This document shows positions 1 through 64,000 of a stretch of DNA of 64,000 nucleotides, in pieces. This DNA is from Dehalococcoidia bacterium (GTDB taxonomy: Bacteria > Chloroflexota > Dehalococcoidia > Lucifugimonadales > UBA1123). How positions within the stretch are numbered: the first letter of the stretch is position 1; every line of letters starts with the position of its first letter. The position numbers were made by a program, and so were the translations under genes. The DNA is taken from positions 1,494,498-1,558,497 of the forward strand of contig CBDFIE010000003.1 of assembly GCA_965248005.1 (NCBI GenBank), read 5' to 3'. Under the pieces are notes generated by a model that saw nothing but the letters and a program-made list of their open reading frames with translations, searched no databases and had not been told where the DNA came from.

Positions 1-1
1 G

Positions 2-793
2 GAGCAGGACTATCGGCAGACCCAGACCATCCCAAGCCTCGAGGCCGAGTTCGCCCACTTCGGCACATATGAGATCGAAGGCGACCTCGCCCTGAAGCTG
101 GCGGAGTTCATTCGCGGTAAGGGTTACCACGCCCAGATCCACAGCCCCAATGACAACAGTTCGGCCTTTATCCCGATGTTTGTGGCGGCTGGCCTAGGCC
201 AGCTAGGGGCCAACGGGCAGCTGCTTTCGCCCCACTTTGGGTCGCGGGCTCGCCTCATGATTATCACCACCGACGCGCCGGTGACCTACGACCAGGCGGT
301 CGACTACGGTATCCACAAGTTCTGCCAGATCTGTCAGGTGTGCGTGAACCGCTGTCCGGGCCGAGCGCTTGAAAAGGAGAAGGTGTGGTGGCGGGGCGTG
401 GAGAAGAACAAGCTCGTCTATGAGCGGTGTCGCCCAGTGATGGCGCGCTACGAGGGCTGCGCGGTCTGCATGAAGGTCTGCCCGGTCCAGCGCTACGGCA
501 TGAAGCCCGTGATGGAGCACTACGTGGAGACCGGCGAGGTCCTGGGCAAAGGGACGGACAATCTCGAAGGGTTCGCGCTGCGCGACAAGGGCTACTTCGG
601 CCCCGGCAAGCTCCCCCAATTCGACCGTGAGTTTTTCGAGATCCCGCACGGCACCAAGGACGAGTGGCTGTTCGAGCAGTTCAAGCACAGGATGGAAGAG
701 AACGGCGGGCCGTCGGCCGACGAGGTTTCGGAGTTCGCGGCGAAGCTTCAGGAGATCGTCACCAAGGGCAGGACCACCAGGGGCGATGAGTGA
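2..793 (+). CDS. Fe-S oxidoreductase, QueG/reductive-dehalogenase-like, C-terminal part (5' end lies outside the window)
   Basis: The frame is open from nt 2 (EQDYRQTQTIPSLEAEF...), so the listed Met at 176 is internal. Two Cys clusters, CQICQVCVNRCP and CAVCMKVCP, fit a 2x[4Fe-4S] domain. They are preceded by GLGQLGANGQLLSPHFGSR, as in QueG/RdhA-type proteins. Confidence 0.6.
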   Translation, partial: EQDYRQTQTIPSLEAEFAHFGTYEIEGDLALKLAEFIRGKGYHAQIHSPNDNSSAFIPMFVAAGLGQLGANGQLLSPHFGSRARLMIITTDAPVTYDQAVDYGIHKFCQICQVCVNRCPGRALEKEKVWWRGVEKNKLVYERCRPVMARYEGCAVCMKVCPVQRYGMKPVMEHYVETGEVLGKGTDNLEGFALRDKGYFGPGKLPQFDREFFEIPHGTKDEWLFEQFKHRMEENGGPSADEVSEFAAKLQEIVTKGRTTRGDE

Positions 794-914
794 GCCGAGC
801 CTAGAACCGTAACCCTTCAGATAACCCATTGACCGTTCGACACATGCAGGGTCAGCGCCTCACCGGTACTGACCATGCACGGCGTAAACGAGCGTTCGAC
901 AGGAGTCGCGACAC

Positions 915-1112
915 ATGGCAATGTTCCAAAAAGAGCACATCGACGCGCTGTTCGGTGAGCTGATACGAGACTACAGCGACAAGCCCGAGAGCGAGCAGCT
1001 ACACCGCGACGCCCACCTGGCCATCGCTTACCACGACGCCGGCCGCCCGCTCCCCGAATCCATCGACCCGATCGTGACGGCCCTGATCGACGCCCACAAG
1101 CCGTCCGGATAG
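915..1112 (+). CDS. small hypothetical protein (65 aa)
   Basis: ATG ORF lying alone in an intergenic gap. Its composition looks like real protein and I recognise no motif. Confidence 0.35.
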   Translation: MAMFQKEHIDALFGELIRDYSDKPESEQLHRDAHLAIAYHDAGRPLPESIDPIVTALIDAHKPSG

Positions 1113-1252
1113 GACACGGCAGACAATCCGCTCGGAAGACCGCGGCCGCAAGGGTGGCAGCCTGCCAGAATCCTGCGAGTCCTTCCAGTCCATGTGACCC
1201 GGACGTCCCGGTCGTTAATGTTTATCGCCGATATTGACCCTGGAGGCGTGGA

Positions 1253-2938
1253 ATGACAGCCGAAGCCAAGACGAACCTTAAACGGAAAAGCGGCGTCCAG
1301 ACCGACGGGCCGGAACGGGCGGGCGCCCGAGCAATGCTGCGCGCCACCGGCCTTACGGACGACGACATGGACAAGCCCTTCGTGGCGGTGGCCAATCTGG
1401 CTTCCGACGTCACGCCGTGCAACGTCCACCTCAACCGCCTGGCGCTGCGCGTCAAGGACGGCCTGCGTGACGCCGAGAGCGTGCCATTCATGTTCGGTAC
1501 CATCACCATCAGCGACGGTATTTCGATGGGCACCGAGGGGATGAAGGCGTCCCTGGTCAGCCGCGAGGTCATAGCCGACTCCATAGAGACCGTGGTCTTC
1601 GGCGAGAGCATGGATGGCCTGGTGGTAGTGGCCGCCTGCGACAAGAACATGCCCGGCGCGATGATGGCCATGGCCCGACTTAACATCCCATCGCTGTTCG
1701 TCTACGGCGGCGCGATAATGGCGGGAAACTGGCAGGGGAAGGACATCAATATCCAGGACATGTATGAGGCCATCGGCGCTTTCTCCCAGGGCAAGATCAG
1801 CCTCGATGAGCTGACGGGCATGGAGCGCGTGGCGTGCCCGGGCGAGGGCGCGTGCGCGGGAATGTTCACCGCCAACACCATGGCGTCGGCCATCGAGGCC
1901 ATGGGGATGTCCGTCCCCGGCGCGGCATCGGTCCCGGCCATCGACCCCCGTAACGAGGAGATCGCCTTCGACGCGGGTAAGCTGCTCTACACCCTACTGG
2001 AGCGGGACATCAAGCCCCGCGACATCATGACCCACGACGCGTTCGAGAACGCCATACGGGTGGTGCTGGCCATGGGCGGCTCCACCAACTCGGTCCTCCA
2101 CCTGGTTGCGATGGCCCACGAGGCCGAGGTGGACATAACCATCGACGATTTCGACCGGCTGAGCCGCACCACGCCGTATATCACGGACCTGCGACCGGCG
2201 GGGCGGTACGTTATGCCCGACATGGACCGCTCAGGCGGGCTACCCGTGGTGATGAACGAGCTGCTCGGCGCCGGGCTGCTCCACGGCGATGCCCTGACGA
2301 TTACCGGCAAGACGGTCGCCGAGAACCTGGCGGGAGTCGACAAAAAGCCCGACGGTAAAGTCATCTATCCGGTATCGAGTCCCCGGAGCCCAACGGGCGG
2401 CCTGGCGATACTCAAGGGCAACCTTGCCCCCGACGGGGCGGTTATGAAGGTGTCGGGCAGTAAACGGCTGCGGCACGAGGGGCCGGCCCGCGTGTACGAT
2501 GGCGAGCGCGCCGCCTTTGCGGCGGTGACCCGAGGCGACCTCAACCCTGGCGACGTTCTGGTGCTTCGATACGAAGGACCGAAAGGCGGGCCGGGGATGC
2601 AGGAGATGCTGGCCGTAACAGGCGCCATCATGGGCACGGACCTGGGGGACAACGTGCTGCTGCTGACCGACGGACGCTTCTCGGGCGCCACCCATGGGCC
2701 GATGATAGGCCACGTCGCGCCGGAGGCCGCGGTGGGGGGGGCCATCGCCCTGGTCCGGGAAGGTGACATCATCACGCTGGATGCCGAGGCGCGTCAGCTA
2801 AACGTGAATTTGTCCGTCCAGGAGCTGGACCGGCGTCGCCGGGAGTGGAAGCCGCCCGTCTCCCAATACACCCGTGGCGTCATGGCCAAGTACGCCAAGC
2901 TGGTCTCGTCGGCATCGCAGGGCGCGGTTACGACCTAG
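1253..2938 (+). CDS. ilvD: dihydroxy-acid dehydratase
   Basis: The 561-aa product has the typical IlvD/Edd N-terminus ([23 protein letters not shown]) and CDKNMPG and GGSTN motifs. GGAGG lies 6 nt upstream of the ATG. Confidence 0.97.
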
Positions 2939-2940
2939 GC

Positions 2941-3400
2941 TACCACTGTCATTCTGAGGTCCGACTTGTCGGGATGAAGAAACTGGTGGCGAGGGGCCGC
3001 CCCACTCCTCCAGATTGCTTCGTCGGTTACCGCCTCCTCGCAACGACGAATCATGAGCGCATTTCAGAGACGCCCCGCCAGGCAGCAGCGCGGCTTTGGA
3101 TCACGGCCATGACTCTGAATCCCGACCCAGGCCACCATTGTCATTCTGAGGTCCGACTTGTCGGGATGAAGAAACTGGTGGCGACGGGCCGCCCCACTCC
3201 TCCAGATTGCTTCGTCCGTTACCGCCTCCTCGCAACGACGAATCATGAGCGTATTTCAGAGACGCCCCGCCAGGCAGCAGCGCGACTTTGGATCACGGCC
3301 ATGACTCTGAATCCGCCAGAGGCCACCACCGTCATTGCGAGTCCCGATGAATCGGGACGACGAAGCAATCTGGCGGGGTGGAGACGGAAATCCCGCAGCA
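2941..3400. repeat. tandem array of a ~192-nt unit: two near-identical copies plus a diverged partial third
   Basis: Units start at gtcattctgag (2948 and 3140) and gtcattgcgag (3331). Each carries internal hairpins. The spurious ORF 2845..3453 shows the duplicated peptide HCHSEVRLVGMKKLVA. Confidence 0.85.
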
Positions 3401-3410
3401 GCCGGACGCC

Positions 3411-3809
3411 TCACACCGCCGAGGCAGCCATCTCCCGGTCGATGGCCTGGTAGAGCTGGTCCGAAGAGATAAGGCCCACGAGCTGGCCATCCTCCATCAC
3501 GGGGAGGTGGTCCATGTCGCGGTCGATCATCATTATTGAGGCGTCTCCGAAGTGCAATTGCGGGGAGACCGTCTGCCTCTGTAATGTCATGTGCTTGTAC
3601 ACCTGGCACTTCCACGACACGTGGCTGTCACCCAGGCACCCTAGCGCCATGTCCCTGTCCGTGATGATGCCCTCGACCCTCTGGTCGCGCATCACAACCA
3701 GACAGTTCGCGCCCGTCTCCCTCATCAGCTCGGCGGCGTCGGATATGTTCGTCTCCACGCCGACGGCGTAGGGGTTGCGGTTCATTAGCTCTCTGACTTC
3801 CACTTCCAT
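3411..3809 (-). CDS. CBS-domain pair protein
   Basis: Tandem CBS motifs (VVMRDQRVEGIITDRDM and HLPVMEDGQLVGLISSDQL). I prefer the second Met (MEVEVRELM) because GGAGAGAGGGGG lies directly upstream; the longest ORF would start at 3839. Confidence 0.85.
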   Translation of the reverse strand: MEVEVRELMNRNPYAVGVETNISDAAELMRETGANCLVVMRDQRVEGIITDRDMALGCLGDSHVSWKCQVYKHMTLQRQTVSPQLHFGDASIMMIDRDMDHLPVMEDGQLVGLISSDQLYQAIDREMAASAV

Positions 3810-4066
3810 CCCCCTCTCTCCGGGTAGGTCCGTGCCCATCAGACCTCACCCGACCTGCTGTTGGTCCGCTCAGCGCACCGAATCTATCGGGCGCGGCTCA
3901 CTCGACGTATTGATTGTGATTCCCGTCACTATCGTAGCAAACATTTGTCGCAGCGTGTTACAGGTGTGTTGCAATCATGTAACCTCCTTGAGCAGCGTCC
4001 GGAGTGGCTCACTCGCCCTGCGCCGAGCCAATGGCCGCTAATTCCGATTTGTGATACATTTCATTT

Positions 4067-4774
4067 ATGTCTCAGGCAGTCGTAAATCCGGTGGCCACGG
4101 TGAGCTCCGAGAGCCGTTGGGTTCGAGACGTCCTTCTGGTCTCGGGCGGGGTCCTAATGGCGGTCACCCTATACCTGGTATTTCTGTGGGTCCCGACCGA
4201 GCGGACCCTCGGCGCCTCCTACCGGATCTTCTATTTCCACGTGCCGCTGGGCTGGATAGGCATGGTCTCCATCATCGTGGTCGCCGTTGCCAGCGTGCTG
4301 CACCTTCTCACCGGCAAAGAAAAGTGGGACAGCCTCGCCTACGCGACTGCCGAGCTGGGGGTCGTTTTCGCGACCCTGATTATCGTGACCGGTTCCGTCT
4401 GGGCCAAGCCAGTTTGGGGCGTATGGTGGACCTGGGATGCCAAGCTTACGACGACGCTGGTGTTGTGGTTTATCTACGTGGGTTACCTGATGGTCAGGGC
4501 GTATGGACCGGTCGGCGGCCAGGGAAGGCGGTTCGCGTCGGTCATCGCGCTGATCGGCGCTATCGACGCGCCCATCATCTTCAAGGCCACGGACTGGTGG
4601 CGCGGCACCCATCCCGAGCGCAATGTGCCCTTCGACCTGGACGAGCGCATGGTGCTGACCTTCTTCGTGTCTCTGGGGGCGTTTACAGTGCTGTACGCCT
4701 ACCTGCTCCTGGAGCGATATGCGCTTAAGAGAGCGGAATCCGACCTCGATCGGCTCTACCAGGGTTTTTCGTAA
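4067..4774 (+). CDS. ccmC: heme exporter / cytochrome c maturation protein CcmC
   Basis: Polytopic membrane protein carrying the Trp-rich WAKPVWGVWWTWDAKL signature (WGxxWxWD) and conserved His residues. Confidence 0.9.
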   Translation: MSQAVVNPVATVSSESRWVRDVLLVSGGVLMAVTLYLVFLWVPTERTLGASYRIFYFHVPLGWIGMVSIIVVAVASVLHLLTGKEKWDSLAYATAELGVVFATLIIVTGSVWAKPVWGVWWTWDAKLTTTLVLWFIYVGYLMVRAYGPVGGQGRRFASVIALIGAIDAPIIFKATDWWRGTHPERNVPFDLDERMVLTFFVSLGAFTVLYAYLLLERYALKRAESDLDRLYQGFS

Positions 4775-5108
4775 CTTGCGGAACTTCGCCGCGTCCATCC
4801 TCTTGGCGCTGGTGGTGCTGGCCGTTACGATGGCTACGGACCCCGCACCGCTGGGTGCCTTCGACGGCGAGGCAGCGAGCGTGGGCCACGGGGCCGCACC
4901 GCCACCCCAGAACGGTGGCGACGCTGAGGCGAATCTACCCTACCTCTTCGCCGTGTACATCATCACCTGGGCGGCTTTCTTCGCCTACGTTTTTTACCTG
5001 TCTCGCCGACAGCGGGACATGAGGAGCGAGATCGAGGCGCTTAAGCGAGCGCTCGCCCAGCGCGAAGCCGCGGAAAACGCCGACAGCCAGCCAGAGTCCG
5101 AGGTCTAG
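4719..5108 (+). CDS. CcmD-like small membrane protein (alternative CcmD family); start uncertain
   Basis: The C-terminal part LPYLFAVYIITWAAFFAYVFYLSRRQRDM is a single TM helix followed by basic residues, as in CcmD, and the gene sits between ccmC and ccmE. The ATG at 4719 (GGAG upstream) overlaps ccmC by 56 nt. Alternative starts are TTG 4776 and ATG 4830. Confidence 0.6.
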   Translation: MRLRERNPTSIGSTRVFRNLRNFAASILLALVVLAVTMATDPAPLGAFDGEAASVGHGAAPPPQNGGDAEANLPYLFAVYIITWAAFFAYVFYLSRRQRDMRSEIEALKRALAQREAAENADSQPESEV

Positions 5109-5222
5109 TGAGCTTGAGCTTCCGTTCGTTCCGTGCCTGCACATTCGCTGCGCTCGATGGAGCCGAGGGTTTACGGAACAACGGCCCTGATTACAGATAA
5201 ACACAATCGAGAATACTGAAAC

Positions 5223-5696
5223 ATGGCACCAAATATGTCCGAAACAGCCTCGCCTCTGCAAGAGATGTCCGCCCCCGCCGACGGCGCGTTGAACGCCAAC
5301 CGCGGTAAGCTCCTCATCGCCCTGGTGGTGTTGGTCGGCGCTCTGGGCTACTTCGGCTTCGTGGCCTTCGAGGGCGCGACCGTCTACTACTACACGGTGG
5401 GGGAGATGAACGAGATTGGTCCGTCGCCCGAGGGCAAAGCGGTCCGTGTCAGCGGTAAGCTGGTGCCCGAGACCTTTCACCGCGCCGACGGTTCCACCAT
5501 CGCCGAGTTCGCGCTGACGGACGGTTCAGCGCGGATGTCCGCGGTGCACGAGGGGGTGCTTCCGGACCTGTTCTTTGACGACCACTCGGAGATTATTCTT
5601 GAAGGGACCTACGGTCCGGACGGCGTATTCGCGAGCGAGAACGTCATCGTCAAGTGCCCCTCGAAGTACGTCGCCATCGAAGACGAGCAGAGCTGA
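5223..5696 (+). CDS. ccmE: cytochrome c maturation heme chaperone CcmE, CxxxY variant
   Basis: N-terminal TM anchor plus an OB-fold core (VRVSGKLVPETF, EGVLPDLF, EIILEG). The C-terminal motif is VKCPSKY where canonical CcmE has HxxxY. Confidence 0.85.
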   Translation: MAPNMSETASPLQEMSAPADGALNANRGKLLIALVVLVGALGYFGFVAFEGATVYYYTVGEMNEIGPSPEGKAVRVSGKLVPETFHRADGSTIAEFALTDGSARMSAVHEGVLPDLFFDDHSEIILEGTYGPDGVFASENVIVKCPSKYVAIEDEQS

Positions 5697-5787
5697 AGAC
5701 CCGGTTTGCGGCGCGTCCCAGACCTCGTTCCGGCTGGCTCCGCCCCTTTTAGCAGCCGAATCGGTAAGCGGATGAAGACGTAGCTCT

Positions 5788-6207
5788 ATGCGGCAACACC
5801 GTGACGGCATCGCACGAATCCTGGCATACGCCGGACTGCTTCTGATCGTGGCGCTAGTAGCGGTAGCGTGCGACGAACCGAGCGCCGGGCCCGCGCCGGG
5901 CCCTGACGACGCGCAGACAGCCGCGCAGCTCCCGACGGCCACACCCACCGTCACGGCCACTCCGACGCCGCAGCCGACGCCTACACCGACCCCTACTGCC
6001 ACGGCCACACCCACGCCGACGCCCACGGTGACGCCCACTCCCACGGCGACCGCCCCTGCTACCGGCGCCGTCGCGCCAGGCCCAGCCCCGGCGCGACCAT
6101 CCTCGAAAACGCGGCCCGGGCCATGGCCGCCGTCCAGTCGTTCCACTTCGACATCGATGCGAAACTGTCCATCTCCAGCGAGGGCGCGTCACTGGACGTT
6201 CCCATAG
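5788..6207 (+). CDS. lipoprotein signal peptide plus Thr/Pro-rich linker; probably the 5' part of the next gene, separated from it by a frameshift
   Basis: [12 protein letters not shown] lipobox followed by [18 protein letters not shown]. The last ~40 codons ([21 protein letters not shown]...) look out of frame. Confidence 0.5.
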
Positions 6208-7919
6208 ACCTAAAGGGCGATTTCCAGGCGCCGGACCGGACTCGCGGTACCCTCGTCGTGAGCTTCCTGATTTTTCAGGTCGAGTCCCAGTTCGTCAGCA
6301 TCGGCGACACCAGCTACGCTACCGACCCTGAGACCGGCCAGTGGACTGTCGAACAGGACTCGGCCCTGGATTTCGTGGACCCGGCGGCCATTGCGAGCCC
6401 GGAGCTACTGGCCGAGGCGGCCGGACTGGCGGACCTGATTCTGGTTGGAACCGGCGCGCTGGGCGGTGTCCAGGTACATGAACTCGCGGGCCGGCTTTCG
6501 GACGAGGCAGGGGCCGGAGAGTTGGACGTGACCTACTGGATCGGGGTCGACGATGGCCTGATCCATCAGGTCGACCTGAAGGGCCAGTTCGAGCTTGACG
6601 AGGAACTCGGCGGGATCATACCGGTCGGCGACATCGAGGTCAGCGAGGCCACTATCGAAGCCGTACTCACGCTCTCGGACTTCGGCAAGCCCGTACAGAT
6701 CGAAGCGCCGGAGGTCGCCGCTCCCCCGGCGAGCGGGACCGCGGCCCGGGACGTTCCGGAATCGATTATGGCAACGCCGTTGGACTCGGGCTGGGTGCGC
6801 TATAAGGCGATGGGGGACGAATTTGCGCTATCTCTGCCTCCCGAGTGGGAGATCGTGCAGCTCAACCTGGACGATGTCCCCGCCAGCCTGGAATCGCTCG
6901 GGGCCGAGAACCGGGTACTTGCCGGCCGGGTCACGCGTCAGATCGAGATACTCCCCGAGGCCGGTGAAGTAAAGCTATTCGGGTTCGATCGCGGCGGCCC
7001 TCCAGCGGACGAGGGCCTCACGAGCGTCAGCGTCGTTGGGCAGGATGCGGGGGTCGTGCTATCGCTGGACTTTTACGCGGCCCTGGGGATGCAGCTCGTC
7101 CTGGCCCTGCCCGGGTTGGATGGACAGGTAGAGCGGAACAGGGTGAGCCTGTTCGGCACCGCCGCCGAGGAGCTGCGCTACACCCTCAACCTGCCCGATC
7201 CCGTCTACCGCGATGCGCGCCTCAGCGTGATCCAGTACCTGTTCGCCAAGGGCACCGTACTTTGGGCGCTCACACTGGCGACCCCCGCGGACACGGCTGA
7301 GGAGAACTTAACGGTCCTCGAGGATATCGCCCAGAGCATCGAGGTCCCCGCGTTGGCGGGCGGCCCGACTCAGGGAGCATCAAAACAACCTGCACAGGAG
7401 ACAACCATGGCAAAGAGCTACGACTCGCCCCCTGCGATGGCCATCGACGCGACCAAGAGCTACAGGGCCACGTTCACGATGGAAGGAGGCGGCGAGTTCG
7501 TCGTGGAGCTATACGCCGCGGAAGCGCCGGTGACCGTGAACAACTTCGTGTTCCTGGCCCGTGACGGCTTTTACGACGGCGTCACGTTTCATCGGGTGAT
7601 CCCAGGCTTCATGGCCCAGGGCGGAGACCCGACCGGGACGGGCTCGGGAGGGCCCGGATATCGCTTCGGGGACGAGTTCCACGCCGACCGGCGCCACGAC
7701 AGGCCGGGAATCCTCTCGATGGCCAACGCCGGGCCTGGGACCAATGGCAGCCAGTTCTTCATTACCTTCGTGCCCACGCCTCACCTTGACGGCGCGCATA
7801 CGGTCTTCGGCGCCGTGATCGAAGGCATGGACGTCGTCAACGCCATCGCCGTACGCGACCCGTCCACCACCACGTCGCCGGGCGACGCCATCCGGTCCAT
7901 CGCCATCGAGGAGGGGTAG
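6123..7919 (+). CDS. LprG/LppX-like domain protein fused to a cyclophilin-type peptidyl-prolyl isomerase
   Basis: The C-terminal ~170 aa carry cyclophilin motifs ([37 protein letters not shown]). The N-terminal part ([10 protein letters not shown]...[14 protein letters not shown]...[10 protein letters not shown]) resembles LppX/LprAFG. The same frame reads sensibly upstream of the Met ([11 protein letters not shown]). Confidence 0.85.
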
Positions 7920-7959
7920 CGCAGGGGCCGCTGCTCTCGGAATCCCCGTTGTGGCCCAC

Positions 7960-9294
7960 TCAGCCGGCGGCCGCCACGGCCGCGATGATCGCCGCGCCGA
8001 TGCCGGGCGCGTCTCGCACATACGAGAGCTGCACCCGTCTGGCGCTCCCGCTGCCCAGCAACCCCCGCAGTCCTCGCTCCACGTTGGCCCGATAGCCGGG
8101 GGCCAGCCGGAACAGGCTCCCGTCGGTGGCGACCACGTGGGTCGACTCAAGGTCGGCGTCTATGAAGAGCACCGTGGCGGCTATTCCCATGGCCACCAGC
8201 CGCGCCGAGCGGGCGACCACCAACCGACACAGGCGCCGCAACAGTCGTCTCTCGGCCAGCGTTGTCACGGGCACCCCCAGACGGCGCAGAAGCATCCCGG
8301 TGCTGGCGAGACCGTCCGAGCTGTCGTGCGCCACGTCCGACAGGCCCTCGGTGGTGAAGCCGTAGGGCACGCGGAAGGCTGACCGCACGCCGGTCCATTC
8401 CGAGAAGCTGTCCCCTCTGGAGGACAGGTCGGCGACCACCAGACGGACCAGCTCGCCCAGGTACTGGCCAGACACCATCTTCTCCATCAGCTGTCCCTCG
8501 GTACCCGAGCGATCGTCCAGCGTCCGATCGTAGTCGGTCTGAACCCCGGTTACCCCCGCGAAGTTACCCGACTCCATATTGAAAATCGTCTCGGCTGTGC
8601 GTCCAAAGGCGTGCGGCATGGGCGTGTCAACGAGCTCCCGGCCGACCGCGACCGCCATGTTGGTGCCGGTGCCGACCACGAGCCCGATGTCGCAGCGGGG
8701 GTCCAGGTAAGCGCCCGCGGCGAGGACACCGACGGTGTCGTTGGCCAGGGCGCTAACGCTGATGCTTCTCAGGGCTGGGCGAGACTCGGACTCTCGGGCT
8801 ATGGCATCTCGCAGCAGCCTCACCACATCGTTGCCGACGACGCCTTCGAACCTGAACTCCTTGGTCCACTTGACCAGTGTTCCCCTGGCGACGCCGTCCT
8901 GCTGAACGGGGAACGCGAAGATAAATCCGAGAGCGTAGCGCACGCCCGGCTCCAGCAGGTCGCCCAGGAAGGCGGCCAAAGGACCGAACAGCTCCTCGGC
9001 GGCGCCGGAGGTGGTCGAGAGGTGAAAGGCGTCGTGCCCAAGGACATCGACCGTGCCTCCGCCGGACAGCTCCACGATGGTCGCCCGCACGTTGCTGCCG
9101 CCCAGGTCGAGGGCGACGAAGCGTCCGGCCTCCCGTCCCGTGGGACGGCCCACGTAGGACGGGTTCATGGCGATGGAGCTGCGCTCCCCGACGAGACCCC
9201 GTCGAATCTCGCCCTGGAAATCGGCCAGCAGGTGCGACAGGGACTCGTTCGAAGGAGTGAGCAGGGAGGTCAGGGAATCGAACCGGTCTGGCAT
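7960..9294 (-). CDS. hexokinase-family sugar kinase (eukaryote-type hexokinase fold)
   Basis: The full motif series is present: LDLGGSNVR, GFIFAFPV, KWTKEF, NDTVGVL, GLVVGTGTNM, FNMESGNF, EKMVSGQYLGELVR. Confidence 0.85.
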   Translation of the reverse strand: MPDRFDSLTSLLTPSNESLSHLLADFQGEIRRGLVGERSSIAMNPSYVGRPTGREAGRFVALDLGGSNVRATIVELSGGGTVDVLGHDAFHLSTTSGAAEELFGPLAAFLGDLLEPGVRYALGFIFAFPVQQDGVARGTLVKWTKEFRFEGVVGNDVVRLLRDAIARESESRPALRSISVSALANDTVGVLAAGAYLDPRCDIGLVVGTGTNMAVAVGRELVDTPMPHAFGRTAETIFNMESGNFAGVTGVQTDYDRTLDDRSGTEGQLMEKMVSGQYLGELVRLVVADLSSRGDSFSEWTGVRSAFRVPYGFTTEGLSDVAHDSSDGLASTGMLLRRLGVPVTTLAERRLLRRLCRLVVARSARLVAMGIAATVLFIDADLESTHVVATDGSLFRLAPGYRANVERGLRGLLGSGSARRVQLSYVRDAPGIGAAIIAAVAAAG

Positions 9295-9444
9295 TGTTTC
9301 CGCACGCGGTCGTAAAGTCGGTCAGCCAGGTCTCAAGCAGGGAAACAGGTTGCTCCGATGCTTGAACTGAGGGCAAGGAGAGCTTAGCATATGAGGCTGT
9401 GTCCGGGGACCGCGCCGGACAATCTGAGAGGAGGGGTCAACCCT

Positions 9445-10422
9445 ATGAGAGCAGCCCGAATAAGCGCCCCGAAGCAGTTCGAGTTCATCGACATCGATCC
9501 GCCCGCCATGGAGGACGGACAGTGCCTGGTCAGACTGGAGGGCTGGTCGGTGTGCGGGAGTGACATCCGCCACGGCTACGGGCCAATCTACCCCGAGGAG
9601 CAGTATCCCATGCGCTCCGGCGGGGGGTGCCACGAGTGCATAGGCACCGTGGTCGAAAGCCGTACCAGCGAGTTTAATGAGGGCCAGAGAGTAATCGTGT
9701 TGCCCGACCGAAACGGCCCCGGGGGCCTCGTCGAGTACCTGGCCAGCTACCCCGAACGCATGGTGGCCGTCCCGGACGAGGGCACGCCGGCGGAGTGGGT
9801 AATGTGCCAACCCTCGGGCACTGTCCTTTACGCGTGCCAGCAGATGGGCACGATTCTGGGGAAAAGTGTGTTGATTCTGGGCCAGGGGAGCATCGGCCTG
9901 TCCTTTACCGCAATCTGCGCCCGGGCCGGTGCGTCGCAGGTCATCGCGGTCGATCTGCACGATCACAGGCTCGAGTTCGCCGAGAGGTTCGGGGCCACCC
10001 ACACGATCAACCCGACCAGTGTCAACCTGGAAGAAGCGGTGGAGGACATCACCGGAGGGAAGGGCGCCGAGATCGCCGTGGAAGCTGCAGGCTACCCGGA
10101 CACGCTGAACGACTGCTTCAAGTACGTTTCACAGCACGGCACTGTCATAATCTTTGGAGTGCAGCAGGACTTGCCGGGCCACACGACCCCTTTGAACTTT
10201 TCGCAGTTCATGTCGAAAACACCGACGATTATTCCGACCGTCGGCGCTACCAGCGGGGACGCCGTGAAGCACATCGAAACCATGGTCAAGCTGAAGGCCC
10301 GAGGATGGTGGGACCCGGGCGAGCTGGTTACCCACAGGCTCAGCTTCAGCGAGGTAAACAGGGCCTACGACATGTTCGAAGGCGTTGAGGACGGTGTGGT
10401 CAAGGTCGTCCTGAGCCCGTAG
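9445..10422 (+). CDS. zinc-type alcohol/threonine dehydrogenase-like oxidoreductase (MDR family)
   Basis: GWSVCGSDIRHG and GHECIG-like zinc-ligand motifs and an ILGQGSIG Rossmann motif. Start taken at MRAARISAPK, with GAGGAGGGG upstream; the track ORF begins at 9391. Confidence 0.85.
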   Translation: MRAARISAPKQFEFIDIDPPAMEDGQCLVRLEGWSVCGSDIRHGYGPIYPEEQYPMRSGGGCHECIGTVVESRTSEFNEGQRVIVLPDRNGPGGLVEYLASYPERMVAVPDEGTPAEWVMCQPSGTVLYACQQMGTILGKSVLILGQGSIGLSFTAICARAGASQVIAVDLHDHRLEFAERFGATHTINPTSVNLEEAVEDITGGKGAEIAVEAAGYPDTLNDCFKYVSQHGTVIIFGVQQDLPGHTTPLNFSQFMSKTPTIIPTVGATSGDAVKHIETMVKLKARGWWDPGELVTHRLSFSEVNRAYDMFEGVEDGVVKVVLSP

Positions 10423-10549
10423 CGGGGCACGCCTGTTCAGAGCCTCGGACGCGGGGACAGCCCGATTAGCGGCGTGGCACCGTCGGAGGGCCGACGATAC
10501 ACGGTCCACCCTGGGCCCGGCGGTCTGCCGCGACGCCGGGATGAGAATT

Positions 10550-11266
10550 CTAGCCGTCCCTGGACCTGCGGTAGCGCTCAACTGTCGCATCCGTGGGCGG
10601 ATAGTACTTGCCGGGCGGGACCTCTTCCCTCTGGATAAGACCTTTGATGTACTCCTCGACTTCCTCGTGCTCCTCCACCCAGTCGATGACGTCGGCGGCC
10701 ACGCCGGCGGGCACGACTACGACACCGTCGTCATCGCCGACGATCAGGTCCCCGGGACGCACGGCCACCCCGCCGCACTGGATGGTGCCGTTGGCCTCGA
10801 ACGGGTCGATCTCTCCAGCGCCGCCCGCGGGCGTGCGACCGCCAGCAAATATCGTCAGACCGTACCCCTGCACAATGTCCAGGTCCCGTATCGCCGCGTC
10901 GGTCACGACCCCCGCGGCACCCCTCATCTTGAGCTGCAGCAGCTTCACGTCGCCGCCGATCGCGGCGTACTTGCGGCCCATGCCGTCGCACACCAGCACG
11001 TCACCGGGCTCGCAGGAGCCCATGGCGTGGTACTCCGGCGAGTCCTCGCCACGGTGGGTGTCCAGTATGATGTCAGGCCGCGGTGGGATGAAACGCAGGG
11101 TCCTGGCCCTGCCCACCAGAGCGCGACCTGGCGTCAGGTTCCGGACCTCTCGCATGAAGCACGGTTCGTAACCCAGCCGGCTCACGCCACTGTACACCGT
11201 CGCCACCGCGACCTCCTTAAAGCGTTCGATCATCTCCCGGGTCATCTCGCTGGACATCTGTCGCAC
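10550..11266 (-). CDS. RraA-family protein (4-hydroxy-4-methyl-2-oxoglutarate aldolase/RraA-like)
   Basis: GDVLVCDG...AAIGGDV...GVVTDAAIRD and a GDLIVGDDDGVVVVP tail, all typical of the RraA/DlpA fold. Confidence 0.85.
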   Translation of the reverse strand: MRQMSSEMTREMIERFKEVAVATVYSGVSRLGYEPCFMREVRNLTPGRALVGRARTLRFIPPRPDIILDTHRGEDSPEYHAMGSCEPGDVLVCDGMGRKYAAIGGDVKLLQLKMRGAAGVVTDAAIRDLDIVQGYGLTIFAGGRTPAGGAGEIDPFEANGTIQCGGVAVRPGDLIVGDDDGVVVVPAGVAADVIDWVEEHEEVEEYIKGLIQREEVPPGKYYPPTDATVERYRRSRDG

Positions 11267-11411
11267 CTCCTGGCCGACCGATGGCTCGGCCGCTCCGATA
11301 TTTCGCGCCGCAGAGACCCATCAGACGCGGGCCTCCGGGCGCCGTCCTTGAGGCAGTATACCCGCTCCGGACCCTCAGTAGGAGCAGCGATTCGTCGCGG
11401 AGTCCGCTGGC

Positions 11412-11792
11412 TCAGCCCAGAGCGTCCCGAATCCCGCGGGCGCGCTCATAGGCTGCGCGCTCCATGGGGTGACGCCAGCCTTCGCGGATGTGGCTTGGGC
11501 GCCACCGCAGCGAGTAGAGCACTAAGTAACGCCACCAGCCCATCTCGGCCTGCTGGACAACGTGGTAGATCTCGTGTCCCAGAAGAGCGATGCCTGCGTC
11601 CGTCTCAATGTCAGGGGACCTGGCGGTCATGTGGACGGTCCCGTTTATTGTCACGGCGCCCTGGCCGGAGGCGCCGAACAGGCGTCCGAACCACGACCCG
11701 TGCAGCACGACCACGTCTCTGGGCAGGCGCTCACCGTACCAGCGCGCCAGCAAAGTGCTGGTCCTCTCGGGGATTTTCATACGTGTCGACAT
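11412..11792 (-). CDS. DUF4157-type (HExxH) small protein
   Basis: AVTINGTVHM...LLGHEIYHVVQQ matches the DUF4157 zincin-like core. Start at MSTRMK, with AGGTGA upstream. The longer track ORF (to 12071) has an implausible Arg/Pro-rich extension. Confidence 0.65.
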   Translation of the reverse strand: MSTRMKIPERTSTLLARWYGERLPRDVVVLHGSWFGRLFGASGQGAVTINGTVHMTARSPDIETDAGIALLGHEIYHVVQQAEMGWWRYLVLYSLRWRPSHIREGWRHPMERAAYERARGIRDALG

Positions 11793-12298
11793 ATTTTCAC
11801 CTGGGGCCGCATCTACTGAGATGTACATAATATGCCGTGGCTCAGCCGTCATACAACATGGCGGACGCCGGGGGGGAGATGGTCGAGCCCGGCGGGCTTC
11901 AGGTTGACCGTGACTGGGCGCATTGATACACTCGCACGCACTCCAGATTGGGGCAGATACCGGCAACAATCGGGCGTGGGCGCCGCCAAAACGGGGCTTC
12001 GCACCGGTTTCCTCTTGAAATCGCGGTCGCCCCGGTCTCCAGATTTGCCAATTGGAGCGTTCGTCGCGCACCGCTATCTCAGTTTCGGAATAATTCCAGC
12101 GGTGTACAGAACATGATAGCCGTGAGGATTAGTCATCCCGCTGGACACGGGAAGAACGTTCAGGGAATGTTCAGTCCAGGTTAGGCTAGCTCTCATGCGG
12201 CGGAGCGTCCCGGCGGGGAATATATAGGGGCCGATTCGCCGGTGGAATCGGCCACGGTCGCGCGGTCTAGCAGTCGAGAGTGCGGTAAGCGGCAAGCG

Positions 12299-12895
12299 AT
12301 GGAACAGCAGCCGATAGGGCGCTACCAGGTCCTGGATGAGATCGCCTCTGGCGGCCAGGGGGCGGTCTACCGCGTCTTCGACCCCGATACCGGGCAGATC
12401 GTCGCCCTCAAGGTGCTCCACGGCTTCCTGTCGACCGACAGCAACTACGTCGAGCGGTTCCGGCGGGAGGCATCGCTCGCGGCCTCCATAGACCACCCCT
12501 ATGTGGTCAAGATAATCGAGGTGGGCCAGGACGGCGACCAGCACTTCATGGCGCTGGAGTTCCTGCCCGAGAGCCTGTCCCGAGTCATCGAGGCCGGGGG
12601 CCAAATGCGCCTCGACCGGGCCGTCGAGTTCGGGATCCAGATCGCCGATGGACTGGCCCAGGCCCACGAGTTGGGCATCGTACACCGCGACATCAAGCCT
12701 CAGAACATCCTCATAGGGCCCGACGGCGTCGCCAAGGTGACAGACATTGGCATCGCCCGCTCCGAGGTGCTCTCGACCATGACCGCCACGGGGGCGGTGA
12801 TGGGGACTCCACACTATATGTCGCCTGAGCAGTCCCGAGGCGAAGAGGCCGACGCCCGCTCGGACATCTACTCGCTGGGCTGCATGCTCTACTAG
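12299..12895 (+). pseudogene. Ser/Thr protein kinase, truncated after subdomain IX by the IS630 insertion
   Basis: Hanks motifs are present in order: GGQGAVYRV, ALKV, HRDIKPQNIL, DIG (DFG-equivalent position), GTPHYMSPE, DIYSLGCMLY. The stop TAG then lies at the IS junction and subdomains X-XI are missing. Confidence 0.8.
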
Positions 12896-14028
12896 TACTT
12901 AGTTTTGATAATATCTATACGTAATGGTAGGCAGATGTTATGCTGACCGCATGCGAAGAGCAGAGACGATCATCACGTTGACAACCGGAGAGCGTGGGGA
13001 GCTGGAGACCACGGTTCGGAGCCGTACTGCTCCGTATCGAGCCGTACAGCGCGCGCGATTGGTTCTGCTGGCGGCCGATGGAACGCCCAATACAGCGATC
13101 GCCCGGGAGGTGGGTCTGACGCGGGCGCGGGTTGTGGTGTGGCGGAAGAGGTTTGCGGCGGAGCGGAGCGCAGGGCTGAACGACGGGGCCCGGCCCGGAA
13201 AGGCTCGGAAGTACACGGCCAGCACTGAGAGGCGCATCCTGGCGAAGCTGGATGAACCGCCTCCCGAGGGATACAGCACGTGGACAGGGCGGCTGGTCGC
13301 TGAGGCATTGGGAGACGTTCCAGCCCACTATGTCTGGCAGGTGCTGAGGAAACATGGGATTCATTTGCAGCGTCGTCGAAGTTGGTGCGTGAGCACGGAC
13401 CCCCAGTTCGCCCAGAAAGCGGCCGATGTGGTGGCCTTGTATCTGGACCCGCCGGAGAACGCGGTGGTGTTGAGCGTGGATGAGAAACCCGCCATCCAGG
13501 CTCTGGAGCGGGCTCAGGGCTGGCTGCGCATGCCCAACGGGCAGGCCCTCCGCGGGTTCAGCCACGAATACAAACGCCACGGAACCACCACCCTCTTCGC
13601 TGCCCTGGAGGTTGCCCGAGGGACGGTGACGGTAGGCCACTATCGCCGCCGCCGCCGGCGTGAGTTCTTGGACTTCATGAACCGTCTGGTCGCTCAGTAC
13701 CCCGACCAGGAGTTGCACGTTATCCTGGATAACCTTAATACTCATAAGCCCAAGCATGACCGGTGGCTGGCTCGGCATCCCAATGTCCACTTCCATTACA
13801 TCCCTACCCACGCTTCCTGGCTCAACCAAATCGAGGTCTGGTTCAGCATCCTGACGCGTCGAGCCCTGCGGGGTCTTAACGCCACCTCTGTGCGCGATGT
13901 CTGCCGTGCCATAGATGCCTTTACCCAGGCTCGCAACCAGTGCCCCGTCCCCTTCGAATCGACCAAGAACGTTGTGCACCCCGGTTCCCTTAAGCATACG
14001 TATCGTGATCTAGCTAACTAAGTGCTAG
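12892..14028 (+). mobile_element. IS630-family insertion sequence (~1.14 kb)
   Basis: Terminal inverted repeats: CTAGTACTTAGTT at the left, and AACTAAGTGCTAG at the right (reverse complement CTAGCACTTAGTT, 12 of 13 matching). TA flanks both ends (12890-91 and 14029-30). A single transposase ORF has its stop inside the right repeat. Confidence 0.85.
12951..14021 (+). CDS. IS630-family DDE transposase
   Basis: N-terminal HTH region (LTTGERGELETTVRSRTAPYRAVQRARLVLLAADG) and the DDE region (VLSVDEKPAIQALER ... HVILDNLNTHK ... HFHYIPTHASWLNQIEVWF). An alternative ATG lies at 12924. Confidence 0.9.
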   Translation: MRRAETIITLTTGERGELETTVRSRTAPYRAVQRARLVLLAADGTPNTAIAREVGLTRARVVVWRKRFAAERSAGLNDGARPGKARKYTASTERRILAKLDEPPPEGYSTWTGRLVAEALGDVPAHYVWQVLRKHGIHLQRRRSWCVSTDPQFAQKAADVVALYLDPPENAVVLSVDEKPAIQALERAQGWLRMPNGQALRGFSHEYKRHGTTTLFAALEVARGTVTVGHYRRRRRREFLDFMNRLVAQYPDQELHVILDNLNTHKPKHDRWLARHPNVHFHYIPTHASWLNQIEVWFSILTRRALRGLNATSVRDVCRAIDAFTQARNQCPVPFESTKNVVHPGSLKHTYRDLAN

Positions 14029-14697
14029 TATTGTATGCTTGGCGGTCTGGGGCTACTCCAGGCCCTGCCTCCTCTTACACTGTCCACCCCTGACCGAACA
14101 TTTCCTACTCAACGGCCTGCGCGGTGGACGCCGTGCTCCTCCTTGGGTACACTCGAAGTAAGTACGACGTGGATACATAACGTACGCCGATCCCACACCC
14201 TCAGGCGCACGAATAGCAGTTCGCCGGGCACAGATAACGACGCTGGGTAGGTTTAGATGATAGCCAGTACAGGAACTGCGACTAGAAAGCTGACGCCAAG
14301 ACAAGAGCGTTTCGTCCAAAAGTACGTGAGCTGCGCCCCTGGCCGCTGCTAGCGTGGAACTTACTCAGGACGGGCTCCAGCGGCATTCCGGCGTAGTTCT
14401 ACACGGAGGGTCACCGGGAGGAGGCGGGACGTGGTAGCTGGCCTTGCGGACATAGCTCAGAACGGTCGGAGCGAGTCTGCCAGTTTAGATGGAAGGGGTT
14501 TCTACGTCGGCTCGAGCTACCAAGGCGGGGTCTCCACTAGCAACAGCACCACTCAAACCGGGAAACTATTCCTCGGCTTCAACGATCAAATGGTCAAGTG
14601 TGATCGAAGCGGACTCGACTCAGGCGCTGTCGGTGACAACACCGGGTCGTTTGCTGCAACGATTACGATCACCCCACTCCGATATCGTGAGGCCCGC

Positions 14698-15966
14698 ATG
14701 GGACCAGACGAGCGGGTGAAACGAGCAATAGCGGCCCATCTACTTGCGCTATTGGGTGCGGCCAACCTATTCGCCGTGGCGTGCGGAGGCGCCGCCTCAG
14801 CCACCCCGCTCACGCCAACGCCATCGCCGAAGCAGACCGATACTCTCGCACCGACGTTAACGCCCCCATCAGCCCCGACCGTCGCGCCCAGTACTCGGCC
14901 CCTGGAACCGTGGCTCGGGCCGGACGAGTGGCCCGCCTTCAGGCTCGACGCCCGGAACACCGGGTCCCACGGGGACATCGGCCTGACAGACGCCCCAAGG
15001 CTGCTGTGGCGCTTCAACGCGCGAGGGGTGGTGGAGTCGTCGCCCGCCGTGGTGGGGGGTGTTGTGTACGCCGGGACTTTTGCCGGGGCGCTCTACGCCA
15101 TTGACGCGGCGGACGGCGAGATGCTCTGGCGATTCCGGGTGGGCGGCCTGCTGCGAGGCTCGCCGTCCGTGGCCGGTGGGATTGTCTACTTTGGCGCCGA
15201 CGACAACCGGTTCTACGCGGTCGAGGCAGACTCCGGAAAGCAGCTCTGGTCCTTCGAGCTGGGGCCGGGCGGACAGCAGTCTTCGGCGGCGGTCGTCGAC
15301 GGCGTGGTCTACTTCGGCGCCTTCGACCACAACGTCTACGCGCTGGACGCCGCCACCGGCGACGAGAAGTGGCGCTTCCGGACCGGCGACGGCATTCTGT
15401 CGTCCCCCGCGGTTAGCGACGGCACAGTTTTCATCGGCTCCATCGATGGCAACCTCTACGCGCTCGACGCCGAAACCGGCGATGAGCGGTGGCGGTTCGA
15501 GACGCCGGGCCCTGTCTTCTCGTCGCCGGCGGTCGCGGGTGGCGCCGTTTACGTGGGCTCGGACGACGGGGTCGTCTACGCTGTGGATGCCGAGACGGGA
15601 GGGGAGCGGTGGCGGTTCCAGACGGGAGCCGAGGTGTTCTCGTCGCCGGCGGTCTTCGGCGGAGTGGTATACGTCGGCTCTAATGACGGGTCCGTATACG
15701 CCATCGCGGAGGCTGACGGCGAGCTGCTGTGGTCGGAGGAAATCGGTGGTGGCGTGCTCTCATCGCCAGCCGTGCTGGGGAAGCTCTTATACGTCGGGTC
15801 CACGGACGGTAATCTCTACGCGTTGGACCGCGCAAATGGCGAAGTGGCATGGAGGTACCGGGTCGCCGGACGCGTCTGGACGTCGCCGGCGGTGCTTGAC
15901 GGCGTGATCTACTTCGGCTCCCACGATGGCGGCATCTACGCTATCACCGACGAGGGCCAGACGTGA
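14698..15966 (+). CDS. PQQ-like beta-propeller repeat lipoprotein
   Basis: Internal Met followed by a signal peptide and lipobox (LLGAANLFAVAC), then a Pro/Thr linker, then about 8 repeats of the form SSPAV.GG.VY.GS.DG.LYA.DA.TG...W. The track ORF start at 14431 lies upstream of the signal peptide. Confidence 0.85.
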   Translation: MGPDERVKRAIAAHLLALLGAANLFAVACGGAASATPLTPTPSPKQTDTLAPTLTPPSAPTVAPSTRPLEPWLGPDEWPAFRLDARNTGSHGDIGLTDAPRLLWRFNARGVVESSPAVVGGVVYAGTFAGALYAIDAADGEMLWRFRVGGLLRGSPSVAGGIVYFGADDNRFYAVEADSGKQLWSFELGPGGQQSSAAVVDGVVYFGAFDHNVYALDAATGDEKWRFRTGDGILSSPAVSDGTVFIGSIDGNLYALDAETGDERWRFETPGPVFSSPAVAGGAVYVGSDDGVVYAVDAETGGERWRFQTGAEVFSSPAVFGGVVYVGSNDGSVYAIAEADGELLWSEEIGGGVLSSPAVLGKLLYVGSTDGNLYALDRANGEVAWRYRVAGRVWTSPAVLDGVIYFGSHDGGIYAITDEGQT

Positions 15967-16051
15967 CGCCCCGCCGGCGCCTATTTGCCGGCATGTAAAC
16001 CAACGTCTCATTCCGTACCGTGAGCTGCCCCGCCCGCCCACCCAAAAATAT

Positions 16052-16568
16052 GATTCTGGGGACACCCCAGACCCCGGCGGGGGCTCCGCCCCCTGCACCC
16101 CCGGCTTGCTCGCGAGAGGAGCCAGGTCTTAGTGGACGTACAGCCAAAACCGAATTCCGGCCGGCCGGGTGACCGCCCCCTCTCATCTCCGGACGAATTT
16201 CAGGCCATCCCCGGTCCTTCCGCCCGCAACGTGAATAGTTCACGAATCCTGCGAAGGATGTTTCTGGGGACACCCCAAAACCCGGCGGGGCTCCGCCCCC
16301 TGCACCCCCGGCTTGCTTGCGAGATGAGCCGGGTCTTGGTGGACGTACAGCCAAAACCGAATTCCGTCCGGCCGCGTGCCTGCCCCCTCTCAACTTGGGA
16401 CGAATTTCAGGCCTTCCCCGGTTCTCCCGCCCGCAACGTGAATAGTTCACGAATCCTGCGAAGGATGATTCTGGGGACACCCCAGACCCCGGCGGGGGCT
16501 CTGCCCCCTGCACCCTCGGCTTGCTTGCGAGATGAGCCAAACCTCAGCGGACGTGCGGCCAAAACCGG
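16052..16568. repeat. tandem array of a ~207-nt unit (2.5 copies)
   Basis: Unit starts are at 16052, 16260 and 16467. Each unit contains the hairpins gggggc-tcc-gccccc, gtgaa-tag-ttcac and atcct-gcga-aggat. Confidence 0.85.
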
Positions 16569-16728
16569 TCAGAGAACATATGCTCGTAATATGCGAACAA
16601 TCGGCCTGACACCAGACCGCGTGGGTGGTAGAATCAAGTCTGTTACAGCCGCCGGCGCGGGGGCCCGATCGGAGTCGATTGCTAGACATGTTCCGGTGAC
16701 GGCGGGCCAGGTGGAGGACAATACAAAA

Positions 16729-19719
16729 ATGCCGCTGGAGAACATCGTCGTCCAGGGCGCGCGCGAGCACAATCTCAAGAACATCGCGGTGACCATCCCC
16801 CGTAACCAGCTAGTGGTCATCACCGGGGTGTCAGGTTCCGGCAAGAGCTCCCTGGCGTTCGACACGATCTACGCCGAGGGGCAGCGCCGTTACGTCGAGT
16901 CCCTGTCGGCCTACGCCCGCCAGTTCCTGGGCAGGATGGACAAGCCCGACGTGGACTACATCGAGGGCCTGTCGCCGGCCATCTCGATCGACCAGAAGGG
17001 CGTATCCCACAACCCTCGCTCCACGGTCGGTACCGTCACCGAGATATACGACTACCTCAGGCTGCTCTATGCCAGAGTGGGCCGGCCTCACTGCTACAAG
17101 TGCGGTCGTCCGGTCGAGCGCCAGACCGTGCAACAGATCGTGGACGCCGTGATGGCCCTGGCCGAAGGCAGCCGTATCCAGATCATGGCCCCTATGGTGC
17201 GCCGCCGTAAGGGCGAGCACAAAGAGGTCTTCGAGCAGGCCCGCTCGGCGGGGTTCGTACGGGTCCGCGTCAACGGCGAGACCCACGACCTTAGCGAGCA
17301 GTTCGACCTGGACAAGCAGAAGTGGCACACGATCGAGGTGGTGGTCGACCGGCTGGTCACCGGCGAGAGCGCCGACGCCACCCGTGTCGCGGACTCCGTC
17401 GAGGCCGCTTTGAGGATGGCGGAGGGCACCGTACTGGTCGATGTGGCCGGAGGAGACGAGTTGGTCTTTTCGGAGCAGTTCGCCTGCGTTCACTGCAACA
17501 TCAGCCTGGGCGAATTGGAGCCCCGCACCTTCAGCTTCAACAACCCGCACGGCGCCTGCCCTACATGCACCGGCCTCGGCTATAAGCTGGAGGTCGACCC
17601 CGAGCTGGTCATCCCGGACCCCGACAAGAGCATCTTCCAGGGAGGCGTGCTGGCCTGGTCCAGAAGCGGGTTCACGTCGCCCTGGTACAACAGCCAGCTT
17701 GAGTCCCTGGCCCGGGCCTACGACTTCTCAACGGAAGTGCCGATCAAGAAGCTGCCCAAGCGCAAACTCGACGTCCTGCTCTACGGCACCAAGGGCAAGC
17801 GCATCCGGGTTCGCCACCTCACCAAGCGCGGCAAGACCTATCAGTGGGAAACCCGCTTCGAGGGCGTGGTCAACAACCTTCAGCGCCGCTACCGGGACAC
17901 CCAGTCCGACTACATCCGCAAGGAGATCGAGCGGTACATGTCGGCGAGGCCTTGCGCGACGTGCGAAGCCCGCAGGCTCAGGCCCGAGGCGCTGGCCGTC
18001 ACCGTGGGCGGCATTAACGTCATGGACATGACCGACAAGTCGATCACCGCGGCGCTGGAGTGGGTCAAAGCGATCGAGGGTCAGGGGCCGTCGTCCAACG
18101 GCGTTTCGCCCGACAACGTCCTGACCGAGCGGGAGCGGGCCATCGCGTCCCAGATACTCAAGGAGATCGAGGCGCGGCTCCGGTTCCTGCTGAATATCGG
18201 CCTCGACTACCTGACGCTGTCGCGCACCGCCGCCACGCTGAGCGGCGGCGAGGCCCAGCGGATACGGCTGGCCACCCAGATCGGGTCGGGCCTGATGGGC
18301 GTCCTGTACGTCTGCGACGAGCCGTCGATCGGGCTGCACCCGGCGGACGACTACCGGCTGATCGAGACCCTCAAAGGGCTGCGCGACCTGGGCAACACCG
18401 TGATTATCGTGGAGCACGACGAGGCGATCATGCGGGCCGCGGACCACATCGTGGACCTGGGCCCGGGCGCCGGCGAGAACGGGGGCAGCGTGGTCGCCAC
18501 CGGTACCGTCGACGCCATCGTCGCGGCCGAAGACTCGCTGACGGGCCAGTACCTGGGCGGCCACCGCGAAATCCCGGTGCCAGAGAGCCGGAGACCCAGC
18601 AACGGCAGATTCATCACGATCAAGGGCGCCCGCGCCAATAACCTGAAAGACGTCGATGTGCCCATACCCCTGGGCCAGCTAGTCTGCATCACCGGTGTCT
18701 CGGGCTCGGGCAAGAGCACGCTGATCTACGAGGTGCTGTACAAGAAGCTGGCGCAGACGCTTTACCGGGCGCGGGACCGCGCGGGCGATAGCGACGGCGT
18801 CGAGGGAATCGACAACATCGACAAGGTCGTCAACATCGACCAGTCCCCCATCGGGCGCACGCCCCGAAGCAACCCGGCCACCTACACCGGCACCTTCACG
18901 CCTATACGGGAGTTGTTCGCCACGGTCCCCGAGGCCCGGACCCGCGGCTACAAGCCGGGGCGATTCTCCTTCAACGTCAAGGGCGGCCGATGCGAGGCCT
19001 GCACCGGCGACGGCTACATCAACATCGAGATGCAGTTCCTGCCCGACGTTACCGTGCCCTGCGAGGTGTGCGGGGGTAAACGTTACAGCCGCGAGGCGCT
19101 GGAGATCGAGTTCAAAGGCAAGAACATCGCAGAAGTGCTGGACATGACGGTGACCGAGGCGTTGGAGTTCTTCGAGAACATCCCGCGGCTTCGACGAAAG
19201 CTCCAGACGGTGCACGACGTGGGCCTGGGCTACATCCGGCTGGGGCAGCCCGCCACCCACCTGAGCGGGGGCGAAGCCCAGCGGGTCAAGCTGTCCACCG
19301 AGCTGTCCAAACGGGCGACCGGGCAGACGCTCTACATCCTGGACGAGCCGACCACCGGATTGTCATTCGAGGACTGCTCCCACCTGATGCGGGTGCTCCA
19401 CCGGCTGGTGGACTCCGGCAACAGTGTGGTGCTGATAGAGCACCATCTGGACCTGATCAAGTGCGCCGACTGGGTGATCGACCTTGGTCCCGGCGCCGGA
19501 GACCAGGGCGGCGAGGTCATCGCAGAGGGCACCCCGGAGGCGCTAACCCGGATCGCCGCGTCCACGACGGGCCAGTATCTGCAGCGGTTCCTGCCGAACG
19601 GCGCTTCACCGGCGAAGAGGCCGAGGGCCGCGCGTGCCAAGAAGGCCAGAGCTAAGCCGGTCAAGAAAGCGAAGCCCGTGCCGTCCCACGCCGCTAAACC
19701 GGTTCGAGCGGCGGACTGA
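16729..19719 (+). CDS. uvrA: excinuclease ABC subunit A
   Basis: [19 protein letters not shown] start typical of UvrA, two ABC modules ([26 protein letters not shown] twice) and zinc-finger Cys pairs. The track ORF start at 16132 merely reads through the upstream repeat array. Confidence 0.95.
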
Positions 19720-19727
19720 GCCAGCCC

Positions 19728-20196
19728 GTGTCGCCAATCCGCGTATACCCAGACACGTCTGTGTTTGGAGGCGTATTCGATCCCGAATTCGAGTCCGCCA
19801 GTCGGACTTTCTTCGATCAGGTTCGGAGCGGGAGGTTCCAGCTTGTAACTTCCGCTCTGGTGCAATACGAGATTTCGCGCGCGCCAGATCAAGTCCAGGA
19901 CCTGTTCCATAATATGCTAGGGATCGCACAAATTGCTGACCTCACGGAGGTTGCGTATCGCTTGCAGGACGCCTATATCAGCGCAGGGATTGTCACGGGT
20001 AGCCAATCTGAAGACGCTCTTCACGTAGCAATAGCTGTCAGCGTCCAACTGCGGTCTAGTCGTCAGTTGGAATTTCAGGCACATCGTCCACTTCCGAAAG
20101 ATACCCCTGTACAATGCAATCAATATTCTGGAGGGATTCAATCAGATAGGGATCTTCTCGCCCCTCGAGGTACTCAGTTATGAAGAAGAAATTTGA
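19728..20196 (+). pseudogene. PIN-domain (VapC-like) toxin gene with a 1-nt frameshift near 20040
   Basis: Frame 0 gives MSPIRVYPDTSVFGGVFDPEFE...EDALHVAIAV. The conserved C-terminus ASNCGLVVSWNFRHIVHFRKIPLYNAINILEGF continues in the +1 frame from 20041 and ends at 20196. Confidence 0.7.
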
Positions 20197-20359
20197 TTGC
20201 GTAGAGATGATGCACGACGGGGCTAAGGCTCTTCGGACCCAGATTGGCCACCTCAGTCGGGGCGAGCAGCTAAGATTCTGGCGAACGCAAACAGAGGCTC
20301 TCCACACGACCCACGAGCAGGCTCGATCAGCGGCGTCCACCGATACGGATTCTGCCTAG
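20180..20359 (+). CDS. small ORF (59 aa), candidate partner of the PIN gene; not in the ORF track (below 60 aa)
   Basis: ATG at 20180 with GAGG 9 nt upstream. It overlaps the corrected PIN stop by 17 nt. The product is MKKKFDCVEMMHDGAKALRTQIGHLSRGEQLRFWRTQTEALHTTHEQARSAASTDTDSA. Confidence 0.45.
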   Translation: MKKKFDCVEMMHDGAKALRTQIGHLSRGEQLRFWRTQTEALHTTHEQARSAASTDTDSA

Positions 20360-20542
20360 AGTCCATCAGCAGTCCCGGCCGGAACCTGCCAAGGATGGTG
20401 ACCGGGATCTCGACCTCGTCGTGAGTGCCCCCCTTCCCCCTCTGAGACGCCTCAGGAGTGGGCCAAAGGCCGGTCCGCCCCGCCTTGACTAGGCGCGACC
20501 AGGTGATAACCTAACCCGCAGCACTCCCAGGAGGCTCCGACC

Positions 20543-21565
20543 ATGCGCGCCGCCGTGTACAAGGGCAACCAGCAGTTCGCCATCGAGGAGATGGCCGACC
20601 CCACTCCCGGCCCCGGACAGGTGGTGGTCAACGTGGCGTTCTGTGCCATTTGCGGGACCGACGTCCACGCCTTTCTGTACGACATCGCGCCCGCCGGCAC
20701 GGTGATGGGCCACGAGTACTCGGGCACGGTGTCCGCGATAGGCCCCGGCGTCACCGGGTTGGCCGTCGGCGATCGGGTGGTGGGTGGCGGAGGCGAGCCT
20801 CCTCCAGGCGGCCCCGCGACGGGAGCCCGGGGTGCGAGGTTCAACTACCGCACCGAGGGTTTCGCCGGTGGACGCGTCCTGGGCTATGCGGAGCGGGTGC
20901 TTATGGAAGAATGGCAGCCCATTCCCACGCCCGAAGGCGTCTCCGACCAGGAGGCGGCCATGTGCGAACCCTGCGCCGTGGCCGTCCACGCCGTTCGGCT
21001 GTCCCAGCTCAAGCTGGGAGACGCGGTAGCCGTCCTGGGAGCGGGGCCTATCGGGCTGCTATGCATGCAGGTGGCTCGCGCCGCCGGGGCCGGCAAGGTC
21101 ATCGTGTCCGAGCCGGCGCCTGCGCGGGCCGAGGCCGCCCGCAGACTAGGCGCCGACGCGTTGATCGACCCCACCGAGCTGGACGCCGCCGAGCGAATAG
21201 TGGAGTTAACGGACGGCCTGGGGCCGGACGTGGTGTTCGAGTGCGCGGCGTCGCGGAGCACCCTGGACCAGGCCCTCGACATGGCCAGGCGCGGCGGTCA
21301 GGTGGTGCTGGTGGCCATCGCCTGGGAGCCCACGGCAGTCCTGCCGCCGAACTGGATTGCCCGACAGGTGAGTCTCCAGAGTACCTTCGGAGCGGACCCC
21401 CAGGATTGGCGCATCGCCCTGGAGCTCATCCGCGCTGGAAAAGTCACAATGGAGCCTCTGGTGTCCGAGGCCAGCTTCCTGCCGTTGGCCGACATCCAGA
21501 CCGCCTTCGAGGCGCTGTGCGAGCCGTCGACACAGGTGCAGATGGTCGTTCAGCATGAGGGTTAG
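20543..21565 (+). CDS. zinc-dependent alcohol dehydrogenase family oxidoreductase (MDR)
   Basis: CAICGTDVH and GHEYSG zinc motifs and VLGAGPIGLL Rossmann motif. AGGAGG lies upstream of the ATG. Confidence 0.85.
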   Translation: MRAAVYKGNQQFAIEEMADPTPGPGQVVVNVAFCAICGTDVHAFLYDIAPAGTVMGHEYSGTVSAIGPGVTGLAVGDRVVGGGGEPPPGGPATGARGARFNYRTEGFAGGRVLGYAERVLMEEWQPIPTPEGVSDQEAAMCEPCAVAVHAVRLSQLKLGDAVAVLGAGPIGLLCMQVARAAGAGKVIVSEPAPARAEAARRLGADALIDPTELDAAERIVELTDGLGPDVVFECAASRSTLDQALDMARRGGQVVLVAIAWEPTAVLPPNWIARQVSLQSTFGADPQDWRIALELIRAGKVTMEPLVSEASFLPLADIQTAFEALCEPSTQVQMVVQHEG

Positions 21566-21696
21566 GTCAAACGCTCTAGCCCCGTACTGGTCCTGCCTTC
21601 GACACCGTATCAGTCACGACGTCGTGTGTATCGAGTGCTCTCCACGGCGAATTGGCGAGCGTGAATAGGCAAGGCGGAAGGAAATACGACAAACTC

Positions 21697-22467
21697 ATGG
21701 AGACACTGGGATTCAGCACCAACCCCTTTGGCGGAGTTAATCTCGACCCGCTCGGCCTGCCGGAGGACCCACGGCGATTCAGGACTCAGCTCGCCCACTC
21801 GATCGACCAGTGGACGGCCGACGGATACAAGGTGGCCTGGGCCGAGCTTCCGATTACGAAGGCCGACTTGATACCGACGGCTGTCGAGGCCGGGTTCGAG
21901 TTCCACCACACGGGTGAGACCTACCTGATGATGACCCTCCGCCTCATCGAAGGAGCCTTCGTCCCGCCCTACGCGACGCACTACATCGGCGCCGGCGCGG
22001 TGGTGCTGAGCGACGCAAGGGAGCTGCTGGTGGTTTCCGAGCGATATCGCATGGGCGGCGGCCGCGGGCCCGGCTACAAGCTACCCGGAGGGGCGCTGCA
22101 GCCCGGCGAGCACCTGGTGGACGCCGTCGTTCGCGAGGTTTACGAGGAGACCGGGGTCCGAGTCAAGTTCGACTCGCTGGCCTGCTTCCGCCACTGGCAC
22201 GGCTACCGCTACGATAAGTCGGACATCTACTTCGTCTGCAGGCTATCGCCTCTGAGCCGCGATATCACGATGCAGGAGGAGGAGATCGCCGAGTGCCTCT
22301 GGATGCCCGTCGACCAGTTCCTCGACGACCCAGGAATCAGCCCGTTCAACAAGACGATCGTGAGGGCGGCGCTGGACAGCCCCGGCATCGAGCCCGCATT
22401 CGTCGACGGGTATGGCGACCCGGCGCGCTTCGAGTTCTTCATGCCCCGCGACGGCGCCAGACCCTAG
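21697..22467 (+). CDS. NUDIX hydrolase with an N-terminal accessory domain
   Basis: Nudix box GGALQPGEHLVDAVVREVYEETGV. Start taken at METLGF; the track ORF starts at TTG 21652. Confidence 0.8.
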   Translation: METLGFSTNPFGGVNLDPLGLPEDPRRFRTQLAHSIDQWTADGYKVAWAELPITKADLIPTAVEAGFEFHHTGETYLMMTLRLIEGAFVPPYATHYIGAGAVVLSDARELLVVSERYRMGGGRGPGYKLPGGALQPGEHLVDAVVREVYEETGVRVKFDSLACFRHWHGYRYDKSDIYFVCRLSPLSRDITMQEEEIAECLWMPVDQFLDDPGISPFNKTIVRAALDSPGIEPAFVDGYGDPARFEFFMPRDGARP

Positions 22468-22847
22468 TCCGCCTTCCCGGAACCGCCCCGTACCTGGACA
22501 CCAGGCTCAGCTTCCGCAAAATACACTCCAGAACTGCGGGACCACTACCGCGAGATGGGCGTGACTGTCTTCTTGGAGCGGCCTCGGGATTAACAAATCG
22601 ACACGACCGGAGACGTCACAGTTCTGGGCACTCTGGGCGCTCTCGTCCGGCCGTCGCCCAATCCATTACCCTGGCCCCACCGGCACTATTCTCGGAAATG
22701 CAGCTCCCTGGGGGCAGCATCGACGAGAAAACCGGCAATATGCCGTCAGATCGCCGATTTTGTTAATAAAACGTTCACGTTCCATTAACGCACGAGCCGC
22801 GCCATTGGTGTAGAGTATTCAGGATTTTTCACAGGAGTTTCAGGCCG

Positions 22848-23051
22848 ATGAGCCAGGTAGTGGCCGCCCCAAAAGTGTTCAGCGAGTACGATGTACTCTT
22901 CAAGTCCTGCTCCCGCTGTGGCGGGGACCGCCAGGTCCGCCGCGACTTCGAGGGCTTCTACGTAGGATGTCTGGCCTGCGGGCACGTGACATATCCCGAC
23001 GTACAGACCGGGGAAGTCGCCCGCCTGCTTGCCTGGAAGCGCGCCTCCTAG
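22848..23051 (+). CDS. small zinc-ribbon protein (67 aa)
   Basis: CSRCGG ... CLACGH gives two CxxC pairs. AGGAG lies 10 nt upstream of the ATG. Confidence 0.45.
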   Translation: MSQVVAAPKVFSEYDVLFKSCSRCGGDRQVRRDFEGFYVGCLACGHVTYPDVQTGEVARLLAWKRAS

Positions 23052-23256
23052 CCTAACCGCGTCCCGACTCGCTTGTTACCGACCGCATTACTCGCCCTGG
23101 CCCTGTTTAGCCTCAGAAGGCGTCTGTCGCGTTCAAGCCTTCCTAACCGTCACCGTGCGATTGCGGCACGGTGGCGCGCGGCCGAGGGCCCGGCACAATA
23201 GTCAGGCTTTCGCACCTGATTCTCGGGGATGGGCGTCTCCGCAAGCCCGGCGGTCG

Positions 23257-23760
23257 CTAGTCGATCCGCATGTGGTCGCCTTCGAAGGCGATGGACCGGC
23301 CGCCAAAGCTGACTCGGGCGCTGCCGAAGTGCCGGATCTCCGTGCGCAGCTCATTCAGGCGGCTGTCTACCTCGGAGTCGAACTGGTGCGGCCCCGCGCC
23401 TCGCACGACCTGCCCCCATAGCCCGAGTTGTGTTGTGTCCTCCAGTAGCTTCGCGAACCGATCCATGAAAAGCTCGAAGGCCCGGGCCGACAGGTCCGGC
23501 ATCGGAGCTGAGTCGCCGGACTCGGCGAAGGAGATACTCAGCCTGAGCCTGGCGTCGGCGACATCCGCCGACATCAGCAGCAGTGGCGAGGGCCGCTGCT
23601 CGAACAGGGGCTGGAACTCTTCTGCTCCGCGGGCCACCTCGCGGACCGCCGTCTGTAGGACGCGGAGGAGCCTCGACAACTGGGAGACGGACAGACCGCG
23701 GGAGGCCAGCTCGATTACGAGCGGGCCGGAGCTGGCGCGGGACGCGTCTTCAGTGCTCAT
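23257..23760 (-). CDS. hypothetical protein (167 aa), apparently co-transcribed with selB
   Basis: It starts 27 nt after the selB stop on the same strand. I recognise no motif. Confidence 0.55.
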   Translation of the reverse strand: MSTEDASRASSGPLVIELASRGLSVSQLSRLLRVLQTAVREVARGAEEFQPLFEQRPSPLLLMSADVADARLRLSISFAESGDSAPMPDLSARAFELFMDRFAKLLEDTTQLGLWGQVVRGAGPHQFDSEVDSRLNELRTEIRHFGSARVSFGGRSIAFEGDHMRID

Positions 23761-23787
23761 GCTGGTCCCCGCGCGGCCATGCGCCGG

Positions 23788-25650
23788 CTATCTCAGCACG
23801 CGGGCGTCGCCGACCCGGCGGGTGACGCGCTGGTGGTCCAGATAGTCCATCAGGGCCAGGGAGTACTTGCGGCTGGTGCCGAACAGGTCCCTGACGTCGG
23901 CCACTGTGATCTCTCCGTGCTCCCTGATGTGCGACGAGATACTATCGACCATCTGCCGATAGGCGTCGGCGGAGAAGACCACGGTCTCGCTAACTTTGAC
24001 GACCTGCCCCTCTTCGTCCAGCAGGCTCAGCACCTCGGCGTCGATGGGCCCGTCAGTAGGGGGCGAGAACGGGTCGGAGTCCAGAAGTTTCAGGTACGCG
24101 TCGACGCTCTTCTTCTGGTCGTCGGACAGGGCCGGCCTGTGGGAGGGGAGCCGCACCACGCTACCGTGTTCCTCGGAGACGCCGCTATCGCCCAGCATAG
24201 GCAAGGCGTCGTTGAAGACCTGGGGAGGCAGGCTTAACCGAGAACGCAGCTCCTCTTTGGGCGCGCCCTGACGGAGCGGGAACTGGCGGTGGTACGAGGA
24301 GAGGGCCTTGCGAGTCTTCTCCGACAGCGCTGCCCATCCTCCGGCCGTGTAGAAGCGGGCGCCGGGGCCGATCTTACGACCGCCCAGCGCAAACACCAGC
24401 CGCTCGGTCGCCATGGCGGAAAGCTCCGCCGCCGCCACGCTGGGGCTGAGGTTGGCCCGGTTGACCACGTCGCTGAACTCGCCGGGCTCGGCCACCTCGA
24501 TGGTCTTGACCAGCACCTCGCGGTCCGACCCCCTCTCCATGACCTCCAGCCGCTCGATGGTGGCGGGGTGGTTGCGACGCGGGCGGCGGGCGTGGGTGTC
24601 GACGATGTTGCCGCCGCCCAGGGTGGTCAAGTTGGACCGGATGACGAAGTAGTCGCCCTTGGCGATGGCCAGCGGCGACTCCAGCTTTAGCTGCGCCCAG
24701 GTAGTCTCCCCCGGCTCGGCCCGGTCGCCTTCCAACAGCCGTAACCTGGCGATGACCTCGCTGGAGCCGGTGTGAACGGTCACGAACATGTTGTGCCGCA
24801 GTGGGTGTGGAGCGTCCGGGATGACCCGAAGGTGGACGTCAAAGGCCGCGGTAGGCCTCAGCCAACCGGGGGTCGTCAGCACCTCGCCCCGGGATATCTC
24901 GTCGTGGGGCACGCCGATCAGATTGGCGGCCACGCGCGTGCCCGGCTCGGCACGGTCCTCCTTCTGTCGGTGGGTCTGCAGACCGCGTATACGAGTGCGG
25001 CGGCCGGAGACGGCCAGCTCCACCTCCTGACCGACCTCCAGCGTGCCGTCGATCAGGGTGCCCGTAACGACTGTGCCGAAACCGGTGATGGTGAAGGACC
25101 GGTCGATCGGTAGACGGGGCCGGCCCAGGTCCTTCTTCGGAGAGGCCTCGCCCAGCAGGTCCTCGATGGCGCCCACTAGCTCGGGCAGCCCGTCGCCGGT
25201 GGCCCCGGAGACCGGAACGATCGTGGAGCCTTCGAGCGCGGTGCCGTCCAGCGCCTCTACGATGTCCGACTCCACCAGCCCGAGCCACTCGTCTTCCACC
25301 AGGTCCCTCTTCGTGAGGGCCACCACGCCGCGGTCGATCTGGAGGAGGTCGAGGATGGCCAGGTGCTCGCGTGTCTGGGGCATCACGGACTCATCGGCGG
25401 CGACCACCAGCATCGCCAGGTCGATGCCGCCGACGCCGGCCAGCATGTTGTTGACGAAACGCTCATGGCCGGGTACATCGACGATGCTCACCTCGTTGCC
25501 ACCCGGCAGCTTGAGCCAGGCGAACCCCAGGTCGATGGTCATTCCCCGTTCCTTCTCCTCTCGGAGCCGGTCAGGGTCGATACCCGTCAGCGCCTGGACC
25601 AGGGTGGACTTGCCGTGGTCAACGTGGCCAGCTGTGCCGACTACGAACAT
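23788..25650 (-). CDS. selB: selenocysteine-specific translation elongation factor
   Basis: GTPase motifs GHVDHGKST, DVPGH and TKRD, EF-Tu-like domains II/III, and a long C-terminal winged-helix extension ending ...YSLALMDYLDHQRVTRRVGD. Confidence 0.93.
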   Translation of the reverse strand: MFVVGTAGHVDHGKSTLVQALTGIDPDRLREEKERGMTIDLGFAWLKLPGGNEVSIVDVPGHERFVNNMLAGVGGIDLAMLVVAADESVMPQTREHLAILDLLQIDRGVVALTKRDLVEDEWLGLVESDIVEALDGTALEGSTIVPVSGATGDGLPELVGAIEDLLGEASPKKDLGRPRLPIDRSFTITGFGTVVTGTLIDGTLEVGQEVELAVSGRRTRIRGLQTHRQKEDRAEPGTRVAANLIGVPHDEISRGEVLTTPGWLRPTAAFDVHLRVIPDAPHPLRHNMFVTVHTGSSEVIARLRLLEGDRAEPGETTWAQLKLESPLAIAKGDYFVIRSNLTTLGGGNIVDTHARRPRRNHPATIERLEVMERGSDREVLVKTIEVAEPGEFSDVVNRANLSPSVAAAELSAMATERLVFALGGRKIGPGARFYTAGGWAALSEKTRKALSSYHRQFPLRQGAPKEELRSRLSLPPQVFNDALPMLGDSGVSEEHGSVVRLPSHRPALSDDQKKSVDAYLKLLDSDPFSPPTDGPIDAEVLSLLDEEGQVVKVSETVVFSADAYRQMVDSISSHIREHGEITVADVRDLFGTSRKYSLALMDYLDHQRVTRRVGDARVLR

Positions 25651-25841
25651 GGGGCTACACCGTGTCCTGGAGGTTAGTGGGACTTAGAGTACCATAGGCC
25701 GAAATCAGCATCAAAGAACGGCTTCGCGGCGCGTGGCGGGCAACGAACGTTGACGCCCACCCGCGCCTCGAATACACTTTGGCCCGCCGAGGAGGGAATT
25801 CGGCTCGACCGGGCCAGAGGGCCATTTCAGGAGGCAACGTA

Positions 25842-26876
25842 ATGTTCGACAGGATCGCGGTGCTGGGAGTCGGCGCCATCGGCGGGGTTATCGGCGGCTA
25901 CCTGACCAGGGCGGGCCACGACGTGACGCTCATCGATCCCTGGGGCGCCCACATCGAGGCCATCCGGAGCCAGGGACTCAAAATCACCGCCCAGGACGAG
26001 GAGTTCACTGTCGAAGCCCGAGCGGTGCACCTTGGCGAAGTGTCCAGCATCTCCGAGCCATTCGATACAGTCTTCCTGTGCGTGAAGTCCTACGACACCA
26101 TCTGGGCCACCCACTTCATCCTGCCCAATCTCACGCCCACTGGAGTCATCGTCTCGGCCCAAAACGGCATCAACGACGAGCGTATCGCGCCCATCGCAGG
26201 TCACAGTCGAACGCTGGGATGCGTGATAACCCTGGGCGCCGGGCTCTACGATGCCGCAAACCCGCTTCGGACCAGCTCCCCCGACCGGCTGGCGTTCACC
26301 GTCGGAGAGCTGAGCGGGGTGGCGACGCGGAGAGTGCAGGAGCTGGCCGATCTGCTGGGAATTATCGGCCCCACGAAGGTCACCACCAATCTGTGGGGGC
26401 ACCGCTGGGCCAAGCTGGCCACCAACTCCATGGCCAACCCCATGTGCGCCCTGACCGGGTTGAGCTCCGCCGGAGCCCGCGAGACCCCCGGCGTGGTGGA
26501 CGTCACGGTGAAGATCGGCGCCGAGGTGGTCCGCGTAGGCACAGCGCTGGGCGTGGAGGTCGAGCCGATAAACGGCGTGCCGTCGGAGATGTACGTGCGC
26601 GCCACCGAGGATGCCGAGGCGCTCGAAGAGCTGAAGACCGGGCTGGCCGAGGGCGCCGGACAGTTGGGTGCGGGCAAGCCCTCGATGCTCCAGGACGTGA
26701 TGAAGGGACGGCGCACGGAGATCGAGTACCTGAACGGCTACGTCGCCCAGCGAGGCAGGGCGGCGGGCGTGGCGACACCCGCCTGCGACGCGATCACGGA
26801 GCTACTAAGACGTGTAGAGCGTGGCGAGCTGACCCCCGACGTCTCCAACGTCGACTACATGAGCCGGTTCATCTAG
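25842..26876 (+). CDS. panE: 2-dehydropantoate 2-reductase (ketopantoate reductase family)
   Basis: IAVLGVGAIGG Rossmann start, and the SMLQD...GRRTEIEYLNG motif of the ApbA/PanE C-terminal domain. GGAGG lies upstream of the ATG at 25842. Confidence 0.8.
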   Translation: MFDRIAVLGVGAIGGVIGGYLTRAGHDVTLIDPWGAHIEAIRSQGLKITAQDEEFTVEARAVHLGEVSSISEPFDTVFLCVKSYDTIWATHFILPNLTPTGVIVSAQNGINDERIAPIAGHSRTLGCVITLGAGLYDAANPLRTSSPDRLAFTVGELSGVATRRVQELADLLGIIGPTKVTTNLWGHRWAKLATNSMANPMCALTGLSSAGARETPGVVDVTVKIGAEVVRVGTALGVEVEPINGVPSEMYVRATEDAEALEELKTGLAEGAGQLGAGKPSMLQDVMKGRRTEIEYLNGYVAQRGRAAGVATPACDAITELLRRVERGELTPDVSNVDYMSRFI

Positions 26877-26913
26877 CCGACCAGTTCGTTCAACACGGGC
26901 GACAGGGTCCTGG

Positions 26914-27039
26914 CTATGACTCCTGCGCCTCACGAAGGAGCTCACTCCGGGTGCGCCCCTCCCGGCGCATGATCTCTTCGACCGTATCAGCCATTTCTGG
27001 AGGCAGGGAGAAGGTAATGGTCTTGGTAGTCCTTCCCAT
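26914..27039 (-). CDS. mini ribbon-helix-helix (CopG/antitoxin-like) protein, 41 aa; not in the ORF track
   Basis: MGRTTKTITFSLPPEMADTVEEIMRREGRTRSELLREAQES, i.e. a beta-strand followed by the two helices of an RHH fold. AAGGAG lies upstream of the ATG. Confidence 0.45.
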   Translation of the reverse strand: MGRTTKTITFSLPPEMADTVEEIMRREGRTRSELLREAQES

Positions 27040-27215
27040 GTTTGCTCCTTTGGATTCTTACTTTGTCTTACTCGTTCATTGTAGCATGAGACAGGCCGGT
27101 GTCGCGGGGTGTGAAGTCTCCGGGCCGGCCTGGCGTTGACTCTGATTCGAACCAGGGCCGGGACGTGCGATAGAGTTCGTGATTGCCCGGTAACAGAGCG
27201 CGCCGACGAGTTCGT

Positions 27216-28031
27216 TCAGCGCCCGGTGTATACCGGCTTTCGCTTTTCGGCGAACGCGCGCCTGCCCTCCTGGGCGTCGTCGCTGTCGCGGGCAACCCGC
27301 TGGGCTTCGCGCATCCGCTCGATGTCCCTGGCCGTTAACGCTGCCCCTTCCCGACTGCTCCGAACCAGCGTGTCGATGACCCGCTTGTGGCCGCTCACGG
27401 ACAGCGGGGCGTTGTCGACGAACTCCCGCGCCAGGGCGAAGACCTCGGACTCCAGGTCCTCGGGGCTGAGCACCATGTTCACCAGCCCCATGTCCAGCGC
27501 CCGCTGAGGGCTGACCATCCAGCCCGCGCAGAAAAGTTCTTTGGTGAACGCCGGACCCACCAGGTCTATGAACACCTGGATCCGCTCGTAGTCGTAGATG
27601 ATGCCCAGACGCGACGGCGGGATGCCAAGCTGAGACCGGTCGGTGCAGATGCGGATGTCGCACTCGGTGGCCAGCGCCAGGCCGCCCCCAACGCAGTACC
27701 CGTCGATCATCGCGATCACGGGGAACGGGGCGTCGGATATCGCGTCGACGGTCTTGCGGTGGGGCCACTGTAGCCGAGCGTCTTTGTCTGTCCTGGGCTG
27801 AGGGCCCGGGTCGCCGAGCGTCCGGCGGAGGTCGTCGCCGGCCGAGAACGCCATGTCGCCCTGGCCCTTGATTACGAGGCAACGCACTTCGCCAGCCTCC
27901 GCCATGCGGTCTATGTTGTCCACCATCCCAGCGTGGATCTCGGGGTTCAGCGCGTTGCGCTTTTCGGGACGGTTGATCGTGAAAGTCGCGATCCCGTCTC
28001 TCTGCTCGACGATCAGCGCGTCGTAGCTCAT
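27216..28031 (-). CDS. enoyl-CoA hydratase/isomerase (crotonase) family protein
   Basis: FTINRPEKRNAL and AMIDGYCVGGGLALA oxyanion-hole motifs. Confidence 0.9.
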   Translation of the reverse strand: MSYDALIVEQRDGIATFTINRPEKRNALNPEIHAGMVDNIDRMAEAGEVRCLVIKGQGDMAFSAGDDLRRTLGDPGPQPRTDKDARLQWPHRKTVDAISDAPFPVIAMIDGYCVGGGLALATECDIRICTDRSQLGIPPSRLGIIYDYERIQVFIDLVGPAFTKELFCAGWMVSPQRALDMGLVNMVLSPEDLESEVFALAREFVDNAPLSVSGHKRVIDTLVRSSREGAALTARDIERMREAQRVARDSDDAQEGRRAFAEKRKPVYTGR

Positions 28032-28300
28032 ATCACACTCCGTTGATTGTATAGGCGGAACCCGGGCGCCAGCGGCGGTCGAAGCGTGGGGAGTATAGCA
28101 TGGCGGAGTTTCGTCGGGCCCCTCAAATGACGTATATTGATCCTACCGTGAACTTGGCAAGAGACCACGGCATGTCAGGCGCGATCCCCTCTGAGGGAAT
28201 GCGCGGACCTCCAGCGGGGTGGTCCGGTGCGAATCCCGACGATACGCAAATACGTAGAAGATCAAGCGACCAATTCTAAGGCCTGGAGCGGGTAACCGAG

Positions 28301-29059
28301 TTGTCGCCAAGACACAGGATAGCTATGCTCGTGGTAGTGATTGTGGTCGCTGCCCTGGGATGCGGTACGTCGGAACCGGCGGCAGAACCGTCTGCGCCGT
28401 CCGTCCCTGAACAGGCTCCCTCGGCAGAGGTGACTGCTCGATCGGCAGCTACCGCTCAGCCCAGAACGCCGGCGCCGCCGATGGCGGCGACCGCCCCCCC
28501 CAGTTCGCCGACCGCTCAGCCGACATTACCGGCCGCCCAGGTAGAAACGCCCGTCCAGCCGACTCCAGCCGCGCCCAGGGCGGACGCTACCGACCAGCCA
28601 ACTCCGACGGCTTTTCAGGTGGGGCACTCGGTGGGCGACCTTGCCCCGGAGTTCGAGCTGCGACTGGCCGACGGCACATCCGTGACGTCGGCGAGCCTGC
28701 GCGAAGGGTCCCAGCCCACGTTCTTGTTCTTCTTGACAACGTGGTGACGGACCTGCCGCGCCGAGTTACGGCGCATGAAAGATGTTTGGCCTGACTATGC
28801 CGATAGCGTGGGCTTCTACGCCGTGGGCATCGACCCAACCGAGGGAATCAGTGAGTTAGAAGCGTACCGCGAAGGGCAGGGACACCCGTGGCCCGTTGCC
28901 GTTCCCGGAGCGGGCATGCTGGCGGACTTCAGGGTCACTTATCAATCGACCAAGGTCGCCCTCGACGCCGCCGGGGTCATCACGTATCGCGACGGTTTCG
29001 GGCGAGGTGGCGAGGAGGCGTGGCGCGAGGTTTTCGAACAGCTGGCAGCAGCCGAATAG
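28301..29059 (+). CDS. thioredoxin-fold thiol:disulfide oxidoreductase lipoprotein (TlpA/ResA-like), predicted selenoprotein with in-frame UGA at 28745-28747
   Basis: Track ORFs 28301..28747 and 28775..29059 share one frame. Read-through gives FLFFLTTW-U-RTCRAELRRMKDVW, that is WCxxC with the first Cys replaced by TGA, and the rest of the TlpA-like fold follows. The N-terminus has an AALGC lipobox and a Pro/Ala linker. Confidence 0.7.
28758..28774 (+). promoter_or_regulatory. candidate bacterial SECIS hairpin
   Basis: GCGCCG-AGUUA-CGGCGC is a perfect 6-bp stem with a GU-containing loop, starting 11 nt after the UGA. Confidence 0.45.
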
Positions 29060-29162
29060 GCGTTTGCGGGACCACGTTCCACGACGCTCGGAGCAGACCG
29101 CCGTTCATCGCGGTCGATGCCCCACCGGCCGGCACTGTACGGACAAGTACGGACGCGGGCGG

Positions 29163-29534
29163 CTACTGTCCCCTTAGCAGAAACTCGTTGCCGTCCGTGT
29201 CGCGGAAGGTCGCAAAGTTACCCCAGGGCATCTTCTGTAGCTCTTGCGTGAACTCCACGCCCCGGCCTTTCATGACATCGAAGGTGGCCTGGATATCGCT
29301 GCACTCGAACACGACCGATGGCTTACGCTCGGCCCAGTCCGACATCAGCGACTTCGGATACAGGACCAGACGTGAGGCCGCCCCTTCCGGCGCCAGCTCC
29401 AGCCAGGAGCCGGCGCTCCCCATCGACTCACGCCGCCTCAGCTCGAAGCCGACTCGGTCCCGCCAGAACTCCAGTGCTTTGTCCTGGTCATCCACGTAAA
29501 CGGCGACAGTGGCGATCTGCTGAATCATTCGCAT
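29163..29534 (-). CDS. VOC (glyoxalase/bleomycin-resistance) family protein
   Basis: VAVYVDDQDKALEFWRDRVGFE ... FRDTDGNEFLL, typical of paired beta-alpha-beta-beta-beta modules. Confidence 0.85.
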   Translation of the reverse strand: MRMIQQIATVAVYVDDQDKALEFWRDRVGFELRRRESMGSAGSWLELAPEGAASRLVLYPKSLMSDWAERKPSVVFECSDIQATFDVMKGRGVEFTQELQKMPWGNFATFRDTDGNEFLLRGQ

Positions 29535-29616
29535 TACTCCCTTGTGGTCTGCGCACTACACTCCGTCCCTGGGAGGCAGCAATGGCTCCGGCACAGTGCC
29601 GGCGCGCGAATGTCGC

Positions 29617-30030
29617 CTACCGCCGAGCGTCCAGATAGGCCTGGAGTATGACCGCGGCCGCCGAGGCGTCGACGCGCCCACGGTCGCGAGAGGACTGGGG
29701 ACTCGCGTCTTGAAGCAGACGCTGGGCCTGGACGGTAGAGTAGCGCTCGTCGACCGTGTCGACGGGCAGCACTGCCCGCGCCGAGAGCTCGGCGACGAAA
29801 GCGCGCACGGTCCTGGCCTGCTGGCCCTCCGAACCGGAGAGGGACAGAGGCAGCCCCACGATAATCGACTCGACGCCCTGCTCCCCGGCGATGCGCAGTA
29901 TCTCGTCTATGGCCGAAGGCTGCGCCGTAGCTCGGTCGACGGCGGTGATGGGCGTCGCCAGCATACCGGTTGGGTCGCTAAGCGCCACGCCGATGCGCCG
30001 GTCGCCCACGTCCAGGGCCATGACCCTCAC
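29617..30030 (-). CDS. ruvX: putative pre-16S rRNA nuclease / Holliday junction resolvase-like YqgF
   Basis: ALDVGDRRIGVALSD, IIVGLP and DERYST motifs. Its GTG start overlaps the alaS stop (GTGA). Confidence 0.9.
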   Translation of the reverse strand: MRVMALDVGDRRIGVALSDPTGMLATPITAVDRATAQPSAIDEILRIAGEQGVESIIVGLPLSLSGSEGQQARTVRAFVAELSARAVLPVDTVDERYSTVQAQRLLQDASPQSSRDRGRVDASAAAVILQAYLDARR

Positions 30031-32690
30031 GAGCCGAGTTTCTCGCTTACGAGGTCCGGCACCAGGCCAAGAGCATCGTCTAGCTTGCCAGCGTCGCGGC
30101 CCCCGGCCTGGGCGACGTCGGCGCGACCGCCCCCGCCGCCGCCGATGGCCTTTGCGGCGCCCCGGGCGATCTCCGAGGCGTCCAGCCCTCTCTGCACCAG
30201 GTCCGGCGTGACCATGGCCACCAGCAGCGGCCTGTCGTCGATCACCGAACCCAGCACCACGACGCCGCTACCCAGCTTGTCTCGCAGCCAGTCACCCACT
30301 TCTCGGAGGGAGTCGGCATTGGCGGCCGTGGCCCGAGTGGCCAGTACGGCCACACCATCGACCTGCTTGGCATCGGCGAGCAGCCCCTCGGCCGATTGGA
30401 GAGACAGCCTCCGCTCCGCGGCCTCGCGCTCGCGCTGAAGGGTCTCGACTTCGTCAATCAGCGCCTTGACGCGGTCCTCGATCTCTCGAGACGGGATCTG
30501 GAGTGTACGGGCCAGCCTATCCTCTCTCTGGAACTTTTCCCACACCAGTCGTTCGGCCGCTCGACCGCTGATAGCCTCGATTCGGCGCATACCGGCCCCG
30601 ATGGATGACTCGCCCAGGACGTAAACCGAGCCGACCTCGCCCGTGCGCTCGACATGGGTGCCGCCGCAGACCTCGAAGCTGAAGCTCTCGCCATTGGCTA
30701 TCTCGATGAGTCGAACGGTGTCCCCATATTTGTCGCCGAAGAAGGCCAGCGCTCCCCGCCGGATGGCGGACTGGTAGGTGTCCTCATCTTTGAGGATATC
30801 GGCGTTCTGGCGGACCTTCTCGTTGACAAGGAGCTGCACCTGCCACATCTCCTCGTCGGTTACGGGCTGAACGTGAGTGAAGTCGAAGCGCAGCCGGTCG
30901 GGCGCTACGAGCGACCCGGCCTGGCGCACGTGGGCGCCCAGCACCTGCCTGAGGGCGGCATGCAGCAGGTGTGTAGCGGTGTGGTTGCGGGCCGTGTCCT
31001 GGCGACGCACCGGGTCCACGTAGGCGTCCACGGCGTCGCCCATGTCGATCGTGCCTTCGACGACCCGGCCGAACTGGACGATCAGGTCGGGCATCACCTG
31101 CTGAGTGTCGGTGACCTCGACCCTGCCGCGCGGACCGACTATCTCGCCCGCGTCGCCGACCTGGCCGCCGCCCTCGGCGTAGAACGGGGTCTGCACCAGG
31201 GCGACCTCGACCTCCTGGCCCTCGGTAACGCCGCTAACCGCCTCGCCACCGGCGATCAGGCCGACCACCACCGACGAGTCGTTGAGCGTGTCGTATCCCA
31301 GGAAGCGGGTGCCGCCCACGCCAAGGCCCTCGTAGACGCGGATCTTGGCGCGATCGCCGCCGAACTGGGCTGTGGCCCGGGCCCGCTCCCGCTGGGCCTC
31401 CATCTCCCGCTCGAAGCCCTCCATGTCCGTCTCGACGCCGTGCTCGCTGGCGATCTCCTGGGTCATCTCCGCCGGGAAGCCGTGGGTGTCCCAAAGGCTG
31501 AACACGAATTCGCCGGGCAGGTTCTCGGCGCCCTCGAGTGCGTCAGTGAGCAGCGAATAGCCGTTTTCGTAGACCTGCTGGAAACGGTCCTCCTCCAGCC
31601 TCAGCACGGTTAGGATGAACTCGCGGTTGGCCCGAAGCTCCGGGTACACGTCGCCCATCTTCTCGATGGTGGTCTCGGCGACCTCGCCCAGGAAGTTGCC
31701 CTCCAGTCCGATACGTCGCCCGTAGCGGATGGCGCGCCGGATAACCCGTCGCAGGACGTAGCCGCGACCCTCGTTGCCCGGCACGACGCCGTCGGCTATC
31801 AGGAAGCTGACGCTGCGGCCGTGCTCGGCCACGGTGCGGATGGCGTGATCGCTAGCGCGATCGGCGCCGTAGCGTACGCCGCTGATATCTTCGACCTTGC
31901 CCACCAAGGGCTGGAACAGGTCAGTCTCGTACATCGTCGGCGCGCCCTGCATCACCCGGCAGAGACGCTCGAACCCCATACCGGTATCGACGCCAGTGCT
32001 GGGCAGCGGGGTGCGGCTGCCGTCCAGGTGGTGGTAGAACTGCATGAATACGAGGTTCCATAGCTCCACGAACCGGTCGCACGCGTCGCCGTCCTCGTTC
32101 ATGGCGTTCGCGCAGTTGGGGCCACAGCCGGCCTGACCGCAGCCCAGGCCCTGGCCGAAGTCGTAGTGGACTTCGGAGCAGGGGCCGCAGGGGCCTTCGA
32201 GTCCGGCCGGCCCCCACCAGTTGTCCTCGTCGCCGAATCGCGAAATACGCTCGTCCGGGACACCGGCGTGGACCCAAAGGTCCCGCGCCTCGTCGTCGTC
32301 CAGGTAGACGGTGGCGTGCAGGCGGTCCATGTCCAGCCCCATGTTCCGGGTGAGGAACTCCAGCGCGAAGGCTATCGCCTCCTTCTTGAAGTAGTCGCCG
32401 ATGCTGAAGTTGCCCAGCATCTCGAACAGCGTGTTGTGGGTTGCGTCGCCGACGATGTCGATGTCCGGCGTCCGAAAGGACTTTTGTGATGAGGTAAGCC
32501 GTCGATTGGGTGGCGTCGTCTCGCCGGCGAAGTAGGGCTTGAACTGGACCATACCCGCGGTGGTGAGGAGCAGGGTCGGGTCGCCGACGGGAATCAGCGA
32601 GGAGCTGGCGACGCGCAGGTGGCCGTGTCCCTCGAAGTAGCCGAGGAATTTTTCACGTATGATTTCGCTGGTCCAGTTATCCGTGGTCAT
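30027..32690 (-). CDS. alaS: alanine--tRNA ligase
   Basis: The 887-aa product has class II AlaRS motifs (FKPYF, FEMLGNFSFGDYFK-like), the HTATHLLH editing-domain motif, and a C-terminal DHHA1-like GGGGGR. Confidence 0.97.
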   Translation of the reverse strand: MTTDNWTSEIIREKFLGYFEGHGHLRVASSSLIPVGDPTLLLTTAGMVQFKPYFAGETTPPNRRLTSSQKSFRTPDIDIVGDATHNTLFEMLGNFSIGDYFKKEAIAFALEFLTRNMGLDMDRLHATVYLDDDEARDLWVHAGVPDERISRFGDEDNWWGPAGLEGPCGPCSEVHYDFGQGLGCGQAGCGPNCANAMNEDGDACDRFVELWNLVFMQFYHHLDGSRTPLPSTGVDTGMGFERLCRVMQGAPTMYETDLFQPLVGKVEDISGVRYGADRASDHAIRTVAEHGRSVSFLIADGVVPGNEGRGYVLRRVIRRAIRYGRRIGLEGNFLGEVAETTIEKMGDVYPELRANREFILTVLRLEEDRFQQVYENGYSLLTDALEGAENLPGEFVFSLWDTHGFPAEMTQEIASEHGVETDMEGFEREMEAQRERARATAQFGGDRAKIRVYEGLGVGGTRFLGYDTLNDSSVVVGLIAGGEAVSGVTEGQEVEVALVQTPFYAEGGGQVGDAGEIVGPRGRVEVTDTQQVMPDLIVQFGRVVEGTIDMGDAVDAYVDPVRRQDTARNHTATHLLHAALRQVLGAHVRQAGSLVAPDRLRFDFTHVQPVTDEEMWQVQLLVNEKVRQNADILKDEDTYQSAIRRGALAFFGDKYGDTVRLIEIANGESFSFEVCGGTHVERTGEVGSVYVLGESSIGAGMRRIEAISGRAAERLVWEKFQREDRLARTLQIPSREIEDRVKALIDEVETLQREREAAERRLSLQSAEGLLADAKQVDGVAVLATRATAANADSLREVGDWLRDKLGSGVVVLGSVIDDRPLLVAMVTPDLVQRGLDASEIARGAAKAIGGGGGGRADVAQAGGRDAGKLDDALGLVPDLVSEKLGS

Positions 32691-32863
32691 GGGGGCGATC
32701 CCTGTCCTGGGGCTCGGGTGGGCTGCCGAGGGGTCTCGCCGGGCATCGCTTCGATGCGCCGGGCGTGCACCGCGGCGGCGTTTCGACCCCTGATTCTATG
32801 AGCGTGAGCGCGGGGGTGTCAATTTGAGCGTGTTGCATAATTCTGGACGGCCATGCCCCTGTC

Positions 32864-33301
32864 CTAGCTTGATGCACCCCGCCGTACCCGACGAATAATC
32901 ATTCCAGTCGCCTCTCCGAACCCCAAGCGACCATAAAACGCCTTCAGGTCCAAATCGCATATCAGGTCAACGGCATAGAGGCTGTCCAGTTGCTTCAGGA
33001 TGTGCTTCATCAGTTCTGTACCAACGCCCTGCCCCTGATACGCCGTAAGCACTTCGAGGAGCGGTATATGGGCATTCATCACTCCATCGCTTATCGCAGT
33101 CACGAAACCGATGACTCGTCCTCCATCAATCTGGGCGAGTGCCACTCGGTAGCTCGAGCGAAGCAATCTAAGGTGATCCTCAGGAGTCGGCGGGGCGGGC
33201 CAGCCTACGAAAAAGCCACGGAGTTGGTCGGCAGTAACCGCTTGAATTGAGCTGGTGTAGGTAATCACTTCTGTTTTGACTGCTGCCCGGTAGCTCCCCA
33301 C
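32864..33301 (-). CDS. GNAT family N-acetyltransferase
   Basis: QGQGVGTELMKHIL acetyl-CoA binding motif (Q/RxxGxG/A). Confidence 0.8.
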   Translation of the reverse strand: MGSYRAAVKTEVITYTSSIQAVTADQLRGFFVGWPAPPTPEDHLRLLRSSYRVALAQIDGGRVIGFVTAISDGVMNAHIPLLEVLTAYQGQGVGTELMKHILKQLDSLYAVDLICDLDLKAFYGRLGFGEATGMIIRRVRRGASS

Positions 33302-33722
33302 AGCCGCCTCCGGCGAGTCGACCGGCGAGTATGGGGCTGTTTGCCAGCGGATTGACCATCTGAAAGAAACTCCAGTTGCTAATAAAACAACATTAGAAAC
33401 TTTTCAGCAAATTAGTTTCTATTTAACCACAGATAGAAAGCAGGCCTTCACTCCACAGCGTCTACTGAAAGACGCTCCAACAAACCACAGCATGTTGTGT
33501 GCACTCGCGGTCGCAGTACGGTTTTTGGATGCACCGACCAAGTCACTCTCTGCCTCGAAAAGCGTGGTCACGTCGCCAAATTGCATGGAGGTCGACTCGG
33601 CGCGGAATACGATGCGACGCAACGACCGAGGCTGAGCGAAATCGTTTCAAGATGTATAATCCGAGAGGGACCGCAACACGGCTTCGCAAAGCGGGGAGTG
33701 AAAGAACATAGCTTCCTCGACC

Positions 33723-34070
33723 ATGGAAGGGCTGCTTCTGATCGCCGACATCACGGGGTACACAGCGTTCCTCCAGGAGTCGGAATTGGAGCACGCCGAG
33801 GACAGCCTCAGAAGCCTCCTGAACCTCCTCCTCGAGCAGACCGGACCCCCGCTGGTGATCTCCAGGCTCCAGGGCGACGCCGTGATCAGCTACGCCCCTG
33901 CGTGGCAAGTGATCAGACGTTTCGCCCGCAGAGATATCACCGAGGGGTTCCAGAAATTCCACGCCACCGTGGACAAGGAACTCGCTCAGGCGGCACCGGC
34001 CGTGGACAATCCGCCCGACATCGTGCCCCAGCAGGTCGAGGAGGCCGTGGCCCAGAGCCTCAGAGGTTAG
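33723..34070 (+). CDS. DUF2652-like protein (short form or truncated)
   Basis: The N-terminus LLIADITGYTAFLQESELEHAEDSL...LQGDAVISYAP matches the DUF2652 start. The expected Cys-containing C-terminal half is absent. Confidence 0.5.
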   Translation: MEGLLLIADITGYTAFLQESELEHAEDSLRSLLNLLLEQTGPPLVISRLQGDAVISYAPAWQVIRRFARRDITEGFQKFHATVDKELAQAAPAVDNPPDIVPQQVEEAVAQSLRG

Positions 34071-34139
34071 GCCGCGCGGACGGTCCCTGGCGGGAAAGTC
34101 CCGGATTCCGCTGAGCGCCCGGACGCCCAGGCGTAGTCG

Positions 34140-35108
34140 CTACTGGAGTACCTCGTTGATCGCCTCCTCCAGCTCGGCGGCGCCCACAAAGCCCTCGTAC
34201 TTGGCCCGCACCACGCCCTGGCCGTCCATGACGAAGGTCCACGGCTCGGTCGTGAGGTTCCATTCGAACATGGTCGGCGAGACTCTGGCCCGTTCGATGC
34301 CTCCGTCCCGTATGTCCGGCGGGTTGTCGTACACCTCGACGTGGATGAAGTTCACGCGACTACGATATGTTGCCTTCAGCTCCTTCAGCACGTCCACCTG
34401 AGGGCCACACGTCGCGCTTGTGCAATATGCCGGGGTCGCGAAGGTAACGATTAGCGGTGCAGCCGCTTGCAGCGCTTCGGCTATCGTCATCGCGTATAGC
34501 TCGGGGTCGGGCGCCGTGTCCGTCGTCAGGTCCTCGAGGTCCGCTACATCCCTGGCAGTCTTGTTCGCGCTGGGCGGCGCGGGCGAGCCGATCGGCGGCG
34601 TCCGGCTCTGCTGGCCGACCTGTGCGATGGTGGTGGCGCGGACGGCCGTCCCATCCGGCTGCATCAAAAACATAGCGAGTCCCCATTCGCCCGGCTGGTC
34701 GAACGTGAGCCGAACCACATAGACACCGCCAAAGCCGCCGGGCCACTCTCGGAACTCCGCCTCAACAGTTTGCTGCGGCGCCGCAGGCTCCGCGGGGTCG
34801 ACCAGGAGGAAGGTCTGCACCTGGACGGGGGCGCCCTTGATAGCCCCCCGTGCCGGGTCTATCAGTCCGAAGGCGACTCGATTGCCGCCCACCGCCAGGT
34901 CCGTCGAGGCCAGGGCCACGGTGAGCTCCGAGCCCTCCTGCGCGGACGGTCGCGGTGCTGCTGTTGGCTGTGCCGCCTCCGCCGGCGCAGGTCTCGGGGC
35001 GGGCTCGGTCGAGCCGCCGCCGCAGGCCGACGCGACCACTGACAGGACGGTGAGCGCCGCCACTAACGTCGCCCACCGCGATACGGAGACCGGTCTCAGT
35101 ACGCTCAT
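34140..35108 (-). CDS. thioredoxin/SCO-like fold lipoprotein with CxxxC motif
   Basis: Start taken at MSVLRPVSVSRWATLVAALTVLSVVASAC (lipobox). The C-terminal domain has IVTFATPAYCTSATCGP. The track ORF start at 35360 would overlap the neighbouring gene. Confidence 0.7.
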   Translation of the reverse strand: MSVLRPVSVSRWATLVAALTVLSVVASACGGGSTEPAPRPAPAEAAQPTAAPRPSAQEGSELTVALASTDLAVGGNRVAFGLIDPARGAIKGAPVQVQTFLLVDPAEPAAPQQTVEAEFREWPGGFGGVYVVRLTFDQPGEWGLAMFLMQPDGTAVRATTIAQVGQQSRTPPIGSPAPPSANKTARDVADLEDLTTDTAPDPELYAMTIAEALQAAAPLIVTFATPAYCTSATCGPQVDVLKELKATYRSRVNFIHVEVYDNPPDIRDGGIERARVSPTMFEWNLTTEPWTFVMDGQGVVRAKYEGFVGAAELEEAINEVLQ

Positions 35109-35286
35109 CCTCCCCAATCTGCATCGGTCTAGCCGGCGAAACACGGCGGCCGGGCCGCGCAATTCGACCGCTCGGTTGCCCGCCGACATCCATGATAGCC
35201 GATGCCCGGGCAGGACAAGGAGCACGGTCCGGTGGCGACGTGCCCACATCTGCTTGCCGCGGCACACACTCACAACCACATCCGGG

Positions 35287-35862
35287 CTATTCGAAGCGGA
35301 CGACCGTGCCTGACGCAATGCCCAGCCGCAGGGCCAGGCCGCCGTTAATCTCCAATGCAAGCAGGGCCTCCACCGGCGGCTGGTAGAGGGTCAAGTCACC
35401 GTCTGGAACGCCAGGCTCGGGCACCATCGTCTGGATATCGACGACGGCGCCGTCTCGGGCGATGTATACCAGGTCTAGAGCGAAGCCGACGTCCTTCATC
35501 CAGAAGCGGTGCAGCCCCTCCTGTGGGAATATGAACAGCATGCCGCTGTCGTCGGCGATAGCGTCCCTGCCACCGAGGCCCCTACCTCGCGACGTAGCGT
35601 CGCGGGCCACCTCCAGGGTGAACGTCCGCCCGTTTACAATGGCCCGAGTTGGCTCGCTGTCGCCCGTGAACTGTTCCGCGAAATCTCGCGGCGCCTGTGT
35701 CCCAGCTCCGCCGGAGAGGGCTTCCCTCTCTGGCGCAGGCTGACGTCCCGGGTCGCTGCTGGCGTACCACAGGAGCGCTACCGCGACGGCCAATAGGGGC
35801 ACGCCAATCAGCACTGCCGGTCTCCTGCCCCGTCTATCCGAAATGATGGTCAGTCCTCTCAC
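35287..35862 (-). CDS. DUF192 domain protein with an N-terminal membrane anchor
   Basis: GMLFIFPQEGLHRFWMKDVGFALDLVYIARDGAVVDI and ALLALEINGG match DUF192. I prefer the GTG start at 35862, just before the TM segment; the longest ORF would reach 35967. Confidence 0.7.
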   Translation of the reverse strand: MRGLTIISDRRGRRPAVLIGVPLLAVAVALLWYASSDPGRQPAPEREALSGGAGTQAPRDFAEQFTGDSEPTRAIVNGRTFTLEVARDATSRGRGLGGRDAIADDSGMLFIFPQEGLHRFWMKDVGFALDLVYIARDGAVVDIQTMVPEPGVPDGDLTLYQPPVEALLALEINGGLALRLGIASGTVVRFE

Positions 35863-36052
35863 CTGGAGTCGCTGGCGCCGGCCTCCGGTCGCGGGCCATC
35901 TTACCGCAGCGCGCGGCCGCCAACAAGCAGCCGGCGAGTGCCCGAAAGATCGGGGATTCACGGCCATTAAACGATACGGAGCTAACGGTACCGGACGCTT
36001 GGCCCGCGTACTTGCGGCACCGAAGGCGACGGGCTAAGATTGGGCTAACGGT

Positions 36053-36574
36053 ATGGCACAGGCGAAGAACGAATTCACCAGCGTGTCCGGCCTGCGGGCC
36101 GAATCGGTCGGCGAGCCGGGTAAGCGCACATTCCGCATTGTGGTGGACAGCGCCAGCAGTTCCGCGACGATCTGGCTGGAAAAAGAGCAGCTTTTCCAGC
36201 TTGCACTGGCTATCCAGCAACTGATCGCCACTCTGCCGGAGGACCGCGCGCCCGAGGGCGAGGCGCCCACCGATCGAGAGGCGGAAGCACTCACGCGGCT
36301 CGATTTCAACGTGGCGAAGCTCGTGCTGGGCCACGACGGCAGCAGGGGCCTGTTCATCATTGACGCCCACGACCCCGAAGACGACGAGTCGGCCACGGTC
36401 CGCGTTTGGGCCAGCGTGGACCAGGCGAAGGAGTTCTCCCAGGAAGCCCTCAGCGTTTGCGCGTCCGGGCGGCCTCTTTGCCCACTCTGCGGCAGGCCAA
36501 CTCCCGACGCGTCGGGAGGGCACCGGTGCGCTCGCGTCAACGGCCACATTACACTGGAGGACGCCGACCTGTAA
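36053..36574 (+). CDS. DUF3090 family protein (TIGR03847-like)
   Basis: GEPGKRTFRIVV...ATIWLEKEQL...LFIIDAHDPE...VRVWAS and a C-terminal CPLCGRP...GHRC, as I remember this family. Confidence 0.75.
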   Translation: MAQAKNEFTSVSGLRAESVGEPGKRTFRIVVDSASSSATIWLEKEQLFQLALAIQQLIATLPEDRAPEGEAPTDREAEALTRLDFNVAKLVLGHDGSRGLFIIDAHDPEDDESATVRVWASVDQAKEFSQEALSVCASGRPLCPLCGRPTPDASGGHRCARVNGHITLEDADL

Positions 36575-36652
36575 CCGGATGCTTGCGCTGCGCAGACGCT
36601 AGCCGGCCCAGGACTCTGTCTGCCTACACGCCGATGGCGTCGCTCAACCCTG

Positions 36653-37465
36653 GTGTACCGAGAACCTGCCCGAGAGGGTAATTTGCGATCTCGTCGTCGA
36701 GTCAGCCGCCTGGAATTCCCCAGGCCGGATAACGCCAAACCGGTCGATCTCCCCGAGGACGAAGCGCTGCCGCTGCTACAGTCTGGCGAGATCATCGGCG
36801 GTCACCGGATGCCGTGGGGCTCCAACTACACTTTCCTGGTATGGATAGACGCCGGCCGCGCCAGCTACCTGCGAGCGATCTACAAACCCCGGGACGGCGA
36901 GAGACCACTATGGGACTTCGACTCCGGGTCCCTGTATAAGAGGGAGCAGGCCGCCTTTTTGCTGAGCCGATTGTTGGGCTGGCCCGATGTGCCACTAACG
37001 CTGGTCAGGGAGGGCCCCTACGGGGTAGGCTCGGTGCAGCTTTACGTGGAGTCCGATCCCGAGGTCACCTACTTCGACCTGATGTCCGACAGGACGGCCG
37101 ACCTGGAGCGGTTCGCGGTTTTCGACCTGCTGGCGAATAACGCCGATCGCAAGGCGGGCCACTGCCTGCTGGGTCCCGACGGCCGAATCTGGAGCATCGA
37201 CCACGGCCTCACGTTCCACGCGTCCTTCAAGGTCCGCAGCGTGATGCTCGAGCTGTGGGGCAAGCCGATCCCCGGGCCATTGCTGACCGACCTCGAAGCG
37301 CTGCTGGTCAGGCTCGAATCCCCGGACCCACAGGCCATGGAGCTCGCCGACCTCATCGATAGCCGAGAGCTTAAGGCCCTCGCGTCACGGACAAGGGCGA
37401 TGTTGAAGGAGCCGGTGCTCCCAGCGCTGGACCCGTACGACAACGTGCCGTGGCCGTTCGTCTGA
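36653..37465 (+). CDS. SCO1664-family protein (TIGR03843-like, PI3/4-kinase-like fold)
   Basis: GSNYTFLVWI, AIYKPRDGERPLWDF, NNADRKAGHCLL and WSIDHGLTFH motifs. It is adjacent to the DUF3090 gene, the usual partner of this family. Confidence 0.75.
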   Translation: MYREPAREGNLRSRRRVSRLEFPRPDNAKPVDLPEDEALPLLQSGEIIGGHRMPWGSNYTFLVWIDAGRASYLRAIYKPRDGERPLWDFDSGSLYKREQAAFLLSRLLGWPDVPLTLVREGPYGVGSVQLYVESDPEVTYFDLMSDRTADLERFAVFDLLANNADRKAGHCLLGPDGRIWSIDHGLTFHASFKVRSVMLELWGKPIPGPLLTDLEALLVRLESPDPQAMELADLIDSRELKALASRTRAMLKEPVLPALDPYDNVPWPFV

Positions 37466-37779
37466 CGAGCGCGCGCCCACCTCTCTTCGCACTACGGGCC
37501 ACTGTGTGGCAACGGTAGCGGTTGGATACGTGAAACACCCTGCCAGCCTCAGCATGGCCAGTCTGTCATCGTTCCGCGGCCGTTCGGTGTTCATCGGATA
37601 GCGACTGATGTTGTATGTTTGATAACCAGATCTGACACGGTCCCATCCTTGCTTGGGAGGGTCGACTTTTTCGATCTCTTCAACATCACCTTCGACAACC
37701 AAAACCAGAAGATCGTTCTCGACAGGATATCGTAGACAACCCCGCGATTAGCTCGCAGGGCCTGGATACGTGGCGCTGG

Positions 37780-37809
37780 TTGTCCGGCCTCTGACGCGTA
37801 TGCTATACT
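37780..37809 (+). promoter_or_regulatory. candidate sigma-70-type promoter for rpsU
   Basis: TTGTCC, 18-nt spacer, TATACT, with TG one base before the -10 (extended -10), about 65 nt upstream of rpsU. Confidence 0.3.
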
Positions 37810-37873
37810 CGGCTTTGAGCGGATCGAAACGTACTTGAAGGCGCGGCGCGCCGTGGTTTTTGAGGAGTGGCAT

Positions 37874-38065
37874 TTGTCCTTTGTAACGCTGCGAGAAGGA
37901 GAGGACCCCGAGAGCCTGCTGAAGAGGTTCCAGACCTCAATGCAGCGCTCCGGCATCCTTCGCGACCTTCGAAACCGCCGCTTTTTCCGCACCAAGGGCG
38001 AGCAGACGCGTCTGGACAAACAGCGCAGCCTCCGCCGAATCCGCCGCCGCCGCCGCCCCCGATAG
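37874..38065 (+). CDS. rpsU: 30S ribosomal protein S21
   Basis: VTLREGEDPESLLKRFQTSMQRSGILRDLRNRRFF..KGEQTRLDK fits S21. I prefer the TTG start at 37874, with GAGGAG 6 nt upstream; the track ORF starts at 37835. Confidence 0.8.
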   Translation: MSFVTLREGEDPESLLKRFQTSMQRSGILRDLRNRRFFRTKGEQTRLDKQRSLRRIRRRRRPR

Positions 38066-38525
38066 TCACAGCCTCCGCCGGTCACTTACGCTGCTGGTCC
38101 AACGCTCGGCTTCCACTCCCCGCGATAGCCTGCGTGGTCGGTAATGTGCCCATGTGTGCGTGGCCCGCTTTGACCTACCTCCGTCTCCCACCGCCACGAT
38201 CACCAATCCCCTGAGCTTGCCAGCGACAGACCGTGCCTGAAAGCACCAGCGGCACGCCGGCCGGGGGAGCGCGCCAGCGAGAGAGGTCCTGACCTGTCCA
38301 GTATCACGATATACAGCGACCACCGAATCCGCTTGAACCGGCGCCTGCAGGGCTGGAGCAGCATCGACGGGTATGTCGACCAGGCCGCCGCTCCTAACGC
38401 ACCGCGCATGTGAACCGTTTTCTTAAGTGAACGGTGGTCCGTCTAGGCCCACACTCGGACAGTCCGCTTCCCGATAACAGTGCCCGGACGGCCATCCCCG
38501 CTCTTACATTAGGAGGTCCCAACCG

Positions 38526-39833
38526 ATGTTGATCCGCTCCCGCCTTCCCATGGTCCTATTTACGTTATTCGTAGCAACAGTCGCCCTGACCGCCTGTGGC
38601 CAGGACTCCGAGACCGAGGTGCCGCGGGCCGTGGCCCCGACCGCGGCCGGGGTGAGTTCGCCGGAACCGTCCCCGGTCGCTGAGCCAGCCGTGTCGACAG
38701 CGCCGGCGCCGGCACAGGAGCCGACCCGTCAGCCTGAGCCGGTGGCGGCCGTCAGCCCCAGCCCGTCATCCGTGGCTGATCCGGCTCCCGAGCCGGCCGC
38801 GACTCAGGCCCCCGAACCGCCCGCATCCGAAACTCCAGCGGTGATAGAGGGCACCGGCGGCGAAAAGTCGTCTGGCGCCGCGGTTGTCGCCCTCACCGCG
38901 GCGGAGGAGCTGCCGACTGTCGAGGTGGTCAAGATTCTGACGCCTTCAGTCGTCCAGATAGTGACCGAGGTCGCCGGCATGGGCTTCATGAACAATCCCA
39001 ATCCTCAGCAGGGGGTCGGGACCGGAGTCGTTCTCGATACCGATGGCAACATCTTGACCAACAATCACGTCGTAGCCGGTGCTCAGCGAATTAACGCCAC
39101 GTTCAGCGACGGACGGAGCTTAACTGCTAGCGTCATCGGCACCGACCCAAGCACGGACCTCGCGATAATCCGCGTCGAGGCCGAAGACCTGGTGCCCGCT
39201 ATGCTAGGTGAGTCGGCCAAGCTTCAAGTTGGGCAGGACGTCATAGCCATAGGCCACGCGCTGGGCCTGTCAGGCGGCCCAACCGTGAGCAAGGGCGTCG
39301 TCAGCGCGCTTGGACGATCCATCGATACCGACCAGCAAAACACCATTATCGACCTGATCCAGACCGACACCTCCATCAACCCCGGTAATAGCGGCGGTCC
39401 TCTGGTGAACAACAGCGCCGAGGTCATCGGCATCAACACCGCGATAATCCAGGGAAGCCAGGGCATTGGCTTTGCCATCAACATCGACGACGCTAAAGTG
39501 GTGGCGTCCCAACTCATGGACCAGGGATTCGTCCGCCGCGGGTTCATTGGCATCACGCCCATCAACTTGACGCCCGGAATTGCCATGCAGATACGCTCGT
39601 CGGTCGACGAGGGGGTCCTGGTTGTCAGGGTTTACGAGCGCACCGCCGCAGCCGACGCCGGGCTGCTGCAAGAAGACATCATCATCGAGCTGGGCGGCGA
39701 GCTGATCCGCAACACTGGCGAGCTTGCCAAGTTCCTGCTGTCCCACGAGCCGGGAGAGACCGTGGCGATCGTTACCGTAAGGGACAACCGTCGACTCAGA
39801 GGCGAAATCACGCTGGGCGACAGGCCGAATTAG
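38526..39833 (+). CDS. HtrA/DegP-family serine protease with PDZ domain (lipoprotein)
   Basis: Catalytic triad context TNNHVV, TDLAII and GNSGGPL; C-terminal PDZ domain; N-terminal lipobox ALTAC followed by a Pro/Ala/Glu linker. Confidence 0.92.
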   Translation: MLIRSRLPMVLFTLFVATVALTACGQDSETEVPRAVAPTAAGVSSPEPSPVAEPAVSTAPAPAQEPTRQPEPVAAVSPSPSSVADPAPEPAATQAPEPPASETPAVIEGTGGEKSSGAAVVALTAAEELPTVEVVKILTPSVVQIVTEVAGMGFMNNPNPQQGVGTGVVLDTDGNILTNNHVVAGAQRINATFSDGRSLTASVIGTDPSTDLAIIRVEAEDLVPAMLGESAKLQVGQDVIAIGHALGLSGGPTVSKGVVSALGRSIDTDQQNTIIDLIQTDTSINPGNSGGPLVNNSAEVIGINTAIIQGSQGIGFAINIDDAKVVASQLMDQGFVRRGFIGITPINLTPGIAMQIRSSVDEGVLVVRVYERTAAADAGLLQEDIIIELGGELIRNTGELAKFLLSHEPGETVAIVTVRDNRRLRGEITLGDRPN

Positions 39834-40232
39834 TCGGGGACAGCGCCAGTCCAGTTAACAGCGCCTGGCGGCCGACCGGCGGCGCTGAAACTGCGTCCCT
39901 GGTGTAACCCTCTGTCATTTCCCGCCCCGTCTTAAGGCAGCGCGCCACCAGCACAGCGGCGCGCTGCGGCTCGGACCGGAGCCCAGGCCCAGCAACCGCA
40001 CCTAGCGCCGCCAAGTCCGTCCCCGCCGCCGGGATCTCCGGTCCGTTTTCATCCCTCAAATTTTTGCGTCCCAAGGGCTGGATTTGTTGCGCCATCTCCC
40101 CCAATCCTTCGTGGATCGAAATTCCGAGAAAATTATTGGAACCTGCTGGTCGAAATCTCGCATTTTGCACCTTGAAGCGCCGCGAAACGACCGTGTTATT
40201 ATCGGGGCCGCCCCACAAAATAAGGACCCCGT

Positions 40233-41597
40233 ATGACCACCATCGCCGACCAGCCAAGGGACCTCTGGAATGCCGTTCTCGGCGAGCTGCAGCTCCACGT
40301 CACCAGGCCCAGTTTCGAGACCTGGCTCAGGCGCACGGAAGGCGTGGATTTCCGGGACGGCGAGTTCACCGTCAGCACTCCCAATGCCTTCGTCGCTGAG
40401 ATGCTCGAGCAGCGCATGTACTCCCTCATCTCCCAGACCGTCGAGCGCGTGGTCAAGGCCCCGGTTGAGGTGCTGTTCCGCGTGGCGCTCTCGCCGGACG
40501 ACGGGGATTCGGACGATTCATCGGGCCAGGCGCTCAGCCCCGAGCCGGCGTTCGAGGCCGACATTCCCAGAGTCCAGCAGTCGCCGCTCAACCCGCGGTA
40601 CACATTCGAAAGATTTGTGGTGGGTAGCTCGAACGAGTTGGCCCACGCTGCCGCTGGGGCCGTCGCCGACAGGCCGGGCGAAGTCTACAACCCGCTGGTC
40701 ATGTACTCCGACGTCGGCCTCGGCAAGACCCACCTGATGCACGCCATCGGCCACCGCATATTGTCCAAAGGCATGTCGCTCATCTCGGCCACGACAGAAG
40801 AGTTCACCAACGAGTACATCAAAGCAATCCGCGAAGGAGGCACCGAGGGCTTCCGCGACCGCTACCGCAACACCGACGTGCTCCTGCTAGACGACATACA
40901 GTTCTTGATCGGTAAAGAGCAGACCCAGGAGGGGTTCTTTCACACCTTCAACGCGCTCCATATGACAAACCGGCAGATCGTCATTACCAGCGACCGGCCG
41001 GTCACGGCGCTGACGCTGCTCGAGGACCGCATGCAGTCGCGGCTTTCCGGCGGCCTGGTGGTCGACATTCAGCCGCCGGGCATCGAGACGCGGCTCGCCA
41101 TCCTCAAGGCCAAGGCCGAGCAGGTGGGACAGGTCATCGCTGATACCGTGCTGGAGTTCCTCGCCGAGAGAGTCCAGCAGAACATTCGCCTGCTGGAAGG
41201 TAGCCTCAACCGGGTGATCGCCTTTGCGCAGATGACGAACAGCCCCATCGACTTGTCTCTAGTCAACCGGGCCATCGCCGACATCGTTTGCACCGTCTCA
41301 GGCCGTCAATTGCCACCCGATCTGGTGCTCGAGACGGTTTCAGCTTATTTCGGAGTGGATGTCGGGGCGTTGAAAGGCCGCAGGCGCGACAAGCACACCG
41401 CCCTGGCCCGACACGTCGCCATGTTCCTGCTCCGGGAAGAGGCCCACCTCCGCCTAACGACGATCGGCCGCATGCTGGGTGGCAAGGACCACACAACAGT
41501 CGCCCACGGCTGTGACCGCATCTCCGCCCAGGGCCAGGTCGACCACGGTCTGCGGAGGGACCTGAACAACATCCGCGAGACCCTGGCCCGCAGCTAG
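40233..41597 (+). CDS. dnaA: chromosomal replication initiator protein DnaA
   Basis: LWNAVLGELQ N-terminus, NPRYTFERFVVGSSN, Walker A GLGKTHL, LLLDDIQFL, and the C-terminal DNA-binding motif GGKDHTTVAH. Confidence 0.97.
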   Translation: MTTIADQPRDLWNAVLGELQLHVTRPSFETWLRRTEGVDFRDGEFTVSTPNAFVAEMLEQRMYSLISQTVERVVKAPVEVLFRVALSPDDGDSDDSSGQALSPEPAFEADIPRVQQSPLNPRYTFERFVVGSSNELAHAAAGAVADRPGEVYNPLVMYSDVGLGKTHLMHAIGHRILSKGMSLISATTEEFTNEYIKAIREGGTEGFRDRYRNTDVLLLDDIQFLIGKEQTQEGFFHTFNALHMTNRQIVITSDRPVTALTLLEDRMQSRLSGGLVVDIQPPGIETRLAILKAKAEQVGQVIADTVLEFLAERVQQNIRLLEGSLNRVIAFAQMTNSPIDLSLVNRAIADIVCTVSGRQLPPDLVLETVSAYFGVDVGALKGRRRDKHTALARHVAMFLLREEAHLRLTTIGRMLGGKDHTTVAHGCDRISAQGQVDHGLRRDLNNIRETLARS

Positions 41598-41672
41598 GCT
41601 GCGCCGGCCGCGGATCAACCGCGCATCGGCCCCCACCTGACCGACAGCTCAGCACGCCGAGATGTCCCGATT

Positions 41673-41935
41673 CGTGGATAACAGCCTCTAATACGGGGAT
41701 AACTCAGCGGATATGTTGACAACCTGGCGGACCCGGCAGCATCCCGAAGCGCCTCGGCCCTCAAGCCGGCACATGGCAGCCAGTTATCCCCAGCAACTCG
41801 CGTCGGACGGGTGCTACAATGACAGCCTATCCACTAGCTACTAGCTACGGCATTCCCCACTTACCTCGGCTTTACTATTATGATTAATTCTCTCTGCATA
41901 TGATTGATCGAGTAGTTATCCACATAAAAAGCGGA
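41673..41935. other. candidate oriC: five DnaA-box-like 9-mers plus an AT-rich stretch
   Basis: Boxes: CGTGGATAA at 41673-81 (8/9, reverse orientation), CGGGGATAA at 41694-702 (7/9), TTATCCCCA at 41784-92 (8/9), CTATCCACT at 41827-35 (7/9), and a perfect TTATCCACA at 41916-24. The AT-rich segment lies at roughly 41866-41935. Confidence 0.5.
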
Positions 41936-43174
41936 AAGGGCGGAGACGGCGCTATAAGCGGACGTCACGAGAAGTACGTTCCGCGTGGAGGCCCGGACGG
42001 GGGCAATGGTGGAGCCGGCGGTAGCGTGTATCTTGTTTGCGACCCAAACATGAACACGCTGGTGTCCTTTCGATACCAGAGACACTACGGCGCGGGTGAT
42101 GGTGGGACGGGTGAGGGAAAGCTAAAGCACGGTAAACAGGGTAAAGACATTACGCTGGCGGTGCCGGTGGGGACGCAGGTCCGGGTAGAGGGGAAGCAAG
42201 GCCAGCTGGTTGCGGACCTGGACACGGCTCATGCACGGGTTCAGGTAGCGCGTGGCGGTAGAGGCGGCGCGGGCAACAGCCGGTACGCGACCTCCACGAA
42301 CCAATTTCCGCTGCTCGCACAGGTCGGCGAGGCAGGCGAAAAACGCTCGTTACGTCTGGAGCTGAAGCTGCTGGCTGACGTGGGGATAATCGGCGCTCCC
42401 AACGCCGGTAAATCGAGCCTGCTGGCAGCGGTGACTGCTGCGCGGCCAAAGATTGCAGACTATCCTTTCACAACAATAGAGGCGGCTCTGGGGGTAGTTG
42501 AGCACCGTCAAGAGAGCTTCGTAATGGTCGACATTCCCGGGCTGATAGAGGGTGCTCATGAGGGCCTGGGCCTGGGCCATGATTTCCTGCGGCATGTCGA
42601 GCGGACGAGGATCCTGGTACACATGGTGGACGGCGCCCTCGATGACCCAGCCGAGCAGCACCGGCAGACCAACAGAGAGTTGGAGTTGTTCAACGCAGAT
42701 CTGGGGCGCAAGCCGCAGATACTGGCAGTCAATAAAATAGATCTGCCCGAGGTCCGGGAGCGGCTAGCCAGATTGAAGCACGACTTTCGGGAGACGCCCC
42801 GGGTCCACGTTATATCGGCGTCGGCGGCAGAGGGGCTGACGCCGCTGCTGGACGCGGTGCTGGAAGAGCTTCGCGCGGCGCCGCTCCCTACCGGAAGCGG
42901 AGAGCACGTGGATTCGGCGAAAGATCTGCCCGTCCTGAGGCCCAGGCCGCGGGCGTCGGGCGCCAGCGTCCACAGGACCGCCAGCGGCAAGTTCGTCGTG
43001 GAGTCGGACGATGCGGCCCGGATCGCCGCGAGGGTGGACATCGAGAGCTGGAGCGCGCGGATTCAGCTGTACGCCCGTCTTAAGCGTACCGGGGTCGTCA
43101 AGGCGCTTGAGGACGCCGGCATCATGCCCGGCGACACGGTCCGGTTTGGCGGGATCGAGATGGAGTGGGAATGA
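41900..43174 (+). CDS. obgE: GTPase Obg/CgtA
   Basis: Gly-rich Obg fold (GGDGAISGRHEKYVPRGGPDGGNGGAGGSVYL), G motifs GAPNAGKSS, DIPGLIEGA and NKID, and a C-terminal OCT-like domain. Confidence 0.95.
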   Translation: MIDRVVIHIKSGKGGDGAISGRHEKYVPRGGPDGGNGGAGGSVYLVCDPNMNTLVSFRYQRHYGAGDGGTGEGKLKHGKQGKDITLAVPVGTQVRVEGKQGQLVADLDTAHARVQVARGGRGGAGNSRYATSTNQFPLLAQVGEAGEKRSLRLELKLLADVGIIGAPNAGKSSLLAAVTAARPKIADYPFTTIEAALGVVEHRQESFVMVDIPGLIEGAHEGLGLGHDFLRHVERTRILVHMVDGALDDPAEQHRQTNRELELFNADLGRKPQILAVNKIDLPEVRERLARLKHDFRETPRVHVISASAAEGLTPLLDAVLEELRAAPLPTGSGEHVDSAKDLPVLRPRPRASGASVHRTASGKFVVESDDAARIAARVDIESWSARIQLYARLKRTGVVKALEDAGIMPGDTVRFGGIEMEWE

Positions 43175-43196
43175 CGGCCGCTCTGTTCTCGGCGCG

Positions 43197-43799
43197 ATGA
43201 GGATTGGCCTGCTGGGCGGGACCTTCGACCCGATCCACAATGGCCACCTGCTCGTCGGGGAGAGCGCACAGGAGTATTTGGAGCTGGACTCCGTGGTGTT
43301 CATACCCGCGGGGCGGCCGTGGCTGAAGGCCGACAAGCAGGTCTCCAATTCCGAGCACCGTCTCGCCATGGCAGAGCTGGGCGTCGAAGGGCATCCCTCC
43401 TTCAGCGTGTCCAGGGTTGAGATAGACCGGCCTGGCCCCACATACACTGTCGATACCCTGGAGCAGATGCGGCGCGAACTCGGGCCGGAAGTCGAGTTGT
43501 ATCTGGTGCTTGGCATGGACTCGCTCCGGGATCTGTCCCGATGGAGGCGGCCCGAGCGCCTCTTCGAGCTGTGCACTGTCGTAGGCGTGTCCCGACCGGG
43601 CTATGACGACATCGTGCCGACGTGGCTCGATGAGATCGTTGATGGCGCGTCCGAGAGCGTGAAACTGTTACGAGGGCCGCAGTCAAACACTAGCGGGACC
43701 GAAATCCGAGAGCGTGCATCGAGGGGCGAGCCACTGGGCTCCCTAGTGCCAAAAGCGGTCGAAGCCTATATCCTGGAGCACGGGCTGTATCGCTTCTAG
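43197..43799 (+). CDS. nadD: nicotinate-nucleotide adenylyltransferase
   Basis: GLLGGTFDPIHNGHL (the (H/T)xGH motif) and the SGTEIR motif. The Met at 43197 is internal to track ORF 43011. Confidence 0.92.
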   Translation: MRIGLLGGTFDPIHNGHLLVGESAQEYLELDSVVFIPAGRPWLKADKQVSNSEHRLAMAELGVEGHPSFSVSRVEIDRPGPTYTVDTLEQMRRELGPEVELYLVLGMDSLRDLSRWRRPERLFELCTVVGVSRPGYDDIVPTWLDEIVDGASESVKLLRGPQSNTSGTEIRERASRGEPLGSLVPKAVEAYILEHGLYRF

Positions 43800-43833
43800 C
43801 GTCTGGCGGAATTATTGAGTAGGAGAGGTAGAG

Positions 43834-44832
43834 ATGGCAGACAACAAGTTCACAGTGAATTTTATAGGACACCTCAGGTCTGCGAACGATGCGGACATGA
43901 TCGAGGAGTTGGCCAAGGTTGGCGCAGACCTGGTTTCCCTGGACCAGCTAGACGACGAAGACGAGATCATCCGCCAGGCACAGGGAGCGGACGCGCTGAT
44001 CGTCCGCGAATCGCCGATAACCCGCCGAGTGCTGGCCGCGCTGACACAATGCAAGGCGGTGCTGCGTACAGGGGTGGGCTACGACTGCATAGACGTGGAC
44101 GCTGCGACGGACCATGGAATCGCGGTGATCAACGTCCCGGACCTCTGGAACCGAGAGGTGGCGAATCATGCGGTATCGCTGCTGCTGGCATGCAACCGTG
44201 CGGTGGTGACCCTCGACCGAGACGTGCGTGGCGGCCGATGGGTGTCGCGCATATCAGGGCCCGTCGGCAGCATCCACGGGGAGACCGTGGGCGTCATGGG
44301 CCTGGGGCGCATCGGCGGCTTCTTCGCCCGGAGGATGGCGGGCTTTGAGGCAGAACTGATCGCCTACGATCCTTACATCCCGGAATCGGCCTTCGCGGCC
44401 GTGGGCGCCAGAGCGGTTTCATTCGACGAGCTACTCGAGCGGTCGGACTATGTCTCGGTCCACATGCCCCTCACCGAGGAGAGCCATCACCTGGTCGACG
44501 AACGGGCGCTGCGCAAGATGAAGAGTACCGCGATTCTGATCAACACGTCGCGAGGGCCGGTGGTGGACGAGGTCGCCCTGATCAAGGCGCTGCAGGAGGG
44601 ATGGATACGGGGCGCCGGCCTGGATGTCCTGGAGCGGGAACCGCCCGACCCCGATAATCCTCTGCTGCGGATGGACAACGTGGTACTAACCCCACACGCG
44701 GCCCACTACTCGGACCTGTCGATGGCGGTCCGGCCCCGACGCTACGGCGCCGAGATAGCCGCCGTGCTGGACGGCCGTAAACCGATTAATCTCGTCAACC
44801 CGGCGGTCCTGGAGGTGCTTCCGCTCCGGTAG
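43834..44832 (+). CDS. D-isomer-specific 2-hydroxyacid dehydrogenase family protein
   Basis: GVMGLGRIGG NAD motif, INTSRGPVVDE, and the LDVLEREP...TPHAA catalytic region. Confidence 0.88.
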   Translation: MADNKFTVNFIGHLRSANDADMIEELAKVGADLVSLDQLDDEDEIIRQAQGADALIVRESPITRRVLAALTQCKAVLRTGVGYDCIDVDAATDHGIAVINVPDLWNREVANHAVSLLLACNRAVVTLDRDVRGGRWVSRISGPVGSIHGETVGVMGLGRIGGFFARRMAGFEAELIAYDPYIPESAFAAVGARAVSFDELLERSDYVSVHMPLTEESHHLVDERALRKMKSTAILINTSRGPVVDEVALIKALQEGWIRGAGLDVLEREPPDPDNPLLRMDNVVLTPHAAHYSDLSMAVRPRRYGAEIAAVLDGRKPINLVNPAVLEVLPLR

Positions 44833-44858
44833 CACCAGCAGCGCAGTCAAACTGACAG

Positions 44859-45002
44859 CTAGCTGGCCTTGCCGATCCTGAACACGGTTGCGCTACAGAC
44901 TGAACACTTGCCGCGCGTGGCAGGCCGTCCATTCTTGAGTGTGACCTGCTGGGCGTCATTGATTTCCCGGTGCGCGCGGCACTTTAGGCAATATGCTTGC
45001 AT
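44859..45002 (-). CDS. DUF5679-like small zinc-ribbon protein (47 aa)
   Basis: MQAYCLKCRAHREI...LKNGRPATRGKCSVCSATVFRIGK has two CxxC pairs. GGAGGGAG lies upstream. The track ORF extends to 45086. Confidence 0.6.
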   Translation of the reverse strand: MQAYCLKCRAHREINDAQQVTLKNGRPATRGKCSVCSATVFRIGKAS

Positions 45003-45271
45003 GGCTCCCTCCAATAATTGAAGTCGGACGACGATAGGGTCCACATGACGTCGCGGAGGCCCCGGTCCGCTGCGACGCCCGGTCAAAGTTCCCAGATCGG
45101 AGGCACCCCCTGGCAGACGACTAGCGTGGGAGGCGTCAAGGGGTGGGATTGCCCGCCATTATATTAGCCAACCTGCTCACCTGCAACCCCGGTTCGGAAA
45201 TTGGTCCTGCAGTCCGGCAGGGCCACCGTGCCGCTGGCCGATCGTGCTCGCGGCGCTAGTTGGCGCCGCCT

Positions 45272-45985
45272 TCACCGAGTGGGGCGGGCCCGATCGTCGC
45301 CCAGGATTGCCCCATCGAGCATCGTGAAGACCCGCGTGCATGCCGCGCTCACCTCGGCGTCGTGGGTCACCAGAATGATGGTCTGCTGCCGCTGCTGGTG
45401 GAAGCGGCGTAGCACATCCAGCACCTCGGCGGTATTCGCCGAGTCCAGGTTGCCTGTCGGCTCATCCGCCAACAGCAGCTCCGGCTCGTTTACGAGGCCG
45501 CGAGCGATGGCCACACGCTGCTGCTGCCCGCCCGACAGCTCGGTCGGACGATGGTGGGACCAGTCGGTGAGCCCAACCCAGTCCAACGCCTCCGCAGCAG
45601 CGGAGCGTGCCTCTGAGCGTGACCGGCCAGCGTACTCGGCCGCCAGCGACACGTTCTCGATGGCGGTGAGAATTGGCACCAGGTTGAAGGACTGGAACAC
45701 AAAGCCCATGGTCTGGGCCCGCATCATCGTGCGCTCCCTGTCGGAGAGGCTTGTGGCGTCCCGCCCTGCGACGATCAACTTCGGCGACGACTCGCTGTTA
45801 CTGTCCGGCGGCTGAAGCAGGCCCAAGATGTGCATCAGGGTGCTCTTTCCACACCCTGAGGGCCCCATGATGGCGATCATCTCTCCGGCCTCGATCGAGA
45901 TATCGACACCGCGTAGGGCTTCGACTATATTGCCGCGCCCTAGCTGGTACGTCTTGCGCAGATCGTGGGCCTCTACAAAGGCCAT
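45272..45985 (-). CDS. ABC transporter ATP-binding protein (MacB/LolD-like)
   Basis: Walker [10 protein letters not shown], signature LSGGQQQR, Walker B LLLADEPT. Confidence 0.92.
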   Translation of the reverse strand: MAFVEAHDLRKTYQLGRGNIVEALRGVDISIEAGEMIAIMGPSGCGKSTLMHILGLLQPPDSNSESSPKLIVAGRDATSLSDRERTMMRAQTMGFVFQSFNLVPILTAIENVSLAAEYAGRSRSEARSAAAEALDWVGLTDWSHHRPTELSGGQQQRVAIARGLVNEPELLLADEPTGNLDSANTAEVLDVLRRFHQQRQQTIILVTHDAEVSAACTRVFTMLDGAILGDDRARPTR

Positions 45986-45997
45986 AGTTCCGGCCTC

Positions 45998-47194
45998 CTA
46001 CTCGTATCGAAGGGCCTGGACAGGGTCAAGGCGCGCGGCGTTCCAGGCGGGCATGACGCCAGCAACCATGCCGAGCACCGTCGAGAACACGACGGCGAAG
46101 ATCGCCGTGCCGGCGGTTAGCTCGAACAGTATCGTGCCCGAGGACCGGCCGAGCTGGTTCGCGATCAGCACGACGACAGTGCCCAGGACGAGGCCGATAA
46201 CGCCCCCGATGAGGCCGATCAGACCAGCTTCTGTCACGATTTCCCGCATGATTCGCGCTCTCGACGCCCCGATGGCGCGCTTGATACCAATCTCCCGCGT
46301 CCGTTCGGCGACGCTCATGGCCATGGTGTTGATGACAGATAGCCCGCCGACGATGAGGCTGATCAGCGCCACCCCGAGAATGATGGCGTTGAAGATCGCC
46401 GTCGCTGACCCGATCTCCTCGTCGAACTCGTCGCCTGTCACCGTCTGGACCTGTTCGAGCCGCTCCTCGATGTCCTTTGCGAGCGTCTCGACGTCGATTC
46501 CGTCCTCGGGGAAGACGATGATCTGCGACGCTAGCTCGTGGGCCTCGAGGCCCTGCCTGACCACCAGCGGGAGGTTCTCTCCCAGGAGCCGCTGAGCGGC
46601 TTCGAGGGGCATCAGCGCCGTGGTGTCGGGTGCGGTCAGGGTGGGTTCGAGAACGCCGACGACGCTGAACTCGTGCCCTCGTATGACGATCGTATCCGGG
46701 GGGCGTTTCTTGAACTTGCGCGCCAGGTCAGAGCCCAGGACGACGACGTTGCTTCCTTCGTCCTCCACTGTCAACAGGCGCCCCTGGGCGGCGTTAATCT
46801 CAAAGGTCTCGTGCCCCTGATCGGCGTCGGCCACCGAGCCGGAGATGAAGTCCGGCAGGCCGAATCCGGTGCCCGACGCGTCGGGGTCCAGCAGCATGGA
46901 GACCTCGGGCACGGTGACCGCGACACCCGGCACCGCGAGCAACTTGTCGGCCGTGTCCAACGGCAACGGCACGAATGCGAACCCAAAGGTGAGGTTTGAA
47001 GCATCGCTCACGATGATCTTGTCGGCGAAGTAGGTGCTGCCGCCCTCCACCAGGGCACCGATCTTGTTGGCCATCGAGCTCATTACGACCAGCGCCCAGA
47101 TCCCGACGCTGATGCCAACTATCGTCAGGGTCGTCCGGACTTTCCTACGGGTGAAATTGCGTAATAGCCTCATGAGGTACCTCCGCTTGGTCAC
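45998..47194 (-). CDS. ABC transporter permease, FtsX/MacB-like
   Basis: N-terminal TM segment, a large periplasmic domain, and a C-terminal FtsX-type bundle (REIGIKRAIGASR). Confidence 0.9.
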   Translation of the reverse strand: MTKRRYLMRLLRNFTRRKVRTTLTIVGISVGIWALVVMSSMANKIGALVEGGSTYFADKIIVSDASNLTFGFAFVPLPLDTADKLLAVPGVAVTVPEVSMLLDPDASGTGFGLPDFISGSVADADQGHETFEINAAQGRLLTVEDEGSNVVVLGSDLARKFKKRPPDTIVIRGHEFSVVGVLEPTLTAPDTTALMPLEAAQRLLGENLPLVVRQGLEAHELASQIIVFPEDGIDVETLAKDIEERLEQVQTVTGDEFDEEIGSATAIFNAIILGVALISLIVGGLSVINTMAMSVAERTREIGIKRAIGASRARIMREIVTEAGLIGLIGGVIGLVLGTVVVLIANQLGRSSGTILFELTAGTAIFAVVFSTVLGMVAGVMPAWNAARLDPVQALRYE

Positions 47195-47456
47195 CGCGCC
47201 TATGATAGCCGCCGACAGAGCGGCGTGACAACAGGTCCGGCGGGGTAGCCGCGTCGATGCTACGCAGGGATGGCCAGTATCCGGACCGGACTAGGGTCCA
47301 TATGCCGGTTCAGAAAGGGAAACCGCCCAGGCTGTGCGAGTCGGGGTTGCGATAGGCGCAGGTCTGAGGGGATTCCGGTCTCTGACAGGCGGAGGGAGGT
47401 GACTCTGAGCCCGACTCAGTTCAGGCGGTTACATACGGAGGGCTCAACCCGAGCCG

Positions 47457-48485
47457 CTACCAGGTGGGCTCGGTATCGTCGGCGTCGTTTTTGGTGACCT
47501 GCTTCTGGTTCTTGCCGTCCGCGGTCATCACGAAGATGTCGGCGTCGCCGTCGAGATAGGACACAAAGGCGATCTGATTGCCCGACGGGGACCAGACCGG
47601 TTGGACGTCAACGGTGGTGTTGAAGGTCAGCCTCTCTTGGCGTGTCCCGTCCCTGGCGGTCACGTAGATCTCGGGGTTGTCGTCCCGCTCGGATACGAAA
47701 ACGATCCTCTGGCCATTGGGCGACCAGGAGATGCCGTACTCGGCCGCATCGGTCTCGGTCAGGCGCTTAACGTTGCTGCCCTCGGCGTCCATGACGTAGA
47801 TCTCGGGATTGCCGTCCCGTTCCGAGAGGAAGGCGAGCTGCTTGGCGTCCGGCGACCATACGGGGCTGTAGTCCGGATTGTTGGTGACCCGGAACTCGTT
47901 GACGCCGTCGGGGTTGCGGGTGTAGATACCCTCGCTCTCCCCGCCCCGCACGGCGAAGGCAATGCTGTCGCCGTCCCGCGACCAGTCACCGACCTCGTGG
48001 CCGGGAACAGAAGTGAGGCGTGCGATGGTCGCGCCGGCAACGGTGGCCACATATATTCCGGTGGTCGTGGCGCTACGGCTCTCGGCAAAGGCGATACGCT
48101 CGCCTTTCGGTGACCAACGCTGGGTGCTGCGACCGGCGCCAGCCTGGGTCATGGCGGCCCGCTCACTCCCATCGATCCGCATGACTTCAAGGGCGGTCGC
48201 ACCTTCGGCGCCCGACAGGAAAGCGACCATGCGTCTATTCGGGGAGAGCCGAGCGGCGAACTCATCGGCCTGGGAGTTGGTCAGGTTGGTCTCCCCGCCG
48301 TCTCGAACCTCGACGGAGTATATCTCCAGGTTGCCGTCCCTGTCCGAGGTGAAGAATATGCTTGTGGATGTGGAGCTGCAAGCCGTCGCCGCCAGCAGCA
48401 GCATCGCAACGACCAGCGCCGCCATGTGTGTGGGGAGGGCACTACGGCGCACGACCGATAAGGGGATGGTGATTGGGAAGCGCAT
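47457..48485 (-). CDS. TolB-like beta-propeller (PD40/WD40-like repeat) lipoprotein
   Basis: Repeated motifs: SPDAKQLAFLSERDGNPEIYVMDA, SPNGQRIVFVSERDDNPEIYV, SPSGNQIAFVSYLDGDADIFVM. A LLLAATAC lipobox is present. The start is approximate. Confidence 0.85.
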   Translation of the reverse strand: MRFPITIPLSVVRRSALPTHMAALVVAMLLLAATACSSTSTSIFFTSDRDGNLEIYSVEVRDGGETNLTNSQADEFAARLSPNRRMVAFLSGAEGATALEVMRIDGSERAAMTQAGAGRSTQRWSPKGERIAFAESRSATTTGIYVATVAGATIARLTSVPGHEVGDWSRDGDSIAFAVRGGESEGIYTRNPDGVNEFRVTNNPDYSPVWSPDAKQLAFLSERDGNPEIYVMDAEGSNVKRLTETDAAEYGISWSPNGQRIVFVSERDDNPEIYVTARDGTRQERLTFNTTVDVQPVWSPSGNQIAFVSYLDGDADIFVMTADGKNQKQVTKNDADDTEPTW

Positions 48486-48676
48486 GGTGGTTACCGTGAT
48501 CCCCCCTGGGGCCACACAGACGCGGCCGAGACGTTACATCGGATAGCTGGCGTCAGTCAGCGTGTATCCTACCACAAGCTCGCCCGTATTTCGCGTGGCC
48601 GTGTCGTGCCAGGAAGTAACCTTCGAGGCGATTTCAGGCACTAAGAGTTGTACCCGCACTGGCAGGAACTCTCATA

Positions 48677-48895
48677 ATGGACCAGAGGACAGACGCGGAG
48701 CTGGTGGCCCTGGCGCAAAAAGGCGATAGGGACGCCTTCGGCACCCTGGCCGAGCGGTATGGGTCCGTGGCCGAGCGAGTGGCCTACCGTATGCTCGGCC
48801 GCCGGGATGTCTCCCAGGAAACTTCCCAGCACAGTGGACGTGGAGCGGGCTACGCGAGAGGTTCTCGGCGAGGCCTTCGGCGCCGACCCGGATAG
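48677..48895 (+). pseudogene. ECF sigma-70 factor N-terminal fragment (region 2 start only)
   Basis: DAELVALAQKGDRDAFGTLAERYGSVAERVAYRMLG is a typical ECF sigma N-terminus. It then degenerates into Arg/Gly-rich sequence, and no region 4 is present. Confidence 0.5.
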
Positions 48896-49099
48896 GCCTG
48901 ACTGAAGGGGTCCGGTATTCCGTCCCATCCGGCGTGGGCCCCCGGCGGTCGGCAGCGACCCCGCCTTGCGACGTCCACCCGCCGGCGCCAACAGGACGAC
49001 CGCGCCGACGGGTGTAACCTCTCTCAGTGGTAGAGGATGGCTGACGCGTCGACTCCCAGCGTGTACCATGACCCCATCGCAAACCGAGGGGGCAGACAC

Positions 49100-50191
49100 G
49101 TGAAGATCACTGAGGTTACCGCAACTCCTCTTAAGACAGGCCCGATGCTGGTCCAGGTGCTCACCGACGAGGGCGTCACGGGAATCGCCGAGGCGTCGGG
49201 ACGCAACTGGAAGCTGATGAAGGCCATGATCGAGGAGGTGCTTCAACCGATCATCGTGGGCAGCGACCCGCGCCACACCAACCAGAACTGGGAGGCCATG
49301 TTCTTTGGCACCTCCCGGCTAGGGCCCATGGGCGTGCAGACCACGGCGATCGGCGCCATCGACATCGCCTGCTGGGACATCTTCGGCAAGTGGGCGGTCC
49401 TGCCGCTGTATGAGTTGCTGGGCGGCGCCGCCCGGACCCGCGTCAAGGTCTACTTCAGCGCCGGCCTGGGCTGGAGCCGGCAACCCGAGGAGATGCTGGC
49501 CAATGTGGAGCAGGGTTTTGAGAACGGCTTCCGCGCCTTCAAGGTCCGCATGGACTGGAACTCCAACCGCCAGGACTCCGATCCCGAGAAGGACTACCAG
49601 ATGTTCAAGGTGTGCCGCGAGTACCTGCCCGAAGACGTGCCCCTGAGCTTCGACGCCAACAACGGCTACTCCGTCAGCACGGCCATCAGCCAGGGACAGC
49701 GTTTCGAGGAGCTGGGCATCGCCCACTTCGAGGAGCCACTGCCCCAGTACGACTACCTGGGTCTAAAGCAGGTGGCCGACGCCCTCGCCGTGCCCGTGTC
49801 CTCGGGCGAGCAGGAGCACACGCGCTGGCAGTTCCGCGACCTGATCCAGATCGGCGACCCGGACATCCTTCAGCCGGACATCGTCATGGCCGGAGGCATA
49901 TCGGAGGTCCGCAAGATCTATACTCTGGCCGAGACCTTCAACAAGCCGGTGATGCCCCACTGCCCCTCGGCGGGGATATCAAGCGCGGCCAGCCTACACC
50001 TCTACGCCACGGTCACCAACGCCGTCCGCCCCCACGAGTACTCGCGGGAGTTCACCGGCGCGGCAGCGCAGGTCGACAAGCTCTTCGAGGAGCCTTTCGT
50101 GCTGGAGGACGGCCACGTGAGCATCCCTGACCGCCCGGGTCTGGGCCTGGTGGTCGACCCCGACGGGCTGGAGGCCCTGCGGTTGGATTAG
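49100..50191 (+). CDS. mandelate racemase/muconate lactonizing enzyme family (enolase superfamily) protein
   Basis: AIDIACWD, FKVRMDW, SFDANNGY, FEEP and GEQE metal-ligand motifs. I prefer the GTG start at 49100, with GAGGGGG upstream. Confidence 0.88.
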   Translation: MKITEVTATPLKTGPMLVQVLTDEGVTGIAEASGRNWKLMKAMIEEVLQPIIVGSDPRHTNQNWEAMFFGTSRLGPMGVQTTAIGAIDIACWDIFGKWAVLPLYELLGGAARTRVKVYFSAGLGWSRQPEEMLANVEQGFENGFRAFKVRMDWNSNRQDSDPEKDYQMFKVCREYLPEDVPLSFDANNGYSVSTAISQGQRFEELGIAHFEEPLPQYDYLGLKQVADALAVPVSSGEQEHTRWQFRDLIQIGDPDILQPDIVMAGGISEVRKIYTLAETFNKPVMPHCPSAGISSAASLHLYATVTNAVRPHEYSREFTGAAAQVDKLFEEPFVLEDGHVSIPDRPGLGLVVDPDGLEALRLD

Positions 50192-50217
50192 GGCATCAGC
50201 ACTTTGACGCCCGCCGG

Positions 50218-50718
50218 TTACGCCTGTTCCTGAAGCTCCCTCGCCCGCAGGTAGTCCCGGTAGCTGGCGTCCTTGTCGCCCCTCATCCAGTGGACGATGC
50301 TGCGGTGACGGTAGCCGCTCCAGGCGGACGGGTCCAGTTCGATGCACCGGTCCAGGTCCGCCAGGGCCCGGTCAAGCTCGCCGGTCTCCGAGCAGGCCAG
50401 GCCCCGGTTCAGGTAGGCGTCACGATACTCGGGGTCGAGCTCGATGGCGCGGGACGCATCGCGGACCGCCGATGTGGGGTCGCCGGTGCACAAATGGGCC
50501 ACTCCACGGTTGTTGTGAGCCATGCTGTTTTTGGGGTCCAGGTCGATGACGCGGCCCATGTCCTCGATCGTCCTCTCGTAGTCGCCGGCGTTGGAGTAGG
50601 CGTTGCCCCGGCGAAAGTAGGCTTCGGCGTCCGACGGATCACGCTCGATGGCTTCGGTCGTCTCGGCGACAACGCGCTCCAGGTCGGGCGTGGGGCCCGG
50701 GTGGCTTCGGCTCGTCAC
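50218..50718 (-). CDS. tetratricopeptide repeat protein
   Basis: About four TPR units (AEAYFRRGNAYSNAGDYERTIEDMGRVIDLDP and similar). Confidence 0.8.
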   Translation of the reverse strand: MTSRSHPGPTPDLERVVAETTEAIERDPSDAEAYFRRGNAYSNAGDYERTIEDMGRVIDLDPKNSMAHNNRGVAHLCTGDPTSAVRDASRAIELDPEYRDAYLNRGLACSETGELDRALADLDRCIELDPSAWSGYRHRSIVHWMRGDKDASYRDYLRARELQEQA

Positions 50719-50777
50719 GGTCCCGTAGGGTTGCAGTAGCGTATCGGGAAGGGACGGCTTTTCGCAAACAGAGAACG

Positions 50778-51209
50778 CTACCGTTTAGCCAAGCGGCTCG
50801 GATCCCCGCCGGGATTCCGTAATCGCGTTATCAGCGCAACCATGCCAGCATTCAAATCGCATTCCCAGATCACGCAAACTTTCCAGTTCCTCTCTCTTAG
50901 TGCAGCAAAATTCACCACATCGCGTTTCACGTTACGTGCAATCTTGGCAATCCAGTAAGACCTATTTGACACGGGCAATCTGAAGCGTCTGCATTCATGC
51001 CCATGCCAGAAACAGCCATGAACGAACACAACCGTCGAATAGCGGGGCAATACGATATCAGGCCTACCGGGCAGATCTTTCCGATGAAGCCGGTACCGGA
51101 AGCCGGCGGAGTGCAGAGTTTTGCGGACGGCGAGTTCAATAGACGTGTCCTCCGAGTGTACGAGCGCCATGATCCGACTTCGTTCCTCAGGTGGAACTTT
51201 GTCAGCCAC
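50778..51209 (-). CDS. vsr: very short patch repair endonuclease
   Basis: RSRIMALVHSEDTSIELAVRK, PGRPDIVLP, VFVHGCFWHGHEC and YWIAKIARNVKRD motifs. Confidence 0.9.
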   Translation of the reverse strand: MADKVPPEERSRIMALVHSEDTSIELAVRKTLHSAGFRYRLHRKDLPGRPDIVLPRYSTVVFVHGCFWHGHECRRFRLPVSNRSYWIAKIARNVKRDVVNFAALRERNWKVCVIWECDLNAGMVALITRLRNPGGDPSRLAKR

Positions 51210-51211
51210 AC

Positions 51212-51865
51212 TTACCCCTCGTCGGACACTTCCTCCAACCGCTGCCTTGCAAGATGCTCCAACCTTCGCGCCTGAGTGAGGAGAGTTCTTCGCAACCCCG
51301 GCTGGACGGATCGCTCACTAATCACTTGAGCGAGTTTGGCGATGGTGCTAGCTCTCCGAGCAACACGAATGTCTGCGTGCTTTCGGCGCTCATATAATGA
51401 GTCTGGGACGATCCTCCCTCGTACAGGGGCAGGCAGTTCAATCTTCGGTGCGGGGGAAACCGGGACTTCGTTCAACACCGCACCAAATAGGGACGCTCCC
51501 AGGAGCATCTGGAAGACTGTATATTCAGCAGAGTCAAGTATATTCTTGATGTCAGCTCTCGGTCTTCCTGTTAGTTCCCAGAGTGGCCACATCTCTATGT
51601 CCGCGACTTCAAAAGGGTCAAGCACGTTCATGGCAACGGCGTCGGTTCTTCGGTTGCTGAGATGGCGTCGAATGCGAACCCTTAGTTTTTCGTGTGTCTG
51701 GCCTACGTAGATGGGCTCCCCATCATAATCATAAAAAGCGTAGACTCCGCGGGTGGCATCGCCTACGCGGTTGTCGGTGGCGTCACGCGCATTTAGGACG
51801 CGCTCCATTTCAGACAGTATCTCACGGACTTCATGGGGGGGCTCTTCGGAGCGTCTACGAGGCAT
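51212..51865 (-). CDS. GIY-YIG nuclease-domain protein, candidate restriction endonuclease
   Basis: GVYAFYDYDGEPIYVGQT...LRVRIRRH is a GIY-(10)-YVG-(n)-R core. The gene sits between the methyltransferase and vsr. The start at MPRRRSEE overlaps the methyltransferase stop by 11 nt. Confidence 0.65.
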   Translation of the reverse strand: MPRRRSEEPPHEVREILSEMERVLNARDATDNRVGDATRGVYAFYDYDGEPIYVGQTHEKLRVRIRRHLSNRRTDAVAMNVLDPFEVADIEMWPLWELTGRPRADIKNILDSAEYTVFQMLLGASLFGAVLNEVPVSPAPKIELPAPVRGRIVPDSLYERRKHADIRVARRASTIAKLAQVISERSVQPGLRRTLLTQARRLEHLARQRLEEVSDEG

Positions 51866-53012
51866 TTGAAAAAGCCATCTGGACAGGTCTCGGAACCAGT
51901 TTGCCTTGGACAAGGGGCACCAGGTAGTGCCGCGCCAGCCATCCAACGACTGGAACGCAGACGCCATCGCCCATTGCGAATCTCACCTGGCTCTCGCTCG
52001 CTCCGTCGAACTTAAAGTCTGGCGCTCCTTGTAACGTGGCATACTCGCGCGCGGTCATCCACCGTGCCTTGACGCTACCCTGACCAGCTTCCACCAGCGC
52101 CTGTTTGCTGGATCCCCCCCGTGCCGTACGCAAGCATCCACTGATCTCGTCAGCCCGGATTTCCCAGACAGCTGATCCATGGCGAGTTCGGCGGTATGCA
52201 GCCGCCCGATGTATCTGACCAGATGCTCGCAACGATTCGAGCCGCTTGCTCTGGATATCGGACAGTGACGCGAGGAAAGCGCCGAGTCGTCGAGCATCCC
52301 ACCACAATTCGCTAGTTGGAGGGATGGGTTCAGCAACCTCCGAAAGTGTCCTCGCGCTGTGGGGAAGTTTAGGCAAAGATGCGGCTTGCATCAACAACTC
52401 GGGATGTTTCTTGATGAAACGAATTACGTTGATGGAGCGATGTTGGCTAGGCGCGAAATTGGGAGTGCCTACGAAGCGTGAGAGCGACCCAATCACGAAA
52501 ACGCGTGATCGGCTCTGAGCGACGAAGTGCCGTGCGTCTAGCGTGAGTACATCGCAAGTGTATCCGAGCCCATTCAGAGCGGCGATCGTATCCCTCAGAT
52601 CCCTTCCGTGATTCGATGTGGCGAACCCGGAAACGTTTTCGAGCATAACGACTTGCGGCCTGTGCATCGCCATTTCGTCAAGTATGCTAATGAACTTCCA
52701 CAGAATACTCGAGTCCCTCCCGGCAAGGCCGTCGCGATGACCAGCGAGGGAAAGATTCGTACATGGGAACGACGCCGTAGCAATGTCGATTTCAGGCACG
52801 TGAAAAGCCCCGATATCTCGTATGTCGCAGCAGACGAACGGGGACGGGTCGAAGTTCGCGGCATATAAATCGCGCTTCTTCTTATCGATATCATTGGCGA
52901 AGACGACGCGGCACCCTTCCGATTCCAGCGCCATTCTCACGAGCCCTATCCCTGCGAAGAACTCTGCTACGCGGGGGCGACCATCGTATGCTCTCGTCAA
53001 CGGGCACCTCAT
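51855..53012 (-). CDS. DNA (cytosine-5)-methyltransferase
   Basis: C5-MTase motifs in order: I FFAGIGL, IV SFPCTNLS, VI LENV, VIII QSRSRVF, X GDGVCVPV. Confidence 0.93.
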   Translation of the reverse strand: MRCPLTRAYDGRPRVAEFFAGIGLVRMALESEGCRVVFANDIDKKKRDLYAANFDPSPFVCCDIRDIGAFHVPEIDIATASFPCTNLSLAGHRDGLAGRDSSILWKFISILDEMAMHRPQVVMLENVSGFATSNHGRDLRDTIAALNGLGYTCDVLTLDARHFVAQSRSRVFVIGSLSRFVGTPNFAPSQHRSINVIRFIKKHPELLMQAASLPKLPHSARTLSEVAEPIPPTSELWWDARRLGAFLASLSDIQSKRLESLRASGQIHRAAAYRRTRHGSAVWEIRADEISGCLRTARGGSSKQALVEAGQGSVKARWMTAREYATLQGAPDFKFDGASESQVRFAMGDGVCVPVVGWLARHYLVPLVQGKLVPRPVQMAFSNAS

Positions 53013-53258
53013 TGAGCAATATACCTGATGCTCAAATCCACCACATTAGAACATATATACCAAAGCGCCGGATGTCAACCGTTAAAATCGGCTGTTCGGA
53101 CTTGGACCGTTTCGGCGCGGATCACCACTATCCAGACAAACGGAAAGCGGTGCACGCTTAACCCTGCACACGTTAAGACACCCCGCTGGCGCGCCTCCGT
53201 CGGATGGCCACCCCGGCCAGCGGGTCTGCTACAATTCACCACCGGAGGTAGGGCAGCG

Positions 53259-53636
53259 ATGACGATGGACAGGTTTCAGCCGGGCCAGAGCGGCGAGCTG
53301 GAGACTATCGTGACCAGGCGGCTGACCACCAACCGCATGGGGCGGAAGGGCGCCGACGTGCTCTCCACCCCCTCGCTGCTGGGCCTGATGGAGAACGCCT
53401 GCATCAAGGCCTCCGACCCCTACATGCCCGAAGGACACACATCGGTGGGCTACGCGGTGGACGGCCTCCGCCACATCGCCCCCACGGCCATAGACCAGAC
53501 GGTCCTGGTCAAGTCCGTGCTCACGGAGGTCGACAGAAACCGCCTCACCTACGAGATCGAGGCCTACGAGGGCGACAAGAGGATCGGCACGGCGACCCAC
53601 AAGCGGGCCGTGATATCCACGGACGCCGACGCGTGA
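53259..53636 (+). CDS. hotdog-fold thioesterase (FlK-like family)
   Basis: VLSTPSLLGLMENA...GHTSVGYAVDGLRHIAPT...LTYEIEAYEG matches the thioester dehydrase/thioesterase family. GGAGG lies upstream of the Met at 53259. Confidence 0.7.
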   Translation: MTMDRFQPGQSGELETIVTRRLTTNRMGRKGADVLSTPSLLGLMENACIKASDPYMPEGHTSVGYAVDGLRHIAPTAIDQTVLVKSVLTEVDRNRLTYEIEAYEGDKRIGTATHKRAVISTDADA

Positions 53637-53675
53637 TGCCGCGCCGCCTATTCGGACCGGACGTGGGCCCTCCGC

Positions 53676-54941
53676 TTGCCTCACCTGGCGCACCGGGCAC
53701 CGAACCGCTCCCAACTGATCGGACCTGACCCAGTGGCGGGCGAGCCAACAGGGTTCCTGCACGGTCTGAAGGTCCTGGACCTGACCCACTACGTCGCCGG
53801 CCCCTACGCGACGCGGCTGATGGCCGGCCAGGGCGCGGAGGTCGTCAAGGTCGAGCGCGCCGACGGCGGCGACCCCGCGCGGCGCATCGGGCCTTTCGCC
53901 GGTGGTGCCCCCCACCGGGAAAAGAGCGCCCTTTTCCTCTACCTGAACACGGGGAAGAAGAGCGTCACCCTCAACCTCAAGACCTCGGCGGGCAGGTCGA
54001 TTGTCCACGACCTGGTCCGGTGGGCGGACGTTCTGGTTGAGAATTTCCAACCGCGGGTGCTGCCGTCGCTGGAGCTGGACTACGACCGGCTCTCGCGGAT
54101 CAACGAGAGTCTGGTCATGACATCGATCTCCAACTTCGGACAGACTGGGCCATACCGCGATTTTGAGGCAAGGGAGATCAACCTCTACGCCTTTGGCGGG
54201 CTGCAGTACATCACCGGCGAGCCGGACCGGGAGCCGTTGCAGATGGCTGCGCGGCTGGCCCAGTACGGTGCTGGACAGAACGCCTTCGTTGGGACGCTGG
54301 CGGCCCTCTGGCACCGCGATTCCACGGGTCAGGGCCAACACGTGGACGTGGCAATCTCCGAGTATCTGGCCACGATCCTGGAGAACGCCTTGAGCATGTA
54401 TTCCTATACTGGTAGCAGCTTCAGGCGAACCGGGAACCGGGGCTACGGCCGTGCGGCGTGGGGACCATACCCTTGTAAAGACGGTTTCGTGGGCGTGATC
54501 GCGGGACCCGACCACAAGTGGCCCGCCATGGCCGAGCTTATGGGCATCCCTGAGCTTGCCGAGGCCAGATTCGGCGACAGGGCCGGGCGGGCGGCCCACG
54601 CCGACGCGCTGGACGCGCTGATGCTGCCCTGGCTCATGCAGCACGGCAAGCGCGAGATCTTCGAGCGTGCCCAGGCCGTGGGTCTGGCCTTCGCCTACGC
54701 CGCCACTCCCGAGGACATACTTCATTGGGAGCATCTGGAGCAGCGGGGCTTCTTCGCCGAGGTCGATCACTCCGAAGCGGGGGCATTCAAGTATCCCACC
54801 GGCCCGTTCCAGACCGAGTCGATGGCCTGGGACCTCTCTCCGGCGCCCACTCTCGGTCAACACAACCGCCAGGTATTTCGCGATCTTCTGGGGTATACTG
54901 CGAGCGATCTGGTCCGCCTGCGCCAGACGGCGGTAATGTAA
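53676..54941 (+). CDS. family III CoA-transferase (CaiB/BaiF-like)
   Basis: LKVLDLTHYVAGPYATRLMAGQGAEVVKVE and ADVLVENFQP motifs. The start is uncertain; GTG at 53733 is possible. Confidence 0.88.
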   Translation: MPHLAHRAPNRSQLIGPDPVAGEPTGFLHGLKVLDLTHYVAGPYATRLMAGQGAEVVKVERADGGDPARRIGPFAGGAPHREKSALFLYLNTGKKSVTLNLKTSAGRSIVHDLVRWADVLVENFQPRVLPSLELDYDRLSRINESLVMTSISNFGQTGPYRDFEAREINLYAFGGLQYITGEPDREPLQMAARLAQYGAGQNAFVGTLAALWHRDSTGQGQHVDVAISEYLATILENALSMYSYTGSSFRRTGNRGYGRAAWGPYPCKDGFVGVIAGPDHKWPAMAELMGIPELAEARFGDRAGRAAHADALDALMLPWLMQHGKREIFERAQAVGLAFAYAATPEDILHWEHLEQRGFFAEVDHSEAGAFKYPTGPFQTESMAWDLSPAPTLGQHNRQVFRDLLGYTASDLVRLRQTAVM

Positions 54942-55045
54942 GCTACTGATAGCCGATTCCTGACAGCTGACTGCCTGCCCCGACGTCCCGATCCCGATGC
55001 GGGACCAAATCGGGGAGTCGGGGGCTGATAGCTGAGAGCTACGCA

Positions 55046-55738
55046 ATGCCGAACACCGTGCTGGTGGTAGAGGACGAAGAGAACCTTCTCACTGCCCTCA
55101 CCTACAACCTGGGACGTGAAGGCTACACGGTCCTGACTGCAACGGACGGGCAGGCGGCCCTTGCTCTCGCCCGCAGCCATTCGCCGGACCTGATCATCCT
55201 GGACGTGATGCTCCCCGAACTCGACGGCTTCGAGGTCTGTCGCATCCTGAGGAGGGAGTCGGAAGTCCCCATCATGATGCTGACGGCCAAGGGTGAGGAG
55301 ATCGACCGGGTTGTCGGGCTGGAGCTGGGTGCCGACGACTACGTGACCAAGCCCTTCAGCACCCGTGAGCTGATGGTCCGGGTCCGCAACATGCTGAGGC
55401 GGACGGCGACGGCCCCCGGCGTCACTCACGGCGACCACGACGTGCTCGCCGCCGGCGACCTTGTGATTGACCTGGCCAGCCACACCGTCAGGCGCGAAGG
55501 CGAGCCGATGTCCTTGCGGCCCCGGGAGTTCGAGCTGCTGTCGCTGCTGGTGTCGAACATGGGCAGGGCCCTCTCACGAAACCAGATACTCGACGGTCTG
55601 TGGGGTCACGACTATATAGGCGATACCCGGACCGTTGACGTCCACGTGCGGTGGCTGCGAGAGAAGATTGAGCCCGACCCCGCAAATCCTCGTCGCATAG
55701 TGACCGTTCGCAGTGTCGGCTATAGGTTCGACGGGTGA
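55046..55738 (+). CDS. OmpR/PhoB-type response regulator
   Basis: Receiver domain (VLVVEDE, DLIILDVMLP, LTAKG) plus a winged-helix domain (RTVDVHVRWLREKIE). It lies directly upstream of a kinase gene and the pst operon. Confidence 0.9.
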   Translation: MPNTVLVVEDEENLLTALTYNLGREGYTVLTATDGQAALALARSHSPDLIILDVMLPELDGFEVCRILRRESEVPIMMLTAKGEEIDRVVGLELGADDYVTKPFSTRELMVRVRNMLRRTATAPGVTHGDHDVLAAGDLVIDLASHTVRREGEPMSLRPREFELLSLLVSNMGRALSRNQILDGLWGHDYIGDTRTVDVHVRWLREKIEPDPANPRRIVTVRSVGYRFDG

Positions 55739-57117
55739 CTCCGATGATGTCGCGTCCCTGGCGGCTGGCGGTGGCCTATACGGCCCTGATGCTTATCGCG
55801 TTGGCGGCAGCGGGCGTCTACGTGGCCGGCTCCGACCGGGGGGCCGATGTCTCACGAGTTGCGGTCGCGCTGGCCATCTCGACAGGGGTGGTTGCCGCGC
55901 TGTCGGTGGGCCTCGCCTACACCCTGGCCCGGCGCACCTCCCTGTCCGGACGGGCCGTCGCCGAGGGCGCCCGCCGGCTGGCTGGCGGCGACCTGGAGTA
56001 CAGGGTCGAGTCGTCATCGCCAGGCGAGACCCGCGAGCTGGCCGACGCCTTCAACAGCATGGCCGCGACGATACGGGACACGGTGCGGGACCTATCCGCC
56101 GAGCGGAACCGCCTGTCCATCGTGCTGGATACCATGGCCGATGGTGTCGTCGTCATACATCCGGACGGCCGAGTCGATCTGATCAATCGGGCCGCCGAAT
56201 GGCTGCTCGAGACGCCGCCCCATCAGCCCGATGGCAGAAAGCTCGCCGACATCGTGCGAGATTACGAAATTCTACAGCTCGTCTCCGACGCCCAGCTGGA
56301 CCGTGGCATCCACCAGGCTGAGCTGGAGCTGGTGAACAGCCGCCGGTTTGTGAGCGCCATTTCCACGCCCCTTTCGGAGGACCGCAGCGACGGCGTGCTG
56401 CTGACGCTGCGCGACTTTACCGGGCTCCGCCAGATGGAGACGACGCGCACGGAGTTCGTGAGCAACGTGTCCCACGAGCTCCGTACTCCGCTGGCGTCGG
56501 TGAAGGCCCTGGTGGAGACCCTCCAGGACGGCGCCCTGCAAGACGCGGACGCGGCGCCCGACTTCCTGCGACGAATTCATGGCGACGTCGACCGCATGAC
56601 GGCCATGGTCAGCGAGCTGCTGGATCTGTCGCTGCTGGAAAGCGGACATGCTCCGTTACATTTGGCGCCGGTCGATATGAGATCGGTCGTCGACGAGACC
56701 CAATCGGAGTTCGCCCTAAGGCTTGAGTCCGAAAAGCTCCGGGTGACTGCGGACCTGCCCGAAGGGCTCCCCTACGTGATGGGGGATGCCGCCAAGCTGA
56801 CGCAGGTGCTCAGCAACCTGGTCGAGAACGCCGTCAAGTTCACTCCGGCGGGTGGGAGCATCGACATCTCCGCCACCTCGTCCGGCCAGTGGGTGGAGCT
56901 GCGGGTTTCGGACACTGGAGTGGGCATCGCGCCAGCGCACCTGCCCCACGTCTTCGAGCGCTTCTACAAGGCGGACCGCTCCCGCAACGACGATGGGACG
57001 GGCCTGGGATTGGCCATCGTGAAGCACCTGGTCGGCGCCCACGGAGGCGACATCCGAGTCGAGAGCACCAAAGGCCGAGGCAGCACCTTCACCGTCACGT
57101 TGCGGCGGGCGTCTTGA
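55735..57117 (+). CDS. sensor histidine kinase (PhoR-like: TM-HAMP-PAS-HisKA-HATPase)
   Basis: H-box FVSNVSHELRTPL, N-box NLVENAVKF, G-boxes DTGVGI and GLGLAIV. Its start overlaps the regulator stop (GTGA). Confidence 0.88.
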   Translation: MTPMMSRPWRLAVAYTALMLIALAAAGVYVAGSDRGADVSRVAVALAISTGVVAALSVGLAYTLARRTSLSGRAVAEGARRLAGGDLEYRVESSSPGETRELADAFNSMAATIRDTVRDLSAERNRLSIVLDTMADGVVVIHPDGRVDLINRAAEWLLETPPHQPDGRKLADIVRDYEILQLVSDAQLDRGIHQAELELVNSRRFVSAISTPLSEDRSDGVLLTLRDFTGLRQMETTRTEFVSNVSHELRTPLASVKALVETLQDGALQDADAAPDFLRRIHGDVDRMTAMVSELLDLSLLESGHAPLHLAPVDMRSVVDETQSEFALRLESEKLRVTADLPEGLPYVMGDAAKLTQVLSNLVENAVKFTPAGGSIDISATSSGQWVELRVSDTGVGIAPAHLPHVFERFYKADRSRNDDGTGLGLAIVKHLVGAHGGDIRVESTKGRGSTFTVTLRRAS

Positions 57118-57144
57118 GGCGCGGGCGGCCGCCAACGGCTATGA

Positions 57145-57184
57145 TTTAACCCGGCCTTAACTTCCGGTATAATCGGACTTAATG
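57145..57184 (+). promoter_or_regulatory. candidate Pho-box array overlapping a TATAAT -10 element
   Basis: Four 7-mers in 11-nt phase: TTTAACC (57145), CTTAACT (57156), GTATAAT (57167), CTTAATG (57178). TATAAT lies at 57168-73. Confidence 0.4.
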
Positions 57185-57235
57185 AATACCGCCTACAATT
57201 ACCTCAAGATGCAGCGAGGTTGTAGGTTGTACAAG

Positions 57236-58207
57236 ATGTTCTCGGTTCCCGAAGCCCGGGGCTTTCGAGCGGCCCCGGGTTTTTTATTGGTTGCTTTCGT
57301 GGTGACATTGGGCATGCTGACGGCTGGATGCGGCGATGGGTCATCCGGTGGGACGAACGGCGGGTCCGACGGTCTTTCCGGTGAGATCGAGATCGACGGC
57401 TCCAGCACCGTGTTCCCGATCACCGAAGCTGTGGCCGAGGAGTTTCGCAAGGTCCATCCGGGCGTCCAGGTCAACGTCGGGGTCTCTGGCACCGGGGGCG
57501 GTTTCAAGAGGTTTACGGCGGGGGAGACTGACGTAAGCGACGCCTCCCGGCCGATTAAGGAGAGAGAGGCCGAAGCAGCGGCAAAGGCCGGTATCGAGTA
57601 CATCGAGCTCAGGGTGGCGATCGACGGCTTGTCAGTCGTTGTCAACCCGGAAAACGAGTTTGTCACCTGCCTGACAGTCGATAGGCTGCGAGACGTGTGG
57701 GAGCCAGGCAGCCCGGTCCGGAAGTGGAGCGACATCGACCCGGGCTGGCCGGATCGCGATCTGAGGCTGTACGGTCCCGGCACCGATTCCGGCACCTTCG
57801 ACTATTTCACCGAGGTGATTGTTGGCGAGGCCCAATCCTCCCGGCCGGACTACACAGCGTCCGAGGACGACAATGTTCTGGTACAGGGGATACGGGGAGA
57901 TCGGAACTCCCTGGGCTATTTCGGCTACGCCTACTACGCGGAAAACGCCGACATAGTCAAGCTGGTGGCCGTGGACGGGGGCGACGGCTGCGTAGCGCCG
58001 TCGGACGCATCGGTCCAGGACGGTACCTACAGCCCGCTGTCACGGCCCTTGCTCATCTACGTCAGCACCGACAGCCTGAGCCGGCCGGAGGTAAAGGCAT
58101 TCATTGAGTTCTACATGGAACAGGGAGGGGCGCTGGCGGCCGAGGTCGGCTACGTCCCCCTGCCCGCGTCCGTCTATCAGGAGAACATCGGCCTCATTCG
58201 CCGTTAG
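57236..58207 (+). CDS. pstS: phosphate ABC transporter substrate-binding lipoprotein
   Basis: [19 protein letters not shown] and [12 protein letters not shown] motifs and an MLTAGC lipobox. The start is uncertain; 57182 and 57209 are also possible. Confidence 0.9.
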
Positions 58208-58219
58208 GAGCGCCAGTCT

Positions 58220-59164
58220 TTGAGCAATCCCGCGCCCTTGAGGTCCCGCGCACCCGCCTTGCGCACTGTTGGGTCCAGTCGAAAAAGACGCCGGGACCTG
58301 GAGGGCCGCATCGTCCGCTGGGCCTTCTTCTCGTGTGCCCTTCTGTCGGTGCTCACGACAGTCGGCATCGTCGCCAGCCTGCTTCTCCAGGCCTGGCCCT
58401 TCTTCAGAGAGGTGCCGATATGGGAGTTCCTTGGCGGCACGCGTTGGACGCCCATACTCAAGCCGCAGTCCTTCGGTGTGCTGCCCCTGGTCAGTGGCAC
58501 TCTGCTGGTCGCTGCGCTGGCCGCGGCCGTGGCGCTGCCGGTCGGATTGGCCACGGCCATCTTCCTGGCCGAGTACGCTCCGGAAAAGGCGCGTAAAGTC
58601 ATCAAGCCGACCCTCGAGGTGCTGGCTGGCATCCCGACGGTGGTCTACGGGTACTTCGCCCTCACGTTCGTGACGCCTTTGATACAGGAAGTCCTGCCGG
58701 ACGTCGTGGTCTTCAACGCCCTTAGCGCCGGTATCGTGATGGGCATCATGATCATCCCGATGGTCTCCTCCCTCAGCGAAGACGCGATAATGAGCGTCCC
58801 TCGCTCTCTTAGAATGGCGTCTTATGCCCTGGGCGCCACCCGCCTGGAGACCAGCCTGAAAGTCGTAGTCCCCGCCGCGCTGTCCGGAATCGTGGCGTCG
58901 TTCATCCTGGCCATATCCCGAGCGGTCGGAGAGACCATGCTGGTAACGATCGCCGCAGGGGCCACTCCCAACCTGACCGCGAATCCACTGGACAGCATTC
59001 AGGCGATGACGGCCTACATAGTCCAGCTCAGTCTCGGCGAGGCGGTCCACGGCTCCCTGGAGTTCAATACCATCTTCGCCGTGGGGCTAGTACTGTTCGT
59101 CATGACCCTCGGGCTGAACCTGATGGGCCACTGGGTGGTCCGCAGGTGGAGGCAGGCGTACTGA
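58220..59164 (+). CDS. pstC: phosphate ABC transporter permease PstC
   Basis: Six-TM BPD permease with an EAA-like loop ([24 protein letters not shown]). TTG start with GGAG upstream. Confidence 0.92.
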
Positions 59165-60045
59165 TGCGGCAGGCGAACCGACAGTTCCAGCCCCGGCTCC
59201 GGCTCCGCAAAGGTACCGGCGCCGTCATGTACGTGGTGCTAGTCGCCGCCGTCCTTGTGGGCATCGCGGGACTTTTTGTGCTGTTGGCCCAGGTCTTGTA
59301 CCAGGGTGTGCCGTGGCTGAGCTGGCATTTCCTGGCCGACTACCCCTCTCGGCACCCGGAGCAGGCGGGCCTCAAGTCAGCGCTCATGGGCACCGTCTGG
59401 ATCATGGGACTCACCGGGTTTTTCGCCATACCGGTGGGCGTGGGCGCCGCGATCTACCTGGAAGAGTACGCGCCGAAGAACCGGCTCACCCAGATCATCG
59501 AGATAAACATATCCAACCTGGCGGGTGTCCCGTCCATCGTTTACGGGCTGCTGGGGCTGGCGCTGTTCGTGCAGCTTATGTCCCTGGGCCGAAGCGTGCT
59601 GGCGGGTGCGCTGACCCTTTCGCTGCTGGTGCTGCCGATAGTTATTCTGGCGTCCCGCGAGGCTATCAGGGCGGTGCCCGACGCCTACAGGCAGGCGGCC
59701 TACGCGCTGGGCGCGGACCAGTGGCGCGTGATAAAGGGTGTAGTACTGCCGTCGGCGACGCCCGGAATCTTGACCGGCACGATTCTCGCCATGTCCCGGG
59801 CCATCGGCGAGGCCGCTCCGGTCATTGCCATCAGCGCCCTTGTCTATCTTACGTTCGTCCCCAATGATCCTTTGGACCGGTTTACTGTCCTGCCGATTCA
59901 GATATTCAACTGGGTCTCCAGGCCTCAGGACGAGTTCCGTGGCCTGGCGGCCGCGGGTATAATCGTGCTGCTTGCTATGTTACTGTCGATGAACGCCGTC
60001 GCCATCTACCTCAGGAACCGCTTCCAGGTCAGGGTGGAGGACTAA
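59164..60045 (+). CDS. pstA: phosphate ABC transporter permease PstA
   Basis: EAA loop [22 protein letters not shown]. The ATG overlaps the pstC stop (TGATG). Confidence 0.92.
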
Positions 60046-60046
60046 C

Positions 60047-60820
60047 GTGGCCGAACGCCACAAAGTATTCGAGACCAGTGGCCTACGCGTATTCTACGAT
60101 TCGTTTCTGGCGCTCCGCGACATCCAGCTCGAGGTGCCCTCCAGGACCGTAACGGCGCTGATCGGCCCGTCTGGATGCGGCAAGAGCACGCTGCTGCGGT
60201 GTTTCAACCGGATGAACGACCTCATAGCCGGGGCCCGCGTTCAAGGTCGGGTCCTCTTCAACGGCGATGACCTTTACGCCCCGGAAGTGGACGCAACGGA
60301 GATACGCTCCCGGATAGGGATGGTATTCCAGAGGCCAAACCCGTTCCCGAAGTCCATTTACGACAACGTCGCCTTCGGCCTGCGCATTAACGGCTACACC
60401 GGCGACATCGCCGAGGCCGTGGAGCTTTCGCTACACCAGGCGGCACTATGGGAAGAGGTAAAAGACCGGCTGGACCACAGCGCCCTTACGCTGTCCGGGG
60501 GTCAGCAGCAGCGGCTCTGCATCGCCCGGGCGCTGGCTGTGGAGCCAGAGGTGATTCTGATGGACGAGCCCGCCTCGGCCCTGGACCCGATGGCTACGCT
60601 TGCCATCGAGGAGCTGATCCGACAGTTGAGGGAGAGCTACACAATTGTTATAGTGACCCACAACATGCAGCAGGCGGCCCGCGTCTCGGACGAGACCGCG
60701 TTCCTCATGGCCGATGAGGACATGGCCGGTTATCTCATCGAGCACGGGTCCACAAGCGAGATATTCACAACCCCCAAGGACGAGCGCACGGAGGCGTATA
60801 TTACGGGGCGGTTTAGCTAG
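60047..60820 (+). CDS. pstB: phosphate ABC transporter ATP-binding protein
   Basis: [24 protein letters not shown] and ILMDEP motifs, and a PstB-type N-terminus. Confidence 0.95.
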
Positions 60821-60883
60821 GGGCGGGGCCTCGGATGCGGGCGAGCACCTTGTGCTCCCGCACATTCACGAACGGAAGGAACC

Positions 60884-61549
60884 ATGGTTCGCACGGATTT
60901 CGACAGACATCTCGGGTTGCTGCGGGACCAGCTTCTCCAGCTTGGCGGACTGGTCGAGAAGGCCGTGGTTGCGGCGATGGACGCGCTGGAGCGCCGCGAC
61001 ATCGAAGCCTCGCAGCGGGTCGTGGACGAGGACGACATCATCGACGAGATGCGCGTCGACCTGGAGGAGCGGTGCGTCGACCTCATCGCCACGCAGCAGC
61101 CGCTCGCCGGTGACCTTCGTACCCTGATAACAGTGCTGCACGTCGCCGTCGAGCTGGAGCGGATCGGCGATTACGCCGAGGGCATCGGCAAGATCAGCGT
61201 GATGATGGGCGACGAGCCCCCCCTCAAACCCCTGGTGGACCTCCCTCTGATGGCGGAGCGGTCCATGAGCATGCTCAGGCGCAGCCTCGATGCCCTGATG
61301 AACCGGGACGTGGTCGCCGCCACCGAGGTCTGCAACGACGACGACGAGGTCGACGAGCTTTACGACCGCGTTTACCACGACCTGCTGGACTACATGGTCA
61401 AGGACCCGAAGACCATCCGCCGGGCAACGTACCTGCTCTGGGTCGCCCATGACCTGGAACGCGTCGCCGACCGGACCACCAACATCGCCGAAAGAGTAAT
61501 CTACCTTGTCACCGGAAGCCTGTCGGAGATCCACGGCGGCAGGCATTAA
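60884..61549 (+). CDS. phoU: phosphate signalling complex protein PhoU
   Basis: Two PhoU repeats with the E(x)3D-type motifs ELERIGDYAE and DLERVADRTTNIAE. Confidence 0.93.
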   Translation: MVRTDFDRHLGLLRDQLLQLGGLVEKAVVAAMDALERRDIEASQRVVDEDDIIDEMRVDLEERCVDLIATQQPLAGDLRTLITVLHVAVELERIGDYAEGIGKISVMMGDEPPLKPLVDLPLMAERSMSMLRRSLDALMNRDVVAATEVCNDDDEVDELYDRVYHDLLDYMVKDPKTIRRATYLLWVAHDLERVADRTTNIAERVIYLVTGSLSEIHGGRH

Positions 61550-62799
61550 TGCCGGAGGCGCCTCTCGCCCTCGAAGGCGTCCGCATACTGGACCTCTCCC
61601 GCATCTGGGCGGGGCCCCACGCCACCAAGCTGCTGGCCGACATGGGCGCGGAGGTCATCAAGGTCGAGTCCACCCGCGCCTGGGACCCCCACCGGATGAT
61701 TGCCGGCTCCGGCAACTTGCCCGACGGCGAGCCCGGCCCGGACCCGTGGAACCGCAGCGGATGGTTCAACACCCTCCACCAGAGTAAGCACGGCATTACC
61801 GTCGATATCCGCGATCCCCGGGGCAAGGCGGTCCTTGAGGAGCTCGTTGGCATAAGCGACGTGGTGATCGAGAACTTCCGCGCCGGGGCCATGGACCGCC
61901 GTGGCCTCGGATACGCGGCGCTGAGGCGGCTGCGCCCGGACATTGTCGTCGTCTCCATGCCCGCGCTGGGCAATACCGGACCATGGAAGGACTTCATCCA
62001 GTACGGTGTCGGCCAGGAGCAGCTCGGCGGCATCGCTTCCATGAACGGCTATCTGGACGACGAAGGTCCGGTGAAGTCAGGGGTCAACTTCGGCGACCCG
62101 ATTAGCGGCGCCCACGCCGCCGGCGCCGTTCTGTCGGCGCTGTGGCGTAGAAAACGTACAGGGCGGGGGGCGTTCATAGACATGGCCCAGCTGGAGTCCT
62201 CCATCTCCGTCGTGGGTGAGCACATCCTCGGCTTCCAGATGAACGGCGAGCCCCCCAGGAACCGCGGCAACCGGCACCCCACGATGGCCCCCCACGGCGT
62301 ATATCGTTGCCGTGGAGAGGACCGGTGGATCGCCATCGCCGTGGCGTCTGACGACCAGTGGCGCGGGCTGTGCGATGTGATGGAGGCGCCCGAGATGGCC
62401 CAGCGCTTCCCGGGGCTGCTCTCGCGGCATGATAACCAAGACCAGATTGACGCCACCATAAGCGAGTGGACCCGGGATAGAGACGCCACGGAGCTGACGC
62501 ATGCGCTGCAACAGGGCGGAATCGCCGCCACTCCCGTTATGTCGGGACAGGACATATTCGACGACCCTCACTACCAGGAGCGGGGTCTGCTGGAGCTGAT
62601 AGACCATCCGTCCACCGGCCCTTACCTGCTGCCGGGCATCGCCTGGAAGATGTCTCGGACGCCCGGCCGGGCACGCTGGCCCAGCCCCCGACTTGGCGAG
62701 CACAACGAGTTTGTGTTCAGCGCTTTGCTGGGAATGTCCGACGACTCCGTCGCCGACTTCGAGGCACAGGGCGTCTCAGGCACAGAGCCGGAGCGGTAG
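61549..62799 (+). CDS. family III CoA-transferase (CaiB/BaiF-like), second paralogue
   Basis: VRILDLSRIWAGPHATKLLADMGAEVIKVE and DVVIENFR motifs. The ATG shares its A with the phoU TAA. Confidence 0.88.
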   Translation: MPEAPLALEGVRILDLSRIWAGPHATKLLADMGAEVIKVESTRAWDPHRMIAGSGNLPDGEPGPDPWNRSGWFNTLHQSKHGITVDIRDPRGKAVLEELVGISDVVIENFRAGAMDRRGLGYAALRRLRPDIVVVSMPALGNTGPWKDFIQYGVGQEQLGGIASMNGYLDDEGPVKSGVNFGDPISGAHAAGAVLSALWRRKRTGRGAFIDMAQLESSISVVGEHILGFQMNGEPPRNRGNRHPTMAPHGVYRCRGEDRWIAIAVASDDQWRGLCDVMEAPEMAQRFPGLLSRHDNQDQIDATISEWTRDRDATELTHALQQGGIAATPVMSGQDIFDDPHYQERGLLELIDHPSTGPYLLPGIAWKMSRTPGRARWPSPRLGEHNEFVFSALLGMSDDSVADFEAQGVSGTEPER

Positions 62800-62815
62800 C
62801 GTAGCTATCCCACCG

Positions 62816-62844
62816 TTGTTCTGACATTCTTCCTCTGATATACT
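62816..62844 (+). promoter_or_regulatory. candidate sigma-70-type promoter
   Basis: TTGTTC, 17-nt spacer, TATACT. This would give a leader of about 210 nt before the dehydrogenase operon. Confidence 0.3.
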
Positions 62845-63062
62845 GGTGCCGATTTTGGTCCCTGGGGCGGGACCGACGTTCCGAGGCGCTCGATACGCGG
62901 CGATTTTCACGCAATCACCTCACCTCCAAAGGCGGGTGGCTTAGCCCCTGTTTCGCCGGGTTCCGAGACGCGACCCCAGTCCGAGATTCCCCTTGAAGCG
63001 AACCTATTAATAGTCTAACCCCAGAACGGTAACGGGACCAGGAGACGAAAGGAGGCCAGCCG

Positions 63063-63935
63063 TTGAAGTGGATTGATTACGCCACTCCCCACTCGGTGCG
63101 GGAGGCAGTGGACCTGCTAAACGATGCAGGCGACAGGGCCAGAATCTTGGCCGGGGGCACGGACCTGCTGGTGCAGCTAAGAGCCGGGGCCCACGACTTG
63201 GACCTGGTGGTCGATGGCAAGGGCATTCCGGAGCTGAACGAGCTTACCTATGACCCTGTAAACGGATTGACCATTGGCGCCGCCGTGCCGTGCTACAAGA
63301 TCTACGGCAACGCGGCGGTCAGGCAGGCCTACCCGGGGCTGATTGACTCGGCGTCGTTGATCGGCGGAACACAGATTCAGGGCCGCGCCTCGCTGGGCGG
63401 GAACCTGTGCAACGCCGCCCCCAGTGCCGATTCTGTCCCCGTAATGATCGCCCTCAAGGGCGTCGCCCGAATCGCCGGCCCCGATGGCACCCGCGACGTG
63501 CCTGTCGAGGAGTTCTGCACATTCGTAAGGGAGACGGTGCTACAGCGCGGTGAGATGCTGGTCTCACTTCACTTCCCGCCGCCGGTCGCCAACTCCGGAG
63601 CGCGCTACTTGCGGTTCATCCCGAGGAACGAGATGGACATCGCCGTGGCCGGTGCGGGTGTGTCGGTGGTGCTGGACAACGGCAACATCAAGGAGGCGCG
63701 AGTGTCGCTGGCCTCGGTTGCGCCGACGCCGCTGTTCGTCTCCGCCGCAGGCGAGGCCATCGCGGGCAAACCCGCCAACGAGGACACCGTGCGCATCGCT
63801 TCGGGCATCGCCCGGGACGCGGCCAAGCCCATAACGGACATGCGCGGAACCATAGAGTACCGGATGCACCTATGCGAGGTGCTGACACGCAGGGCCCTCA
63901 CCACGGCCATTGAGAGAGCGAAGGAGAACAGCTAG
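63063..63935 (+). CDS. molybdoenzyme (xanthine dehydrogenase/CO dehydrogenase family) FAD-binding subunit
   Basis: ILAGGTDLLVQLR, the GNLCNAAPSADS motif, and the CO-dehydrogenase flavoprotein C-terminal motif DMRGTIEYR. TTG start with AAGGAGG upstream. Confidence 0.88.
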   Translation: MKWIDYATPHSVREAVDLLNDAGDRARILAGGTDLLVQLRAGAHDLDLVVDGKGIPELNELTYDPVNGLTIGAAVPCYKIYGNAAVRQAYPGLIDSASLIGGTQIQGRASLGGNLCNAAPSADSVPVMIALKGVARIAGPDGTRDVPVEEFCTFVRETVLQRGEMLVSLHFPPPVANSGARYLRFIPRNEMDIAVAGAGVSVVLDNGNIKEARVSLASVAPTPLFVSAAGEAIAGKPANEDTVRIASGIARDAAKPITDMRGTIEYRMHLCEVLTRRALTTAIERAKENS

Positions 63936-64000
63936 ATGCCAGGAAAGATCCATGTACAGACGATAATTAACGGCGAGCACGTTGACTTCCTGGCCGAACC
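63936..64000 (+). CDS. (2Fe-2S)-binding small subunit of the same molybdoenzyme, 5' fragment
   Basis: The ATG immediately follows the previous stop. MPGKIHVQTIINGEHVDFLAE is the usual N-terminus of CoxS/XdhC-type iron-sulfur subunits. The gene is cut by the window end. Confidence 0.6.
   Translation, partial: MPGKIHVQTIINGEHVDFLAE

Follow-up and report, generated by a model that had tools for sequence, protein, structure and literature searches.

The stretch 28301-29059 is very probably a single gene. It is predicted to encode a 252-residue, lipid-anchored, extracytoplasmic oxidoreductase of the TlpA/ResA-like type, with the active site W-U-R-T-C, in which an internal UGA serves as a selenocysteine (Sec) codon. 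The gene lies within a window of 64 kb, which is the whole stretch of Dehalococcoidia DNA that was analysed. The initial annotation, made from the sequence, had named four elements for this locus (Sec, SECIS, a TlpA/ResA-like domain, and a lipoprotein N-terminus), and each of them passed a computational test of its own. The relevant features are as follows.

23788-25650, minus strand: selB, Sec-specific elongation factor of 620 aa, with C-terminal winged-helix domains (SECIS-binding)
28285-28288, plus strand: putative Shine-Dalgarno-like GGAG, read from the sequence, 12 nt 5' of the TTG start
28301-29059, plus strand: whole predicted selenoprotein gene, 252 codons plus stop, Sec being codon 149
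28301-28363, plus strand: predicted lipoprotein signal peptide, MSPRHRIAMLVVVIVVAALG followed by C, the lipobox Cys21 at 28361-63 (PS51257-style rule)
28364-28612, plus strand: Pro/Ala/Thr-rich low-complexity linker in the translation, residues 22-104, joining the lipid anchor to the catalytic domain
28613-29056, plus strand: predicted TlpA/ResA-like thioredoxin-fold domain, residues 105-252 (Pfam, PDB profiles, AF2 model of a homologue)
28745-28747, plus strand: predicted Sec-UGA codon (U149), first position of the U-R-T-C redox motif, aligned to the Cys of homologues
28754-28756, plus strand: TGC codon of Cys152, the resolving residue of the UxxC motif, unchanged throughout alignments A1 and A2
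28758-28774, plus strand: SECIS hairpin within the R-A-E-L-R-R codons, 6-bp stem 28758-63/28769-74, AGUUA loop 28764-68

Gene continuity and conservation of the Sec codon

Two open reading frames, 28301-28747 and 28775-29059, share the same frame, and the only break between them is the TGA at 28745-47 together with nine sense codons before ATG 28775, as the initial annotation had read them. The read-through frame starts at TTG 28301, passes through ...FLFFLTTW to the TGA (28745-47), continues with RTCRAELRRMKDV... and ends at the TAG at 29057-59. The TGA stands at the first Cys position of the W-C-x-x-C redoxin active site. Gene callers do split the gene, as had been expected: P0001 is the 94-aa downstream ORF, and database proteins either stop exactly at ...TTW or begin just past the UGA. 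In public protein sets, the gene and dozens of its relatives are present only as unnamed 94-102-aa or truncated fragments.

The start codon is probably TTG 28301, although this is not certain. An alternative ATG at 28325 is preceded by AGGA 5 nt upstream. The TTG is favoured because the peptide ELSPRxxIA, which is encoded 5' of this ATG, is conserved in the homologues P0037 and P0038. A scan of 27900-29700 for promoters and terminators found none.

A family survey recovered more than 80 related loci, all from Dehalococcoidia/SAR202 metagenome-assembled genomes, and 116 copies could be scored at the Sec position. The codon is TGA in 102 of these copies, drawn from about 70 genomes, TGC in nine and TGT in five, and neither TAA nor TAG occurs in any of the 116. 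Forms with Sec therefore outnumber those with Cys by about 7 to 1 in this clade. One copy (locus L046, at 3928) has an additional in-frame stop four codons 5' of the Sec codon.

Cysteine homologues align as the initial annotation had anticipated. In the full-length proteins P0002 and P0007, TWCPVC is aligned to TW-U-RTC with Cys over the UGA, and the 14 family copies with a Cys codon agree. The second cysteine, Cys152, is invariant in both family alignments. The downstream part is also conserved in frame, with a dN/dS of 0.087 across 72 homologue pairs against 0.086 for the part upstream of the UGA, and the full-length Cys homologues are single chains that extend past the Trp. Among the 19 Pfam-supported genes of the window, TGA is the normal stop of five, and none has an internal stop. 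Taken from these comparisons, the UGA at 28745-47 is inferred to be a Sec codon, with Sec insertion itself as a prediction.

The SECIS hairpin and selB

Immediately downstream, GCGCCG (28758-63), AGUUA (28764-68) and CGGCGC (28769-74) form a perfect hairpin with a G+C-rich stem of 6 bp and an energy of -10.3 kcal/mol. It begins at the 11th nucleotide past the UGA, leaving a 10-nt spacer, and its loop begins 16 nt past the UGA. The published consensus for bacterial SECIS (bSECIS) elements specifies a loop of 3-9 nt, a stem of 4-16 bp, a G in the first two loop positions, a UGA-to-loop distance of 16-37 nt, and a minimum free energy (MFE) no higher than -7.5 kcal/mol (PMC13188914, Fig. 2 legend). 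The element in the window agrees with all of these, having a 5-nt loop, 6 bp, G at loop position 2 followed by U, 16 nt, and -10.3 kcal/mol, so that the hairpin position and G-U loop claimed earlier were borne out.

Evidence that the RNA structure is itself under constraint comes from the family. All TGA copies have 10 nt followed by a 6-bp stem and an AGUUR loop. In 92 distinct sequences, stem pairing is 98.2%, against 78.9 +/- 1.2% in shuffled sequences, with 0 of 500 shuffles reaching the observed value, and double-change cells number 101, against 34.8 in shuffles. Compensatory changes occur in five of the six stem pairs, pairing in slid controls is 26-65%, and RNAalifold independently recovered the identical hairpin. 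The TGA forms have a mean of 5.9 of 6 pairs and -9.0 kcal/mol. In the Cys forms the hairpin is absent, the corresponding means being 1.9 of 6 pairs and +5.2 kcal/mol. The family includes a nested Cys clade without the hairpin, and one Cys copy (L082/L083) retains a decaying one. Covariation and the contrast with the Cys forms argue that the RNA constraint on the hairpin is real.

Some qualifications apply to the use of single sequences. The MFE structure of 28740-28800 is a different one and is not significant (z = -1.16). The support for the hairpin is comparative; the MFE structure of the 39 nt after the UGA does include it. Sequence conservation here is partly derived from the protein, since the stem overlaps conserved codons. 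The loop and closing pair are encoded in Glu-Leu codons (G|AG-UUR), and the stem by the two flanking codon pairs, which occur as R-A..R-R, R-S..R-S, T-A..Q-R and A-A..R-Q. These flanking amino acids co-vary because the RNA pairing of the stem constrains both codon pairs.

A strict pattern, sought on both strands, required a TGA, 12-25 nt, a stem of 5 bp or more around an NGUUR loop, and 50 open codons on each side. It gave exactly one match in the window, the site at 28745, and across all loci it matched this family only. Rfam returned nothing relevant for the whole window at gathering thresholds, and none of its models matched the hairpin in a search of 28650-28900 at E-values up to 10.

The gene lies 2.65 kb from a complete selB. 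The SelB protein matches Pfam GTP_EFTU, Beta-barrel_SelB, SelB-wing_2 and SelB-wing_3, and scores 339.5 bits against the NCBIfam equivalog TIGR00475 (cut-off 242). ARAGORN detected no tRNA or tRNA-Sec within the 64-kb window, and neither selA nor selD appeared among the window ORFs scanned.

Three other accounts of the interrupted frame can be weighed against these observations. A pseudogene or sequencing error, in which a nonsense mutation, the TGA, has interrupted a former Cys redoxin gene and the downstream ORF is decaying, would suit the splitting of the gene by gene callers (P0001), and the extra in-frame stop of L046 suggests that decay does occur occasionally. Its probability is nevertheless negligible: the persistence of TGA, never TAA or TAG, in 102 copies from about 70 genomes, the equal dN/dS on both sides, and a covarying hairpin tied specifically to the TGA state effectively refute it, and it was rejected. 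There is similarly next to no chance of two products, a 148-aa lipoprotein stub ending at the Trp and a separate 94-aa protein starting at ATG 28775. This ATG exists and the 94-aa ORF is in databases, but a ribosome-binding signal before 28775 is not evident, and the reading was rejected on the grounds that the split would separate beta1 from alpha1 within one thioredoxin fold, that the Met is not conserved, being mostly Leu in relatives (RSLK or RRLK), and that the full-length Cys homologues are single chains. Downstream structures are known to stimulate stop-codon read-through in other systems, and the hairpin could in principle be such a generic stimulator, with near-cognate decoding or a reassigned code placing, for example, Trp, Cys or Gly at the UGA. 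This selenium-free decoding is very improbable, given a complete selB with SECIS-binding wing domains nearby, a hairpin that fits the SelB-type consensus (G-U, small loop, 16-nt spacing), and a position, that of a redox-active Cys, at which exchange between Sec and Cys is the rule. A reassigned code in particular was rejected, as TGA terminates five of the 19 supported window genes. Insertion of Sec is the preferred reading.

Fold, anchoring and candidate functions

Profile and model comparisons indicate that the predicted domain is a TlpA/ResA-like thioredoxin fold, in line with the initial annotation. Pfam AhpC-TSA (PF00578) matches residues 111-201 (E 1.3e-11, 45 bits against a cut-off of 26), a span that crosses U149. 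In a PDB profile search, the top matches were 2ls5 (1e-19), ResA 4nmu (3e-14), CcmG (about 1e-10) and also StoA. For structural comparison, the window protein was represented by its Cys homologue P0002 (55% identity), whose AF2 model has pLDDT above 90 in the domain; Cys85 of P0002, equivalent to the Sec, lies between the strand 76-81 and the helix 86-102. Foldseek with this P0002 model ranked ResA at the top (TM 0.82-0.89, RMSD 1.6-2.1 A), followed by Etrx1/2, SdbA and CcmG.

The family departs from named enzymes in several ways. At the cis-Pro position, its Q-S-T-K aligns over the L-P-T of ResA (4nmu), with Ser in place of Pro, and T113 and K114 of the family are almost invariant. The chemistry may consequently differ from that of ResA, because this Ser replaces the usual cis-Pro. 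No NCBIfam model reaches its cut-off for the window protein: the ResA model NF002854 scores 31.7 bits against 170, the DsbE model TIGR00385 22.7 against 123, and PRK15412 23.3 against 359.

The N-terminus passes the PROSITE PS51257-style lipobox rule, which upholds the lipoprotein assignment made earlier. A lipobox is likewise found in 73 of 118 family copies, and most of the others have a signal-anchor helix. A membrane anchor, either a lipobox or a signal anchor, is predicted in silico throughout the family. Linkers similar to that of the window protein are present in homologues, and pLDDT is low over the corresponding part of P0002.

The genomic neighbourhood is less uniform. Flanking-ORF clusters over the 80+ loci are patchy: about 22 loci have a HAD-like hydrolase, about 22 an SDR and 17 a UGSC gene, and the clustering is noisy because of spurious high-GC ORFs. 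No gene for a redox partner, client or electron donor emerged from this clustering as a conserved neighbour. The UGSC gene encodes an unrelated selenoprotein of the same genomes and carries a comparable stem, whose AGUGU loop begins 18 nt past the UGA of that gene. Members of the redoxin family form 2-4 tandem paralogues and two-domain, two-Sec fusion proteins.

A mechanism can be proposed for the selenoprotein. SelB carrying Sec-tRNA(Sec) would bind the minimal 17-nt SECIS hairpin 10 nt past the UGA and deliver Sec at this codon, competing there with release factor 2. Once the protein was exported and lipidated at Cys21, the catalytic domain would be held outside the membrane on its long Pro/Ala/Thr tether. 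There, Sec149 at the N-terminus of helix alpha1 may attack an oxidised client such as a disulfide or sulfenate, or possibly a peroxide, and Cys152 would resolve the intermediate as a selenenylsulfide. The Sec149/Cys152 pair could then be re-reduced by a membrane electron carrier of the CcdA/DsbD type.

Two more specific roles have been considered. The initial annotation had suggested service to a variant cytochrome c maturation (Ccm) system, and the genes of that system are indeed present: ccmC and a Cys-type ccmE with CPSKY lie at 4.07-5.70 kb. The proposed link to them found no support, as they are 23 kb from the gene and no ccm, res or ccdA gene is among the recurrent neighbours at 80+ loci. 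As a dedicated apocytochrome c reductase, equivalent to CcmG or ResA, for this variant System I, the protein would at least have the right relatives, since ResA and CcmG are its best structural and profile matches, and the Glu after CxxC, which is important in ResA, is conserved. This role is improbable all the same and was rejected: besides the distance and lack of linkage, the scores fall far under the ResA and DsbE cut-offs, the cis-Pro is missing, and 2-4 tandem paralogues with two-domain fusions are unexpected for a Ccm factor with one client. Sec is characteristic of enzymes that reduce peroxides, and the protein might alternatively be an extracytoplasmic peroxidase or sulfenate reductase, with a peroxidatic Sec and a resolving Cys152, rather than a disulfide reductase. 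AhpC-TSA is the best Pfam match, the alignments suggest that the invariant Lys of QSTK sits where peroxiredoxins have a conserved Arg, and the cis-Pro, which positions protein substrates in thioredoxins, is absent. This reading is nonetheless unlikely, as the peroxiredoxin signature PxxxTxxC(U) is lacking, the family motif F-[AT]-[TS]-x-U-x-x-C having neither Pro at -7 nor Thr at -3, and the structural neighbours are reductases (ResA, Etrx, SdbA), none of them peroxiredoxins.

Significance and relation to known systems

The practical value of the present analysis is an annotation fix. SAR202/Dehalococcoidia are a major ocean lineage. Counts of their selenoproteome, and functional inference from it, require these genes to be recognised, because protein sets hold only fragments of them. 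Few selenoproteins are predicted to work outside the cytoplasmic membrane, and this family is an addition to them. With about 100 Sec copies and rich compensatory variation, it is also a natural experiment of unusual clarity for the evolution of SECIS elements. Neither the view of Sec decoding nor that of TlpA-like enzymes is altered by it.

It is a tentative and rather doubtful suggestion that these copies constitute a distinct Dehalococcoidia/SAR202 sub-family, Sec-dominant with Sec inferred at its root, tethered to the membrane on its outer side, having lost the cis-Pro and gained an invariant Lys, organised in arrays and fusions, and often located beside the UGSC gene. If so, the sub-family might carry out extracellular redox chemistry based on selenium, of a sort for which no bacterial example has yet been described, such as detoxification of peroxides or sulfenates at the cell surface in oxic seawater. 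The 17-nt SECIS on Glu-Leu codons would then illustrate how a Cys enzyme gains Sec decoding by few substitutions, and would provide an example of an RNA element forcing residues of helix alpha1 to co-vary.

In comparison with the bSECISearch consensus and E. coli fdhF, in which SelB binding requires no more than a 17-nt apical stem-loop, the hairpin is alike in an apical loop that is small and has G-U as its second and third nucleotides, its location inside the coding sequence, and an energy below -7.5 kcal/mol. It is unlike known bacterial SECIS elements in that its spacing lies at the very lower limit of the permitted range and its perfect 6-bp stem has no bulge and no lower stem.

Selenoproteins with a UxxC motif of the Prx-like and redoxin types, as well as selenoprotein-rich Dehalococcoidia, are already known. 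The published relatives are the ‘Prx-like 1’ thiol:disulfide oxidoreductases (pfam00578, UxxC; PMC13188914 Table 1, PMC2398784 Table 2), a family that allows 1-2 Sec residues, and the ‘Redoxin family protein’ selenoproteins (PF08534, UxxC). The window family resembles both in its thioredoxin fold, matches to PF00578/PF08534, Sec at the first position of UxxC, Cys homologues, and abundance in marine metagenomes. Likeness to the Prx-like family was drawn from the PF00578 match and the U-R-T-C motif, and kinship at sub-family level with its reference members WP_010940744.1 and HEU0032618.1 is putative. The clade is Sec-dominant (about 7:1), whereas Cys forms far outnumber Sec forms in the GOS survey, and it has lipid or transmembrane anchors, long PT linkers, tandem arrays and two-Sec fusions. 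No published descriptions of Prx-like selenoproteins with such anchors, linkers, arrays or fusions were found in the literature consulted, and the collection of papers searched contained none that mentions selenoproteins together with SAR202. The new points are minor ones: the tandem arrays, the two-Sec fusions, the loss of cis-Pro, and the placement of the SECIS loop on conserved Glu-Leu codons.

Among Cys enzymes, ResA (Bacillus, System II) and CcmG-DsbE (System I) share the fold, a membrane-anchored extracytoplasmic topology (predicted for the window protein), the position of W-C-x-x-C at the start of helix alpha1, and an acidic residue, here Glu, three positions past the second Cys. The window protein differs in having Sec for Cys, Ser for the cis-Pro and sub-cut-off scores, and its gene is multi-copy without ccm or res linkage. 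Etrx1 and Etrx2 of Streptococcus pneumoniae (PDB 4hqs, 4hqz, 2yp6), lipoprotein thioredoxins exposed at the cell surface, take electrons from CcdA and hand them to a methionine sulfoxide reductase outside the cell. They differ from the window family in being Cys enzymes, and the msrAB/ccdA neighbour is not seen here. They are alike in being lipoprotein-anchored TlpA-like proteins that occur as paralogues outside the membrane, with TM-scores of 0.76-0.81 against the P0002 model in Foldseek.

Reading frame and conservation of the UGA codon

On rereading, the sequence agrees with the initial annotation: one frame is shared across TGA 28745-47, and the hairpin lies at 28758-28774. From TTG 28301 the translation begins MSPRHRIAMLVVVIVVAALGCGTSEP..., passes through a Pro/Ala/Thr-rich stretch of about 80 residues and continues FQVGHSVGDLAPEF...QPTFLFFLTTW; after the TGA, the unchanged frame gives RTCRAELRRMKDVWPDYADSV...QSTKVALDAAGVITYRDGFG...AAAE, ending at TAG 29057-59. 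With the stop replaced by Cys, residues 111-201, which include position 149, are matched by Pfam AhpC-TSA (E 1.3e-11) and by Redoxin. Only the start codon is less certain in this description. TTG 28301 has GGAG 12 nt upstream, and the alternative, ATG 28325, has AGGA 5 nt upstream; sequence comparison favours TTG 28301, because the ELSPRxxIA peptide preceding ATG 28325 is conserved in two relatives, the database proteins P0037 and P0038.

Querying proteins with a U-to-C version of the domain gave 38 matches. Among these, two are full-length homologues with Cys aligned to the UGA, P0002 (55% identical) and P0007, each with TWCPVC. P0037 and P0038 are N-terminal fragments that stop exactly at ...FFFTTW, and about 30 matches, 94-102 aa long, cover only the C-terminal part; one of these, P0001, corresponds to the downstream ORF of the window itself. 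Gene callers therefore split the family gene, as had been forecast.

From encoding-contig DNA and 76 genome loci, all 76 from Dehalococcoidia, SAR202 or Chloroflexota MAGs, 116 family active sites were drawn. At the first active-site codon, 102 copies have TGA, 9 have TGC and 5 have TGT, and neither TAA nor TAG occurs there in any of the 116. Two loci (L004, L005) are syntenic with the window, carrying enoyl-CoA hydratase, the redoxin gene, ruvX and alaS. One family copy (L046, 3928) carries an additional in-frame stop, four codons before its Sec codon (FLYF*ATT*PTC), which may reflect decay of a paralogue or faulty assembly.

Other readings of the interrupted frame were rejected. A reassigned code conflicts with the use of TGA to end 5 of 19 Pfam-supported window genes, none of which has internal stops. 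A pseudogene is opposed by dN/dS values from 72 moderately diverged homologue pairs, 0.087 over the 100 codons after the UGA versus 0.086 over the 45 before it; the frame is translated and similarly constrained on either side. Two separate genes would require the Met at 28775, yet most relatives carry Leu at this place, and the break would fall inside one fold of the predicted structure, between beta1 and alpha1. The stretch 28301-29059 is one gene with a conserved Sec codon, and very probably a genuine selenoprotein gene.

The SECIS hairpin and proposed decoding of the UGA

The hairpin GCGCCG-AGUUA-CGGCGC (28758-28774) is separated from the UGA by a 10-nt spacer, its loop starting 16 nt after the UGA. 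It had been proposed as a SECIS, and unguided RNAalifold returned exactly the same 6-bp helix from an alignment of 92 distinct TGA-site sequences of the family (-9 to +51). In this alignment, standard pairs occupy 98.2% of cells versus 78.9 +/- 1.2% after shuffling (0/500 shuffles reach the observed value), and sliding the 3' arm by 1-3 nt lowers pairing to 26-65%. Both sides change at five of the six pairs (CG/GC, CG/UA, GC/UA, CG/UA, CG/UA), with 101 double-change cells observed against 34.8 expected. Of the loops, 70 read AGUUG, 15 AGUUA and 7 CGUUG. The window element also falls within all four published bSECIS criteria (PMC13188914, Fig. 2 legend): its loop is 5 nt (3-9 nt) with G at position 2, then U (G in the first two loop positions), its stem 6 bp (4-16 bp), its UGA-to-loop distance 16 nt (16-37 nt) and its folding energy -10.3 kcal/mol (MFE -7.5 kcal/mol or lower).

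This covarying element tracks the Sec state, except at loci L082/L083. TGA copies form a mean of 5.9 of the six pairs (-9.0 kcal/mol); the 13 distinct Cys copies form 1.9 (+5.2 kcal/mol). A strict pattern (TGA, 12-25 nt, a stem of at least 5 bp around an NGUUR loop, 50 open codons on each side, both strands) found 116 sites over all loci, all of them within the family; in the 64-kb window its single site is at the redoxin gene. The loop and closing pair are encoded in Glu-Leu codons (G|AG-UUR), with the stem falling in the codon pairs on either side, so that base-pairing in the RNA makes the encoded residues co-vary (R-A..R-R, R-S..R-S, T-A..R-R, T-A..Q-R, A-A..R-Q). Cys forms are freed from this constraint, as in CRREMNQLK and CRKDLSELK.

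The nearby selB pointed out initially is a complete gene, scoring 339.5 bits on TIGR00475 (cut-off 242):

23788-25650 (-), selB, with GTPase domain, domain 2, SelB beta-barrel and winged helices 2 and 3

SelB with Sec-tRNA(Sec) would bind the 17-nt hairpin and insert Sec at codon 149. Elsewhere in the window, dnaA (40233-41597, +) and a cumulative GC skew minimum at about 42 kb indicate that the chromosomal replication origin probably lies within it, at about 40-42 kb.

Fold, anchoring and likely role

The annotated TlpA/ResA-like fold was borne out by structure comparison. Against the PDB, the family profile matches TlpA-like 2ls5 (1e-19) and 2m72, ResA 4nmu (3e-14) and other ResA entries, CcmG/DsbE and StoA. 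In the AlphaFold model of the Cys homologue P0002 (domain pLDDT >90), the Sec-equivalent Cys85 directly follows strand 76-81 at the N-terminus of helix 86-102. Foldseek ranks ResA first for this model (target-normalised TM 0.82-0.89, RMSD 1.6-2.1 A), followed by the pneumococcal surface lipoprotein thioredoxins Etrx1/2, SdbA and CcmG. As in ResA, a Glu lies three residues past the second Cys; unlike ResA, the family has Q-S-T-K over L-P-T, leaving the cis-Pro unmatched. Assignment as a ResA or DsbE orthologue was rejected, the window protein falling short of NCBIfam cut-offs.

The reported lipobox conforms to a PS51257-style lipoprotein rule (Cys21), as do 73 of 118 family copies; most others have a signal-anchor helix or are the latter domain in a fusion. 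Another putative lipoprotein of the window (...VVASACGGGS; 34140-35360, -) combines a YtkA-like domain with a weak match to Thioredoxin_2; its motif is C-T-S-A-T-C, not CxxC.

The exported lipoprotein would be tethered outside the membrane by its PT-rich linker. There, Sec149 would attack an oxidised client, Cys152 would resolve the intermediate as a selenenylsulfide, and a CcdA/DsbD-type carrier could recycle the active site. The initial annotation had suggested service to cytochrome c maturation, and variant ccm genes are indeed present:

4067-4774 (+), CcmC-like gene (PF01578)
5223-5696 (+), CcmE gene (PF03100, 76.9 bits), with CPSKY replacing the usual His heme-binding motif

Judged by sequence, CPSKY marks a Cys-type variant of System I; the scanned ORFs adjoining these genes included neither ccmF nor ccmG. 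Between ilvD and a CBS-domain gene, a 192-bp unit forms 2.1 tandem repeats, 93% identical (2931-3336). The proposed service itself found no support: the ccm genes lie 23 kb from the redoxin gene, neither ccm nor ccdA recurs in the flanking ORFs of 80+ family loci, and the tandem multiplicity of the family speaks against a single Ccm client. A Ccm-specific reductase is thus improbable, and direct peroxidase or sulfenate reductase activity is only slightly less so. A general extracytoplasmic disulfide or Msr-type reductase, like Etrx, has about an even chance of being correct, the remaining probability falling to any other role. Apart from the Ccm link, the initial interpretation (Sec, SECIS, TlpA/ResA-like fold, lipoprotein) is supported.

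Family history and known selenoproteins

Up to four family copies lie in tandem at a single locus (L041, L047). At L001 (3485-5050), L056 and L058, one polypeptide contains a pair of complete redoxin domains with a Pro/Thr-rich linker between them. Each domain has an in-frame TGA and SECIS of its own, giving two predicted Sec residues; L022, L024 and L034 probably encode similar fusions. In a rough NJ tree, Cys forms comprise one nested clade plus L082, which tentatively implies at least two U/C changes, with Sec at the midpoint root. L082/L083 (P0002, 4001-4567), the Cys copy nearest the window clade, keeps 5/6 hairpin pairs (GCUCUG-AGUUG-CGGCGC) in what looks like a decaying SECIS, and has a DUF4395 gene and several genes for transposases on its flanks. 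This points to a recent change from Sec to Cys, possibly following transfer.

At about 17 loci, although not near the window's copy, an unrelated UGSC-family selenoprotein gene (...AIGS-U-GSCSACSVHDGIHAEKAG; motif AIGS-U-GSCSAC) adjoins the redoxin genes on the opposite strand, as at these sites and about 10 loci more:

L001 5960 (-), UGSC gene
L016 3694 (-), UGSC gene
L017 3791 (-), UGSC gene
L039 3690 (-), UGSC gene
L042 4950 (-), UGSC gene
L055 4947 (-), UGSC gene

Its hairpin, CGUGC-AGUGU-GCACG, has a loop starting 18 nt past its UGA, which fits one SelB recognition mode common to both families.

In the literature searched, no description was found of the clade's Sec dominance, tethered architecture, two-Sec fusions, missing cis-Pro or SECIS built on Glu-Leu codons; these possibly new features are modest points with an in-silico basis. 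The type itself is familiar. Published families include 'Prx-like thiol:disulfide oxidoreductase, PF00578, UxxC/UxxU', 'Redoxin family protein, PF08534, UxxC' and 'UGC-containing TlpA family' (PMC13188914). The GOS survey contained 225 Sec sequences of 'Prx-like 1', with UGSC a major family (PMC2398784), and there are Dehalococcoidia MAGs in BSepDB to which 46-49 selenoprotein genes are assigned (PMC13326102). UxxC Prx-like, redoxin and TlpA selenoproteins are already established predictions, and the window gene is therefore a correct prediction within a known type.

Follow-up and report, generated by a model that had tools for sequence, protein, structure and literature searches.

A candidate Type II restriction-modification system carrying an uncharacterised GIY-YIG nuclease in a Dehalococcoidia bacterium

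A 64,000-nt stretch of a Dehalococcoidia bacterium genome (the window) contains a cassette of ~2.2 kb in which three minus-strand genes, closely packed and reading in the same direction, encode a cytosine-5 DNA methyltransferase, a GIY-YIG nuclease and a Vsr endonuclease (Table 1). We consider it probable that this cassette is a Type II restriction-modification system and that the uncharacterised GIY-YIG protein is its restriction enzyme. Our reading draws on the strict linkage of the nuclease to one methylase family, its equivalence in position to other restriction enzymes and the swapping of these partners, together with an intact active site, translational coupling and mobility. Reviews recognise two families of GIY-YIG restriction enzymes, the Eco29kI-type and the Hpy188I-type (PMC2441816, PMC4081073), and an unusual active site has been described for Hpy188I (PMC2630997). 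Our search of the literature on GIY-YIG restriction enzymes returned these two types only and nothing on the present nuclease family, which, if our reading is true, would be a third family and a large one.

Table 1 Features of the cassette and its surroundings, in window coordinates.
Feature	Position	Strand	Details
C5-methyltransferase (cytosine-5 DNA methyltransferase)	51855..53012	-	385 aa; PF00145, TIGR00675, PADLOC MTase_II
GIY-YIG nuclease, candidate restriction endonuclease	51212..51865	-	217 aa; PF01541
vsr, Vsr very-short-patch-repair endonuclease	50778..51209	-	143 aa; PF03852, TIGR00632
Promoter-like site TTGACA-17 nt-TATGTT	53050..53078	-	consensus scan; candidate operon promoter
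Low-GC patch	50719..53258	.	TPR gene start to likely FlK thioesterase gene start; composition

The genes are coupled at both junctions. The nuclease start overlaps the methylase stop (TAG at 51857-51855) by 11 nt, and the GTG start of vsr, preceded by GAGGGG, lies 2 nt past the nuclease TAA; both spacings agree with the initial annotation of this DNA, the overlap falling at 51865/51855. The longest open reading frame for the nuclease spans 51967..51212 (251 aa), and the N termini of homologues support the ATG at 51865 as its start. The promoter-like site lies 38 nt upstream of the methylase ATG, although a match of this kind is not significant alone, because the consensus scan found 1 site against 1.1 expected. 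Neither flanking repeats nor terminators were found above chance at the cassette. The methylase, nuclease and Vsr genes would be transcribed as one operon.

All three gene identities had been proposed in the initial annotation, and family models now match each of them. The methylase exceeds the cut-offs of PF00145 (2e-47) and TIGR00675 (151 bits), scores 390 bits against the PADLOC MTase_II model PDLC03243, and carries the full canonical set of motifs that had been claimed for it: I (FAGIGL), IV (SFPCTNLS, with its PC), VI (ENV), VIII (QSRSR), IX (REYATLQG) and X (GDGVCVPV). Its target-recognition block, YRRTR..WEIRADEISGCLRTARGGSSKQ (residues about 271-304), is conserved in 4/4 methylase clusters and in plasmid homologues, which suggests that a single target site may be common to the whole methylase family. 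The enzyme would place 5-methylcytosine on a short site. Long 'methylase' reading frames of 594 and 655 aa, considered as methylase-nuclease fusions, proved to be spurious frames left open in high-GC DNA.

The vsr product matches PF03852 over profile positions 1-74 of 74 (1e-32), TIGR00632 with 146 bits (cut-off 97.85) and the PADLOC Vsr model with 105 bits; it carries a ..VHGCFWHGHEC.. motif, and the catalytic and zinc motif FVHGCFWHGHEC is present. In the Dcm-Vsr system of E. coli, a C5-methylase is likewise coupled to a Vsr nickase, which repairs the T:G mismatches that arise by deamination of 5-methylcytosine. The window's methylase differs from Dcm in its target-recognition domain, PDB Dcm-like chains matching just its N-terminal half, and a nuclease gene lies between it and vsr. 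By analogy, the Vsr protein of the cassette would nick T:G mismatches from 5-methylcytosine deamination and so limit the mutagenic cost of the methylase.

The nuclease matches PF01541 with 27.3 bits (cut-off 22.6) over residues 40-94 only, and the match ends at profile position 56 of 78. Its N-terminal core (about residues 38-135) reads GVY42...IY53VG55...R64..H68 with the canonical spacing of 11 residues from GIY to YIG, and holds an invariant loop peculiar to the family, N71-V87 (NxRTDAVAMNVLDPFEV). Across 29 homologues, residues Y42, Y53, G55, R64, H68, E114 and N132 show no variation. In an AF2 model (pLDDT 84.8), residues 40-45, 51-57 and 89-94 form strands, and residues 61-70 and 103-124 form helices. 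The protein belongs to the GIY-YIG superfamily both by its motifs and by its predicted fold, a three-stranded sheet with helices. Local-mode hhalign against UvrC N-terminal domains (E = 2.6e-5) aligns Y42, Y53/G55, R64, H68 and E114, while the UvrC Asn falls four residues ahead of the invariant N132, where confidence in the alignment is low. The best Foldseek match of the model is also a UvrC GIY-YIG domain (prob 0.94-0.99, TM on target 0.54-0.65), and UvrC and Cho-type GIY-YIG domains are the nearest relatives in both sequence and fold.

These alignments bear on several points raised by the initial annotation. It had suggested looking for catalytic GIY-YIG residues in a profile alignment, where they are present; it had also supposed that the mechanism may be new, which is not indicated, because the active site is canonical. 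Its remark that the C-terminal half holds no recognisable motif stands: the C-terminal part (about residues 148-215) is basic, helical and without known relative, and searches of Pfam, NCBIfam, PADLOC, PHROGs, PDB sequences and folds returned no match in this half.

The label 'Eco29kI-like' is not supported. Eco29kI and Cfr42I cut CCGC↓GG, Hpy188I cuts TCN↓GA, and Deinococcus radiodurans reportedly has a CCGCGG m4C system. The likeness to Eco29kI and Cfr42I is one of orthodox Type II logic, a small single-chain GIY-YIG nuclease that adjoins a DNA methylase and is predicted to use the same one-metal set of catalytic residues (Tyr, Tyr, Arg, His, Glu, Asn). It is nevertheless highly improbable that the nuclease is an Eco29kI/Cfr42I/SacII-type isoschizomer recognising CCGCGG. 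The two share a superfamily, a C5-methylase partner and a similar length (217 aa versus about 210 residues in Eco29kI PDB chains), and Eco29kI chains do occur among the Foldseek matches. Yet phmmer and a 29-sequence profile, run against all PDB chains including Eco29kI (3mx4, 3nic) and Hpy188I, returned nothing at E <= 10, and the Pfam match is to the generic PF01541 only. Foldseek compares the nuclease to 3nic and 3mx4 with prob 0.1-0.38, TM about 0.15-0.30 and rmsd about 14-16 Å (prob 0.38, TM about 0.29 and rmsd about 15 Å at best), a marginal fold similarity. The canonical 11-residue spacing, the different invariant insertion at N71-V87, the unique helical C terminus and the Vsr gene in the cassette also set it apart. 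In the host, CCGCGG shows no depletion (O/E 0.86), and it occurs once inside the cassette; both are weak and indirect evidence against this site. With Hpy188I, which is absent from the Foldseek match list, the nuclease shares the superfamily and a Type IIP context, but its family retains the canonical active-site residues.

We then surveyed the nuclease family, which comprises 6,440 clusters at 90% identity from many phyla and has at least 439 matches in GTDB species genomes, 80 of which were taken into a survey of loci. A methylase of one family adjoins the nuclease on the same strand in 80/80 loci, lying upstream in 79 of them (gaps -10 to +105 nt), and on plasmids it is found within 1.5 kb of the nuclease in 10/10 full-length copies. 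Among 41 relatives of the host, the methylase family (E <= 1e-40) is present in the five nuclease-bearing genomes and in one that carries DUF4928 instead. NCBI names the nuclease family just 'GIY-YIG nuclease family protein' and PADLOC has no REase model for it, both of which speak against the restriction-modification reading.

The nuclease family is spread patchily over many phyla at 57-77% identity. The nuclease is better conserved than the methylase (median pairwise identity 57.5% versus 41%) and barely follows the deep methylase clades (56-59% between and 59-63% within). This pattern is unusual for restriction-modification pairs and counts against that reading, as does one locus of the 80 in which the neighbouring methylase is destroyed and the nuclease is apparently intact. 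Both features would fit a selfish, free-standing homing-type endonuclease that spreads with this methylase family and does not rely on methylation for self-protection. Its size of about 220 aa and its layout, an N-terminal GIY-YIG domain followed by a C-terminal DNA-binding part, resemble the T4 Seg endonucleases; a viral fold library searched with Foldseek returned GIY-YIG endonucleases of similar length, though weakly (E >= 1e-3); and position and orientation vary on plasmids, where the gene is divergent in Polaromonas and Sphingomonas and follows a second nuclease gene in Methylocystis. We nonetheless regard this reading as very improbable. The tight, co-oriented and often overlapping order from methylase to nuclease in 79/80 loci is typical of a co-selected operon, the nuclease has no match in PHROGs and its family is not phage-typical, and homing would require that filled and empty alleles often reside together, which is unlikely across many free-living phyla. 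Protective methylation explains more simply why the nuclease is linked exclusively to methylases with one target-recognition block.

Relatives of the cassette reveal what else can occupy the place of the nuclease. Elsewhere, the same methylase family carries either DUF4928 or a 285-aa protein, here called 'X', in the nuclease slot, downstream of and overlapping the methylase, and these methylases have the same target-recognition block as that of the window. DUF4928 and 'X' give full-length matches to PADLOC REase_II models (545 and 422 bits), and are unrelated to the GIY-YIG protein; they are catalogued as putative Type II enzymes (PDLC03543 and PDLC03501), whereas the GIY-YIG family is not. 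One relative from the same order has methylase, DUF4928 and Vsr genes arranged as in the window, and a Vsr of the same kind is often part of the alternative cassettes, as is, on plasmids, a small open reading frame of ribbon-helix-helix-like type. The partner type switches at least three times on the methylase tree, where one DUF4928-paired methylase is the sister of a GIY-paired methylase (support 96/95). Restriction-modification is the best fit for the cassette, given the methylase next door in 80/80 loci and the placing of the nuclease in the slot of PADLOC-recognised Type II enzymes. Comparison with solved restriction enzymes returned nothing for the nuclease, 'X' or DUF4928. DUF4928 appears in one paper in the literature, as an annotation only, and the paper on the Polaromonas plasmid pW5NP1 does not discuss its methylase and nuclease. 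Three unrelated nucleases exchanged on one methylase family make a clean natural case of partner swapping in restriction-modification.

On Methylocystis plasmids, the GIY-YIG nuclease comes after a methylase and 'X' pair and is not the sole nuclease, an arrangement that runs against the restriction-modification reading. The closest fold is likewise that of a repair nuclease, UvrC, and of no restriction enzyme. The N-terminal GIY-YIG domain of UvrC makes the 3' incision in nucleotide excision repair. While this domain matches the window's nuclease best in both structure and profile, the latter is a stand-alone 217-aa protein without UvrB-binding, EndoV-like or HhH domains and is always methylase-linked; the host genome carries a separate full-length uvrC.

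The GIY-YIG protein could accordingly be viewed as a methylase-linked repair or nicking enzyme, and the window's cassette as an orphan methylase accompanied by a pair of repair nucleases; in one version the protein would be a UvrC-like second-incision partner of Vsr at T:G mismatches from 5-methylcytosine deamination. Its nearest relatives and its coexistence with the separate restriction enzyme 'X' in Methylocystis favour this, a conservation exceeding that of the methylase is expected for a universal substrate, and Vsr is encoded in 55/80 cassettes and elsewhere in 5/5 tested genomes that have no local copy. We judge it distinctly unlikely. Vsr is absent within 5 kb in the other 25/80 cassettes, while a methylase is present in 80/80, and the distant Vsr copies may serve other C5-methylases. 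The nuclease fills the exact slot of recognised restriction enzymes between methylase and Vsr, and there is no obvious reason for an orphan methylase with repair modules to be so mobile. On alphaproteobacterial plasmids, moreover, damage to one nuclease goes with an intact copy of the other: 'X' is split by IS256 on a Sphingomonas plasmid and the GIY-YIG gene is only a remnant on a Rhizobium plasmid, a pattern that fits redundancy better than cooperation. If the nuclease does act in repair, our view of the cellular response to 5-methylcytosine damage would change.

Conservation above that of the methylase, near-independence of the methylase phylogeny, the UvrC-like core and the methylase-X-GIY plasmids also lead us to entertain an unlikely reading in which the nuclease is modular, docks with the methylase, passes from one lineage of a single C5-methylase family to another and can stand beside a resident restriction enzyme. 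Its action could be keyed to the methylase site or to the deamination products of that site. Such a protein could make the second incision next to Vsr in a dual-incision form of very-short-patch repair, or could nick unmethylated or hemimethylated sites.

Under the favoured restriction-modification reading, the 217-aa GIY-YIG protein would be the cognate restriction endonuclease, cutting the site of the methylase when it is unmethylated, and the cassette would serve in defence. Cutting would be carried out by a one-metal GIY-YIG centre made of Y42, Y53, R64, H68, E114 and N132. The site would probably be read by the invariant N71-V87 loop together with the basic C-terminal helices, and the enzyme would probably act as a homodimer. 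If so, this compact scaffold would lend itself to studies of how a non-specific GIY-YIG core gains specificity for a short site, and could supply a possibly useful new enzyme. Defence-system censuses probably count these cassettes as orphan methylases, because the annotation of the nuclease is generic and PADLOC restriction models miss it.

We also examined palindrome avoidance. In the host, CAGCTG (O/E 0.38), AGATCT, AAGCTT, GAGCTC, AGGCCT, CTCGAG and CGATCG are low, and a similar set of words emerges when the flanks of the 80 carrier loci are pooled. The same palindromes are depleted in three related genomes that have no cassette, CAGCTG and others being low clade-wide. Comparison of four carrier genomes with these three non-carriers revealed no palindrome of 4, 5 or 6 bp that is consistently scarcer in the carriers, and the word that comes closest to separating them, GAGCTC, has values of 0.61-0.78 in carriers against 0.76-0.86 in non-carriers. 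No site can therefore be proposed from palindrome avoidance. That carriers have no specifically depleted palindrome may count against the restriction-modification reading.

Finally, the composition of the cassette distinguishes it from its surroundings. The limits of the low-GC patch were read from composition at 100-nt and 400-nt resolution. The initial annotation had taken the GC content to be deviant, and a proper calculation bears this out: GC content is 0.557 in the cassette, while the genome averages 0.619 (sd 0.029 for equal-sized windows; z = -2.16) and 3.9% of its windows reach so low a value, and GC3 is 0.62, 0.56 and 0.58 in its three genes versus 0.81-0.93 in four flanking genes. 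Its description as a candidate restriction-modification island holds in part; restriction-modification is the best fit, but 'island' is too strong a word, because this is a lone insertion between metabolic genes, and neither an integrase or transposase in the flanks nor neighbouring defence genes were found, the direct repeats around it being just short ones, as expected by chance. FlK and CaiB are kept in relatives, where no cassette lies upstream of FlK, and the nuclease family is patchy, with 5/41 relatives carrying it. The cassette thus fits horizontal acquisition, as had been suggested, by its deviant composition, by the lack of a cassette at the syntenic site in relatives and by this patchy distribution. 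In two of these relatives, the cassette is located on other contigs.

Three genes in the same orientation on the minus strand occupy positions 50778-53012 and encode a C5-methyltransferase, a GIY-YIG protein and Vsr. The tight packing described in the initial annotation is borne out in gene identities and junctions alike: the nuclease gene, from its ATG, and the methylase gene, up to its TAG, share 11 nt, and the GTG of vsr lies 2 nt past the nuclease TAA, directly behind GAGGGG. The methylase, said there to carry all canonical motifs, is complete and matches the Pfam, TIGR and PADLOC models tabulated below. The longest open reading frame of the nuclease gene (251 aa, from 51967) reaches 113 nt inside the methylase gene, while the recorded protein P0001 (198 aa, 51212-51805) begins 19 codons after the start of the 217-aa form, the one backed by every close homologue. 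Several long antisense frames near the cassette, among them one of 605 aa at 53229-55046 (minus strand) that runs opposite FlK and CaiB, are spurious, as expected at 64% GC, and are not genes; several 'methylase' ORFs of related loci are likewise lengthened by spurious high-GC open frames.

Genes and promoter-like element of the cassette
Feature	Position	Strand	Start	Basis
C5-methyltransferase, 385 aa	53012..51855	-		PF00145 2e-47; TIGR00675 151 bits; PADLOC MTase_II PDLC03243 390 bits
GIY-YIG protein, 217 aa	51212-51865	-	ATG 51865	start matches N-termini of 28 homologues
Vsr, 143 aa	51209..50778	-	GTG	PF03852 1e-32; TIGR00632 146 bits
Promoter-like TTGACA-17-TATGTT	38 nt upstream of methylase start			match not significant on its own

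The Pfam GIY-YIG model covers residues 40-94 of the 217-aa protein (27.3 bits vs a 22.6-bit cut-off). In a local profile-profile alignment with UvrC N-terminal domains from the source genome and its relatives (E = 2.6e-5), the catalytic residues looked for could be placed, with Y42, Y53/G55, R64 and E114 falling on the GIY Tyr, YVG, conserved Arg and Glu of UvrC. The T. maritima UvrC counterparts of Y42, Y53, R64 and E114 are Y19, Y29, R39 and E76, and H68 aligns with the position of Y43. The conserved Asn of UvrC lands four residues before N132, within a low-confidence stretch of the alignment. Y42, Y53/G55, R64, H68, E114 and N132 are all invariant in a 29-sequence alignment, and the AlphaFold2 model built from it (pLDDT 84.8, pTM 0.81) is confident except at residues 72-81. 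These sit within NxRTDAVAMNVLDPFEV, the family's best-conserved motif, and their lower confidence would fit a loop that becomes ordered only upon DNA binding. Foldseek against the PDB returns the UvrC GIY-YIG domain, the nearest fold, as top match (prob 0.94-0.99), with Eco29kI marginal (prob 0.38, TM about 0.29); neither phmmer nor profile searches of the full set of PDB sequences, which includes Eco29kI and Hpy188I, gave a match. From these profile, fold and sequence results, the protein is predicted to be a true GIY-YIG nuclease, and it lies outside both characterised families of GIY-YIG restriction enzymes. The earlier label 'Eco29kI-like' finds no support in the same searches. No library searched yielded a relative of the helical C-terminal third, in keeping with the earlier remark that the C-terminal half holds no recognisable motif.

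Among 90%-identity clusters, 6,440 match the nuclease at E <= 0.001, and the best 120 of them are 64-77% identical to it over the full length. A scan of GTDB species genomes yielded at least 439 confirmed loci among at least 599 pattern-matched stretches, and the 80 best, used to survey gene order, span Chloroflexota, Acidobacteriota, Verrucomicrobiota, Nitrospirota, Planctomycetota, Pseudomonadota, Actinomycetota and others. A homologue of the window methylase adjoins the nuclease on the same strand in all 80 (upstream in 79, downstream in 1). Vsr is found in 55, in the order methylase-nuclease-Vsr (38), Vsr-methylase-nuclease (16) or nuclease-methylase-Vsr (1), and is absent within 5 kb in 25. 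On plasmids, each of the ten full-length nuclease copies has such a methylase no more than 1.5 kb away, in some cases in divergent orientation. At one locus of a long-read Dehalococcoidia MAG (L067:3858-4927), the methylase is in two frames, shifting near residues 175-196, with nuclease and Vsr intact; either a fault in the assembly or a genuine pseudogene may account for the shift.

The methylases form four clusters with identity down to 29%. One target-recognition block, Y[KR]RTR..E[IV]R.D..[SA]GCLRT..GGSS[RK]Q, is kept in all four, which suggests a single specificity for the family. Elsewhere, namely on plasmids and in one same-order relative, this methylase family has a different protein in the downstream overlapping slot, either DUF4928 (309-330 aa) or 'X' (285 aa, with the motif D..(E/D)LK). 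Each is matched by a full-length PADLOC REase_II model for Type II restriction enzymes (545 and 422 bits, respectively). The cassette of that relative, G035 (L133, C1:213470-214561 plus flanks), comprises a small ORF, methylase, DUF4928 and Vsr with junctions of 4 nt and 9 nt, an order and spacing as in the window; in structure it is a direct counterpart of the window's cassette, with a nuclease unrelated to the GIY-YIG protein. The 83-aa ORF upstream of its methylase has no Pfam match. The partner type switches at least three times across a maximum-likelihood tree of the methylases, in which a methylase paired with DUF4928 and one paired with GIY-YIG are sisters (support 96/95). Among 41 relatives, no genome has the methylase family without one of these nucleases (GIY-YIG or DUF4928). 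Unrelated nucleases interchanging on one methylase family are the classic Type II pattern, and the GIY-YIG protein is best read as a restriction enzyme; the three genes likely constitute a restriction-modification cassette.

Several observations fit less neatly and keep two other roles alive. The nuclease is more conserved than the methylase (median pairwise identity 57.5% vs 41%), and its identity is nearly equal between and within methylase clades (56-59% vs 59-63%), whereas that of the methylase is not (34-41% vs 50-64%). Either unusually strong constraint acts on the nuclease or it has been passed between methylase lineages. Such asymmetry would also suit a repair or nicking enzyme tied to Vsr, which we consider unlikely, or a selfish homing-type endonuclease, which we regard as very unlikely.

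A further such observation comes from plasmid composites. Three Methylocystis plasmids, including pGW6_1 (L009, 1747-4681), carry a small ribbon-helix-helix-like ORF, methylase, 'X' and GIY-YIG gene, the last two overlapping, so the GIY-YIG protein is not always the sole nuclease. Across the alphaproteobacterial plasmid composites (L009, L094, L095, L096), Vsr is nearby and one or other nuclease is decayed. IS256 splits 'X' beside an intact GIY-YIG gene in Sphingomonas naphthae (L094), and 'X' is intact beside a GIY-YIG remnant on Rhizobium pRL11 (L096). This pattern of decay fits a pair of redundant nucleases served by a single methylase. In Kozakia (L095), 'X' is frameshifted and the GIY-YIG protein resembles the family in its N-terminal domain only. 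Another observation of this kind comes from one of the 80 best loci, L042, where an inserted ORF deprives the methylase of motifs IV-VI and the nuclease looks intact. There (L042:202-1950, Planctomycetota MAG JACQVU010000158), methylase residues about 54-131 are replaced by about 870 nt holding an ORF of roughly 250 aa, with a 'D..EIKG' motif of PD-(D/E)XK-like type and stop codons at its bounds, which may be a mobile nuclease gene inside the methylase gene.

The deviant composition noted initially holds up when properly computed. Cassette GC is 0.557 vs a genome mean of 0.619 (sd 0.029 in equal-sized windows; z = -2.16), as low as in 3.9% of genome windows, and the contrast is much sharper in GC3 (0.56-0.62 vs 0.81-0.93 in four flanking genes). 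The neighbours are ordinary metabolic genes, encoding an enolase-superfamily protein, a TPR protein, an FlK thioesterase and a CaiB-type CoA-transferase. Same-family relatives keep the FlK-CaiB pair with nothing cassette-like upstream of FlK, the two same-family members that have the cassette carry it on other contigs, and the nuclease is found in 5 of 41 relatives. Low GC and GC3, the empty site and this sparse distribution fit the proposed horizontal acquisition. Neither flanking repeats above chance nor mobility genes were found around the cassette, and the low-GC patch looks most like a single imported insertion; of the 'restriction-modification island' first proposed, the restriction-modification part stands as likely and the defence island does not.

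Among solved methylases, HhaI, HaeIII and Dcm-like enzymes match the window methylase in its N-terminal half only, a weak hint that its site is not GCGC, GGCC or CCWGG. We compared palindromes within the clade (the source genome with G003, G011, G028, G030, G035 and G036). Those depleted in the source genome are equally depleted in relatives lacking the cassette, and no word sets four carriers apart from three non-carriers. Strong depletion, with or without the cassette, affects several 6-bp palindromes across the clade, namely CAGCTG (O/E 0.13-0.57), AAGCTT (0.19-0.63), AGGCCT, GGGCCC and CTCGAG. In G028, CCWGG (0.57) and GCCGGC (0.58) are low, which may point to other restriction systems in that genome.
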